Shown here piece after piece: positions 1 to 64,000 of a stretch of 64,000 bases of DNA (the stretch's first letter is position 1; every line of letters starts with the position of its first letter). Position numbers and translations under genes: made by a program. Location: assembly GCA_964035545.1 (NCBI GenBank), contig OZ037768.1:8650741-8714740 (forward strand), written 5' to 3'. Below the pieces are notes generated by a model. The model saw only the letters and a list, made by a program, of their open reading frames with translations, did no database searches and was not told the origin of the DNA. The DNA comes from Bugula neritina. Its lineage: Eukaryota > Animalia > Bryozoa.

Positions 1-1181
1 TCACAGTATTTTAACATTTTCCTGGTAACTTATATTTCTGAATTATGTAGCTGATACTGTTAGCCCTATTTCTAAACAGTTTATATTGACAGAAAACAGA
101 AAAAATATGTGCTATGTTTGCAGTTTCAGCAAGTACTTTGGTATATTAATTATTTATAAATTGTAAAACATTGTTGAAACAAATGTTCATTTTGAGTTTT
201 CTATATTTTTTGCTGTCATTTTGCCTAATTACTTTTTTCAGTTGCAAGTTATTTACCAAGTAAACTTAAAAGGAGAGTGACAAAAAATTTATGCCATTAC
301 ATATTATTATGCTTGTTTGTACAGTCTGATTTATTGATATTAATTAAGCCATTTTTTTAACAGTACTCAACAAGAAAAGGTGCTTCGCCATTACTATTGA
401 AGCCAACAGCCTTTAACATCTATAATAGCAGTTATAACTTTTTATCCATGTATTGACTTTTTGATTCCAATTATTAATGTTGCTCTGCTCGGTAATAACC
501 AGCTATAGCCTATTTTGTGCATTAATTAACAACTGATTAGATAACTCTTACTTTAGCCTGCCTTTTTTTATAATTAATTTTTTATTTAAACCAAGAGATC
601 TTCCTACATGCTCTCTTATCTTTATGGCGTTTGCAACCATTTTCATTCTGAGTATTTCTTTTTGAGATAGAAACAAATAATTAGTCTTTAAAATTGTTAA
701 TTTTTAAAACATTTTTTTAATCGATTAAATTACTAATTTATATTCAAAGATCTATACTTATCTGCATTAACTTAAAACACCCTCCCTTAAGCTGATCTAC
801 ATTAAAAAGTTAATGTGAATATGCCTATTACTTTGATTAATAGATTGTTTCAGTTATGTTGCATTCCTTGTACTGAAGCACCTAGGTGTTGACCATTGTA
901 TATTACTGCCAGTCTTGGGAACTTGTAGTTTTAAAAAAAAATTGTGTTAAAATTGATTTTTCAAGTAGTATGCTAAATATCATAAATTAAACATTTATGA
1001 TTCACAAAACACACTTTTACTTTTTAAATTAGACTTATTAAAACTTTTTCCACATTGAGTAGTTATTACTGGTAGTAACTTGATAATGCTATAACTGATA
1101 GACTAATTGATGCGAGTGATACAAATAATAATACAAAGTGTGTTGTAGGACATGTTGAAAGTGTAGTTGAGTACATTTAAC

Positions 1182-4100
1182 ATGGATCAAAGAAGGATGG
1201 AGATGCGGAACCCAGTAGGCACCGTTTCTTCTCTTACTTCAACTGGAAGTGCAGTGTTTCCAGGTAAGAGATATCCCATGTGCAAACTCATTTACATTTT
1301 CAAGAAATGAAAATGATAATTAAATGACACGGTTGCCAAATTTTGAACATGTTTTGTGCTGATGATTTACTGCGTCAGTATTTTGGTTACATAAAGTAAT
1401 GAAATTATTAATTTTTCTTGTAGATTTACAAGACTACACTTCTCTTTACAACTACCCAGACAATAATGAGCCGGTCAACCTGAGTAATAATAGTCTGTCA
1501 GTTGGGGAGACAACTACCCAGCGTTCTTCCATCCCAAGTCTGCAGGTTGCCGGAGAGAACACTTCTCATTTACACTCATCTAGTCAGCCACCCCCTCACT
1601 CTGGTGAACGTGCTGGTGCCAAGAATACTAGTCATGTTACAGCGTCAACTGCCAGTCGAAATATTAGCTCTTCAACGCCGTTACGCCAAGGCTCCAGTAG
1701 GCCACAGGTTACAGCGTATCCAGTATTGCTGCCCCACCCACCCCCTCTGAAACAGCAATCTCAGTCAGTCCATCAGCAGCTGCATGCTCCTATTCACCAA
1801 CATCCTGCACCTGTCCTGCTGCCACAAACTTCCTCTGCCTCAATTGTATATAGTAAACCGAGCTTTTACCCAGGCCACACTGTTTCCTCTTCTCCAGCCA
1901 TACAAGCAGCTTTGAACCAACCAGTAGTCCACAGGGAAAACAGTGCCAAACACGCAGAGGTATTCCAACGTCCACATTTAGTTTAAAAACTAAAATGAGT
2001 TTTGAAATTGTGGTCGCATTTGTGTTGCGTTGGAGTATTTTGTATTATTAACGTTTAGTATTTAGCTGCACATACTTAATTTACTGTCATATATCAGGTG
2101 ATCAGCAAGGTTGGCAACGTCATCACTGCAAAGACGTATCTGCCATTAACTAAACAGGCACCTACCATGGTACAGTTTTTGAACCAGCCACCCCTCCATT
2201 CCGTAGCTCCGGTAAAACTCACAACTAAATCTCAAAAACCACGCAAAAGGTCACACAGTAAACCAGAGGGAGTGAAAAATTCTGCTAGCAGCAAGTTTAA
2301 GAAAATCAAGTCTTCAACTTTGAAAGTAGCCCAAGATAGGTATAATATATGCTTATTTCAACTAATTATTTAATCATAGCTCAAAAATCTCCCAACAAGT
2401 TTTAAAATGGTGACTGCTACTAGATGTTCTTTGAGTTAATGTCTTAGTTGTCACATTTAGTACAAACGAGGAAGTGTCATGTGGTAGTGTCAACACATCG
2501 TTGTTATTCATTCTTAAAGGTTTGTTTCCGCATCTGAAATATCTGGAACTCCACTGAATGCAAGTTATTCACAATCAGCTCTCTCTTCTACATCTGATAG
2601 ATTCACAGTAGGTTTTCTTACAATCATCAGCTTCTACATAATTGTTAGGTTAGCTGTATATATTGTTCTAGTAGTTAGCAGTTACAGTTGAATTCGTTCC
2701 CTGGCATTACTTTGTGTAACACTGAATATCATACTTTGTATAATATTGGATATAATTTGTATGATACTGAATATACTTTGTATAACACTGAGTATCATCT
2801 GTATAATACTGAGTATAATTTATGTAACACTGGGTATACTTTGTATAACACTGAGTATACTCTGTATAATACTGAGTATACTTTATATAATACTGGGTAT
2901 ACTTTGTATAATACTTTATATAATACTGAGTATACTTTGTATAATACCGAGTATACTCTGTATAATACTGAGTATACCTTGTATACTGTTACAGCCGGTT
3001 CACTCTCCCCATTCTGTGATGATGGTCTCTCTGTCTGGCAGTGCAGACAACTCTCTGCTCAACTCTGAGGCGTCTAATGATGCTTCAAAGGATATTCCTA
3101 AAAATCTCTCCTTGACTTGTGTGGACAAAGAAAAATTTGGTGATTATTATGTTTACTTATTTAGAATAACTTTATGTTGTTGACTGAGTTATGTAACATA
3201 AGATGATGTTGCCTTCAGGTGAACAGTAAAACATTGGAATGTGAAAAAATCGTATACTTTTTAAACCTGAAATTCTCAGTGGAGTATAGATGAAGTTATA
3301 TAGTCATTTCTAGTGTATTGAAGTTCTTTTACAATGTTTATACGCACAGCTCCTGTTGATTTACGGAGCAACAGAGATGGAGAGTTCACTCCAGTACCAA
3401 TCATAAATGATATTTCTGCTGGACCAAAAAGTTTGTTGGAGAAAAGAATGTTGAAGGTATGCATTGCCCTTTTTAATATTTTAATTTATGCTGTCTAACA
3501 TTATTTATTCTAAATAACCATCCTTTTGTGACCTAGAATAGATTTGATTTTACTATGTTTGTATTATTTTATTACCATGGAAACATTGAACAGTGACATC
3601 GCAATTGCTTTAAAAGTGTGTATTTATATATTTGTTCAATTTTAGAAACAGGCTGCTCAGATTAAAGGATCACTCAAGAGCAACGCTACTGTGTTACCAC
3701 CACATGATCTCTACAATCTATTCGTTCAGCAGCTCACCAACTCACCATCAACACATCTTTCTTTAGATGATAGCACAACGTCATCACCACGTCCCCCAGC
3801 ACTTGGGTCACAATCCGTATCGACTCCTGTGTTACACACACAAGCACCTGTCCTGCATTCTGCTCCAGCAGTACACCCGAAGAGAACTTTTGTTAGTCAC
3901 CAGCTGTCTGCTTCAAGTGACCCCCAGTTCTCTTGGCCACTGTATCTTAAACAGTTCAGCTATCAGGCTGCTCCACACTCAGTCTTCAGTCATGTAAGTT
4001 TATGTTTAATAAAACGACTTAGTTTCTAAGAAGCAGCACATTGTTCATGCTTGAGTGAGATTGTATTGAATTTCTGTGCAGGTGGAAGCGAGTCTAGTCA

Positions 4101-7100
4101 ATGGTTTCATGGTTGGTATGAAAGTGGAGACTCCCTTAAGACACACGGACGTAGACAGATATTGGTTGGCCACAATTATCTCTGTTTATGGGCCACTACT
4201 TAAACTCAGGTATTCTCACTTATATATACGACTAAAGTAAAGTATCAGTATTTTGTTATTGTGTACATATGAATTCATTTGCCAGCAATAATTAATATAG
4301 TAAATCTTCCAGTTGATATAGCTGATATCGTCAAATTACTTGTCATTTACCTCAGCTAGGTTTAAGTTGCATCGGTTAGTAAATTATTGCTTTAACATAT
4401 TTGACTTCAACTAACTTAGACCCAGCTTCGCCAAGTCCTACCAAATAAACATTTTTGTATAGTAAATAAATGATCACGTGTGCCTGGTACATGGAAACAT
4501 GATTTTAAACTTCTAACAAAAGCAGCTGTTGAGACAGACCTTTTATACTGCTGCCACATTAAGAAGCACCTGCTCACTTATAACTATGTACATATAGAAT
4601 GTCTAGATTATCTCTCCCTATAACTCAATCCACTGCGATTGTAGATTTGATGGCTATGGAGACAGAAGTAAAGACTTTGCTATGCTATGCACCTCAGAAA
4701 ACTTACACTCTATTGGCTGGTGTGCCGCAATGAAGAAATCTTTGTTTCCTCCTGCAGGTCTCATCTTGAAACTAAAATGTTATTGTGTCGAATTTACAGT
4801 CGATTGAATTATTATAGTCTCATACTACATTATGTTGAATCATAAAATTTAAATTTTGTATTCATGGACTTACGTGGTTCATGCTTTCGAAAATAAGATC
4901 TGGTTCTTTGCTATTTTAGATATTCGACACACACAGAGAAATTGGGAAAGTTTTTTGAGGAATGCTCTAAATGGTGCTAAGACTGTGCCTTCGTATCTGG
5001 TTGGTCCTCGGGCTAGTCCTTGGCCGGCTCGCCGTATTAGACAGGGCATGAGGCTAGAGGTGCTGCACGAGAAGCTTCCAACGGCTGTATGGATAGCAAA
5101 GGTACTTGCGTCATACTTTAATAAAGTGGTCGAATGTGGAGTAAAGTTATCAAGAAGGGACAATCTATTACATCGTGCTGAGCTGTGTTTTGTACAAGCA
5201 GTAAACTATTGTTAAAACATTTATATTTATACAAAGTGGAATGAGAATAACTTTTTATTCTAGTTTTCTGATGTTTGGGAGTTTTGAACTTTGTGCAGGT
5301 CATCCGTAATGTCGGAGGGAGAATAAAGCTGAGATACGAAGGTTCTATTGATGATGCAACAGACTTCTGGTTGTTTTACCGTGACAGACGAATACGTTAT
5401 TGTGGTTGGGCAATGGAATTCAAACATACTCAAGCTATAATATACAGGCCTCCAGATGGTATGCTTAGGGTTGTTCAATAATTTTCTTGACAATGATTGT
5501 TACCTCTAACAGAAGAGGTGCTTACATTTTTATTTCTTGTTATTTTTTGCTTTTTTCACATGTCATCGTTGGATAATATTTTTAGAAATCAGATCCACAT
5601 ATGAATACGAAGCGTGGAGCGAAATACTAGCCAAGGTTACCAGAGATCAGAGCATTGAGCGAATTCCTGAAGAAATTCTTCACGTGGTAAGACTTTACAT
5701 CTCTGAAACATAACCAGTATGCGTTTTACAACTGTAGTGCTAATGCAATGGCTCTAAAACTGTCAAACTTGAGAGAAGTATTTCAGTATGGAAGAGGTAG
5801 AGGGCTCTGTGACTCTCCTGCATGTATAAATTATTTTTTAACGGAGATATTTATTACTTGAGTTGTTGATAAGTACAACTAATTATATATTTATAAAACT
5901 GTTGTTACTAGTGTTGTCCTCAATTCACTGAACATAGCAATCTGTTCATCATTTAGCAACAACTTAGATTGTGGTGTCAGAAAGACATCTTTATGTATGT
6001 GAAATATCGGGCAACTATGGATTTAAAAGTTTTAGAGTCAGAGTAAATCGTTGGCAGTGTGCAGTTTCAATATTATTTCTGTTTCATTAATTTTCTTTGC
6101 AGAATCATGACGTGCCAATAAATCACACCTTCATGGCCGGTCAAGTCCTTGAAACAGTCCACCCATCAGGTCTTTATATAAGTCCTGCTAAGATCTCTAT
6201 GCCCATCTCTAATAGCAATTACATCCTCGTTCAAATCATTGAAAGTGACAATCCTAGCGCTGTGGAAGGCGCTTCCAGCATGCCACCAGTGACCAAGTGC
6301 TGCCATGTACGTGATTACACTCTGCTTCCGGTTGGCTGGTGCAAAGAAAATGGAGTAAAACTCGGTAAGCTAGGATTTTAACAACATTTATTTAGCACAC
6401 ATTTATAAACAGGGCACACTGACTATTTGTAATTCACTTATTATTGTTAATTAAATGTGAAAGCCGATGTATGTTTTGCAGGGAAAACAAGTAGCACAGA
6501 TAACACAGAATTTGATTGGAATAAATATAACAGAAACACCGGCGCTTCCATGGCAACAGACCCCATTCTAACCAATCAAGTAAGAATATTCTAAATGAAC
6601 ATAATCGGTTTACTCTTGAAAATGTTAAGAAAGCCTTCAAATAATCTTTTTTTTTCAGATTTTCTAACTTTACCAAAGCATACTGTGTCTAGGCAAAGTT
6701 AGTCGTGGTTTAGCAATTACAAAATTCCTTTTGTTTTATTTATAGTTGGTAATGAATAATAAATTTCCCCAAAGTTGTTGAATCGAATACTAAATAAGTT
6801 ACTGTGAAGTTTTATCATTAGATACAGACTTATTAATATTATACAGTTTTACAATATATATAATATATTATTTATTTTGCAATTTGTTTACACTCAGTTG
6901 AAAAATTATATAGGAAAAACATAAGCGATTGAGCTAAGCCTTCCACTCAACATAGCTTTGTGATAAATTTGTAAAACAGGTGTTGGGGGGAATTAAAGTT
7001 ATATGGCTAAACTTAAAATACAAGTACATAATAATTTTATGTTTAGCTTTACAGAATTATTTCATACTGCATGTTTTTATGTTATAATTGATATTTATTT

Positions 7101-10100
7101 GCAAGCTTCCTGTTGAATATTCTTCATCTATGTATATATAACAATGCAACAGAATTGCCCAATAGGTTTATAGCAAAGTACACAAACTGAAATACTGTCA
7201 TTTTTACAATAAAATTTACATCGGGTTATGACTTTGTGCTTGACATGTTGAGGTTGGCTTTCTTTAATAGCTTTGTTATGTGCTTTGTATGCAAAATAAC
7301 AAAGATAAATGTTTCAGATAAATCAAGTTGAAGCTGCACATGGATTTTGTACATTTTTTAGCGCGTGCCCAATCACAATTTTGTTGTCAATCACAAACTT
7401 GAAGCGGTGAACCCTGCTAATCCGAACCAGATCTGCTTGGCTACCATCAAACGGATTGTTAAACGGTTGGTATTAGTTAAACTATTGTAATACAATTTTT
7501 ATATTTCTTTTTTCATTTTTATTATTTGTGATTTTCATTTTGAATTTACCTGAATTTTTACTTGTGCATGTCAGCAAGAGACTGTATAAACATTCTACGG
7601 GCTAAAAACTTGCTAGCTGTAGAATATTGGTTTGTAGAATTAATTTACATTAGTCAAAGAGTAGTCTATATTCAATATTTTGTCTAATTTTAGTCTGATG
7701 TGGCTGGAAATTTACACAACACCGACTACGATGGCCACAATTATCACTGATGTCACTTCTCAGACGATATTCCCTGCTGGCTGGTGTGAAAGTAATAACT
7801 ACCCTTTGACTGCTCCTCAGATAGAAATGGCTAAATCATCTACAGATACTCCCTCCACATCTCAACATCTCCAAAATACCGGTACCTTGTACTGAAAGCT
7901 TATAAGTTGTCATACTGTAATTTTTCCTACTTTACAAATGTTCTAAGCCCCAGCGCTGATAGTATTCTGTGATGCTAAAGTTTACAAAATGTATTAGTTC
8001 ATGGAACTTTTCACTATTATAAATGGGTGAAAACACATGTTAGCATGGTGTAAAGTATGTTGTCAGTGCGACTGTATGGTGTAATTACATCATCTTTATT
8101 TTTTGCTTTTGCAGCAGAACTGGCTCCAAAGATTTATTTTAATCACACATGCTTTTCTGGCCCCTTCTTGAGTAAGGGACGTATACTAGAGCTACCCAAA
8201 TGCATCGAGCCACGTGGTGTGAAGTCTATGGTTAAAGAAATGCTCAACTTACTAATAAGTGTTGGTTACAAGTCTTCTTACATTCTCAAAACTCTGCAGC
8301 GAACTGAAGCTCCCAATAAAGACCTCCACCCTCAAGTTATCAAAACAATGTATGTTTTTCTATTTCCTATAATATTATGAAATATGAGAAGGATTGTGTA
8401 GCATCTAGTTAGTTTTATATCTCACCAACAATGCTCTGTTATGAAGGTGTAAAGGGAGGAACTATGAGGGAGTTATTGAAATCTGCACTAAACCAGAAGA
8501 GCTTGCCCCTTTCTGTAGAAAGATCTGTAAACGCTTGAAATGCTGTTCAAACCTTGTGTCTACAGAGAAAGTTAAAGGGATGTGCAGTGAAAACTGTCAT
8601 ACTCTAACCAAGACACAATTCTGTAAGTATGCATGTTGTTACCCAACTTAGTTCAATAGACTTCTTTTTCAGATTATGTTAATTTATATTTTCTATATGA
8701 TAACATTTGTCTGGATGGCATAGCATGACATTGTACTCAGAGCTTGTAATGTTTTAGTATGCATACAAAATAGAAAACCCGGCCGTCCTAGTGGCACTAA
8801 TCCAGATGGTAGCAAGAAGAAACGAAGGAAAAAACGAAAGAAGGTATAGTTTCGCTGTTGAAATTAAATCTAAAAATACAAGTTAGATAGATTCTGTTGA
8901 TAGGTTTGCACTAAATTGAAACCATAATAAACTATAAATTTGTATAGTTGAAAAAGGCACGTGATTTTTATCTCATTATATTTGCAAATTCATAATATTC
9001 TGTGAAGATTTTAAGGTAATTCATAGCTGTACTTGTATTTCATTTAGGTGTTCACTCCAAAGAGAAATCTATACATTCCAAAGTATGAGTACCCGGAAGC
9101 TGGCAGCGATAATGGGTCGGCATCGTCTAACTCCGTGGATGAAGTGACATCACTTTCAGCGGAAGAAAAAGTGCAGTCAGACTTCCTACCTACTTTTTCT
9201 TCAGTGAAATCTTCTGTACAGTATCTGACGCCTGCTGTTAGACCAAGAGCTGAAATTTCTGAAAGAGATTCCAAGGATACTGACATTTCCTCTAGTGATC
9301 TACAGAACCCACTGTTTCAGCTTGGCTTGCAATGCATCAAGGTTAATTTCGTGGTTTTTGTTCTTTAGGGTGAACAGTTTAAAAGTTGGTTGGAAATGTT
9401 GTGTCATCTAACATGTTATGATTGCACTTTAGCCTGGGTGTGATAGTTTTACTGTGTTGTTTATGCAGGAAGCTTCTCTCTCAGCCTCGAGATCAACTCT
9501 GTCTAACAATACGCTTTCTCCCGTGCATCAGCAGAAGGTGGGTGATGCCGTGGAGCCTCAGCAATATCAAATAGTCAAGTCCAAGAAGAAAAGAGGTCGG
9601 CCACCCAAACAACAATCTCCGCAGGAACACCAGAACTTTACAGACTCCACTGTAGCTTTCAACAAGCGTTATCCAACAGTGCCGCCCCTTAAGATTAGGT
9701 GAATATGGTATATGCTATAAAAATTTGTTAATAATATTTCATCTTCGACACGTAATTTGCAATATTTCTGTAAGTGTATGTTATATGCACGCTTTGATGG
9801 CAGTAGAACCATTACTTTTTTCAGTATATTTTGAGTATTTTTGTTTAAGATGGTATGCTTTGGTGCATTTATTAAACATGTGTTTTGATGTGACAGTATT
9901 GCAGTGTAATTATGTGTATAAATATATGTGTATGTTTAATGAAAAAGAATTTTTAGAGTAAATAAATATTAATTAATATTTGCAGACGGTTGGAGATGTC
10001 GCCATCTTCCATGTCTGGCCAGAAAGTAGGTGCAGACGTTATATCAAGTGCCGAGATGAATGGCGCCGCAGATCAGCTCACAGACAGACTATCAACAGCA

Positions 10101-10879
10101 TCTGAATCTGCAACATCTTTCTCCAAGTCTAAAATGCAGAAAGTTATTCTTGTTAATACTAAAGCTGAAGCGCAGAAAGTTTCACCTCTCTCAGTCAGAA
10201 CAAACTTGCCATCTAATAGCAGATCTGGGCTACTGCTCAAAGCAGCTACGCCCAGAACCATGTCTCACTCAGCCTTAGCCTTTTCCAAAGCTAGACTTCG
10301 AATTGAGTCCAAAGATCAAATAGACTTGAAGGAAAATCCTATGCTCTGGGATGTGGAGAAAGTTCAAGGATTTCTGAGGGAAACAGATTGTGCATGTTTG
10401 GCTGACAAAATGAACGAACATGTAAGCTATTTGATTAATTTGATTTATGGACATACCAGCATAAGCAGCATCATGTGTCAGCATTTCATAAACAACATTT
10501 ATTACTTCTGCTGGGTCAGCTTGACAACAACCTAGACATTTTTTTTATTCAATCCAAATACCATACCATTAGATTCTAGTCACTCTACCACGATGCTGCT
10601 TATATCATAGTAGAGTGACATGGTGGGTCATTATAATGGTAGTGAAGCATCTGGTTCCTACTTATAAATTGTTTTAATTTCTGATTATTTTATGTTTGTT
10701 TTTCTTTTTGTAAGGATATTGATGGGCCATCATTCATGCTCCTGGTGCTACCTATAATACAAGAGGAGTTAGAGCTGAAGCTGGGCCCTGCTATCAAGTT
10801 ATGTCATCATGTGCAGAGACTAAAACTCGCCTATTATGAGAAGTTTCATCCTGAGATTTTAGCTGGAGATGGCTTGTAA
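1182..10879 (+). CDS. SFMBT1: Scm-like with four MBT domains protein (MBT x4, SLED/DUF3588, SAM), multi-exon
   Basis: Approximate exons: 1182-1263, 1424-1959, 2098-2339, 2461-~2519, 2579-2607, 2995-3139, 3349-3457, 3646-3993, 4082-4209, 4645-4757, 4920-5101, 5299-5458, 5586-5686, 6103-6364, 6482-6579, 7361-7465, 7694-7881, 8114-8348, 8447-8622, 8758-8843, 9048-9341, 9469-9698, 9986-10421, 10715-10879. Four MBT repeats (GMKVE..YWLATI..IGWC; GMRLEV..VWIAKVIRNVGGRIKLRYEG; LPVGWCKENG; KLEAVNPANPNQICLATI..IFPAGWCESNNYPL). SLED motifs PKIYFNHTCFSGPFLSKGRILELP and CSENCHTLTKT. C-terminal SAM IDGPSFMLL..LKLGPAIKLCHHV. SFMBT1 and SFMBT2 cannot be distinguished (probably a co-orthologue). Confidence 0.92.
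2712..2988. repeat. 21-bp minisatellite (TATAATACTGAGTATACTTTG), about 13 copies, intronic
   Basis: Directly visible tandem units ending next to the AG acceptor at 2993-2994; it generates the spurious YNTEYTL ORFs. Confidence 0.95.
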
Positions 10880-11889
10880 TGGACCGTTTTACTCACTAGT
10901 CATCTGTATTCCTACTCTCATCAGTTTAAATACTTTACTGACATCACCAAACTCTCCATATTTTGTGCATGTAATTGGTATATAATGCGTTATTATAATA
11001 GAAATCTTATTGCCTTTGCTTAGTTTTGGCTTGCTTATATAAGATGTGATTATTGTACATAAGACAATTATTATAAAGTTTTACTTCATGTGCTGACAAT
11101 TCTCATACTTTTGAAATTATTTTGTGATGGATCACTACTCAGTTACAATGTAATTGATTATAGATCATCAAACTAAATAATTTATATACAGATACATAAA
11201 ATCTTATTATTTTGGTAATTTCTGTAGAAATATGCCATTATTCATTTATGTATTGCTTTGTTGGAAAATAAATTCCTAATTTTATTTCAAATTTGATATT
11301 TTAATTATTTACTGTATTGGGTAGTGACATGCCTTTTATTATTAAAAAAATATTTGTAACCATGTGATGGTGATAATACTGAGTGGTTTATCATAGCATT
11401 AGACTTCACCAAGAATTTTAAAGATACATTTCATGTTTTAATATACATTTTATTCGAGTATCAAGAAGTTTAAACAGATTGAACTATGCAGCAATTAAAG
11501 AAGTAAATGAAAGTAATGCTAAGAAGAATTCATTTAGCCACACCATAGCAATAAATAGTTTTACAGTATACACATAACTTGGAGTTGCTGGCCAAGATGT
11601 GGACCACATGCAGCCTAAGTGATGAGTAAAACTTAGCTGAGTAAAAATTATGCAATAAAAAATCCTTTTAGAGTCACTCAAATCAGTCATTTAATAAATC
11701 AAACAGCATCACAGAATTTCATGGACGGGAACAATAATAGGAACATAAGCTTAATATTTATATAAATTTATAAATACTAATAAAAAAGTTCAACAGCAGT
11801 AAATAAAATGTAAAAACAATACCTTCAAGTTACATATAAATGTATGTGCATTGTGCATACAAGTTCTTTTAACTTCGCATAATGGAGCA

Positions 11890-14800
11890 TTATTGACCAT
11901 GTGAAACAGAGTTTATAACAGCTGGCATAAAATTGGTGAACTCCTTTACCAAAGACTCGTATTTAGTTTGATGTCTAAACTGAGCCTTCTCGGCAACTTT
12001 TTGTCGCTTTTCTGTTACAAAAAGAGCTTCCACAAGGTTTGCATTTTCTATATACAATTCTCTAACTAAATTATCAGATTTGGTGGTTTTCAACATTTGT
12101 TCCTTTAATTTTTCTAAAAATACAAAAGCAAACTTTATACTTGGTTACATATTGCAAGATCTAACTTAACTGTTCATTAAATTCATCAACAGTTCAAGTA
12201 CCCATGACAGTATAATACAAGAGGAAACAATTGCAACAGGTTCAAAGACAGCACACTTTACCTTAGTCAAGTACAAATCACATTCACCAGCACAACTTAT
12301 GTATATAAGGGGACTGTTTCTATTTGCAAACGCAATAAAAGGCTAATAATTGTTGCAGCCAATATCTATTATGTGTTTAAATTAAGTAACTTAAAATTAG
12401 CTCCTTTTTTAAACAACTAATAAAAATATTGCTAATATCAATGGCCATAGTTGAAGCCAACAAATGGAAGCATGAGCAACATAATACCTGTAACTTCAGA
12501 AAGGCTTTTCCTAGTTACCAACAACCTCCTTTTGTAATCATCCATTTGAAATCGTAGGCTGGAAAGAGTTTTATGGTTATCATCCTGAGAATCTGCAAAT
12601 GTTATAGAAAAATTGTACAGTCATCTGATAAGAGAAGTAGTCTTTATGCAGCTTTAGCTTCATTGTCACCTTGGAAAACAGGGTTTTGATATGTGAGCAG
12701 AAGAAAGGATTTACTTGTTATTTAAAAGCATGTTCAACCAAGGATGAAATATTAAGGTTTCTATGATTAAGGGTTAGTGTGTAATAGGATGTGTGCTTGA
12801 AATGTGAATGAAATTTCTATTTGTGGCCAATTCAACAAAAGTCTTATATAGCTTTAAAAACTTGTGTTTCCATCAGTTTGAGTTGTCAAAATACAGCTCC
12901 GTAAAATGTATTACATGATACTAAAACATGACCAAGCGACTGACCCAGTAACAACCGCCTTCCTTCTGTTGACTGCACTTTTAAAGCTTCTTCCAACTCC
13001 TGACACCTCTTTACCTCTTTGTCTAATTTGTTCTGAAGAGTAGAATAAGCATCAGAGTTGGGTCCCTTACTGAGCAACAACTTAAGATCCTGCACTTCTC
13101 TCGAGTGCTGAGATTTAGCGAGATGCAACTCCGCAGTCAAGTTGAATATTTTCTCTTCGGCATCACTCAGTTTCCTAACCAATGATTGGCTACTTTCGCT
13201 CGATGTTTTCTCTTTCTCAGAAAGTTCTGATTCTGTGCAGGTGTTATTTAGAGGAGAAGCTACTTGTTTGTAACTTGGTGCAGCTGTTGAAGTTTGCAGA
13301 GTGGCAAGTTGCTGATGGAGTTCTTTGATTTGATTTTGCAATGCAGACTTTTCATCTTTATGTAATCTCTGTACTTTCTCAAGTTCCCTTTCCAAGTTAT
13401 TTCTAGCTAGCATCATCTAAATCAGTAAAAGATACAATTGACAAAAATCAAGTGAAGTATACATTACAATGCATGCAGTCTACGCTTTGACAAAAGCTCA
13501 AGGTAAAAAGCATACTTTAAAAATAAGTTTACAAGATAGTAAAGTTGACACATTAGCGAACTAGACTTCGAAATGTTTATTACTGGCAACTAAGAGAAAG
13601 ACAGCAATACTATCTTTACATGAAATGATACTGTCAAAGTAAGATGCGCAATGAGGTTATTCAATAGCTGGTTTACATCACATGCACTTGCTTTGCTTCT
13701 CTTGTAAAACCGCTGTTGCACTGTAACAATCTGCTGTACACTCACCTTGTTTTTCTCTAACTGCACATCATCTCTCTCATTCATAGACTGATCTCGTTCT
13801 TGCATTAGCTTTCTCAGTTCTTTCTTGTCCACGGACTGTTCAAGCTGCCTTTCTAGACTTGTCAACTTGGCTTTCAGAGCATTAATCTGCATCTCATACT
13901 CTTCTCTCTCTTCATTGAACGCCAACTGCACCACCTGTATTTGCTCTAAAAACTCTTCCTACAGATAGAGAGCAACATTATTGCCAAATTGGTAGTAGAT
14001 GGTACATGCTCTCTCGTTATGCAAGTTGAGACAATTTCCTCATATAAACTCACTCATCATCTCAGCTACTCTGATAAAAAAAACTCATTTACCATACTAG
14101 CTACTAAGCTATGATATAATTTCTTTATCATGGAAATTGCTGACAATAACATATTAAATAGCAGTGATGACCTAACACAAGCTCTTTGATGACAGCCACC
14201 ATACTACCTATTAGACTATCATTAATTTCTTTATCATGAAAATTGCTGACAATATTATATTATATAGCATTGACGACAGCCACCCACCTCACACTCTCCT
14301 CTAACATTCTCTTCAATGTCTTCCATTTGATCTTCAAGTTCATACAATCTAAAAATATAGACCTTCAAGTTTATATTTGGAGTAATTACTGCTACATATA
14401 TTTAATGTAATCAGTAAACTATGACTATGACAGGTTAGCACTACTATGAACCTGAGTCAAAATATTATATTTAACTAATGCAAAACACAATACCATATTT
14501 TGATGCTGTTTTATGTTATTTCAATATATTTTAGTAGGAACAAATAATACATGCCTGTCATTAAACTGATCCTCCATTGACTGTTTCTCTTTATTCAGCA
14601 GATCAAAGAGTTCATCTTTCTCCAGTTGAAAGGCTGACTCTAGATGACGTTTGGCTACTTCTACTTCATTCTGGGTTTGCTCTTCAACTAGCTGAAAGAA
14701 GTCGGCTTTAAGCTTACCCTTCAATGCATCCGAACCCTGCAGTGAAAAGCATATGCAATATTCATACAGCATAACACCACTTCATTAATAAAACCAACTC

Positions 14801-17800
14801 AAACAGATTTTATTACATAATTTTTATTCAGAATGAAAAGGGTTTAAACAAAGTTATTTCCACTCATTTACTTTCACACCAAATGCCTTTACTAATAATG
14901 ACATGCACTTAATCCAGTTATAACAATCCCTCATTCCATTTCTTTACATAATAAGAATTGTAGTGTGTATAACAATTTCTCTCTACCAGCATAACTTTCC
15001 TTAACATTTATTTTGTGATGAGTTCTATCGTACCCTGCCCATACTTTATACGTTACACAGATACAATACCATCATAGCATCAATTATACTAAGTGCACAG
15101 AGTAAAGTGTGCTCAGAGGTCAAAGGTGAACTAAACTAAAATAAAACACTAAATGCATGCACTAAAATTGTTATTGCATCTTACCATTTCGAACATGTTT
15201 TCAAAACTTTCAACTTTTCGTATCAACTGAGACTGCATAACTTTATATTCCTCCTTGACTTGATCTCTAGCAGCGTTCACCTCCTAATAATAACAATATA
15301 TGGATTAGTGATCACTGAGTAGTAATTCCTACTTGTATCAATGCTATAGCAAAGAGCAACATGCTGATACAGCTTGTCTTCATTGATAGTTTATATTATA
15401 CGACTAAACTTGTATACATAACATAATTCAGTTGGAAATACTAGTTGTGTGTAGAGTAGATGTGACTGAGTAGCAAACACAGATAAGATAATGCGACACT
15501 AGCAGCTTTATTGAAATGTGAAATTATTCATCACATTAGCCTTTATAAAGCTAGTCAAACAAAATGTAAATTCTTATTTACACATGAATATTAGTGTGAG
15601 AGACACTGGCTTTTAAAGATCATAAAACTATACCACTCTCAGGCTAAATAAAGCTGAGATATTTTAGTTATAAGAAGGTTTCAAAGCCTGAGAAGAGTTA
15701 AAGGACTGCCTGGAGGTTTTTGAAGTACTATAGAGTGCTGTACACTGTACTGTGTATTTAGTTACTTGAAGTAGTGTTGGGGAAATAATTGACCATTTCT
15801 AACACTTTTAGGAAAGGTTTAAGAGTAATTAGAGCAGAGTGTTCAGTTGCTTGATAGAAATATTACCTCCCAGCAAATTCTGGCTCTAGACGTGCACAGA
15901 ACAAGTGCTTTAGAACGTAAAGCTACTCTGCCAAACTCAGTAACACACTGACTAAGTCTCGATATTTGGCATTTAGAGCACCAAATGTCTTTGTACCTCA
16001 GCAATAAGTTTATTTTAACATGAGAGGCTGGTGTTAGTCAAATTTAGCTTCAGAACACTCATAGTTGCTAACAGAAACTAATTTTCCTGCCTATCCAATA
16101 ACTCAAACCTGTACCTTATTTGATAAATTAAATCTTTACCTTAATTAGAGCTACATTATTGTTTACCTACTATTTTAAATATTTGTTTCAAAATCAATAA
16201 ATTATTGCATTTTGAAAGATTTAAGCTGAGTTAATTTTGAAATGAGTTTCTAGAAAACAAATTATATAATTCCAGAAGTCAGCAGCTAAAGGCAGGTATG
16301 CAGTAACTGTGAAATAATTTTACTGACCATACTGAAAAATCTTTCAACTTAAAACAAATGTAGCTATTGCTTGAAAAAGTCAAAGGTCTTACTTTCAAAA
16401 CATGCTAAAAATTTGGAAGTGCCTAATGCCAACTTCCAAAAGGCTATGAACATATAAATGACATTATCCAAATGTATTTGATGCAAATGGCTATACTGCA
16501 ATTATTAGAAATTCCCAATATTTTAAAAGTAGATGCATGTTAGATTTCTTAAACTACCGAGGGCTGTTTTAGCAATGCATATATTTGTTTGAGGTTTTCA
16601 GCAAATGCATGTAGAGGTTACTGCAGTAGAAGTTATAATTTGTGTCAGAAAATATTCAATTGCAAATTTTTAAAACTAGCAAGGTACTTCAACACACCAG
16701 TCTGGTGCAATAAGACATACAAGGTAAGATTTACAAAATCACTATAAACCATTGTAAATAATATCTTTCTATCTATCACTACTTACTTGGTGACATTGTA
16801 GGTTCAACTCCTGTCTAACAGAATGGATCTGCTCTTTGTGTTCACCTTGCAGCTTCTTCACCAACTCTATTCTATCTGCTGACGCTGCCAGTTTGAGTTG
16901 TGCTGTCTCTGCCTCGTACTTCTTCCTCCACTCTGATTCGGTGCCGGTTTTAGCCAATTTCTCTTCATCAATTCTCTTTTCAAAGTCAGCCTGAACGAAA
17001 ATCATATCATCATATAATTTTTATGCAGTATAAAATACCATAATATTATTAAAAGTTGATAGTGTATTTATCATCTGCAGCGTGATATATATATAATATA
17101 ATATAATAATATTTGTAGAGCGACAAAAGAGCAGTGCCCAATACAAGATACAAGGGCAGAGTTGCCATGTCTAACATTGCTGCTTCTTCTATAAGAAGAG
17201 TTAATCAAATAAATATAGTTTCTGTGCCCAGACTAGACTAGTTTTATTACATGGAACAGGTTTACCTGTTGTTAATAAATTAATTATAAATGCCTTAATA
17301 AAAAGTTTATAATTAAACAATTTTTCTGAAATTTGCATTCAGATTTTTGATAAGTTATTTTTCAAACAAATATAACCTTGATTTTATTTGGCATAGAAAA
17401 CTGAAATATAATAAAATTGGTCAGAAAAACACCAATTATTTACCGATAACGGAAAAGTGATCATTTTCCCAGCATGCTAGATTGTTGTGTTCCATCACGA
17501 GTAATCAACACTTATATGAATCTATACATCTATCATATCCTAAACTGTAAATTTGCCAACTTTAAAAAGCATTCCTATTACCAACTTTTTTAGTATGCTA
17601 AAGGTAAAGAGAACACACCGCTATAGTCTAAAAATACTTACTCTCTCAAATGATGCTTGAAAAAGATGAAGTATTACTTTGCAGGTAATATTTACATTTA
17701 ATTTATTCAATTAACTTGATATCAACGTCAAATGAAATCATTTAAGCAGGCATTACTAAACTAGTAGAATAACAACGTACTCAGTCTGATACATTTAAAT

Positions 17801-20800
17801 AAACGTTAGATCTAAACCTTTCACTATACAGTAGTCCTTCTACTTCAATATAGCAGATATATCTATTGATATCTGTGCGGTCATTCAACCAATTGCAACA
17901 AAGAATCAAATTTTAAATGCAATGAAAACCTTTACTATTGAAAATAAGATTACCTCTTAAAGACTTAAACGTATAGACTGCAGACAGCATATAATGTCCC
18001 AGTAGTCCGCAAATACCTCGACTATTTTTAGCTCAGTGGTGATAGCAGACACTTGTCTAGACTTTAGAAAATATTGGAATTTTTTCTTTTAATAAATTAG
18101 CCTAGCTTCTAGCTAATTAGTCACCAAAAAGAAGTTATTTTACTATTTCCCACCATTCAACGGTTCAAATAAAAAAAATGTATGCATTGGTAATGGTAAG
18201 AATTATGCAAAACTGGAGATCGCACCTATACAGTATGTTATGCCTGTGCCTAACACACATCTTATATATTTTTCATACAATGTTTGTTATTATAAAAAAG
18301 AGATAAAATGCATACCACCAGCTTCCTATTGTCATGTTCAACACGCTTTATGTCATTATTGAAAGCATCTTGCAAGTCCAATTTTTCTGTTTCGTGGATC
18401 TTCTTTAACTTTGAAATCTGAAAACAAAAAAGAAAAATTCCTGAGTGAATTCAATAGAAATAGTGGAAATTGAAGAGACAAAATGAATGCTACTTTCTTA
18501 CCTCATCAGCGTGAAAGTCTTTGAGTTTGAGTATTTCTAATCTTAGAGCATCTTCTTGTAGAGTAGTTTCTGTGAATTTAGATTTCTTTGCGTCCACAGT
18601 ATCTGCATCTGAATGATCTGCAATACATCAGTGTTAGTACAATAGAACTCAAAGCAATATCGTACTATGGTAGATTCACTATATTATACTAAACACCGGT
18701 GCTGCTAGAGTAACAGGATTACACATGATGACTATCTGCATAAAAGTCAGCAATGATTAGTATTAGTGTTATAATACCACGGACTCCAGAGCAAAATAAA
18801 AACGTCATCAGCATGAGCACAAAATTTATTATAAAACAAAACTGTTTGGGCATACAACCCTCAATTTGTAAATGATAGCTGACGTATTTTAATACTGCAT
18901 AAATTTGAAGTGTGTCAGAGATTCTTTAATTAATTAACATCTAGATGAAAAATATTGCATTATATGTTGGTATAGCAGAGGGAATACATGCAATATATGT
19001 GTTATATAACATTATATACAATACCGTAATTTATTACTTGAAAATAGAAGTATTTTGTTAACATGATCAAAAATTCTAACAAAATGCTTCCAGTGTTAAA
19101 TATTGTAGGTTATAAAGTTATGTAGTGTACCAAAGCTGAGAATATTTCTACACAAAACTGACATCAATGCTAATAACCATCATAAGAAGTTATAAAAATA
19201 AATACCACAAAACACTGTTAGTTTAATATTTTATAAAATATTAAACTACTCTTTACCTGACGTTCCATCATCTGCTTTTGTCATGGTGTAATCTGACAAG
19301 AGAGAACCTCTCCGTGACCTTTGCCCTTCTCCTCGTGCACTACTCTTACTGATAGACAACTTGAGTTCCTCTAATTCTAGTAGAAGCTCATCTGTACGGT
19401 CTCTCAATTTCTAAATCAATCAATTCCAGCATGGCTTACATGTGTGCTATCAGTGATATGAATCAGCATTTAAAAGCAGAAATTTTATAATTAGTTGTTA
19501 TCAGAACAACTACTTGCAGAGAGAGAAATAGCGTACAGCCTAATTTAGAGAGTACCTACTTCCTGAAATATAATGAAGTTATTAAACTGTCATACAGTTA
19601 GCAAAAGTAACCTATATCTTTTCACACACTAAAAAGCTATCTAGTTAAATTTGGTCTTCTATTAGAATTAACACCTGTTGCATTGAATAATATGATAATT
19701 TTATAGACCCAACAACTGCCAGTTAACTAACAACTGGCCAATAGAAAATATTTCCATTATAGAACTTCTAGAAAGTTGTAACATTACTAATGTGTCGGCA
19801 TGGCTGAAATGTTAAAAGGTATAAGTTCAGCTACTCCTTTGCTGATATACAGGTAAACAATTGCTAAGAATAGATTTTAAAGAAACTAATTTGGAACATA
19901 AAAACATTGTTACACCCAAGGAGTTATCTCCTACTTTATTTTCTTCTTCTAGTTCATCTATTCTCAATTCACTAAACTTGTTCTGCTCATCATTCAGCTT
20001 AGTTATATGAGATTCCATTTCCTCCACCTATAAAGAGAGTGACATATAAAGGTAGTTGTATCAGTATAATTATGAGCAGGGGATAGCGTTGAGATCCTGA
20101 GATATAAGGGTATTAACTAGTTGTATTCTTAAACTAGCGCTCTATTTACATTCCTCTACATCATTAATTGACACAAAAAAGAAGAAAAATTACGAACTCG
20201 AAATCTGTAAATGAGAATAAATTTATTTTTCTATTTTTTTGCAGATGATAATTTTAATTTCTTTATTTCTATGTATACCAATAATTTGTACTTGAAATTT
20301 AGGTGCAGTAGTGGAGAAATTTTATTAGCCTGAGTTCTGTAATTTTCTGAATAAATTTTGGTTTGAAAGGGGGATGGAAGTCTCATGGGAATATAATTTC
20401 TTGCTACATTTCCAATCTAGAACACCGACTTTGCTACATTTCTCCATCACTGCCCCTACTGGATAGGTCACACTATTGGTTGGGCTACATATATGCACAC
20501 TCAATATAGAAATAATGCATGGAACAAGGTTGCTGTATGAACAGTAAAAAGTACCACAGAAAACACATGCAAGTAGCAAGTATATCACATCTATTGCCAT
20601 AACACAGCAGTGTGCATATCAACCTCAGGCCAACATACTTGTACACTATCAACACAGTTAGTAGCTAATAGCCATGCAGTAATAGTTACAGCAATTATAA
20701 CAATTATACTAGTACTATAATATCACATAACATACTAACAGCATAATAATTAGGAATCAATTTGAACCCACTTCATGCTTATATAATCATTGTGCAAGAA

Positions 20801-23800
20801 TAATGGACTGCAGTTACAAGTCAAAACAGCATTGCGTGCATATAGTTTGTTTGAATATTATAACAAAATACAATAGTATTTAAAAATGGTTAATGAAAGA
20901 CAATATTTTCAGTTACTATAAATTGGCTTAGGAGTTGATGTTATGATCATATTATTTTCAGTAAAATATGCAGCATAAGTAAATACCACTTTCAAGGCTA
21001 ACCAATGCACTGGCAATATTTGATAAGTAATGCCCTAATATTACAAACATAATACTATCACATGCATTTACACAGTAAATATTTTAAAGAACAAATACAT
21101 GTAACAAATGTACATAATTTCTCCAGCTGTCAACTGAAATACATCCTATAAGAGATATCATAACATAAGGCAATAAGTTTTCCATTCCATGCATGCAGAA
21201 ATCAGCATATAAAACAGCAGCATTATTATCAGCCAAGCAATCTCTAGAATTTTCTCATGTAAAGCAAAAGAGAAGTCAATGATTTAGATTGCAAATGGTG
21301 CAAGAGGTCATAATATTGATTTATTGATATAGCAACAAGCAGAATGTTCTATAGTAACGTAGCACATTATGAGCTGTAGCTTTTACCTGATGAGCACTAC
21401 GATCCATCTGTGACTGAAGTATATAATTTGTATATAAACATATAAATTATCCAAAATAACAGGCTTGCATCAATAAATAAAACCAAACAATCACGTAACA
21501 CCTGTATAAATGTGACAAAGCTTTTCTAAAAATGAAAAATCTCTTATTGTCCATAGACAAAGGATGGCAAGTTAAAGATATAATTTAACTAGCAAGTGCA
21601 GGAAAAACTGTATAAATGTTGGTGCAATCATATTAATACATATAATAATACATAATACATATACATAGCCACTATATAATAATGAACAGTTTTGTTACTC
21701 CAAAATAAGATAAAGATGTGCTGAAAAAAACAATGGGACCACTGATCAGTCAAATAATACTAGTCTAATGAGTACTAGTTTATTAGTACCAGTCTAATAG
21801 TACCAGTGTACTAGTATCAGTGTATTACTACCAGTCTAATAGTACCAGTTCACTAGTATCAGTCTCAGAATCTAGCTTCTATTCAGTGAGCTGACTTCAA
21901 CTTGAAAAGTCACACTTTGAGTTTTCAAACTTCATTCTTATCAACAATGACAGCAATCTAATTTCTATTTCAATTGAATTTAATTCTAACCCCCTAGACA
22001 CACTTTGCTGCACCGTAGGTCGTAACGTAAAATATCAGCCATTTTTACAAATTTCCAAACTTCCTGTACGACGTTATGATACGTTAGGATCAAGCACTGC
22101 TTGATTCAAAAATGTTGTAGAGGGCTCCTATTGGACAAGAAGACGATCATGTCATTTCATTGAATATAAATGTCCAATAGCGCACTTTGAGAACTTCAGC
22201 GCGGACACATTAAAAATGGCTGACACTTTACGTTATAGCCTACGGTGCGGCAAAGTGTGTCTAGGGAGTTAACGGTCACCTGCAACAGTCATGCTTAATA
22301 AGTTCAGTTATTTAAGCTGGTATTACTAGGAAAATGCAGTACTAAGCATAAAATCAAAGAAAAGAAAAAAGGAAATACTATGGACTAAGAGAATGTGCTA
22401 GTTAATGTTAGTAGTGATAACCAGCTGTGCCTTAGCTGTAAGTGCTAATGGGTTTCCATTGCATTTACAGTTCTGATTGCATACAGAGTTGATTATTGAA
22501 CCATCATCTATATTATAGTATATATAAAAGTGAAAATAACTTCTATTTTCTTGGCAGAGTAAATTTTATATTATTTTAGGAGACGGCAAGGCCTGTAGGT
22601 GTGATAGAGAACAACATGTAGAGATGCAGCAACACTATTGATTACACAAACAACTTGCCAGAAAATTGCTGCTGCTAACTTGATAATTTTTAAAGTTATA
22701 TTAGTAGTATTTCAGAATTTAGGTCTAGTTCAAGAAACAAATGGTAATCAGATAATGTATTTTATTGTAGAGTGTAGCGATTATATTCATACAGTTCTGG
22801 CATGTGATCTCATTCAAATTATAATAGTGGCCCCGGCATATTAATGACGGTTTCTCTCAGTCTATACAATAAAATACGATTTTATAAGTGAAAAAAATAT
22901 AAATTAGATTTTGAGTTACTAAATATTTGTTTGAATTAAAGAACAACACTTGGTAAGAAGTTAGGTTAATTAAACGTTGAATAAGAGTAGGTTATTGAGA
23001 TTCCTCTTTATCATAGCTTGGTCTAATTAGTACCATATATACGACCTTATGTTAAGTGATGGTACAGGTAAGTATATTTTATTCATTTGCAGGTAAATTA
23101 CTATGTAATATTTTTTCTCAATAGTAGACAGATCTGACATATTTCTGTAATGGGAAGCATATTCCAACTATGGCAAGTAATTAGTTAATATATTCAAATG
23201 AATTTGTGACTAAAATATAAATGATGGTATCAATATTATAACTAGACGTAAAGTACATGCCCTGCATAGTGCTAATAAAAATGAATCAATACATGTATGT
23301 GGTCGTAAAAGCAGAGCTACAAGGAACCACACACAGCAAAACTAAAATCGTGGAGTTTGAAATTTGATTTGTCATCAGCTAATATAACTGCTATAGTAGT
23401 AAACACTACTAGAAATATAAGAATATCATATGAACCAGCAAATTTGGATTGGATCCACTCTACTTTGTTAGCTACTTGCCAAGTTAAAAACTGTGGACTT
23501 TAACCCCTGTATAAACTAACAACTAGAGTATATAATAATATACAACTGGCTTTAGCAAATATAATATCATATTATGAGTCATTAAAAATTATGATTAGAC
23601 TATTTATTCGGACTAAACTAGACATTTTGTGAATTCATAAATACACTTCTATCCCAATACAAAACAAATCATCACTGCAGCTATGACATGTATGTAGGTA
23701 TGCTAGTATAGACTTGGTCACTATGACAAGATATCCAGAAAAAAACTTACTTTTTTGTGTAGTTCAGTGGCAGAAGATAACTCCTTTTTGATTCTGTCAT

Positions 23801-26800
23801 TTTCTTTTTTTAGAGTTGAATTCTTATCAATATGTGAATGTAAATCTTTTTCTGAAATTATCATATCAATAAACATAGAAAAACGCATATACAAGTATTT
23901 TGTTATTGAAAATTTTAGAGTATCAATAAATGAGGCAGAGTAAATAACAAAACACAAAGTAATATCATGCTTTATTACTATAGTATATGAAATAACATAT
24001 TTTCCTGCATGATAACGTTCTTACCTGTGAGAGACAACTCTTTCTGAAGGAATGACAACTCCTGTTTTACACGTCTATCTTCATTTTTCAAGTTTTGAAC
24101 TTCCTGTTCAAGTTTATGCTTTTCTGCCTGAGCTGTAGATGTCAGTGTCTCTCTGTGTGATATTTAAACAGTTAGAACTAGCATAGTAATCGATTCAATT
24201 TAAATTATTTTCGATCAACGAGAAAACATTGAATTTCTATTTTCCACTATGCTAATGCATGCCAACAAAGATACTGACTACTAACCAAATTGTGATTAGT
24301 TCAAATTTTTCTCCCTTAAAACTAGCATCATTGGAATGTCAAGTTTGTACAAAACATCACTACGCCAATTTGGTGTGTACACATTATATCTTATTTACGG
24401 TGAAAAATAAATCAAACCATTGATTAAGTTTTTCAAAAATCCTAGATTATCTGAGAACTGTCTCTATAACCACTAAATAATTGAAGTCACAGAACATATT
24501 AAATGACTAAAAAGTGCCAGACATATTGGTATTTAACAGCTAAGATTTACTGCATCCTCTGAGACTCGCATGTTTCACAACTTACCGCTCAGCTTCGAGT
24601 TGGGACTGAAGGGATTTGACCAACTCTTGATATTTATTTTCGACTGATGAAAGCAGAGATTCGTGTTGCTTAATTTGGTTAGTCTGTCTTTCATCAGCTT
24701 CTTTTATCAATGCATCGTTTCGCTTTTTAGAAGATTCAATTTCCTGTTATAAAAACAGCAGTTCGTGAAACATTTTAACATGATTTTTTTCGATTTCCGT
24801 TACTTCTACTTTTAATACACTATATATTTAACAGCGATACAGAATTAGATGCATTCACACTCGCTGAAAAGTTCCAACTTTATGCTCAAAGAGTACCCAG
24901 ATGTGTTAGTTATCACGGATAAATTTAATTCAATTTACTTGTTCAACAGTTATTGCCAACTAATATTTAAGATCTGTATCCTTTACGAATCTTTTAATAA
25001 AAAACGACCATAAACTAAGCTATTGATATAAATCTAACTTCTATAATCGTTTAGAATTAAAAAAAAATCGCATGCAGCCATTGAATCTCAAAATGAAAAC
25101 CAATTGTAACTTTAGAAGTTAAGAGTTGTCTCCTCAAAATGAAAGATATTTTCCCACTAAACTATAGTAGCAGCTAAAAGTTTTTTGTCATTTGAGATAA
25201 AACAGAAATTCCCCAACATTTAACATGCTGCGTTGATTTATTTACTACTCCTCTAAGAAAATTATAATGGCTTCTAGTCTTCTACTGTAAAATAAATTGT
25301 GCGTAGAATCACCTCCAACAGCTTGTCTTTTTCTGTAGCATTTGTCTCAAGAACACCTTTAATATATCGAAGTTCATGTCTACAAGAGTAAATAGCAACT
25401 TCATATAGAGCACTCTCCTGGTCATGGTTCAGCAACTCTTGCTCTAGGGCACTAGACAACTCCTGAAGGCTTATCCTCGTGTCCACATCAAATGCCAGAG
25501 ACTGAAAAACAATTTGGTAAAATAAAAATAGAATGAAAGTTGCGTTTTATATAATAATGGAAATAAACTTAATAAACAACTGCAATATAGTATTTTAGTA
25601 GAAACACATCAACGACCGGTTACATGCAGTAAACAGGTATAAAACAAAAAATATATACTGCAATAAGATGTCACAAAATATAAGTTATTTTGCTTACTTC
25701 TAGAACTGCAATGACATCATCATGAGATACACCAAAACTTTCCCAAAACTCCATAATATTTTCTGGTTCAGAATAACCAGTCTGGTCAGGATCAATGCAA
25801 GAAAAATAACCAGAACCAGTTATTGCCGACAGTATGCTTGGAGTTTGTGTTCTTCTATCACTAAATAATCAGAAAATAATTTTTCATAAAGTTTCTTAGA
25901 ATGTTCATTAGCAGGCCTCAGTTAATTGGTTTACCAAGCATCTACATGACCACAGAAAAAGAAAGCAAAATAGAAATCAATTAGTATGTATAAATAGTGT
26001 GAGAGCTGCCGACTCACCACACTGACTCGCACATCACATATCCTGGTTGACATGCCACACACATTGACTGACATGCCACACACATTGACTGACATGCCAC
26101 ACACATTGACTGACATGCCACACACATTGACTGACATGCCACACACATTGACTGACATGCCACACACATTGACTGATCACATAACACACTGACATGCAAC
26201 ACCATAGCACCTACTGACACGTAACATAAGCTGACTCATCACACACACACATACACATTGACTGAAATGCCACACACATTGACTGAAATGCCACACCATA
26301 TCCACTGACACATGACATATGTTAACTCATCATGCACACACTCACTTATCTACTGACAGCCCAAATTTAAGTTGACGTCGACTCTGTGAGCTGTGAGGCC
26401 GATTTAAAGCAGACGGAGTGACAGTTTGCTCGCCGTGCTGACTCAGCCCACTCACAAACTCCTCAAAACTAACTTTGCCATCTCTATCGGCATCCAACTT
26501 GTTGAACAGCTCTTGCATGTCCTAAAGAATTTAGGTAAACATAATTTAGCACCAACAATGTTGAAATATAAATAAATAAACTACTTTATACAATCACAAT
26601 TGGCATGCGTCCACCACAGTTAGAAAACTATAATTTATTGTCAGTGCTACATCATTGCAATATGATAATTTGTATTGCGGTAAGTTATACCAAGGCAGCG
26701 TAGCCACAATAGTTTGCCTCTGAACTTTTGTAAATACTAGTAAGTTTTACAAAATATAAAGTATAACTATATTGATCTTAAAAATTAACTAAATTTTATT

Positions 26801-28534
26801 TTACTATAAGCCACATAAACATCATTTAGCAATTGATGAAAAAGATAATCAGCAAAAACTAAAAGTAATAAGACATGTCGAAATGAAGCCCAGAAAATCA
26901 CAAATTGGTACAATTGTCATCAGCGTTGAGGTTTTTCATGGTTACACCAAATGTTACATAACTTCTGGCATTTATCTAACCTTGTCAGACATATCCAGCA
27001 TGCCCATATTCTCACAAATGGATCCCAGCTCATTAAATGAAAGATAGCCATCACTTCCAACACCCTGATTACGCCAGATCTCTCTAAGAGCTTCAGTTTC
27101 ATCAAAATCTACTTCCTCCAGCCCAGATCGACTGTCTTCACCTGAGCAATAGCATTCCATCAACATCGTTCAACATACAAGTCATTCACAACCTACATAT
27201 GACTATGGGGTAGACAAATCATAGAAATGAAATTATGTTTGCATGTTTTAATATATTGCAGCAAAGTCTAGCTTGCGAACACAATATCTTCGACCAATTA
27301 CTAAAATCTTTAGAACGGTTCTATCATTAGAGTCAGTCTCAGGCTTACCAGGTGTTCCTCTGGAATGACTAACAGGCCCCTCTCCATCATACACTTCAGC
27401 AATACTATCTCCACCATTGGCATCAAAAGAGCTTTCACCAGCCAAATGCTCATGAGCAAAAGCAAAATCTTGACCAGTAGGCGTGGTGTGTAGTTTCCTG
27501 TTACCTATAACAAAAATAATTCTTAAAAATATAATCTAACTCAACTTTGGAAATATAAATATAATTTTGAAGCTGATAGACTGCTGTAAGGTTACAAGTA
27601 ACTTTTGGTTCCCAAAGAATGTAGTTGGTTTGATTATATAATATATTTTCCCACTTGAAATACAAAGATATACCACATTTGATGAGCTAATAACTAGTAT
27701 ATGGGCACATTTTGATAATTGACTAGCAACAGCTCAATCATATAATAATTACTTATTAGGCTATTGAAAGGATTTGAAGAGTGTAATAATATATAACCAA
27801 CAGGAAAAGACAACTTGATGTAATAACAGACCACATTACTGTATCATAGAGCATGTAAGTATTGTTATTAGGACATTACTACCTGCAACAGGTGTTGAAG
27901 TTGGTGATATATAACTATCATCCATTTCAATATCCGACAGTTCTGCAAAGTCCAAAGGAGTTTCAGCACCATGAATTTCAGGACGGGAACGCCTACCATA
28001 CTTTTTCCCATCCCTCACAAACTTTGGGGAGACAGCTACCAAGTGTAGAAAAACAAAAATATTATTTCTATTATTCACTTATATCTTACCTTTAGTTCAC
28101 ATGCATCATCAGGTAGTTCATGCAGAACTTTTAGTTGGTGCATATAACTAAACTCATATTTTTATACATTAAATGAAAGTAAATAATTTAATAAATTTTA
28201 TTTAAAAAAAGTAAGCATCACAACACAAAATGGTGCTACCTTCATCATCATGGTAACTGTTGACGCTGACTTCATCTTCGGTTGAAATAAGGTCAGCACA
28301 TTGAGATAAAACAGCAACAAATCCATCTTTAAATTCTTCAAACCCTATGCGCCGGTGTTCACTGGTACCTATCAACCGCTCGACTAATGCCTCAGCGTGG
28401 TCTTCTACCTGGAGCTTTTCACAAAGACGAACTAAATCTTTACGGTCTATAAATCCTTTTCCAGATGCATCACAGTCATCAAACACTTCTTTTAATTGCG
28501 CTACGTAATCTTCTTCACCATCTGCGACAGCCAT
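11890..28534 (-). CDS. NIN: Ninein / ninein-like centrosomal protein (N-terminal EF-hand pairs, long coiled coil), multi-exon
   Basis: ATG at 28534 (MAVADGEEDYVAQLKEVFDDCDASGKGFIDRKDLVRLCEKLQ..IGFEEFKDGFV). Ninein-type motif PKFVRDGKKYGRRSRPE. Second EF pair (LREIWRNQGVGSDGYL..LFNKLDADRDGKVSFEEF). Coiled-coil exons from about 25500 to 12900. C-terminal KSDNLVRELYIENANLVEALFVTE. Approximate exons: 28534-28240, 28035-27883, 27504-27349, 27141-26981, 26521-26346, 25860-25698, 25501-25312, 24743-24586, 24152-24024, 23851-23751, 20027-19935, 19410-19257, 18618-18502, 18417-18317, 16990-16787, 15283-15185, 14736-14555, 14348-14288, 13959-13746, 13416-12945, 12593-12488, 12113-11890. Confidence 0.88.
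20300..20458. mobile_element. Small degenerate MITE-like element
   Basis: Imperfect 21-bp terminal inverted repeats TAGGTGCAGTAGTGGAGAAAT / TAGGGGCAGTGATGGAGAAAT (reverse complement); no clear long target-site duplication. Confidence 0.45.
21387..21407 (-). CDS. Candidate 21-nt ninein microexon (MDRSAHQ)
   Basis: Minus strand reads ttcagtcacag|ATGGATCGTAGTGCTCATCAG|gtaaaa; phase 0/0 matches the flanking exons. Confidence 0.5.
21768..21865. repeat. Degenerate short tandem repeat (TAGTACCAGT-type units)
   Basis: Repeated TAGTACCAGTCTAA / TAGTATCAGT units visible. Confidence 0.7.
21990..22268. mobile_element. Non-autonomous piggyBac-like MITE (279 bp)
   Basis: About 56-bp terminal inverted repeats C(C/T)CCCTAGACACACTTTGC(T/C)GCACCGTAGG..ACGTAAA..TCAGCCATTTTTA, flanked by CTAA (left) and TTAA (right); no ORF. 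Confidence 0.8.
26047..26300. repeat. 21-bp minisatellite (GACATGCCACACACATTGACT), 6 near-perfect plus degenerate copies, in a ninein intron
   Basis: Directly visible; it generates the spurious CGMSVNV and CVACQSM ORFs. Confidence 0.95.
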
Positions 28535-29029
28535 TTGCACAGTACAAAAACTACACCCTTCCTTTCATCTAAAATATAACACACCTTAGGTAAAGTAATA
28601 AGTAATCACTTTACAGCAATAATATTAATTATCTATAATCATAATGAGTAAAACTAAATGCAATGATCCACAGTAATAGTATTACTGTAAGTGTAATAAT
28701 AATCATTATCATAATGATTATCATTATAATCTAAATCATAATCATAATGATAATGATTAATCATTTAAAATAAAAATTAATGAGAAACAAACTGAAACTC
28801 CACATTTTGTACATACAAGCGCAAATATTGTAAATAACATAAGCCAAAAATCATAGGCTAAAACTACAAACGACTGCTACTGCTAGTGCTTAACTTTCTT
28901 CATAAGTATTCTTTTTAAAACTCACTGCATCTAGTAGTACTAGTAGTTCTAATCGGGGAAAGTTGACAAAGTTTGAAAACAAGCATCTGTTAAAATAGAA
29001 CGTTGTTGTCAAAAGAAGCGCATGTTTTT

Positions 29030-29119
29030 GGGGCGGACTTTTAAGCGTTTCGAAATCTAATGCAAAACATAAAAATGCAGCTACGCTTTCGACAGATGCT
29101 CTTTGGTTGCTAAAGTAAC
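29030..29119. promoter_or_regulatory. Divergent NIN/LRRC6 promoter with GC box and RFX X-box
   Basis: GGGGCGGAC at 29030-29038; GTTGCTAAAGTAAC at 29106-29119 fits GTTRCY-N2-RGYAAC; CpG-enriched patch between head-to-head genes. Confidence 0.65.
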
Positions 29120-29235
29120 GCATACGTTTCAAACATGGGATAAGTCAGAAATAATTTCTCTTTCAGTTTTGCTGAAATAATAACCAAACCAATTACTAAT
29201 TTGTCAAGTTGATCAACTTGCACTTACTCTTGTTG

Positions 29236-29460
29236 TCATACTACTAGTACTAGTAGTAGTACTACTATAGCTATTTCAGCATTTCTACTACTATTATTAT
29301 TACTATTATTACTATGCTACTATTACTATTAAGTATTATTACTATTACTATTACTATTAGTATTAGTATTAGTATTACTATTAGTATTATTTTACTATCT
29401 CTATTAGTATTAGTATTACTATTAGTATTAGTATTAGTAGTACTATTAGACATTAGATAG
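29236..29460. repeat. (ACT/ATT/AGT)n low-complexity tract
   Basis: Directly visible trinucleotide-periodic tract upstream of the LRRC6 acceptor at about 30153. Confidence 0.9.
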
Positions 29461-30200
29461 ACTGAGTACTTGGGAGTGATTTAGGTTTTTGATTTAATAT
29501 CATTAATGATATATAAAGTTGTATTTTATACTTGTGGTATTGTGCTATGTATTTATACTTTATAGTAATACCTAAGGGCTAAGATTTCAGTATCATTATG
29601 ATTATAATAATGGAGTTTTATATTATTAATATAGTTATAGTGTTTTGAAAAGTTCAAATTAAAAAAATTTACTTTAACTTCATCTAATTTCAAGTTGGTT
29701 TATTTACATAAATTGATACAAAGACTGTAGTGTGTTGAAATGCTTTTTAAAACACTTTTTATTTCAAATTACAATCATTATACAGGTGTGAATGCACTTG
29801 CAGCACAGATATTATTATAGTAAAAACTACTTAGTCTACTAATGAAACTGAAGTACAAAACTTTGAAGTGCATGTGGTTTCTGCGACCTTATTGCTAAAA
29901 AATGGTTGATGTAATATTTTGACTTATGTGGTATGATAAAGTCTTATACCATAATATGTACATTGTATAATTACATTTACATTATTTGGTAGTTAATTAA
30001 TCACTGTCAAAACTATCAGACTGCGGTTCTGTAAAATTCTGTAAAACCAAGAATTTTGACTAGCCACACTATAATCATAATTGTTAAGTAATATCTAAAA
30101 CTGGAATTTATTTTTGAAAAATTTAATATGCTGTGAGTTATTTCTTTTTTCAGCCTCTATTACACAGTAATATTTGTTGGCACAGTCATCTAGATGAACG

Positions 30201-33200
30201 ATGGTGAGAATTACAGAGCAACTCGTAAGAAAAAGGGCAGAGCACAATGAACTAGAGATTTCAACACTTGAGGAGTTATCTCTCCATCAACAGGATATTG
30301 AAAAGATTGAATATCTAGACAAATGGTGTAGAGATTTGAGAATATTGTATTTGCAAAGCAACCTAATTGAAAAAATTGGTATGAAATCAAATCTCAACTA
30401 TAAATGTTGTGTGTACACTATATTAGTGTTAGGTTTTCTTGATCTACCACACCTTGTTTATTGTTTATTAAATTTAAGCATTTAAAATGTTTTTTTTTAG
30501 AAAATGTTTCAAGGCTTAAAAAATTGGAATACCTCAATCTTGCGCTGAACAATATTGAAAAAATTGAGAATCTTGAAGGATGTGAATCTTTAAATAAACT
30601 CGATCTAACAGTTAACTTTGTTGGTGAATTAACCTCTATATGCACGCTAGAGGTAAGCTGCCATATCTTACAGAATTATGCTTTGAAAAAAACAATATTT
30701 AAGCTATGGGAGAGTGGGTTGTCTCTGAGTATCACATTTGGAATTAATCTAAATCATTTTTGCCAGTTTGTTTGATTCAATCAACTGATATAGCTTCTTT
30801 GCTTCTTTCATAATTCTTCTATATTTAGAGCTTAGAATTCTTGCGTGAACTTTATTTGACTGGCAATCCATGCACAGAATATGAGGGCTATCGAGACTAT
30901 GTTATAGCCACCCTACCTCAGTTGGCTAAATTAGATGGGACGGATATTGAAAAGTCTGAAAGGATAGCAGCTGTTCAGAAATATTCCACTGTTACGGATT
31001 TTATTATAACACAACAAAATATGTATATGGTAAAAAGAGTAAGTACTTCTGACTGTTTTTGATGAAATCAGAGTTGTTGCATAACTGTAAAATGGCTGCT
31101 ACAGCAACTATGTATCTGGTATAAATGGTGGTATTGCCTGCACTGTACTAATTACTAAAATACTATTGCATCGACTCCTATTTTGTATTTTTTCATTATG
31201 TATCCACAAAAAGTTGCAACAAAATGATTATTGTAGGAAAAAGAGAGGGTTGAAGAACAATTGAAATTGGAACAAAAGGAAAGGCCTGGGTTTGATGGGC
31301 GATGGTACACTGATATAAACCAAGGCGATGCAGCTGGTGATAAAATTGACAAAAGTGCTGATAACGAACTGGATGAAGCTGAAAAATGGGAGCAAGAAAA
31401 GAAGTCTTTCTGGGAAGAAACTACTGCATACACTCCTGAGTCGAGGAAACAGGTAAGAGAAGTATATGAACTTTATACACACTTTCTAGAGTTTCTCAAT
31501 GTTAAACTTTTATAAACCCGTGTTTCTCCAAATTATTAATGAGAATTTTCTTGTTTTTTTAGAGAACTCAAAAAGTACTCTTGATGATTTTTTGTACAAG
31601 CAATTAAACAAACTAACTTCAGAAAGCTACTTAACGATTATTTATAAAATATCTTAGTAACACGCAGTTGTCTGATGCAAGTTTTTGTTATTCTTTGTAC
31701 TTCATGTACTGTACCCGGTTCCTAAAGAAAATATTTTCCAATCTTTGAAATTAATAAAATATGTAATTATATTGAAACATTTAAAAAGTATTTCTAATTT
31801 TGAACAATTAATATTTAAAAAAAACTTAACGTTTATATTTTTATGTGGCCAAAGGGACAACAATTTTTGAGTTACAATAAAATCACATGTTTAGCAAATG
31901 ATACTCTTGACTGAAAGTGAAAAATATGCTAGACCAATGTTAATATTTCTAATGTAACAACTTACAAGCTAATGAATTAATCATTTTTGCAAAACATCTG
32001 ACTATACAATATAAATTACTTAGCTAATGTTATTTACTGTTCTTCTATTATGCAATCAGGACTGTTTAATTTGTAAATAATACTCTATAATAATATGATC
32101 AGCTAACTATATAATATATAATGTTGATACATTCTGTCGCAATTTCATTGGTGTAAAAGTAAGTGTGAATTGATATATTTTTGTATTGCAAATAAGATGC
32201 ATGAACATATGAAGAAAGCCCGCGAAAAAGATGAGAAGAAAGATAAAGAGCCAGAGAAAAAGCGAGAGAGGCAACTCTTCAATGAAACTGATGGTTAGTG
32301 AAAATGATCTGTTTTATTAATATAAGATTTTTAGGATTGTTTTTATGCGTTAAACACTATTCTTTGTTAGGAAAATGCTGTAATTTTGACAGTAGTTTAA
32401 ATAACTGTTATTGTAGCAACTACTCTAAAAAACAGGCAGCTCTGGTTGCATTTGTAAACTTTATATATCACTCACAAGAACTTTGTCTATCAGTTCTTAT
32501 ACTTTATTATGATAACTGTAAAACATCTAGCAATATTATAGCTTGTCCAGGAGAGCACTGCTTCTATAAAACTGTGACAGTGGTATTTATATGTATATTG
32601 ATAAATAATACAACTACTATATATAAGCATAGACATAATAATTGATTCACTAGCACAAGGAAAGGCAGCATAAAATTGTAATTAATTAGCAAACACATGA
32701 CAGTATTCAGATGTAGTATTTTTTCGCATTAAGATGCATGCATACAAATGAAACAACATTTTTAAGAAGCAATCTTCCGATTGAAAGGTTCATGGCCAGA
32801 AGTGTGATTAAAATATATAATTATTATATACAGTAACTTGATTGGGCTTCCCATATGTTCAAATGATGAACTGACGTTTCATAAATAATAGCGTCTGTGA
32901 AATTTGTGGCAGATTATGATTTCTGACATGAGCACAATGCTGTTAAATTAATATAATGTTGCTACATAAATTTGGACACTCTAAACCTAAATTTGCTAAT
33001 TTCACTTTGTGAAGTTGAAATAGATTATCGGAATTAATAACAAACAAACATTAAACTAGTAATGTTTTGCTTTGCATAAATTTTATGCATGGGTATCTTT
33101 GTTTCAAGGACGACCTTTAAATATCAATGAAGCAAAAGTAGACTTTACTTTTACTGATGATGAAAAGAAATGCCAATATGTGTTAGACATCGCTGCTTTC

Positions 33201-33789
33201 AAGCATATGGACACTTCACTTATGGATGCAGATGTCCATCCATTTTATGTTCGAGTGGTTTTCAAGGGAAAGGTATATTCAGCTGCTTCTATTACCATGA
33301 TAAAATCTCTAACCCTATGAAAAGTCTTATAGTATATGCACAGATTTTACAGTTAAGTAAATTTAGCGCTTGTGAAGCTATAATATGTGATTTAACAATT
33401 ATTATGATGTTAATAGTTTTTAATGATGCTTTGCATTTTAGATATTTCAACTATGTCTTGACGAAGAAGTAAATGCTGATAAAAGTAAAGCTCAAAGATC
33501 TACAACTACTGGTCATTTAGTGATAACTATGCCAAAAGCAAACTCTACCATAACTTCTGCAGAATTAAGTCACAGCAAAGTAGACAAAACTTGCCAAGAA
33601 AAGAAAGCAAATACAGACAGTAAAATACTGGAAGTTGACCCTAGTAAGCATAGTATGCCAGATATTGTAAATATTGTAAAGGATAAAGAATATTTGCCTC
33701 CACTTGGGACTGTGAAGAAAAGACAGACCAAAGAACGAGAAAATAGCCCAGACTTTATAGATGACCCAGATGTACCACCATTAATTTAG
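30201..33789 (+). CDS. DNAAF11: Dynein axonemal assembly factor 11 (LRRC6 / tilB)
   Basis: [53 protein letters not shown]; LRRs; LRRcap [25 protein letters not shown]; YTPESR; CS-like [24 protein letters not shown]; C-terminal DDPDVPPLI. Approximate exons: 30201-30378, 30501-30652, 30829-31038, 31237-31452, 32197-32293, 33109-33271, 33442-33789. Confidence 0.96.
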
Positions 33790-34714
33790 ATCACATGTCA
33801 CATAATATGTGACAATATATTAAATATAACGGCATATATTATATGCAATTATATCGAATATTTATGTTTATATATTTAGTTTTCAATCTTGAAAACCTTG
33901 CTATAATGATAACTTGCCATGTGAAATGAATATTTTTTTGAGATGATAGGTGATTCTGATAAGATATCGCACTTATAATAGGCAAAAGTTGTGTAGGTAG
34001 CAGACCTTTCTGTTATAGTTATATAAAGGAATCCACATGTTTGTCATTATAGCTTGCATATACTGTGTAACTTGCAAAGTTAATTAATACACTGATGATA
34101 AGTATTAAACTGTGATAATAGTGTATTTCAATAGTTACAGTTGAGTAAATATCTTGCATCTAAGTTGCCTGGCCCTTCCGAAAATTGCTAGAGTAGCCTG
34201 TGTTCTTGGTCCTTTTGAGTTGAGGTAGTAATTGAAGTAACCAAGTATGCTGCATTGGATAGCAAAAAATTAAAACGACGTCACTCATAACTTTATAAGT
34301 TGTTCTCAGACATGTAAAATCAAAGTAAGTATTAACATAAGCCAGCAAATACTTATCATACTAGGCTTTGGCCATTGCCAGCTTTTATTGACATTGGAGT
34401 CGATTTGCAAAGAGAAGGCAACTTTGAATAACCAAGTTGACAGTTGTCCTTGGCAATAGAAAAAAACTTCTTAGCGTTCTTTAAATATATACGGGAGGGT
34501 TGTTAGCGTCAAATATTATAAAGTCTTCAACCTAAGATCAAATTTAATGTAATATGAAGTATTAATTATTAGTTATATTTTCATTTTGATAATTTTAAAA
34601 CTTGAAATTAATTTGTAAATGCATTCAATCAAAATATGAATAATGATTTGCTCCATTGTATCAAAACAAAATAATGAAGCTATAAAATCGCAGATAGAAT
34701 ATACTAAGCCACAA

Positions 34715-35130
34715 TAACTATCATTATTTGATTATGATAATGATTATCATTATGATTATGTCAATCGACACTTGTGATACTCATACACTATCGTACTGAT
34801 ACAGTGATAGTGGTACTCATACTCATGATAGTCATAGTGATACTGATAGTTATGGTGATGGTGATACTCATAATGATACTGATAATCATAGTTATGGACT
34901 TATAACAGTGATACACTCGTACTCATACTGACACTATCAGTGTGAGTGTCACAATGATTGTCAATGAATATGATTGCAAATGTGATAGTCATAGTGTCAG
35001 TGATACTCATACTGATTGTCATTGAGGTTGACTTTAAATTTGACACTTTGACTTGGTGACTTTAGGTTTCAGTTTGTCAGTTTGATTTTGTGATTGTTCT
35101 TAACTTAGAGTTAGTTATCAACTTAACCTT
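34715..35130. repeat. Degenerate 3/6-bp periodic tract (GATACT/CATAGT/GTGATA)
   Basis: Visible periodic low-complexity sequence upstream of the first EAF coding exon. Confidence 0.75.
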
Positions 35131-36590
35131 ACTTTTACTTTTACTTTTAGTTCTATTCATACTTAAAGTTAATGTTGTTTTTACTACTCAGTCACTGAGA
35201 GTAAGTTAGTGTTCTTGTTCTAGACTAACTTAAAATTTTAGTTTTACTAATATTTAATTTTAAATTATTAATTGATTGATATTTATATTATAAATATATT
35301 ATTAATATTATGATTATTATTAATAATATACTTTTATAGTTCAACTTTAAATTAATCTTATATTTCTACCTAATACTAATAGCAATACTTAAATAACTAA
35401 TACTAATATTAAATGTACTAGTTATACTTAAAATTACACTTTACAGACTAAGTCTAATATCAATACTAAGACAAATAGTAATGCTTATGCAGTAAATGCA
35501 ATAGAGTACAAACTATAAACTTTGTTAGTGTTATTAGTTTATTAGTATTACTATTAGTTATAATTAAAATGATAATGTTGATTTTTTATTTAAGCATAAA
35601 TGATCGTATTATTGAAATGAATCTTTATATTGATATGTTGAACAAGTTAAGTGTAATCAAGTCTATGACTTTAACAAGTCTGGTTTGGATCTAGTGTGCT
35701 CAAGTCAACATATGCTTTAATTCTAATGGCTTAGACCCAGTTTTTTTGACAATGTATAGACAATGCTAGATTCATGTATTACAAAGTTTAAATATAGTAG
35801 ATAATTTGATCATTTTAGTTTTAACTAGATTCAATGTATAATGATGTTTATATTTAACAATAGAGGCCAACTTATTATACCAGCTCTTAAACTTGTATTA
35901 TACTTGATAGTATCAAAATGAAATGATCAATTTTGAATAGTTTTCATTAAACTATTATTAAAGTTATTATTTAAATAGAGAGCAAAAAATAAACTGCAGC
36001 TGTATATTCTAAAAAGTCCAAATTAGGTAATCTCAAATTTTAAATTGTTTGAATTTTAAAACTTTACAGTGAGCCATTTTTAATAACCATGTAATTAACT
36101 AACCCAAGCAGGTCAATGCAAACCTAAGTAATTTTTTAAGACTTGGTAAGCATGAGTTAACTATATAACTTCAACTTCTACATTGTAGAAAATGTTTTGT
36201 GCTCATACTTAATGATGTACTAGTCTGTGTCAGTAACTCCGAGTCAACTTCTAGATAAACCATAACTCTTTTTTGTAGAGTGATGGAGAAGCTTTAACAT
36301 AAATTTAGGGTTTTGTTGGGTTACAGTTTAAATTGTGACTAGATTTCTTTCGATTACCACCATATTTGGGTCTTTCAAATAAGAATTAACTGTATCTTCA
36401 AGCCCAAAAACCTGATAATTACTGTGCGCAGATACTCACCCAGAACTCTAATTGATCAATAGCCAGGTCTGATGGCATTTTACAAAGAAAAATATGTGTG
36501 CTGTTTTATTGTGTAATATTTTTGTCTACATTTTCATCTATCATTTATTGATTTAGCAGGCTGTTGGATTGTTTGGTGGGGGTGACCCTA

Positions 36591-39500
36591 ATGGCAGGTT
36601 TAACTGTTGCTGAGCGGCTTGGTTTAGACAAAGGACAACATGTTCTCAAGATAGGAAAAAGTTTTGCTGGGAAGGATCAGTTCCATACAATTCGATGTAT
36701 ATAACTATAAACATTTATGTTGAGAAACTATAAACTTTCATCATAGAGTTTATGTGATTAATTATTTAAACTTTCAACAGTTGCCTAATCTCTTTTTACT
36801 CGAACCTATTAAATGTTATATATTCTCTAGTTTGCAATAATTTACATTTAATGATTATCAAAATTACGTATTAATTGTTTTGTAAGCCAGATTTACTTGA
36901 CTCATGAGCTGAAGAACTACTTAAAACTGAAGACACATTACGTTGATTAATGTCCCCTGGGAGAGTGCCTCCGTATGGTCTGATCTAGCCTTACTCTAGC
37001 TTATCAAAGGGCTTTACTGAAATCTTAGTGTATATTGATTGCAAAATACTTGTTGCTTTTCACCAACTTTTTTTAACTAACAACATTTAGTTTTTTTATT
37101 AATTCCGCTATTTCAAATTTCTATCAACAGACTGCTTTTGACTGTTTTTTGATTTTCATTATATTGATTGGTACCAATAGCTAAATATTACAGTCCATTT
37201 CTTTAATGTATTGTTTGTCTCATGTACATTGTAAATTATAAACATTTCTTGCTGTATTGTGTAGATGATTTCAAACCAGCATCTGTTGATACTAACCAAG
37301 AGTCCAAAGTGCTTGTGGGTAGTGATAACGCAGTAGAGGTTCATGTTCCACATGTGCAGGTAATGAATATTGGACATTATATTTATCTGTTTTAAGGTGC
37401 CCTTCCATTCTGGCTCGATAACATTTGTACAGAATGTGTAAAAGGAGTATTTCGATGAACTTACAAAGCAGACAATATCCATACTGGCTTTCGATAAGCA
37501 TAGTTTATATAATTCAGTATATTATACCGAATTATATAAACTAATTGTATTTATTCATTATTTCTACATCTCTACGTTATTCTACCGTTTCTCACCATAA
37601 CAGTTTTAATCGTTGCGGGTAACATCTCTATGGTACATCATATAAATTGTAAAGTGTTTTACTTTGTACCAAATATAATGTTGATGTCTAACTACTAAAT
37701 TTTTAAGCATTTCAAAATTAGTTATTTACCTAATTTTTGATTTTAAGTGTATAAAAGTTTCATTGCTGTTTATTTACATAGACAAGTTTAAAGTTAAAGA
37801 ATGTATTTTATAATATATTACTTGCTTTGGCAGCTTAGAAAAATTAATGTTTGATTGTAAGCAACTTTATTATTGGTCAATATAATGTCTCTGATTTCTA
37901 GGGTTCTGGTACTAGCCACACAGTGTATAAAGGTAACAAGAGGTCGTTGCAAAAAGAATGTGTACTTATCATAAACCATGACACAGGAGAGATTTCCCTA
38001 GAGAAACTTAACTGTGCAATTCAACTCAAGAAAACGAGGTACTTTCTCTTTCAATTTGGTTTTTACACAACGCTGGTTTTGTAATGGGTGCCAATATAAA
38101 AATGGTAATATTATGTACAAAGTCATCGTCCATATTTGGGGAGCAGTTTGTTAAAAGTCAGCACATTGAGTGGCTCTCCTTTTTCAAGAAGTCCATGTAG
38201 TCCTGGTTTGATTATTCAAATTTACAATAAACACAAGCAGGTGAAATATTGTGACGTGTGTTATAACAGCTGTTCCCTTTACTCCATATTTGTCTGACTA
38301 CTGATAACCACTTTATTTTTATCATGACCTGGGCTGTGTAACCCCTTTATATTTATTGTTTTACTCACTGCATGTATTAATCAGCATTGCAGCAGAATGA
38401 TTTTTGACAATCAAACTGGCTATGATAGATCTATCAAGTCATATCATAGCTGCTAATTACTATTGTGGAATGCTAAAAAAAACCTGTAATAAAGATTACA
38501 TACTTTTGTGACATGATTGAATAGTATTATTTTGTTATTTCTATAGTGGTGTGCCCAGGTTATACCTTCCTATTTTGCTTTCTCTTGTACCACAGGCTAT
38601 TGCTTTAATTCTGTATGAAAGTATATTAATCTGAAACATGCGTCACCGAGGTGAAGGTAAAGCCGTGGATTAAAATACCAGTGTATCCCTTGCTTCCCAT
38701 AATACCTGTGATTACCCCATGATGACACATTGCATGTATATACAGAGGTGGAAGTGGCTGGGTGGGGTCGTATATACAAACACACTAACTAACTAAATAA
38801 TAACCTTACAACTAATCACTTTCAAATTAAGTTTTAGAAAGCTGAGCTCTAATATGTCTAGTGTCGTTATAACTGGTAACTTGTAAGTTACAGGATCACT
38901 AATGTAGTTCTATGAAAACTAATCTATAATATTTAAGGCTGTGATAGCTCTAGGAATTATATAGACTATGTGAATAACTGGAGTAAATATCTGAAGTATA
39001 ATGGGCGGTGGTTAGTATGTTGGACTAGGTCTGATGTCATATTTGCACCCACATTGTGTAGATCTCTTTCACCGTTAGGCATTGTTGTTGTGGGTAGATG
39101 GTGTGCATTTATCAAGAATACAACTCAATAACTACAGAATTTCTGCAGGTCTGAATCCACTGCTCCAAGATTACCTTTAAACCAGCGACCTTTAACCCCG
39201 ATAGAGAAATCAAAATCTTCACCTGCCAGAAAAGCTCCCGTAAAACCACACCCGAGTGTCTCCAACCAATCAAGTCAAGGATCTCATAAACCTCCACCCA
39301 CCAACACTCCGTCGTCGGCGGAGATATTCTCTGCGGAACTGGGCTCAGTTGGTAAATCTAAAACCTTTTTAGTTTGGTTCCTGTTGTACTCTTTGGTCTG
39401 TTTTAGCCATGAAGCATGTGAGCGGCAGCAACAGCAGCGTATCTGAAATGTCTTGTGACAATTACATATGAAAGTTGACTGATCATTGTACAACTTGTGT

Positions 39501-42500
39501 TGATAGATATGGACATCTCATCTTCTAGCTCTTCTGACAGTTCCAGTGATAACAGTGATAGTGATAGTGACCAGGAGACGAATAATGCTAAAGCAATGAA
39601 TTCTACTGGTCAGTCTTGCCTATGTGCTGCATAATAACTATCTACTTTATTATTCTCTATATTTTACTGAATTACATGTGTTACTATATTAAATGTTTTG
39701 TTAATATTACTGGGTATGTAGGGTGTAGTGTAGTTTATAGCATAGTATAGTATATTTTAGTTTATAGTGTATCATAGTATAGTGTAGTATATTGTAGATA
39801 TAGTATGATAAATGTAGTACAGTTTATAGTATAGTATAATAAGTGTCTAGTAGTGTAGTATACTATAGTATAATACTGTATAGTATAATACTGTATAGTA
39901 TAATGCAGTGCAGTGTTATGTCCACACAATGATTAGTATAAGACCAGAAGTTAGTCATAATGCTATTAACATAACTAATGCTAAGCCAGCATTCCATCAC
40001 CTAATTATGCTGATCTTTCTCTCATTTGTTTCATGAATGGCTTCAATGGATAATATCAATGGGCTCCTATAACGTTGTTATAATATGCTGGTGTGGCTAT
40101 CTTAATTATATCTGACCAGAAATACTACATTTTAAAGCCAGCTTATAGATGTTAATTTTGTATGAATTCAGTGTTACATTATTTAGTTGAAATTACCAAT
40201 TATATAAAAAAGTTTTTGATCGAAATTTAAATTTATTTTAGAATAATTGTAAGTTTTGATTAAAATTTGCTAAAGTGTAATTATACTTCAATCTAACAAA
40301 TAGTTGCTCTGGTTATGCCATATGTCAAACAGTTCAAACTCATCAGCTGAAACCCTACAACCAACACATTCTGCAGAAGGAGGGCTGGAGACACCCTAGA
40401 AATATAATAACTGAGTCTCCATCATGTTGCACTTGATTTGATTAATAGAATTTGGTGACATTAATTAGCTTTAGCAATGTACACCTGAGTTGGTTCAAGT
40501 TTTTCTTTGTTTATGTTTCTGTCAAATTAAGTTGTGTTGATTATTAGTGGTGCAGCTTTGTTTTTATTAGAGTTGGAACAAAATCATTTAAAATACCTGG
40601 AGAAAGTATATTGTTGATTGGTGAACTGGTATTTAATAGTGCAAAATGATGATAGATGAAATAATCACAATTTGTAATAATGTACTTAATTATAAATAGT
40701 TTAACCTTGATATCATAAGTATGAAGTGGGGAATAATTGCATACCAATGTCTGATAAGCTACTACAATGATGGAGAGTAGCTTCTAATATATATTCTGCT
40801 AGTAGCTAGTAAATAATATTATCCTCTTAATGGTATTACAAATATACGTTAATTAGTCTTAATCTATTTTGCTTGAAAATACTAATTTGTCATGTTATTT
40901 CTTTGAGTCCATTTATAAATTGGCCATTCAGTTCTCAACTAGTCAGTTTTAAGGCCACATTTCTTCCTTAATTTGGAAATTTTATGTGTAGACTCTTTAT
41001 TATTTTACAGAAAACAGTTAGAGGTGTTTTTCTTTAGTAGATGCCTTAAAAATTAATTGATTATTGTAGTCTAGACTTATTGCTTATAAGTTTATAAATT
41101 TAAGCTGGTTTCAAATTGCTCTGTGTATTGTATTACTATTTTATGGTACACATTACTATGATATTAAACTGGCAGTTTTTCTATTTGTTTTAAAGTTGGA
41201 ATTAAATTTAATTTCTGGGTTTTAAAAGTTTGGTCCAACTTTAGTAATCTGTATATTAATGTTAATAATTATTTTAACTTTACATGAATAATATGCAGAC
41301 CTTTTTGGTCCTTGTTTGATTGTAAACTCTTTTAGCATAGCTGTTGACATACAATTTTGTACACCTGAGGTAGTAAACTTAAAATGTTATATCGGTTTTT
41401 CGACTGAAGAGTTTTCAACTTAAATTTTATGTTGTTGATTTGTTAGCAGATTTACAAAAAGACAAAGGATCAGAAAACCGTCCCGTTAATACAGCACTTC
41501 ACACACAATACTTACACACACTAAGTGAGTACTACTTTATGTTTCATTATTTATCACTTGTGTGTTGTTGTTGCTTTCTTGAACTGCAGCAAGCTTGTAC
41601 CCAGACATTGCGTTTCTTTTTAATTTATAAAGTCATGCTGAGCGATCAAGTGAAGTGACTAAATGTGCCAGTTGCTGGTATCTGATTTCAACATCATCAT
41701 TTCTCATACAAGTAAATAAAAATTTGTTTAATGAGTAATTACAAAATAGTTTTAAAACAATGCATCAAAATTTCAAGTGTAAAACATACAGTTAGTTACA
41801 CGTGTCCGCTAATCAGTTTTTAACTACATCATTTATATACAGTGCTGTGAAAAAGTTTAAGGACGCCTCCCTGTTTTCCATAATAGCAATGTTCCAAGTT
41901 AATTTTAAGACATAACTAATGCATTTCCATAGGCATGATGCCTATCAAAATGATCCTCAAGATCTCCTTATCTCATTCATATAAATTATAAGTGTCTCTT
42001 TTTACTTCCTTCCAAAATTTGGGTAAAACAATGACATACTATGCATATATGGGAATTATTCAATGTTCTCACAATTTGTGTGTAGTGTAGGACATCAGAA
42101 TATTTTACTTGAAACATAGAAAAATATTATATGTGAATTGTTATACACATTATAGCAGCATTGCAACACACAGTGCTTCAAATTTTAGTATCAATGTTTT
42201 GTTGCCCAGCCTTTATTATCAATCACAAGTCGGCAGCGACGAAGCATCGACTTGTACAGCTTCTCCAACTCGTTTTCAGTCACGACATGATGCCATGCAT
42301 GAATTACAGGCTCTATGAGTGTCACCTTAGTTGTTGACTTCTGTGAAGAGAGTATTTTAGCCATTCTTGACCATGAATTTCTTATTGGGTCCAAGTCCCG
42401 GCTTTGTACTGGCCAGTTAAGCGTTGAGACCCTCTGCTTTTTCATCCACTTTTTAACTGTTTTTGCCCAATGGCATGGTGCATTGTCATCTTCAAATATG

Positions 42501-45500
42501 TTAATTTTATTTAAAAAGAAGTTTTTTATAATTGGAAGATGTTTAGCATTGAGATTCTCCATATATTTTTGAGCATTAACATCATTCCAGAGCAACTACT
42601 GAGTCGGCCTACACTTTTTGATCTTATACAACCCCAGAACATAACACCGATAGGGTGCCTAATTGTTCGAAGAATACATTAGGGGTTATATTTCTCCTAC
42701 TGGTACCTTTTAACACAACAGTTTCCAGCATGATTGTGCACATTAAATATGGATTCATCTGAAAAAAATTACTTTTTTCTAATCATTCACTGTCTAATTA
42801 CCAGGCTCCCTGGCCCACCATAACCGGCTTTTTTGCTGCTTCTCAGTTGGTTGAGGCTTCCTCTTGCTTTGCGGCCATGTAAACCATGGCTCAGCAATCT
42901 TGCCTTATCAGGGATGTTGAAGCTGGTGTTCCTGTTGATTCTGACTATTCTTTGCCTACTCAAGACTTGTTTTATGGCAATCTTTCTTGCTGATCCCAAT
43001 GGGAACCTTGTCATCTCTAGGTGTGCTTATTTTTGGTCGGCCATTTTCAGGTCCATCTGCTACACTACCAATGTCCATAAACTTCTTGATAATTTGATGT
43101 ACAGTTGTCTTTACTTTGCCAACCTCTTCAGATATTTTCCTAATTGAATAACCCTCTTTGTGCAAGAAAATTATTACAAACTTTGCCTCTGAAGGAAGAT
43201 TTACAGCTCTCATTTAGTCTATGCGCAGCGCCCAAGTAGACACCATGTAAAAGCTCACAACTAAATGACATACTTCAAATTATAAAAGGAAGTCATACTT
43301 TATGATACCATGATGCCATGCGCAAAGTCAAATTTCCCTATTTAGCCTTTTGTGGTTATAAAAGTTGATAAACTTTGGTTACATAAAAATACAGGAGTTG
43401 CGCTTCCCTAGCGGCTTGTGCAGTTGGCCCAAAAATGGGTAGAAAACATCACAACAGCAAGAATTTAAAAGATAAAAATTGTAGAGCACATTCTAAGGGT
43501 CATTTTGATATATAGAACTTGCAGGAAAATATTAAGAACTTACAAGAAATGCCTATTAAACAAGATACATAGAAATTTCTGCAAGTGTCCTTAAACTTTT
43601 TCACATCACTGTAGTTTACATGTAGGTGATAGTTGTCTCATTAAGTTTTGTATTTTTTGTTGGGTAAATGGGTGTTTGTGAAAGACTCCGTTGAAAAACA
43701 ATCACTTATTTGGTAAAAAATAATTGATTTATTTATTTATCTTGATTTTTATTTATTTATTAATTATAAGTTATCTTTATCTTAAAGTCGTGTAGGTAAA
43801 TCTGCAGCTTATGCAAGTAACAATCACATTTCCTTTAACTTATATATTAAAATAGTAGTGATAATCTGCATCAAACAGTGTTTTGTGGCCTGAGTAGGCA
43901 GATGATATATTTTCAAAATTTGCTAAAGGTAATATAAAATCAATAAATTATACTTATGACTTTAACATGGTAGTCTGATGCATCAAGCACATAAACATTA
44001 TATTTACTCTACTAATTTAGTTTTATTATCTACCAGAAATCCAGCTTAAATCAATAATTACACCATAAATAATAATTTACTTGTTTTCTCACGTAAAGCT
44101 GTTTTTAGGAAAACTCATGTTAGACAGCATGATGAGAATTCTGGCTAGGATATGCCGAGGCATCCGTGGATTTTTGTCTCCTCCTAAACCTATACTGATT
44201 GCTATAAATGTCTTGGTTAGTGAGCAACAAGTCCTGCTCTTTTCCATTTGGTAACCTCACTTTGACTGGCAACATGACAGAATTGGCTGTATCGGCATCA
44301 AATTTGCTCATACAGTTGGGTTTTAGACATTTACAGAGTAATGTGGTGTTGGTATTATAGTCTGATTGGATAGTTGCACTCGGCAAAGAGCCGTGCTCTA
44401 GTACCATTTGTTGTGATGTGGAGTTGCTAGATGAATTGGATGTCATGTGTTCCTTAGTTGTTGGTCCCAGCTGTTTGCCTGTCAGCTCATTGGCAGCATT
44501 GCCAGCTGTGTGTTCTGCTGCTTGATTTGTATAAGTATCAGTTTCAATATAATCATCAGCATTTTCACTTACACTTATATCTGTTGGATCCATTTTGTCT
44601 GGACCCTTTAAACCCGCAGGTAAATGTTTATTGGATAAAGCTAGAGTCGTAGAAGATTTCATGGTAGTGACGATAGCAAATCTACCTGCACCTGAACCTG
44701 GATGCATAAATGGTTTTGACTTGTGATCTTTTGGTGTTGCTTTGAATGTTGTTTCCATGGAAACTAAATTTTGTGAACCAGTGTATGCTTCGCTAGGATC
44801 CAAGGCCGATCGGCTACGCTGATGCACTACTTGAACTTCTTGTTGTGAGACATCAGATAGACTTCGGCTTAGATGCTGGTTCAACTTATCTCTACTGGAC
44901 CCGTGTTTCTCTCCGCCTCCATTCATGACTAACGCTTTTGGTTTGCTTGCGGATTTCCGTAACCTGCGTAAAGTTCCATCCCAAATGCCTCTCACAAAGT
45001 GTAGTGATGGAGCTGCTTTATCCCTTTGTGACGAACTTAGCTGGTTGAAATATTGATCTTCTGGTTCACCAGGTTTTATTTGCTTTTTCGAATGTCTTTG
45101 TAAGGAGTTTTGACTGAAATTCTTGAATCTGCTCATCCTTCTACTCCCTCTATTGGTGTTAGTAATCTCAAACTGCATATCATCGTTGTCAATCGTCATG
45201 CCAACCGAGCTGCTTGAAATTCCTGAAGCTGATCTTTGATGGTGAATCTTGGTTATTTTAGTTCTCTCCAAGGTGCCTGCTAAAGAGCCGTTTGGTGTGG
45301 CGAGCGTTTGTGTTACTTTTGGCAAATTTTCTGGTGCTGTTGGTACCACAACGTCTAGACTGTGACCCACTGAATTATTTATAGCTTCCTCATCTGTAGC
45401 ATGAGGCCTTGGTTTGTTTTTCAAAAAGCGTTTGCTTCGTTTTAAGCTTTTATTAAAGGCTATATTTACTACTGAATCTCTTTTCTCATCTTCTGGCTCT

Positions 45501-48500
45501 GAATCTGAACAGTCTCTTACCGTCCTTTTTACCACTAGTCTTAAATATTCACTCTTGTTATCACAATCTATGACTATTGGTTCGGCACAGATGGCACTTA
45601 TAGAGTTTCTAGCTGTCAAAGACATTCTACCTCCTCCTGGTTTCTTGGAGTTCAGAGCAAGACTTTCTGTCTCAATGCATGCAATTGATTGGCTCCGAAT
45701 CTCTTTTGAACTGCTTACTTTGCTGAGGCTGTTTAATTTGCTAGCATAGATGCCCCTGTTATGAGGTTGTGGCGATTTTAATTTTGGATTTGCAGTTGAA
45801 GAAAAAGGTATTCCATTTTCCTCGTTTATGATATGCTGCATTGCCGGGTAATTAATGCTAAATCTCCTACTCTGATGTGGTTTCTTATTTTCAATTTGTA
45901 TTTGTATGGGAGACACTTGCTCAGTTTCTACGATTTCTCTGTTACATCCCAATGGTGAGAGTTTGAGCTGATCAGAAGTTTGGGATGACTTAGTGGAAGC
46001 ATCCTCAGGGTTGTAATCATTAGATCCACCCACTCCAGAATCAAAGCTATATGCCGGTTCTGTTGGTTTCTCGGCTACCTTAGTTCTGCTCACCTTGAAG
46101 CTTTGCCGGATTTCGTAAGTGTCATATTTGTCAGACGTGCTGATGGTTAAATTTAGCAACTTCTTAATTCTGATTTTGAATCGTCGAATCCGAGCAGCGT
46201 ATATTGCAGGGTTGATGGCCGAGCTGGCTGGAGGAAACAACATGGCGGTTATTCTAACAATTGTCAGGATCTGATCTGCAACAGAATGGATCTGTTGACT
46301 CCAGTAAACATTTTGTTTTATTGGAATAAAATATTTACCGTCATCAATGTATGTCTGGATTAAGCTTTAGATTTATAATAACATGCCATGATTAAATTAA
46401 TCATTTAGTTATAAATGTGCATTTAGAGTTTCAACTTTGAACAAAATATTTGAAACACTGGTTAGTGTAAAAGTGAAATATTTTAGTCTAGTTATCACCT
46501 TTAACTGCTTACGTTCCCAGTTACCCGTAATTTGTCATTTCTTTATAAAATTACTAATTTGCTGATTCACCTCTAAATTACTCGACAGTTTAAGTTGTAC
46601 TTACTGTCTTTTAAATTTCCATACACTGTAGCTGATAGGAGGATTGTAAATGGTAACCAAAATAGTATAAATAAACCCAAAAGTATGAAGCCTGTTCGAG
46701 CTAGTCTTACATTCTGCATGTTTTTCTTGTCACATGAAGATACCTGGTAAACATACATAAGTGCTAGTAGCATTTATATGTGTAATTTAAATGGTCATTT
46801 AAACAATTGTATGCTCTCAACACAAGCGTCATACACTATCTGCCTAATACTAAAAAACACATTACTGAAAATATAAACTATAAAATTTAACTTTAAAAAC
46901 TTTTTCTACAAACTCAATGTAACTAAAAATAGTAATGCTTGTGTGTAACTTATTTCATCTTTTAACTTTTGATAAAAAGTTATAAAAAATTATTATTCAG
47001 ATTTTTGAGGAATTGGCTTACCTGTACAACTAGTAGTTCTATACTTTTAATTTGCTGTCTGGCTACAATCAATATCTTTATATACACTACGATGACACTG
47101 CCAAAGAGAAGGTAGGCTATTGGCAGCACAATGTAAGCCCAGTATTTTGGTGGTATGACACTCAACAAATCACAGTCAGCCTGTAAGATAAAAGGAAATT
47201 AGTATATTAAAAATCTCTCTCAACAGCTGCTCTATTCTTTTTGTATATGTGTAACCTATAGGCAACATTCCATTATTATGTTCTATATAAATTTTCTAGG
47301 TTATATTTAAAATTGCTCTAGACAGCATTTAAATTGTTCAAAGATTTCCTATTTATCCAGCTCTATATAGTAGATGAATAACAACTGAGGTGCCGATGCA
47401 AGCAAATAACGAGCTTCCATGCAAAACGAGTAACTTCCTCTAAATTTCTCGAATCAAACACATTTCAGCTATCAAACCTTTTGGATAAAAAACTGAAATC
47501 TTTGTTTTTATGTCTATGCTGTACACTTTTTGCATTATAAATACAAGCTGTGTGGGTGAAAAAGATCAAAATATGTGACAGCTAACATTAAACGCTGGCC
47601 AAAGTTACAGTGTGAGTGACACTTAAACAGTCATTCACATCACAAGCTCCGTTTATTGTATCTAATTCCTATTTCCTGTTTTTAATTTCCTATTATCGTT
47701 TGTGGAAAATTTTCTAGAAACACCAGTAGCACTGGAAACTTTTTTTGTAATGCATAGAATACAGTTACATGAAATTAATATCATACATTCTAAGTTGTTC
47801 ATTTACTTTTAATCTCTAAACTCTGAACAAAATTCGACAGATTCTAGCAAACTGTTTGCAATTGGCCAATCTGTGGCAAACAGTGTTGTCATTTAAAACA
47901 AGACTAGCCATTAGAAAATGCTTGTCATTTCCAAATTTCTAAAACTTTAAACATTTGTCTGAGCTGCTGATTAGTTACTTTGGACTGGGATGTACGATTG
48001 AAAGTTTAAGTAAAAGGAAGAAAACTAAGCTTTAATATTCAAAAAGATTCATTATGATAGTATTTTTTGTAGAAAAAATATGTTACTTATTTTATATCAG
48101 TTCTTGGCTGTTAGTTCCCTTTTATGAGTGCAGTTCATAACATATTAAATAATATACTAAAAAGGAGTGATAGTCAGACTTACTTTGCTAGAAATATTGA
48201 GTGAGCTGGTATGTAGTAGAGCGAATGGAATGATGCCCATTATTAGTATAGTTAGAATCCAGGCCATGGCAACCAGGGTGTGCCGTCTTCCTTTCGTGAA
48301 TATTTGTTGGTGATGAAACGGATACACCACAGATAAATATCTTTCCACTGTTATCAGAAGCAGGCATAGAGTACTGCTGCCTAAGGGAATTGCTAAAAAG
48401 AGTTATATGCACATGTGTATCAGCAGCTGCTTGTGTTGGTCACATCATAGACCTCTATAGTCACACCATAGACCTCTATAGTTACACCATAGACCTCTAT

Positions 48501-50591
48501 CGTCACTACATGTAGCCTTTTTAGTAAAATGTTGACACCAAATGATTGGAAATTAATTCCTATTTAGAGATTTCTCTTTTGCTGTGTTTTGACTGGTTTC
48601 TCACTCTTAATCCTGAGACTAATCAGGTCAACCACAATGTCACATAATCTGCCTAACTAATTAGCATTATTTTATTAAGTATTATTAGTTGTGAGTAAAT
48701 TTTGAGAAGTGGTCATTACTTGTTTACTGCAGCACAATACCTAAACTCTGCTTTCACTCAGTATTGATATTTAAATATCTAATTGTCAAGATAGTTTAAA
48801 ACTACTATAAGGATAACATGATAATATTATATTATAGTCTGTAGACCCTGCGATATAAAATATAATAAACTGAAAAGAAGTCTACTCATTTAAATTATTT
48901 ACTGGTGGAACAAAAAGCTGTTTACTGGTGGAACATAATGCATTTTTGCATCTTATAATGAAACTTTCAGCTCATGCATTTTGGTTAATGTCTTTTCAGT
49001 GTAATTTTATCAGCACTAATTGCTGAAGGTTACATCTGATCATATCTTAATGAATATACACTTTGTAATTGAGCATGGCAACATTTGCCCTCTACACGCA
49101 GTACAACAGCTACAGGTTCTCATCCACACTTACGATGTCTTCATTACTACATAATATAAAGGTTTCACCTACCTATTACTGAGAACTGTACAATACAAAA
49201 CCATTTAGACATGGAATCAGCTGGTACGTAGTATATAGCTGTACTTATTGGTATTGTAATGCCAACTATCAAATCGGCTATCACAAGGTTCACCAGGAAG
49301 AAGTTGCTGACTGTACGAAGTTTTCGGTCAGATATATAAGCAGCAATAACCAGTCCGTTGCCAAATAGTATTATGACTGCCATAATTAGCTCTACTATTG
49401 TTACTGGTATCTCAAACGGGAATTTTTCAAGTAGATGTTCATCTCCTATATCGTTTCCTGAGTTGGTGTGGAAACAGTTCTCCAGGTTCTTACAATTATC
49501 AGCCATTGCCCCTTTCGAACCTCCAATATCACTCTGCAAGATCACTTTATTTACAATATTCTACTATTATGTCTTTGATTTTGCATCATAAATGTTCCTT
49601 TAAATAGCCTATAAGCTTTCTAAACTACTCTCAAAGATATTCATTCTACCATGGTGGGCAAACAAATACGACCATTAACCAAATTAGCGCCTTAGACTTA
49701 CAACAAAAATCGACTTGGAACATTTCAATGTGGTTGAATGTTTTGAAAAATCTCTAAAATTGTGTTTTTTGCACATTCAAAAGTCCCAATTAATTGATGG
49801 GAGTAATAGATATAATATACATGAATGGGTATCTCCCATATCTAAATTACCTATTTTAGTATCAGCTTACTATCCTTTCTTCTTCCCATGCTCAGTAGAG
49901 AGCTGCAGATGGTAAACTGTTCTCACTGCTAGGTTTAATCTGACTGGCTATTCATCACTCTCTGAAGCTTCATACTTAATACTGGTTTCTAGTGATTGGC
50001 TAATTAATCTGATAATCCGGAACAACTAATCCTTCAGCAACACTCATTTTCTTATTCTAATTGAATCGATTTGACATGCTAACTCATTACTACAGATTCC
50101 CATTGAGATAAAGCTGCTGATTATGCTAACTAAATATATACAAAGTGTTATAACCCAGAAATGCCACAAAGGACTAGATGTACAGCTGGTGAAAAGCTAC
50201 AGTTTGCTATATTTTTAAATTGTTTGAACCTGTACCTCGGTGAATGGTGCATTAGGGCCATATAAATAGTTGATACAGAATCTTCACCTACCAGCGTCTA
50301 GTTGGAGTAGAATATTTTTTACATTTCAGCTAATTTTTAACGAATAGGGTGATTTCAAGTGGTAGTATTTAATGCTTGTACATATAATATTGCCCTCGGG
50401 TGCACTATTAAAAAACAAACATTCGTATTATAACTTGTAGTGGCACTTTATAATTAAGTATACAATATTTTAATCAGGGGAGTGGAAAAAGTTTTATAAA
50501 CAAATGTAAGCATATGCTACTACAATGTTCTGATGTTGTTTTAGGTCAAGACCTGAGACTCAGTGAAAGTTCTGAAGATGATAGTGACTGA
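36591..50591 (+). CDS. EAF1: ELL-associated factor (EAF1/2 family), 7 coding exons
   Basis: Exons 36591-36696, 37265-37359, 37902-38038, 39149-39351, 39507-39608, 41447-41524, 50545-50591, with consistent phases. Translation includes [56 protein letters not shown], a Ser/Asp tract, and the family C-terminus [19 protein letters not shown]. Confidence 0.93.
39718..39915. repeat. (TATAG/TGTAG)n degenerate microsatellite
   Basis: Directly visible pentamer tract in an EAF intron. Confidence 0.85.
41840..43611 (-). mobile_element. Tc1-family DNA transposon, full length (1772 bp), defective
   Basis: TA flanks on both sides; 25-bp terminal inverted repeats CAGTG(C/A)TGTGAAAAAGTTTAAGGAC; internal transposase remnants. 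Confidence 0.95.
42191..43213 (-). pseudogene. Tc1 (DD34E-type) transposase pseudogene
   Basis: HTH/GRP region ([28 protein letters not shown]) and catalytic region ([24 protein letters not shown]) lie in different frames; the Glu of the usual DLNPIE motif is replaced by Arg. Confidence 0.9.
44120..49506 (-). CDS. Class A (rhodopsin-like) GPCR with very long C-terminal tail, about 998 aa; nested in an EAF intron
   Basis: Exons 49506-49173, 48392-48184, 47180-47022, 46743-46605, 46275-44120, phases consistent (2997 nt). Motifs: TM1 GNGLV, TM2 NLVIADL, TM3 C..ERY, TM4 W, TM6 FWLPF, TM7 NPAIY. Ligand class not assignable. Confidence 0.92.
48446..48506. repeat. 21-bp minisatellite (CATAGACCTCTATAGTCACAC), about 3 copies
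   Basis: Directly visible in GPCR intron 1. Confidence 0.9.
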
Positions 50592-51488
50592 CTTTATTGA
50601 AGAGATACTTGGGTTACCTTATTGACACACCATTATTATCAACACAGGGGATCGCTTATTTCATCCAAATTCACAGTCCTGAATTAGCATAGAATAACTA
50701 TACTATTGATCAACCAATGGTAATAAAATAACTTTATATAGTTGATAATGTAATGAGATTCAAATTCTAAAATTGTCAGATTTCAACTACTTCTACCTTC
50801 CCGTGATCTCAAACAATTAATTTCAGAAGCTGTAAACATTGTGAGGAAGTCTTGGCCAAGCATTGTGTCTTCATGTTGGATCACTTAGTATTGCAATATT
50901 AAAATGCACTGTTTTGTTATTTAATTGATATTAATACTACATGATTATAATGTAACCAAACAAGTGGCCATATGACTTGCTAGTTCTGTGGACAATAGAT
51001 CTTCAATTTTGCATGTAAAATAATTATAGTTTAATTTATTTAAAATACCCGTCATAAATATTAATTTTTTTAAGCACAACTTTAATACTAATAAAATTTT
51101 GCTCTATACGGATAACAGTATAGAACAAGATAATACCTAAGATTAGTTCTGGGTATGAGTAGGAGACATTATTTATGCTTCGCCATAATAAACGAGACAA
51201 ACCATATACTAATAGATGATTACAAGATTTTATTGGAGTAAAAGAAATTGTTGAGTTGATAGAAATAACAGTATAGTTACCAATAGTAAACTACAGTTAT
51301 TGTTGATCATATTATTTATAATGTACATTTCAAGCTACAGCAGGCTGGCAAGCAGACAGTGTTCAACTTACCACAATTATCAACAACTCCAAGTAAAAGA
51401 TACTGGTATAAACATGAGTCTATGACATCAATATTATGGTGTGCACATAAAAACCACAACCACCTGTATTTTTTTGTTACAATTATTG

Positions 51489-54400
51489 CTAAGATTCTGC
51501 AGCTTTAGTTTTAGATTTTTTATTTAATAACTTGTTTCTTTGATGCTTGTTAAGCCTGGTACGTTCTCTTATTCTCTTCTCCCATTTCTCCTGCACCATA
51601 GTATAGAGTCTCATTGTAGCTTGAGCATCTTGTATCTAAAACAGACAACTACTGCAATACACCGATGTAAATGGCTACTTGATGATTCATTGCAAGTCCA
51701 TAAATTCAGAAAATTAGCAGTAAAGCCAGCAAATTGTATAATTCACAACTTCTCCAGAGATTTATACTCAACCTGAGACATTCCATACGTTTGGGAGTTT
51801 TCTCAAGTTCTCATAAATATTCAGATTAGGAATTGTAATTTCCTTTATAATAGTCAGTTTTAAAAGCTAAGTTCTACTAGAAGGTGAATTCTGGACGTAG
51901 TAGCTACTATACTTGAAAAAGGACACTCGAGCAAATCTTTATCAATGAATGTCACACTGTATTTATCTAGGTAGAGGAATGCATAATCCAATTGCTACAC
52001 ATATCAATAATGTCTTCATACCATTTTCCAGCCATTTCAACATGTAAAAACCATATAATTACTGAGCAACCACAGTGTTAAATCTTACCGAACTATGTTC
52101 ACCACTTTGTATTTTTATGCCTAGGACTTTTTGTGCCAGCATTTTCAGACTAGGTTTCCTGCCGCCAACTAAATTTCTAAAGCCAGGGTACTTTTGAGTA
52201 TCTCTCACATATTTCTTGGGATGATTTAGAAAAAGCACCTACAACAGGCCCATATTAAATACTATGCAACGCATCAGTTGAAGGTAAGGAAATCCTGCAG
52301 ATTAGAAAACTAGGAGTTTTGGAAAAATAAACCTGAAACACTAAAAGATGAGGTTTAGTAGAATAATGCTGTGGTAATAGGCGGAAATACATTACATTAA
52401 GTGAAGTTTAATGATTAGTCACAGTGTAGCACACAATATATCTTAGCAGATCAATTATTTTTACTTAGCAATTATCTACTAATCCTGTTTTCTATTTACT
52501 GAGAAAGATTCATTGGCTGTGAACTGAATATTTTAAACATCTTAGCAAGTTGTTAAGTTTTATTTCAAGGATATAAATTGTATATAATCCAAATCTTGTA
52601 GTGCATGGCCTTCATATAAAGAACCCTACAATATTTCGCCATCAGATAATCTGACCAAATGCTAAATATATAATAAAATTGGAGCAGCTGTGGTGTGGTG
52701 TAGTCGCTAGATTGTTGGCCTGGTAAACACTTGGTCAGTGATACAGTCCAAACACCAGTGGTGATGTTAGGGAGAGCATCCAGTCATAATTACTCCTAAA
52801 CCAAAAGATCTTTCCACCATAGGTTCTCACGGGATAAAGACTATAAACTCATGCCAGTGAAATATATATTGGGATTTATCTGGTTAGCAATTCCCAATAA
52901 AACAAACCAGCAGTAATCTTACATTCATTTTACAACCAATACATTTTGATTAACTTGAACTTACTAATAATTAGATGCTAGCCATGGATTGAGAGTGAAA
53001 AGCTACAACTTCAGTTAAAATTGACGAATAACTGAAATACAGTACAATCCCATTAGAATACAATATCTCAGCTATGTTCGTTAATAGCTGCCTAACTTAA
53101 AAATAATGAAATATATCAATTTTATACTGACTTTTTCATCATTACTAATAGAGTGACCAACTAACAGCCTCCCTTTAAACATTTCATTCACTTCTTTTTG
53201 CACAGTCTCCAAATCTTCAGCTACAAAAAACATTACCGGAAGTTGTCTTTTTAAAAAAGAACATTAATAGTTTACCAATAATGTTGTTAACTAAGCTTGC
53301 CTGACATTATTGCCAAAATCTTAAATTTAGCAGTGCAGCTTACATTGAGGATCAATTCCTTATGTACGTTGAAATCAAGAAGTGAGATTGATTAGTAAAT
53401 GAGTAATGCTGAGCAAACGCATCTTAACATGTGCTTTCATGATGCCAAGGCACTGCTCACATACAAAATTTCATTAAAATAAATGCTAGTCAAAGAATGT
53501 AAGCGATAACTAGACTGTAGATTGTAATCAAGTAGCTCAAAAAATGAGAGCACAACTCCTAATGAACTAGAAATATGGCTCGGAGCAGAGCATTAAAAAG
53601 AACTCATAGTATTCGAACTTAGATAGTATTATGAAGGACACACTTTAGAAAAACCAATTATAATTTATTCTAGCAGCTAAACTAAAATGACTGCTACATT
53701 AAACATTAGAAGCTCTGTGTCAACAAATTGAACGTAGTGTTTCATGCTAAGAAGTACATACAGAAAAACAACTTTATAGTTTTCGGTAAATAAAGTATTA
53801 AAAAAGTAAATATTAATTACATAATATAGAATTTGTGACAAATTACCATCCTCGAGATCTTCTGGTCTCACACCGCTCACCCAAGTTCTATAATCTGTCA
53901 CTTCTTCTTTAGGCTTCACAAATTTATCATAAACACAGTGTCCGTATTGATTGACGACAGAGATGCGAGCTAACACAGAATCATCACCAGACGGCCCCAC
54001 GCCAACCATTTCACAATCCATAGCTAAGCACTTTGTCAGTCTGAAAATAAATCTGAACATCATTGTATCTCTAACCACCATGTCTCAATTTAATCCAAGA
54101 CATGTATGCAAGTGTTGAACAATCAACAGTTGATATGCATGGAGTGTCGATTATGTAGAACTTAAACTTACACTGCTTTAGTTCCTGGCTTAATCAGTAC
54201 ATCAGTACTGCCATTTTCATCGATGCCTGTGTGATCCTCTTGTACTGGTTTCTCAATAAATATATTTTCAACATCGTCAAACCACAGTTCATGTTCCCTA
54301 AGATAAACATAAAATAATAATTGAAAATCACTAATAAGAAAGTTAATTTCAACTTCAACGAAGATAATAAATTGAAGACAGCTTAAAACTCACAAAGTAG

Positions 54401-55058
54401 AAATTCAGATATTAAAAAGTGTGTGAATGATACTGAACTTTACAGGAGATTTTTCCTCAATAGGTTTTTGCTTAGGACTCTCTATTTTTTTCTTTTTGAT
54501 TCCAAGTTTCTAAAAATAAATTGCCATTCCACCAACTATAAATCATTACAACTAAACAAAATTAAAGCAAAAAGTTATCAAGAAGCATTGTACGAATGAT
54601 TAAGGAGAACAAAAACTTTAAAATCATCAGAATACCTTGGAAAGGTCCTTCCAATTTTTATCTATCTCTTGGTCATGCAACATGTCTACAGCATCTGTGA
54701 TTTGGGGAGTTTTCTGTATTGTTTTCTGTTTGGCATTTTTTCTTTTCGGTCTAGGTTTAGCATTTTTAGTGTGCGCTTCTGATGTGGAACATTTTGCAGT
54801 TTTAATGTGATCACCAACTGTTTTCTTCTTTTTAACAATGTTTTTGGTGGCAGTTATTTGAGAATCTTTATCAATATCTACAGCAATTTTAGAAGATTTT
54901 GTGAGCTTCTTTGTAGATCTAGATTTTGCTTTCAAAGCTTCCTTTTTCTTGACTTTTAATTTAAGAGTTTGATTTTTTATTGATCTTCGCTGTCTTTTGC
55001 TAAGTTTTTTCTGCGCGTCTTCTTTTGTAGGCAGATCAGAATTTATACTCATTATCAT
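51489..55058 (-). CDS. REXO4: RNA exonuclease 4 (DEDDh)
   Basis: Lys-rich N-terminus, [82 protein letters not shown]. Approximate exons: 55058-54636, 54509-54439, 54297-54171, 54040-53847, 53220-53132, 52238-52089, 51635-51489. Confidence 0.94.
52690..52815 (+). mobile_element. Possible degenerate tRNA-derived SINE
   Basis: A-box-like TGGTGTAGTCG, weak B-box-like GTCCAAAC, then GGGAGAGCATCCAG resembling the GGAAGGGCATCC motif of some invertebrate SINE cores. A similar head may lie on the minus strand near 10570-10600. Confidence 0.35.
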
Positions 55059-56556
55059 CAAGTCAATCTATTAATATGAAAGTATTTTTAATAAGCAATG
55101 CATTTAGATGAGAACATTAAGTTAGCGGCAAGAAATTACAAAATTGATACCGAATGTATCATCTACCAAAGCTTATAATCCAAGACACATCTCTATAACA
55201 CGTCATGTATTATACACGTAACTCTCTCCAAATCCATATGAATAAAATTAACCTAATAATTTACCAAATTTATCAGAGCAAGAATTATAATAAACATTTT
55301 ATTGAAGTCAATAAACTTTTATATCAATTAAGTACGTACTATTTTTTGCGAATGTAGGATACATTTGTGATATTTTGCTGCTGAAATAAGGTGATTACAT
55401 TAATAATAAATGTGAACAATGTTGACCCGATTCGAAGTTTGTGGAGATGTGAAGCCTAATTATTGACAAATTATAAGCCTGAGTTGTTAACATTAGATTT
55501 ACAAATTCCATTGTTTGAGTTGCAAATTAAACAAAATCTTAATCATCACCACTACTAGCCGCTTCCCAAGGTTTGATAATGATAAAATTAAAAAACAGTG
55601 TTGGTATTTATTTTTTTAATATTTTTCGTAAAAGTGGTAATAGTTCAATAATTCTAGCAGCTGTTATATAGCTATGTTGAGACGGCATCAGTAATTGCAA
55701 CATGTCCAAATTGATATTTAATTTTTCCTAATTTAATTTGAGTCTAAAGGATTTTATTTGCTTGTATTGTTCTAATTCCCATACCATTACTACTATTTAT
55801 ACATCAATAAAAACACGTTTGTTTGACAGCATAACAAGCGTCAATTGAAAAGGTAACTAGTGTCCACAAAAACAAGGTGCGTACAAAAACTAAAATTAGT
55901 GTATTGGGAATAAAAGATGAAAACTTCCAATAATACGCAACAAGCTTGAATATTTTTTTGGTTGCAAATTTTCTTAAAATCTTTATATTAGGCTATTTTG
56001 TTAGTGGTCTTTGCTTGGTTTATTTTCAACATTACACGTAAATCTGTCTCCCCCTCCCATCACCAGAACTTACTCAAAAATGGGGAATTAGACTTGTGGT
56101 GCCATCTACTAATACTAATATCACTCTAATACTACAACAAATAGTAAGTTTTAATTCATCACCATGTCTATGACTATGACCATCACCATGACTATGAGTT
56201 TTGGTATGAGTATGACCATAACAGTCGGAGTCACAGCATCACTATGACTAACACACTCATACTCTTATTTTGACTTTTACAGTTACTGTGTCTTTAAGAT
56301 ATATTTATAATTATTAGTTATCATTATGATTATGACTTACAGTTAATGTTACTCATAGTCAAACTGATACTGATTCAACTTTGTAGTGACAGTCACACTC
56401 ATACGCACTCTCAGTATAATTATAATCATAATGGCCTTGAACTTTATAACTACAAGTATATGTATAATTATTTTTATTAGTATACATATTGATATTGTAC
56501 TTGATATATTATATTTATAATAATTATAATCAGATTTTTATTAATAATAATGTTAA

Positions 56557-58110
56557 TGAGAAATGGGAAATCACCAGGGCCGGATGGTATCCGAAAGCCG
56601 GACCTCATGATCGACATCCCAGCAACTGCTGATTGCCTCAAAAAGATTTTCTGTGCATCCCTAAAGGTAGGAAAGCTCCCATATTAGTGGAAAATTGCTC
56701 ACATTACCCCAATTCACAAGGGAGGAGAAACGAATCTTGTAACTATCGCCCCATTTCTCTCACATCTATACCATGCAAGATGATGGAACATATTGTTTTT
56801 CACTACTTAAATGAAAAGCTGGACAAAATTCTTCACAACCGGCAACATGGTTTTCGCAAAGGTATGTCCTGTGAAACACAGCTCTGTGCCACCTACCACA
56901 ACATTGTCAAATCAGTGGAATCTTCATATACAACGCATGCTATCATCTTAGATTTTAAAAAAGCTTTTGATAAAGTCCCTCACTCCCTGTTGCTACAAAA
57001 GCTAAGGCAGATTCCTGACCTATCCCTCTCTTAGCAAATTGGATACAAGATTTCATAACACAGAGGATGCAAAGTGTTGTGATTAAAGGAAATATCTCCA
57101 CTCCCTGCATGGTCACATCTGGTGTTCCTCAAGGATCTGTTCTCGAACCGACTCTTTTCCTATTATATATAAATGACCTACCAAAAGCACTTACCTGCAA
57201 TGTAAGCCTCTACGCTGATGATACTCTCATATACCAGAAAGTGAACTCTAAGGAGGAGTCTATGGAGTTTCAAAAAAATATAGATGCAGTTTATCAATAG
57301 TCTCAAAAATGGAGAATGCCCTTCAATATCACCAAATGCCATGCGATGAGTTTTAATACTACAGATACACTTCCAACATATAAGCTTGGACAGGCAAGTA
57401 TCCCATGGGTGGACAGCACTAAGTACCTAGGGGTCACTCTGCAGCAAGATCTTAATTTTGATCAACATATTTCTCAAAAGATAGATAAGGCAACAAAAAT
57501 TTTTGGAGCTATTAAGTATACGCTAAACTGTGCCCCAATACCAAACAAGCTGCTAGCTTACACTAGCTTATGTAGGCCAATACTAGAATATGCTGACACT
57601 TTATGGGACCCTGCAAAAAAGCAGACAGCAGAACAAATTGAAAACGTGCAACGGAAAGCTGTACGTTTCATCAGCAACCTAAGAGGGAGAGAGAGTGTGA
57701 GCGACGCAAGACAGCGGCTTGGTCTCATACTGCTAGCTGACAGGAGAAAGAACCACAGAATCACCTTACTGTTACGCATTCTACGAGATGAACAACGCCA
57801 CCATGTACTCTCATGACTAGCTATGATGAAATTCTCAAGTCCCGAGCAGATGCTAATATGACAACCCGTGCTGCCAGCAGAGGAGAACTAACATCAATCT
57901 GGGCTAAATCCAAACTCTACTATGACAGTTTCCTCCCACAAACCATACGTGACTTGAGGGTAACTAAGAACTAACAACCAAAATCAGCGAAATGCTGTAA
58001 AATCAAGTCACTCTGAAACACACTGTTTTGTTATAAAGAGGCATTCTTTTTTTTGCACAATTTGTGATCCAGAATGTACTATGGACGTCGAGTAAGTATC
58101 GAGTAAGTAA
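56557..58110 (+). mobile_element. 5'-truncated non-LTR retrotransposon (CR1/L2/Jockey-group LINE), reverse transcriptase pseudogene
   Basis: GKSPGPDGI, NYRPISLTSIPCKMMEHI, QHGFRKG.SC, LDFKKAFDKVPH, GVPQGSVL, YADD, KYLGV, RPILEYA; broken by stops and frameshifts; ends in a duplicated TCGAGTAAGTA tail; AAT-rich flanks. Confidence 0.93.
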
Positions 58111-60190
58111 TACTAATAATAATATCATTATTATATTATTAATTATCATAATAATTTATTTTACTTTTAGTAAATCACTAAATCAAAATGTACTGGTACT
58201 ACTACTTCACAATCACTTGTACTTGTAGAGTGTAAGTGTAGTACTAGTAGTAGTAGTTTTAGACTTTTACTTTTACTTCAACTTCAAGTCTTACAACTAC
58301 AACTTACAAGTTTTACAGCTAGAACTAGTACTACAATTAGTTTTACAGTTAGTGTTGTGCGTTATAATTATCATTATGCTAGTAAGAATGTGTCCTGGAC
58401 TCCTTTCGCAGGCTATGATTGTGACAGCATCATCATTGATCATGATAGTATTAGTATTACTATTAGTACTGGCTCCTATCATTTGGGAAAGCATGAACAA
58501 CTTTCAAGCAATACCGGAAACAATTTCGTCAACAGTCGTATCTCCAATGCTACATAAAAATAGTTTCAAAAAATCAGATGTCTAGAACGGTAGTATTTTT
58601 AAAAATATATAATTGCAACAAAATAATTAGTGTTGAAATAAATAAATGTAAAAATGCGTTATGAAAAAAGTCATTCGCTTAAAATATTATAGACAACACA
58701 GTACAGAGGTTCAAGAGTTGTCCTTTACGCAATTATTGCAATTATTGGAACAACAGACTCATTTTACTGGAAAAGACAGATAAAGATATTATTTATAGTT
58801 TTGTGAACATACTATTCTATACACTTACTTAATAGCAACAATGATCGCGATGGCAATATGCAATGTAAAACTTCTCCAGGAGTGTGTTTCAACTCTAATA
58901 TCGAACTGGTACAACTGTACTATATAGAATTGTGCAAGTTCAAGTGCAAAATAGTTGTGCAGCTTTTGTTATGTGCACATTATTTTATTTTAAATCTTAA
59001 ATTCATGAGTCTTGAGTTAATTTTTCAAAATTTCTGAGTTAAGGGCTTAAAAATGCAATTAAACATTTCGAATCAACAAAATTGTTGGGAGACATTTTCT
59101 AATTCAAGTAGTAGGTCTTTGGTCTATATAATGCAGTTACAGACTATGAGTTATTTGCTATACAGAGCATGGGTGGGTTAAGACAGAAAAGCATTCTATA
59201 TAGGTTAGTATATTGTTATGACGTAAAAACATACACTGTGGAAAAATTTACACAGTATAATAAGTGTTAAACTGGGTAAAAATTTGTATTTGTTTAAAAA
59301 TTTTACAAGCTGAAATCATTTGAATACTTTTCTCATTTTCATTACCCTGTGATTAGGAAACAAAGAGATATTCACATTTAAACAATTAACCGCAGAATGA
59401 ACATTAATTATTGACCAGCAATCCTTGCATAGTTACCTCCTTGATTATGAAGAATTATATACAGGCATTTTTGGGATTTAGATAAAACTAGTTTTCATGA
59501 TGCAATATAATAGAGTGAAGGCTAAATAAATCATCAACAAATTACCAGCACAGCCTGTGCATTTAGTCGTTCAAACAAATTCGCGCTACTGTTTGCATAT
59601 TAATGTTACATTGTAAATGTCAGCTATACATATTACAATGATGAAATACATATATTATATTTGTCTTTTGCATAGTTTGTAAAAATGCAGAGTTTCATTT
59701 ACTTTTGTTTAAATTATTTTTGCATTCTTGGCAGCTGTTGTGCTTTTGGCGAGCTGCCATATTAATTGTTATAAAGTATGATGCTTGGTAATCAAGACAC
59801 TACCAGTAGAAGTGACTTTATTATGTCAATTTAGCAATTCTAGTGCTTTAACCTGCGGCTAGAAAAACTTCGCAATGTAATCAATGCTGCTATATCAAAT
59901 GTTTTAAGAATTATATCACAACATTATTTTAGTTAGCAAGTTTTTCAATATAACAATACATAGTTAACTTAAATAAAACATTTTATTTATACAGAATAAC
60001 CGAGGTTCTACGCAAAACATCAGGAGACTCTGAATATACACACACATATATATTCAAGTTGCTAAGCTGTAGTTCTAATTATCCAAGTGGCATATACATA
60101 AATTGTGTGGTAGTAAAAGTGTATATATACATTACATGGGTACATATGTGTAATTACAGTAATAAACAAATGTGACATAATCATACGGGC

Positions 60191-60576
60191 TGACATTCCA
60201 GTATAGAGAATACGGACCACTTTTTGTTGTGAAACAATATTTAACAGCCTTGAGCCATTTTTTATTCAATTTAACATTGAAGCAACAGATTCTGTTTTGT
60301 TTATAGGATATAGCTTTAGTGTCACTGCCACTGTTACTCATAATTTTCCTTCTGATACTACGAAGTATATTATAATATAATATAGATTGGAAAGTTGTCT
60401 TCTTGTTACTAATCGGGGAGACAACTCCATCATCCTCCTCTTCAATATCTTCCAATGTTGTCGGATGGTCTATCACTTTCTCAAACACACATACTCCATC
60501 ATCTAACCCGTCTTTACCAATTGCACTCTTCACTTTTTTAATAAAAACTTTCATTTCTATGAATTCATCTGGATTT
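60191..60576 (-). CDS. Probable exon of an unidentified gene
   Basis: Open frame of about 130 codons in AT-rich DNA with an acceptor (ttttag at 60577) and a plausible donor after ..PYSLYWN; acidic patch LEDIEEEDD; no recognisable family. Confidence 0.4.
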
Positions 60577-61053
60577 CTAAAAATGTGTTTTTAGATTGCT
60601 ACGTTTGCCCAGTATATACACAGAATAAAATTCATATTTACAACCCATGATAAGTGCATCACAAAGCTATATGTTATAATAAAGTATACATTGGAATTGC
60701 ATTCCCTGCTGCATATATTTGCTGTAATGTGTAATGCATTGTGTCATCCATTATGTATAGCACTAGGTATAAACCAGTAACTTTTTAAATATTCAAATAT
60801 CGATATGCTTAATGGAGTAAAAAGTGTCAGTCTATGATGAGTTCTACATGCTATACCTTTTATAATAAATATACCATGAAAGCTAATCTAATAGTTACAT
60901 AATGATTGTAGGTGATAACATATTATTATTAATATTATTATTAAGCTAAAATTTGTCTGCCTCAAGTCTTAAAAAAATAAATTTACAAAGAAACTTACTC
61001 AGTAAGAGTGTAAGTTGGAAAGACATTCTCATTCACACTAGTAGTCAGAGATG

Positions 61054-61435
61054 TGTTATTAAATAGTGAATACATTTTGTGGATATTGTGATAAACTTGT
61101 GGGTTGAATGTAACTTAGTGCAGAACAAGATAGGTTGAAGTAGTAGAGTTCCAAATGTTTATTATAGTATAAAAATAATGTCAACTTGTCTAGGCGAGCT
61201 CCAGTAGTAGACTGGCTTAACACCGTAACTCGCCTGCTTTTATATACAGCGAACAAAAGAACATAAAACAAAGAATCTTTTGTGTGTGTGGCCCGAAGTT
61301 CGGTAGCTCCGAAATTCGGCAGGCCCGAAGATCGGGGGAACCGATCTTCGGTCAAGCCGAAACTCGGAACTCCGAATTTCGGACCCCAATTAACATTATT
61401 GAACAAAAGAACAAACCAAGGCATAATCTATCACA
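61054..61435 (-). repeat. 3' LTR (about 382 bp)
   Basis: Starts TGTGATA after the polypurine tract, ends ..AATAACA; contains TATATAAAAG (about 61247-61238) and AATAAA (61163-61158) on the minus strand. The far boundary is inferred because the 5' LTR is outside the window. Confidence 0.75.
61293..61382. promoter_or_regulatory. Array of six CCGA-N3-TCGG palindromes in LTR U3
   Basis: Copies start at 61293, 61309, 61325, 61341, 61357 and 61372 (spacing 16,16,16,16,15). Arms are invariant; centres and spacers vary. The array is observed; its regulatory role is inferred. Confidence 0.8.
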
Positions 61436-61644
61436 CACACCCCCTATCGGAAAGCATGCTTTCCGATACGAGGGCGAATAATAACATAATAACAATGAGA
61501 CAGACAATAAACAAAACAAAAAAAAGAAACAGAAGAGAGAGAACAAAGAAACAAAACAAAACAAAACACCAAGTACATAGTATAAGGGACAACGAATATG
61601 TATAACAGAGAATTGTCATGCCACCAGTCAGGGAGAGGCGGGTC

Positions 61645-63996
61645 TCACTCCCTCCATGTCCCATCGTCGTTGTCGGTCTGACGTCGTTCCAGCCGGATCA
61701 GTCGTCGTCGCAATTGTGTCAGATCTTCCTCACACCGTGCCACGCGGCGCCGTAAGTGGCGCACCTCCTCTTCTAGTTGCGGTCGGGAGCGGAGTGTGTT
61801 GCGCTCCGGGTGTTGTCTGTGCTCTGGGTGGTGTCTGCTTGCCGCCGAGGAGCGGGGGTCCAGGTCCGATGTACCGGGTCTGGCACCATCCCCGACCCTT
61901 GTCAGCATGACCCGAAGAGGCTGGGTGGCTGCTGGTTGGAGGGCGGCGGCGGGTTCTCCGTCTTCTTCTTGAATTGCTCTGCACGCCGGAAACCCTTGGC
62001 CGAGGGTGGCACGCTTGTGGGGGTCCGCGACGTGCGGCAGGATGAGGTCCCGGAACTCCGGAAATGTGGCCTGATCCACGGTGAACACGTGACCTGGGTG
62101 GCAGCGCGAGATGCGCTGGTGGCGCAGCACATAATCCCGCTGGTAGGAGTATTCGCCGCAAGGGCAGAATACGTTGATGAAATGTTGTGGGGCGTGAACA
62201 CGCAACCGCCGGGAGGAGGAGAATTTCCTCCGACATTGCCGGCAGATGCGGTTGCCCGCTGCCCCGCATGCTTCACTAATCTTCTGATTAGTGTCGCGAG
62301 AGACCCAGGACTGGCGGGCGACCAGTGCCTGGGGTAGAGCCAAGGTGGGGGTGTCACCGTCTTCAGCTCGAGTAGAGGAGGGCACACCGCATAGTATTCC
62401 CTGTTCCTCCCCGGCGGCTAATTGTAGCTCAACTGGGTTGGCGACAGGGTCACTATTCATGGTGGATAGCACCTCAGTCCGGTCTGTGGCGACCCGCGGG
62501 CTGCAAGGAGCCGTCACGGGGGCTGGTGGAGGGGGGGAGTCGACTCGACTGACCTCCACCTCATCACACTCCATTGCAGTGTCTACAATAGACAGCAGAG
62601 GCCGAGTAAGGCCGGTCTCGCCGTCGCCGAAATTCGGCATCGCCTTATAGGGTACTTTGTGGGTGGTAGGGAGCCGAGGTGAGTCATGGAGAGTGACTGA
62701 CCCTATGTCCTGGTCTAATAAAAACTCATTTAGAGAGTCTTCTCCAAAACTCACATCGACTTCCTCCGTTAATAAATTAGATTCTAACAAATCTAAACTA
62801 GCCCAATTAATTACAGTTGAGTCAGACTCCGGTACGGGAGGCTCTGACTCTAATGAAATACCTGTGTTTGTAGTGTTGTTACCGGGAAGAGTAATACCCA
62901 TATCCAATTCGTGATTAATTCGATTACAAGTTTCAGCTTTAAAATTGCGTGTTACTAGTGGGTTAGTAGTAGTGCAAATGGCCGAGCCTCGTGTTTCAAT
63001 ATTTTTACCTGCTACGCGATCGTGGGGAATTCCCATCGAGTTTTGAAGGGACAACTCAGACAATCGCGTGCCCTCCGAATTTCGGTTTGCAACTGTTCCT
63101 TTTTGTAGTGATTCTCCAGGAGGTTGGAAGAATTTACTAACTAAGGAGGAGTAATGGCCCTGGACAGATGGATTCCCACTTGGGGGGGGCAACCCTAGGT
63201 GTCCTATGTGATAGTCTGCCAGATATCTGGGTGGTTTCCTCGCTCGCTGGCTCCTTTCCAGCGGTGTGGGTGCTGGTGGTGCCAGTTGCTCCTCAGTTGC
63301 CACCGTAGGGGGGTCCCCGCCTTCACCCGTAATACGGGTGGGGGTGTCCTCCCCCCAGAGGGGTGGTGGCTCTGGGGCGTGTTGCTGCTGCTGCTCCTGC
63401 CTCTGTTGTTGTTCCAACTGTTCTCGTAGGGCAGCCTGCTCCTGCTCTGCCTCCCTTCGGATGACAATTTCCACCTCCCGGGGCCGGGTGGCTCTCCCCC
63501 GCTGGTTAGGCTGGCGGTTGGGCTCCAGGAGGGGTGGAGCCTGACCCACCGCGTCTGGGCTGGCATGGTATGGTTTCAGGCGCTGTTCGCTCTGGACTGA
63601 GACCTGTCCAGAGCGCTCCACACGGTATGTGTGGTTGGCCAGCACCTCCACCACGCAGTAGGGACCCACGAACTTGGGCTGAAGTTTAGCCGACTGTCCG
63701 CGTCGCCTACGATAGCTCACCATCCAGACCCAGTCTCCCACCTGATACAATGGGGGCTCTTCTGAGTCCTCTGTGCGGATCTGCCACTGCTGGGCCCGCA
63801 GTGCATCATGGGCTTTACCCATGATCTCTGTCAGTCTTTCGACGTACTCATGTACCGGCGATTCGGGGGCGGGAACGTGGTATGTCAGGTGTTCCGGAAC
63901 CCGCGTTTCCCGGCCTAGCATCAGGAAGTTTGGGGTCTCCTGTGTGGTGGAGTGTGGTGTGCTGCGGTAAGCCCGCATGATTTGTGGCAGCACCAC
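61645..63996 (-). CDS. Gypsy pol C-terminus: integrase plus long extension with C2H2-type fingers and leucine zipper (5'-partial)
   Basis: LPQIMRAYRSTPHSTTQETPNFLMLGRE; GPY/F module YQVGDWVW..KLQPKFVGPY; terminal motif RSQRARKPPRYLADY; then about 520 further uninterrupted codons. Confidence 0.9.
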   Translation of the reverse strand: MVLPQIMRAYRSTPHSTTQETPNFLMLGRETRVPEHLTYHVPAPESPVHEYVERLTEIMGKAHDALRAQQWQIRTEDSEEPPLYQVGDWVWMVSYRRRRGQSAKLQPKFVGPYCVVEVLANHTYRVERSGQVSVQSEQRLKPYHASPDAVGQAPPLLEPNRQPNQRGRATRPREVEIVIRREAEQEQAALREQLEQQQRQEQQQQHAPEPPPLWGEDTPTRITGEGGDPPTVATEEQLAPPAPTPLERSQRARKPPRYLADYHIGHLGLPPPSGNPSVQGHYSSLVSKFFQPPGESLQKGTVANRNSEGTRLSELSLQNSMGIPHDRVAGKNIETRGSAICTTTNPLVTRNFKAETCNRINHELDMGITLPGNNTTNTGISLESEPPVPESDSTVINWASLDLLESNLLTEEVDVSFGEDSLNEFLLDQDIGSVTLHDSPRLPTTHKVPYKAMPNFGDGETGLTRPLLSIVDTAMECDEVEVSRVDSPPPPAPVTAPCSPRVATDRTEVLSTMNSDPVANPVELQLAAGEEQGILCGVPSSTRAEDGDTPTLALPQALVARQSWVSRDTNQKISEACGAAGNRICRQCRRKFSSSRRLRVHAPQHFINVFCPCGEYSYQRDYVLRHQRISRCHPGHVFTVDQATFPEFRDLILPHVADPHKRATLGQGFPACRAIQEEDGEPAAALQPAATQPLRVMLTRVGDGARPGTSDLDPRSSAASRHHPEHRQHPERNTLRSRPQLEEEVRHLRRRVARCEEDLTQLRRRLIRLERRQTDNDDGTWRE

Positions 63997-64000
63997 GTCC

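Follow-up and report, generated by a model that had tools for sequence, protein, structure and literature searches.

The open frame and the LTR

The final 2.9 kb of the 64-kb stretch of DNA analysed here (the window) contain, on the minus strand, the 3' part of a Ty3/Gypsy-type element, which lies in AT-rich, intron-containing and CpG-depleted animal DNA (CpG observed/expected ratio of 0.41 in the host flanks versus 0.79 in the element). The features of this region are collected in Table 1. The visible part of the open frame starts with an integrase tail of the GPY/F and SH3-type, as expected at the end of Ty3/Gypsy pol, although its matches are below the Pfam cut-offs (SH3_Tf2-1, 29.7 bits with a cut-off of 30; MLVIN_C, E 4e-04). 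A linker of about 420 residues, within which the acidic patch is located, separates the integrase C-terminus from a pair of zinc fingers, and the frame ends with a coiled coil. We refer to the part of the frame beyond the integrase as the module. The frame is followed by a U-rich 3' UTR, the 24-bp palindrome, the purine tract and the LTR, the ends of which are TG...CA.

Table 1. Features of the element in the window (positions in the window; res, residues of the open frame)
Feature	Position	Strand	Remarks
Open frame: integrase C-terminus, linker, acidic patch, finger domain, coiled coil	61645..63999	-	784 aa seen; 5' end beyond the window
Integrase C-terminal GPY/F and SH3 region (res 85-131)	63607..63747	-	Pfam SH3_Tf2-1, E 7e-07
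Internal palindrome 1	63075..63085	.	11-mer identical to LTR sites 2 and 6; matching peptide in P0002 and P0047
Met367	62899..62901	-	Putative start of a separate 418-aa product
Acidic/hydrophobic patch (res 399-433)	62701..62805	-	Predicted activation domain
Internal palindrome 2	62627..62637	.	Inside the frame
Met476	62572..62574	-	Second of two conserved Met residues, located downstream of the patch; in 14/19 spanning sequences
Compact two-finger domain (res 555-674) with flanking helices and strand	61978..62337	-	Sequence motif and AlphaFold2 model
C-terminal coiled coil (res 742-773)	61681..61776	-	d = L, L, C, L, L; a = V, V, L, L
Perfect palindrome of 24 bp plus two additional half-sites	61445..61468	.	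Overlaps the polypurine tract; predicted RNA hairpin
Short polypurine tract preceding the LTR	61440..61448	-	
3' LTR, 349 bp	61087..61435	-	7-bp inverted terminal repeat; start possibly 4 nt earlier (61439)
Array of six CCGA-N3-TCGG palindromes in U3	61293..61382	.	16-bp period, with one interval of 15
TATA box of the LTR	61238..61246	-	Consensus match
AATAAA polyadenylation signal	61158..61163	-	Consensus match

Near position 61083, nine contigs of run X3, which is perhaps an RNA run, depart from the window sequence, with mixed continuations. The segment 61924-63313 is matched without a single difference by a contig of run X1 at a depth of 745, the other contigs being mostly at 34-101. This depth fits a young multi-copy family, bearing in mind that depth is not copy number and that X1 is perhaps the window's own source.

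The first-pass annotation had described six CCGA-N3-TCGG sites in the LTR, directly upstream of the TATA box, and two further copies inside the open frame, and all eight were found as described. Exact sites of this form occur eight times in the 64 kb; across 100 shuffles, the mean was 0.02 and no shuffle had more than one. The starts of the array sites are spaced by 16, 16, 16, 16 and 15 nt, and the array is separated from the TATA box by 46 nt. It occupies the region 50-140 bp in from one end of the LTR, and R/U5 contains no half-sites. The arm bases of the six array sites are invariant (48/48), whereas the spacers are near random (mean pairwise identity of 0.40 for N3 and 0.20 for N5), indicating that the array is not a fresh tandem duplication. 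Every half-site includes a CpG. A heat-shock element was ruled out as the identity of the array, as the spacing does not fit the consensus for this element.

In synonymous shuffling, the two perfect palindromes inside the frame were matched in number by 62 of 5000 trials. Each of them has a conserved methionine downstream: Met367 at about 175 nt from site 1, and Met476 at 52 nt from site 2. At the peptide level, 12 of the 18 sequences spanning site 2 are fully compatible with it, with changes mostly at positions that the spacer tolerates (N/K, F/I); the peptide is absent from the P0004 group and from P0039/P0045. At the DNA level, one arm change in one lineage was seen among 17 contigs from four runs, which are related and for which only some of the differences were tabulated. 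This change, at position 62635, is synonymous, breaks one arm and occurs in one of five non-identical X1 contigs. The TATA-like stretch preceding site 2 is not invariant either: a synonymous change at 62647 weakens the notion of a fixed TATA box hidden under the conserved PYK peptide. P0025, a frameshifted copy, reads on into its own LTR, where five of the six sites are compatible and the spacers are altered.

Anatomy and family of the module

The AlphaFold2 model of the finger region is one compact domain (pLDDT 96.2, pTM 0.87). Two C2H2-type fingers had been reported on first reading. This assignment holds for finger 1, which is canonical (C586-C589-H602-H606, with a Pfam score under the cut-off), but not for finger 2, which is atypical (C612-x-C614...H627...C633, i.e. 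C-x1-C-x12-H-x5-C). No TGEKP-type linker connects the fingers; a 5-residue linker followed by C-x1-C was present in all 97 motif-bearing domains, a constancy that the motif imposes by its own construction. The family motif can be written as W...C-x2-C-x9-18-H-x3-H-x5-C-x-C-G-x5-R-[DE]-x4-H; a strand and helices come after it.

Sequence searches returned 3 and 25 close relatives, and a profile search with a threshold of E<=0.001 returned 269 cluster representatives, 112 of them reaching 1e-10; the best 150 were inspected. The source names of ten relatives are just 'hypothetical protein'. The domain has no Pfam family, and 40 aligned members yielded sub-threshold C2H2 matches only. The closest solved folds are DNA-binding C2H2 pairs, with weak similarity (best Z 3.8, rmsd 2.7, 57 aligned residues); no fold match was found at Z>=5, and Foldseek returned none at E<=0.001. 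Kaiso/ZBTB33 and SALL4 show a weak alignment to finger 1 and to the arrangement of the two fingers (Z 3.4-3.8, profile E 2e-04); the window domain differs from them in its CxC finger 2, in lacking a TGEKP-type linker and in having extra helices and a strand within one 120-aa domain. Basic residues are retained on both recognition helices across the 97 domains. The candidate DNA-contacting positions are R/K597 (86%), R598 (75%) and R/K600 (78%) in finger 1, and R621 (82%) and D/E622 (90%) in finger 2. P0108, P0117, P0142 and P0157 form a subgroup with R-E at the last two of these.

The acidic/hydrophobic patch noticed on first reading was recovered, and a comparable patch is present in 8 of 15 relatives with a long N-terminal part, where 2.8 would be expected. 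The C-terminus had been called a leucine zipper. The heptad repeat is indeed there, and all four of its g-e' pairs are oppositely charged, which is the textbook expectation for a parallel homo-oligomer. The hallmark of bZIP proteins, however, is an N-x7-R/K basic region immediately ahead of the zipper; in the translation no such region precedes the heptads, and a proline stands before them. A bZIP identity was thus ruled out, leaving a plain coiled coil. A heptad tail was found in 27 of 47 proteins with a sufficient C-terminus, compared with 2.7 expected from shuffles, in a set that includes about 12 close relatives. A two-copy complex prediction for residues 555-784, run without an alignment, scored 0.09 against a mark of 0.32 and speaks neither for nor against pairing.

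The linker contains two conserved methionines. Met367 is kept in all 13 aligned sequences that span its column, seven of which carry it internally and six of which begin there by the gene caller's choice. The next residue is always G, D or E, and its codon begins with G in all 13 sequences. The linker around Met367 is otherwise poorly conserved and AT-richer, with the GC content falling to 0.40-0.50 at 62650-63249. The module is possibly made from its own start codon, and an internal or spliced transcript is a plausible candidate for its expression.

An integrase-tail motif precedes the module also in P0002, P0003 and P0161. In P0155/P0166, a protease is joined to the module, and P0155 has no RT or integrase Pfam match; therefore, the module can persist without integrase. 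A scan for long fusion proteins found none among 7597 candidates of 806-2300 aa, in a scan that missed P0155/P0166, which are of that length. A retroelement context was seen for only a handful of the 269 relatives.

A second module-bearing element and other loci

Metagenome contigs were scanned with a degenerate pattern, which yielded 96 loci; 7 were real, scoring above 30 bits against the profile, 2 were weak and 87 were chance matches. None of the matches in viral and genome contigs was real (0/8, 0/1 and 0/3). DNA of close relatives was absent from the viral and metagenome contigs searched, and the contig searches yielded no related Gypsy element without the module to serve as a control.

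One of the real loci, L094 (4530 bp), was assembled via a single LTR. It comprises the end of the module ORF, a purine tract, an LTR of 719 bp, a tRNA-Leu-like primer-binding site, gag with its CCHC knuckle and a protease with a frameshift, inside which the contig ends. The module is thus located at the equivalent position, before the polypurine tract, and the LTR has the same TG...CA ends as that of the window. The finger domains of the two elements are 37% identical over 91 aa and share the key residues; at the DNA level, no alignment of the two elements is longer than 18 nt.

The U3 of L094 contains 16 CCGA/TCGG half-sites, compared with 2.3 expected; 16 was reached in none of 1000 shuffles. 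They form two clusters upstream of the TATA box; three are paired as CCGA-N1-TCGG, and the spacings are mixed. In an unprejudiced ranking, CCGA was the top 4-mer in both U3 regions (z 6.9 and 9.4), for which the chance is 1 in 136, or 1 in 10 when CpG-centred words alone are counted. The predicted co-occurrence of module and array is therefore borne out by a single independent case and in a looser form: since L094 uses N1 and mixed spacings, the module is accompanied by clusters of half-sites, and the exact phased N3 palindrome is not conserved. A spread of half-sites through the coding DNA of L094 was rejected under synonymous shuffles except in gag, which has 19 half-sites versus 12.0 (9/1000); the linker has 25 versus 22.4 (294/1000) and the protease 8 versus 8.1.

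Four further loci (L034, L066, L072 and L127) carry the module and the coiled coil after a splice-acceptor-like sequence, with no LTR and with one or two half-sites upstream. They look like a host gene. L096 and L117 represent a broken copy.

Possible roles of the module and relation to known systems

LTR retrotransposons are generally taken to rely on host transcription factors, and self-encoded DNA-binding activators are known from complex retroviruses and plant DNA transposons. Judging from the conserved, activator-like anatomy of the module and its pairing with half-sites in L094, we consider it somewhat probable that the module is an element-encoded, sequence-specific activator of the LTR, predicted to work like foamy-virus Tas. 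The earlier proposal of a self-encoded regulator is in this respect partly supported, but a host SAND-domain factor is a real rival to it. According to the proposed mechanism, the module would be a protein in its own right, the most likely source being translation of an internal or spliced transcript from Met367, with cleavage of the polyprotein as the other option. The coiled coil would join two copies, in each of which the finger domain would recognise a single CCGA half-site with the conserved finger 1 arginines and the finger 2 Arg-Asp. The long linker between the fingers and the coiled coil could accommodate the difference in spacers, N3 in the window versus N1 in L094. Several dimers bound to the array would place the acidic patch close to the TATA box, resulting in positive feedback, and the factor may tune its own production through the two internal sites.

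Several results weaken the activator model. It is based on only two LTRs (n = 2) with the same half-site in both, hence there is no co-variation, and a shared host factor or shared descent would account for the same pattern. The frame is continuous with integrase, a place where targeting domains sit, and the two elements have different spacers. The broken arm in one lineage of internal site 2, the variation in the TATA-like stretch and the lack of the site 2 peptide in the P0004 group and P0039/P0045 also count against it, as do the six Met367 sequences that start there by gene calling, the small share of relatives for which a retroelement context was seen and the family that resembles a host gene.

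An alternative that we regard as unlikely assigns the two parts to separate functions: the array would be an enhancer for a host factor recognising a CpG motif (a SAND protein of the DEAF1/GMEB type or similar), and the module an integrase appendage tethering integration to chromatin or DNA in the manner of a chromodomain. Chromodomains and other integrase C-terminal add-ons of Ty3/Gypsy elements follow the GPY/F region in frame and target integration. The in-frame position of the module, also behind the integrase-tail motif of the three relatives named above, agrees with tethering. In contrast to chromodomain-type add-ons, however, the window domain is surrounded by about 420 linker residues, an acidic patch and a coiled coil; for tethering, the patch, the conserved internal Met and the terminal coiled coil would be needless, and P0155/P0166 retain the module without integrase. 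As for the host factor, TTCG, the half-site of DEAF1 (PMC4274154), is contained in 9 of 12 half-sites of the window. Yet DEAF1 selected repeats of TTCGGG with 6, 8 or 9 nt between the CpGs and bound a 7-nt probe less well (PMC4274154), whereas the arms in the window have inverted orientation and CpGs 5 and 7 nt apart. The fit of DEAF1 to L094 is poor, with only 6 of 16 half-sites reading CCGAA/TTCGG.

It is still less probable that the module binds the sites for a purpose other than activation, either to repress the element or limit its copy number (for example, as a short form starting at Met476), or to keep the CpG-rich U3 unmethylated as a VANC-like anti-silencing factor. Initiation at Met476, which is downstream of the acidic patch, would give a short form without it, but the patch is widely retained. 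Anti-silencing would agree with the CpG in every half-site and with the higher CpG ratio of the element than of its flanks, although weak CpG depletion equally fits a young element. The targets of VANC are tandem motif clusters in the non-coding parts of the element, according to the available portion of PMC5735166; the VANC motifs vary by family, whereas the window element and L094 share their half-site. Against both versions, the spread of half-sites in L094 coding DNA mostly disappeared under synonymous shuffles. That the sites serve integration, with the integrase-fused module recognising LTR DNA, or RNA handling, with the palindromes as hairpins, is highly improbable: the in-frame fusion and the 24-bp palindrome over the polypurine tract, with a hairpin there in both elements, would suit such roles, but the array is set well in from one end of the LTR, the U5 end lacks it, and 4-bp arms with free loops make poor hairpins.

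Returning to the activator model, such a factor, encoded by a Ty3/Gypsy element and with a half-site predicted to be 4 bp long, would, if real, bring positive feedback into the replication cycle, and this could explain bursts; it would also represent a new DNA-binding domain family and offer ready factor-plus-site pairs for host co-option. The prediction is cheaply testable, with one 120-aa domain and one 90-bp array. A broader conjecture, which we put forward tentatively and with some doubt, is that a widespread old animal Ty3/Gypsy lineage consists of 'complex' retrotransposons, in which a new two-finger family autoactivates the LTR from an internal transcript, so that the Tas circuit would have been reinvented independently and the module repeatedly co-opted as host transcription-factor genes.

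A literature search, with Repbase entries and subscription journals outside its scope, returned no description of such a system. Neither the available parts of three reviews of extra ORFs and domains (PMC7264820, PMC6431247, PMC9289625) nor those of an annelid LTR survey (PMC8220671), in which the word 'zinc' has no occurrences, describe a pairing of a finger module with LTR sites. The plant additional ORFs, such as gene 23 of Grande, share the position between pol and the 3' LTR and a proposed regulatory role, and one has its own promoter; in the text available from PMC7264820, they are mostly antisense, their function is stated as unknown and no finger-plus-site pairing is described. Cer1 of C. 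elegans, an animal LTR retrotransposon, encodes a regulator of its own, CERV, which has a cysteine motif and is translated from a spliced mRNA; going by the accessible part of PMC10309623, however, it acts on the export of unspliced RNA and not on LTR DNA, and its anatomy is different.

Similarities are found with three further systems. Tas/Bel1 (BTas in the excerpts of PMC4929722) is encoded by the element ahead of the 3' LTR, combines parts for DNA binding, activation and dimerisation, and has sites both in the LTR and at an internal promoter, the counterparts here being predicted. It differs in being a separate ORF of complex retroviruses with a proven internal promoter, whereas the two-finger domain of the window is in frame with the integrase of a Ty3/Gypsy-type element, and its binding and promoter are putative; no Tas/Bel1-related family appeared among the Pfam matches at E<=10. 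VANC of the VANDAL DNA transposons is also an element-encoded DNA-binding protein with short motifs clustered in its own non-coding DNA. As presented in the part of PMC5735166 available, it belongs to plant DNA transposons, has family-specific motifs and causes loss of methylation, whereas the window system belongs to a retroelement and has one half-site common to two distant families (n = 2), with differing spacers. Spm TnpA resembles the window system as well, in an account whose available part does not mention LTR elements (bioRxiv 10.64898/2026.08.24.746577). The window system is akin to Tas, VANC and Spm TnpA, yet a member of none of them.

Palindrome arrays in phages

Arrays of CCGA-N3-TCGG sites with a period of 15-16 bp were also found among the viral contigs, in 23 phage contigs (L009-L031). 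Scanning of 14 ORFs that overlap these arrays showed that 10 are replication-initiator-like and three encode repeat proteins, while one gave no match; the arrays in the initiator-like ORFs are presumably iterons located within the initiator gene. The same site grammar has arisen in phages for an unrelated self-encoded binder, and therefore the array by itself is not diagnostic.

Variant architectures of the finger module

Four loci (L034, L066, L072 and L127) contain an intact ORF of ~390 aa, composed of the finger domain and the coiled coil. This ORF has a GC content of 39% and is preceded by a splice-acceptor-like site, and no LTR was found at it in these contigs. We consider these loci candidates for a domesticated host gene.

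Among the protein relatives carrying the finger domain, P0031 and P0053 contain two copies of it followed by a single terminal coiled coil, a layout that could allow one monomer to read two half-sites. In P0155 and P0166, a long linker joins the protease to the module, and neither protein contains a reverse transcriptase (RT) or an integrase; they are candidate non-autonomous elements that have retained the regulator. Six further relatives (P0108, P0117, P0124, P0136, P0142 and P0157) have L/F-H in place of Q-H in finger 1 and W-R-E in place of S/Q-R-D in finger 2, and this subgroup may recognize a different motif.

RNA-level and other features of the window

The branch-point-like word TACTAAC lies on the minus strand of the window at about 62980-62990, upstream of Met367, the candidate start of a separate module product; the peptide overlying this word is not conserved among relatives. 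A hairpin spanning the polypurine tract is predicted to fold both in the window element (61445-61468) and in the distant module-carrying element L094 (about 2180-2213, minus strand).

Additional features of the window and their presumed affiliation
Feature	Position	Strand	Presumed affiliation
Transposase-like fragment	42194-42595		Tc1/mariner transposase-like
Exons, including a very long C-terminal exon (748-aa)	44123-49560		GPCR-like
Exons	53677-55067		Resemble RNA exonuclease 4 gene
RT fragment, broken	56560-57970	plus	LINE
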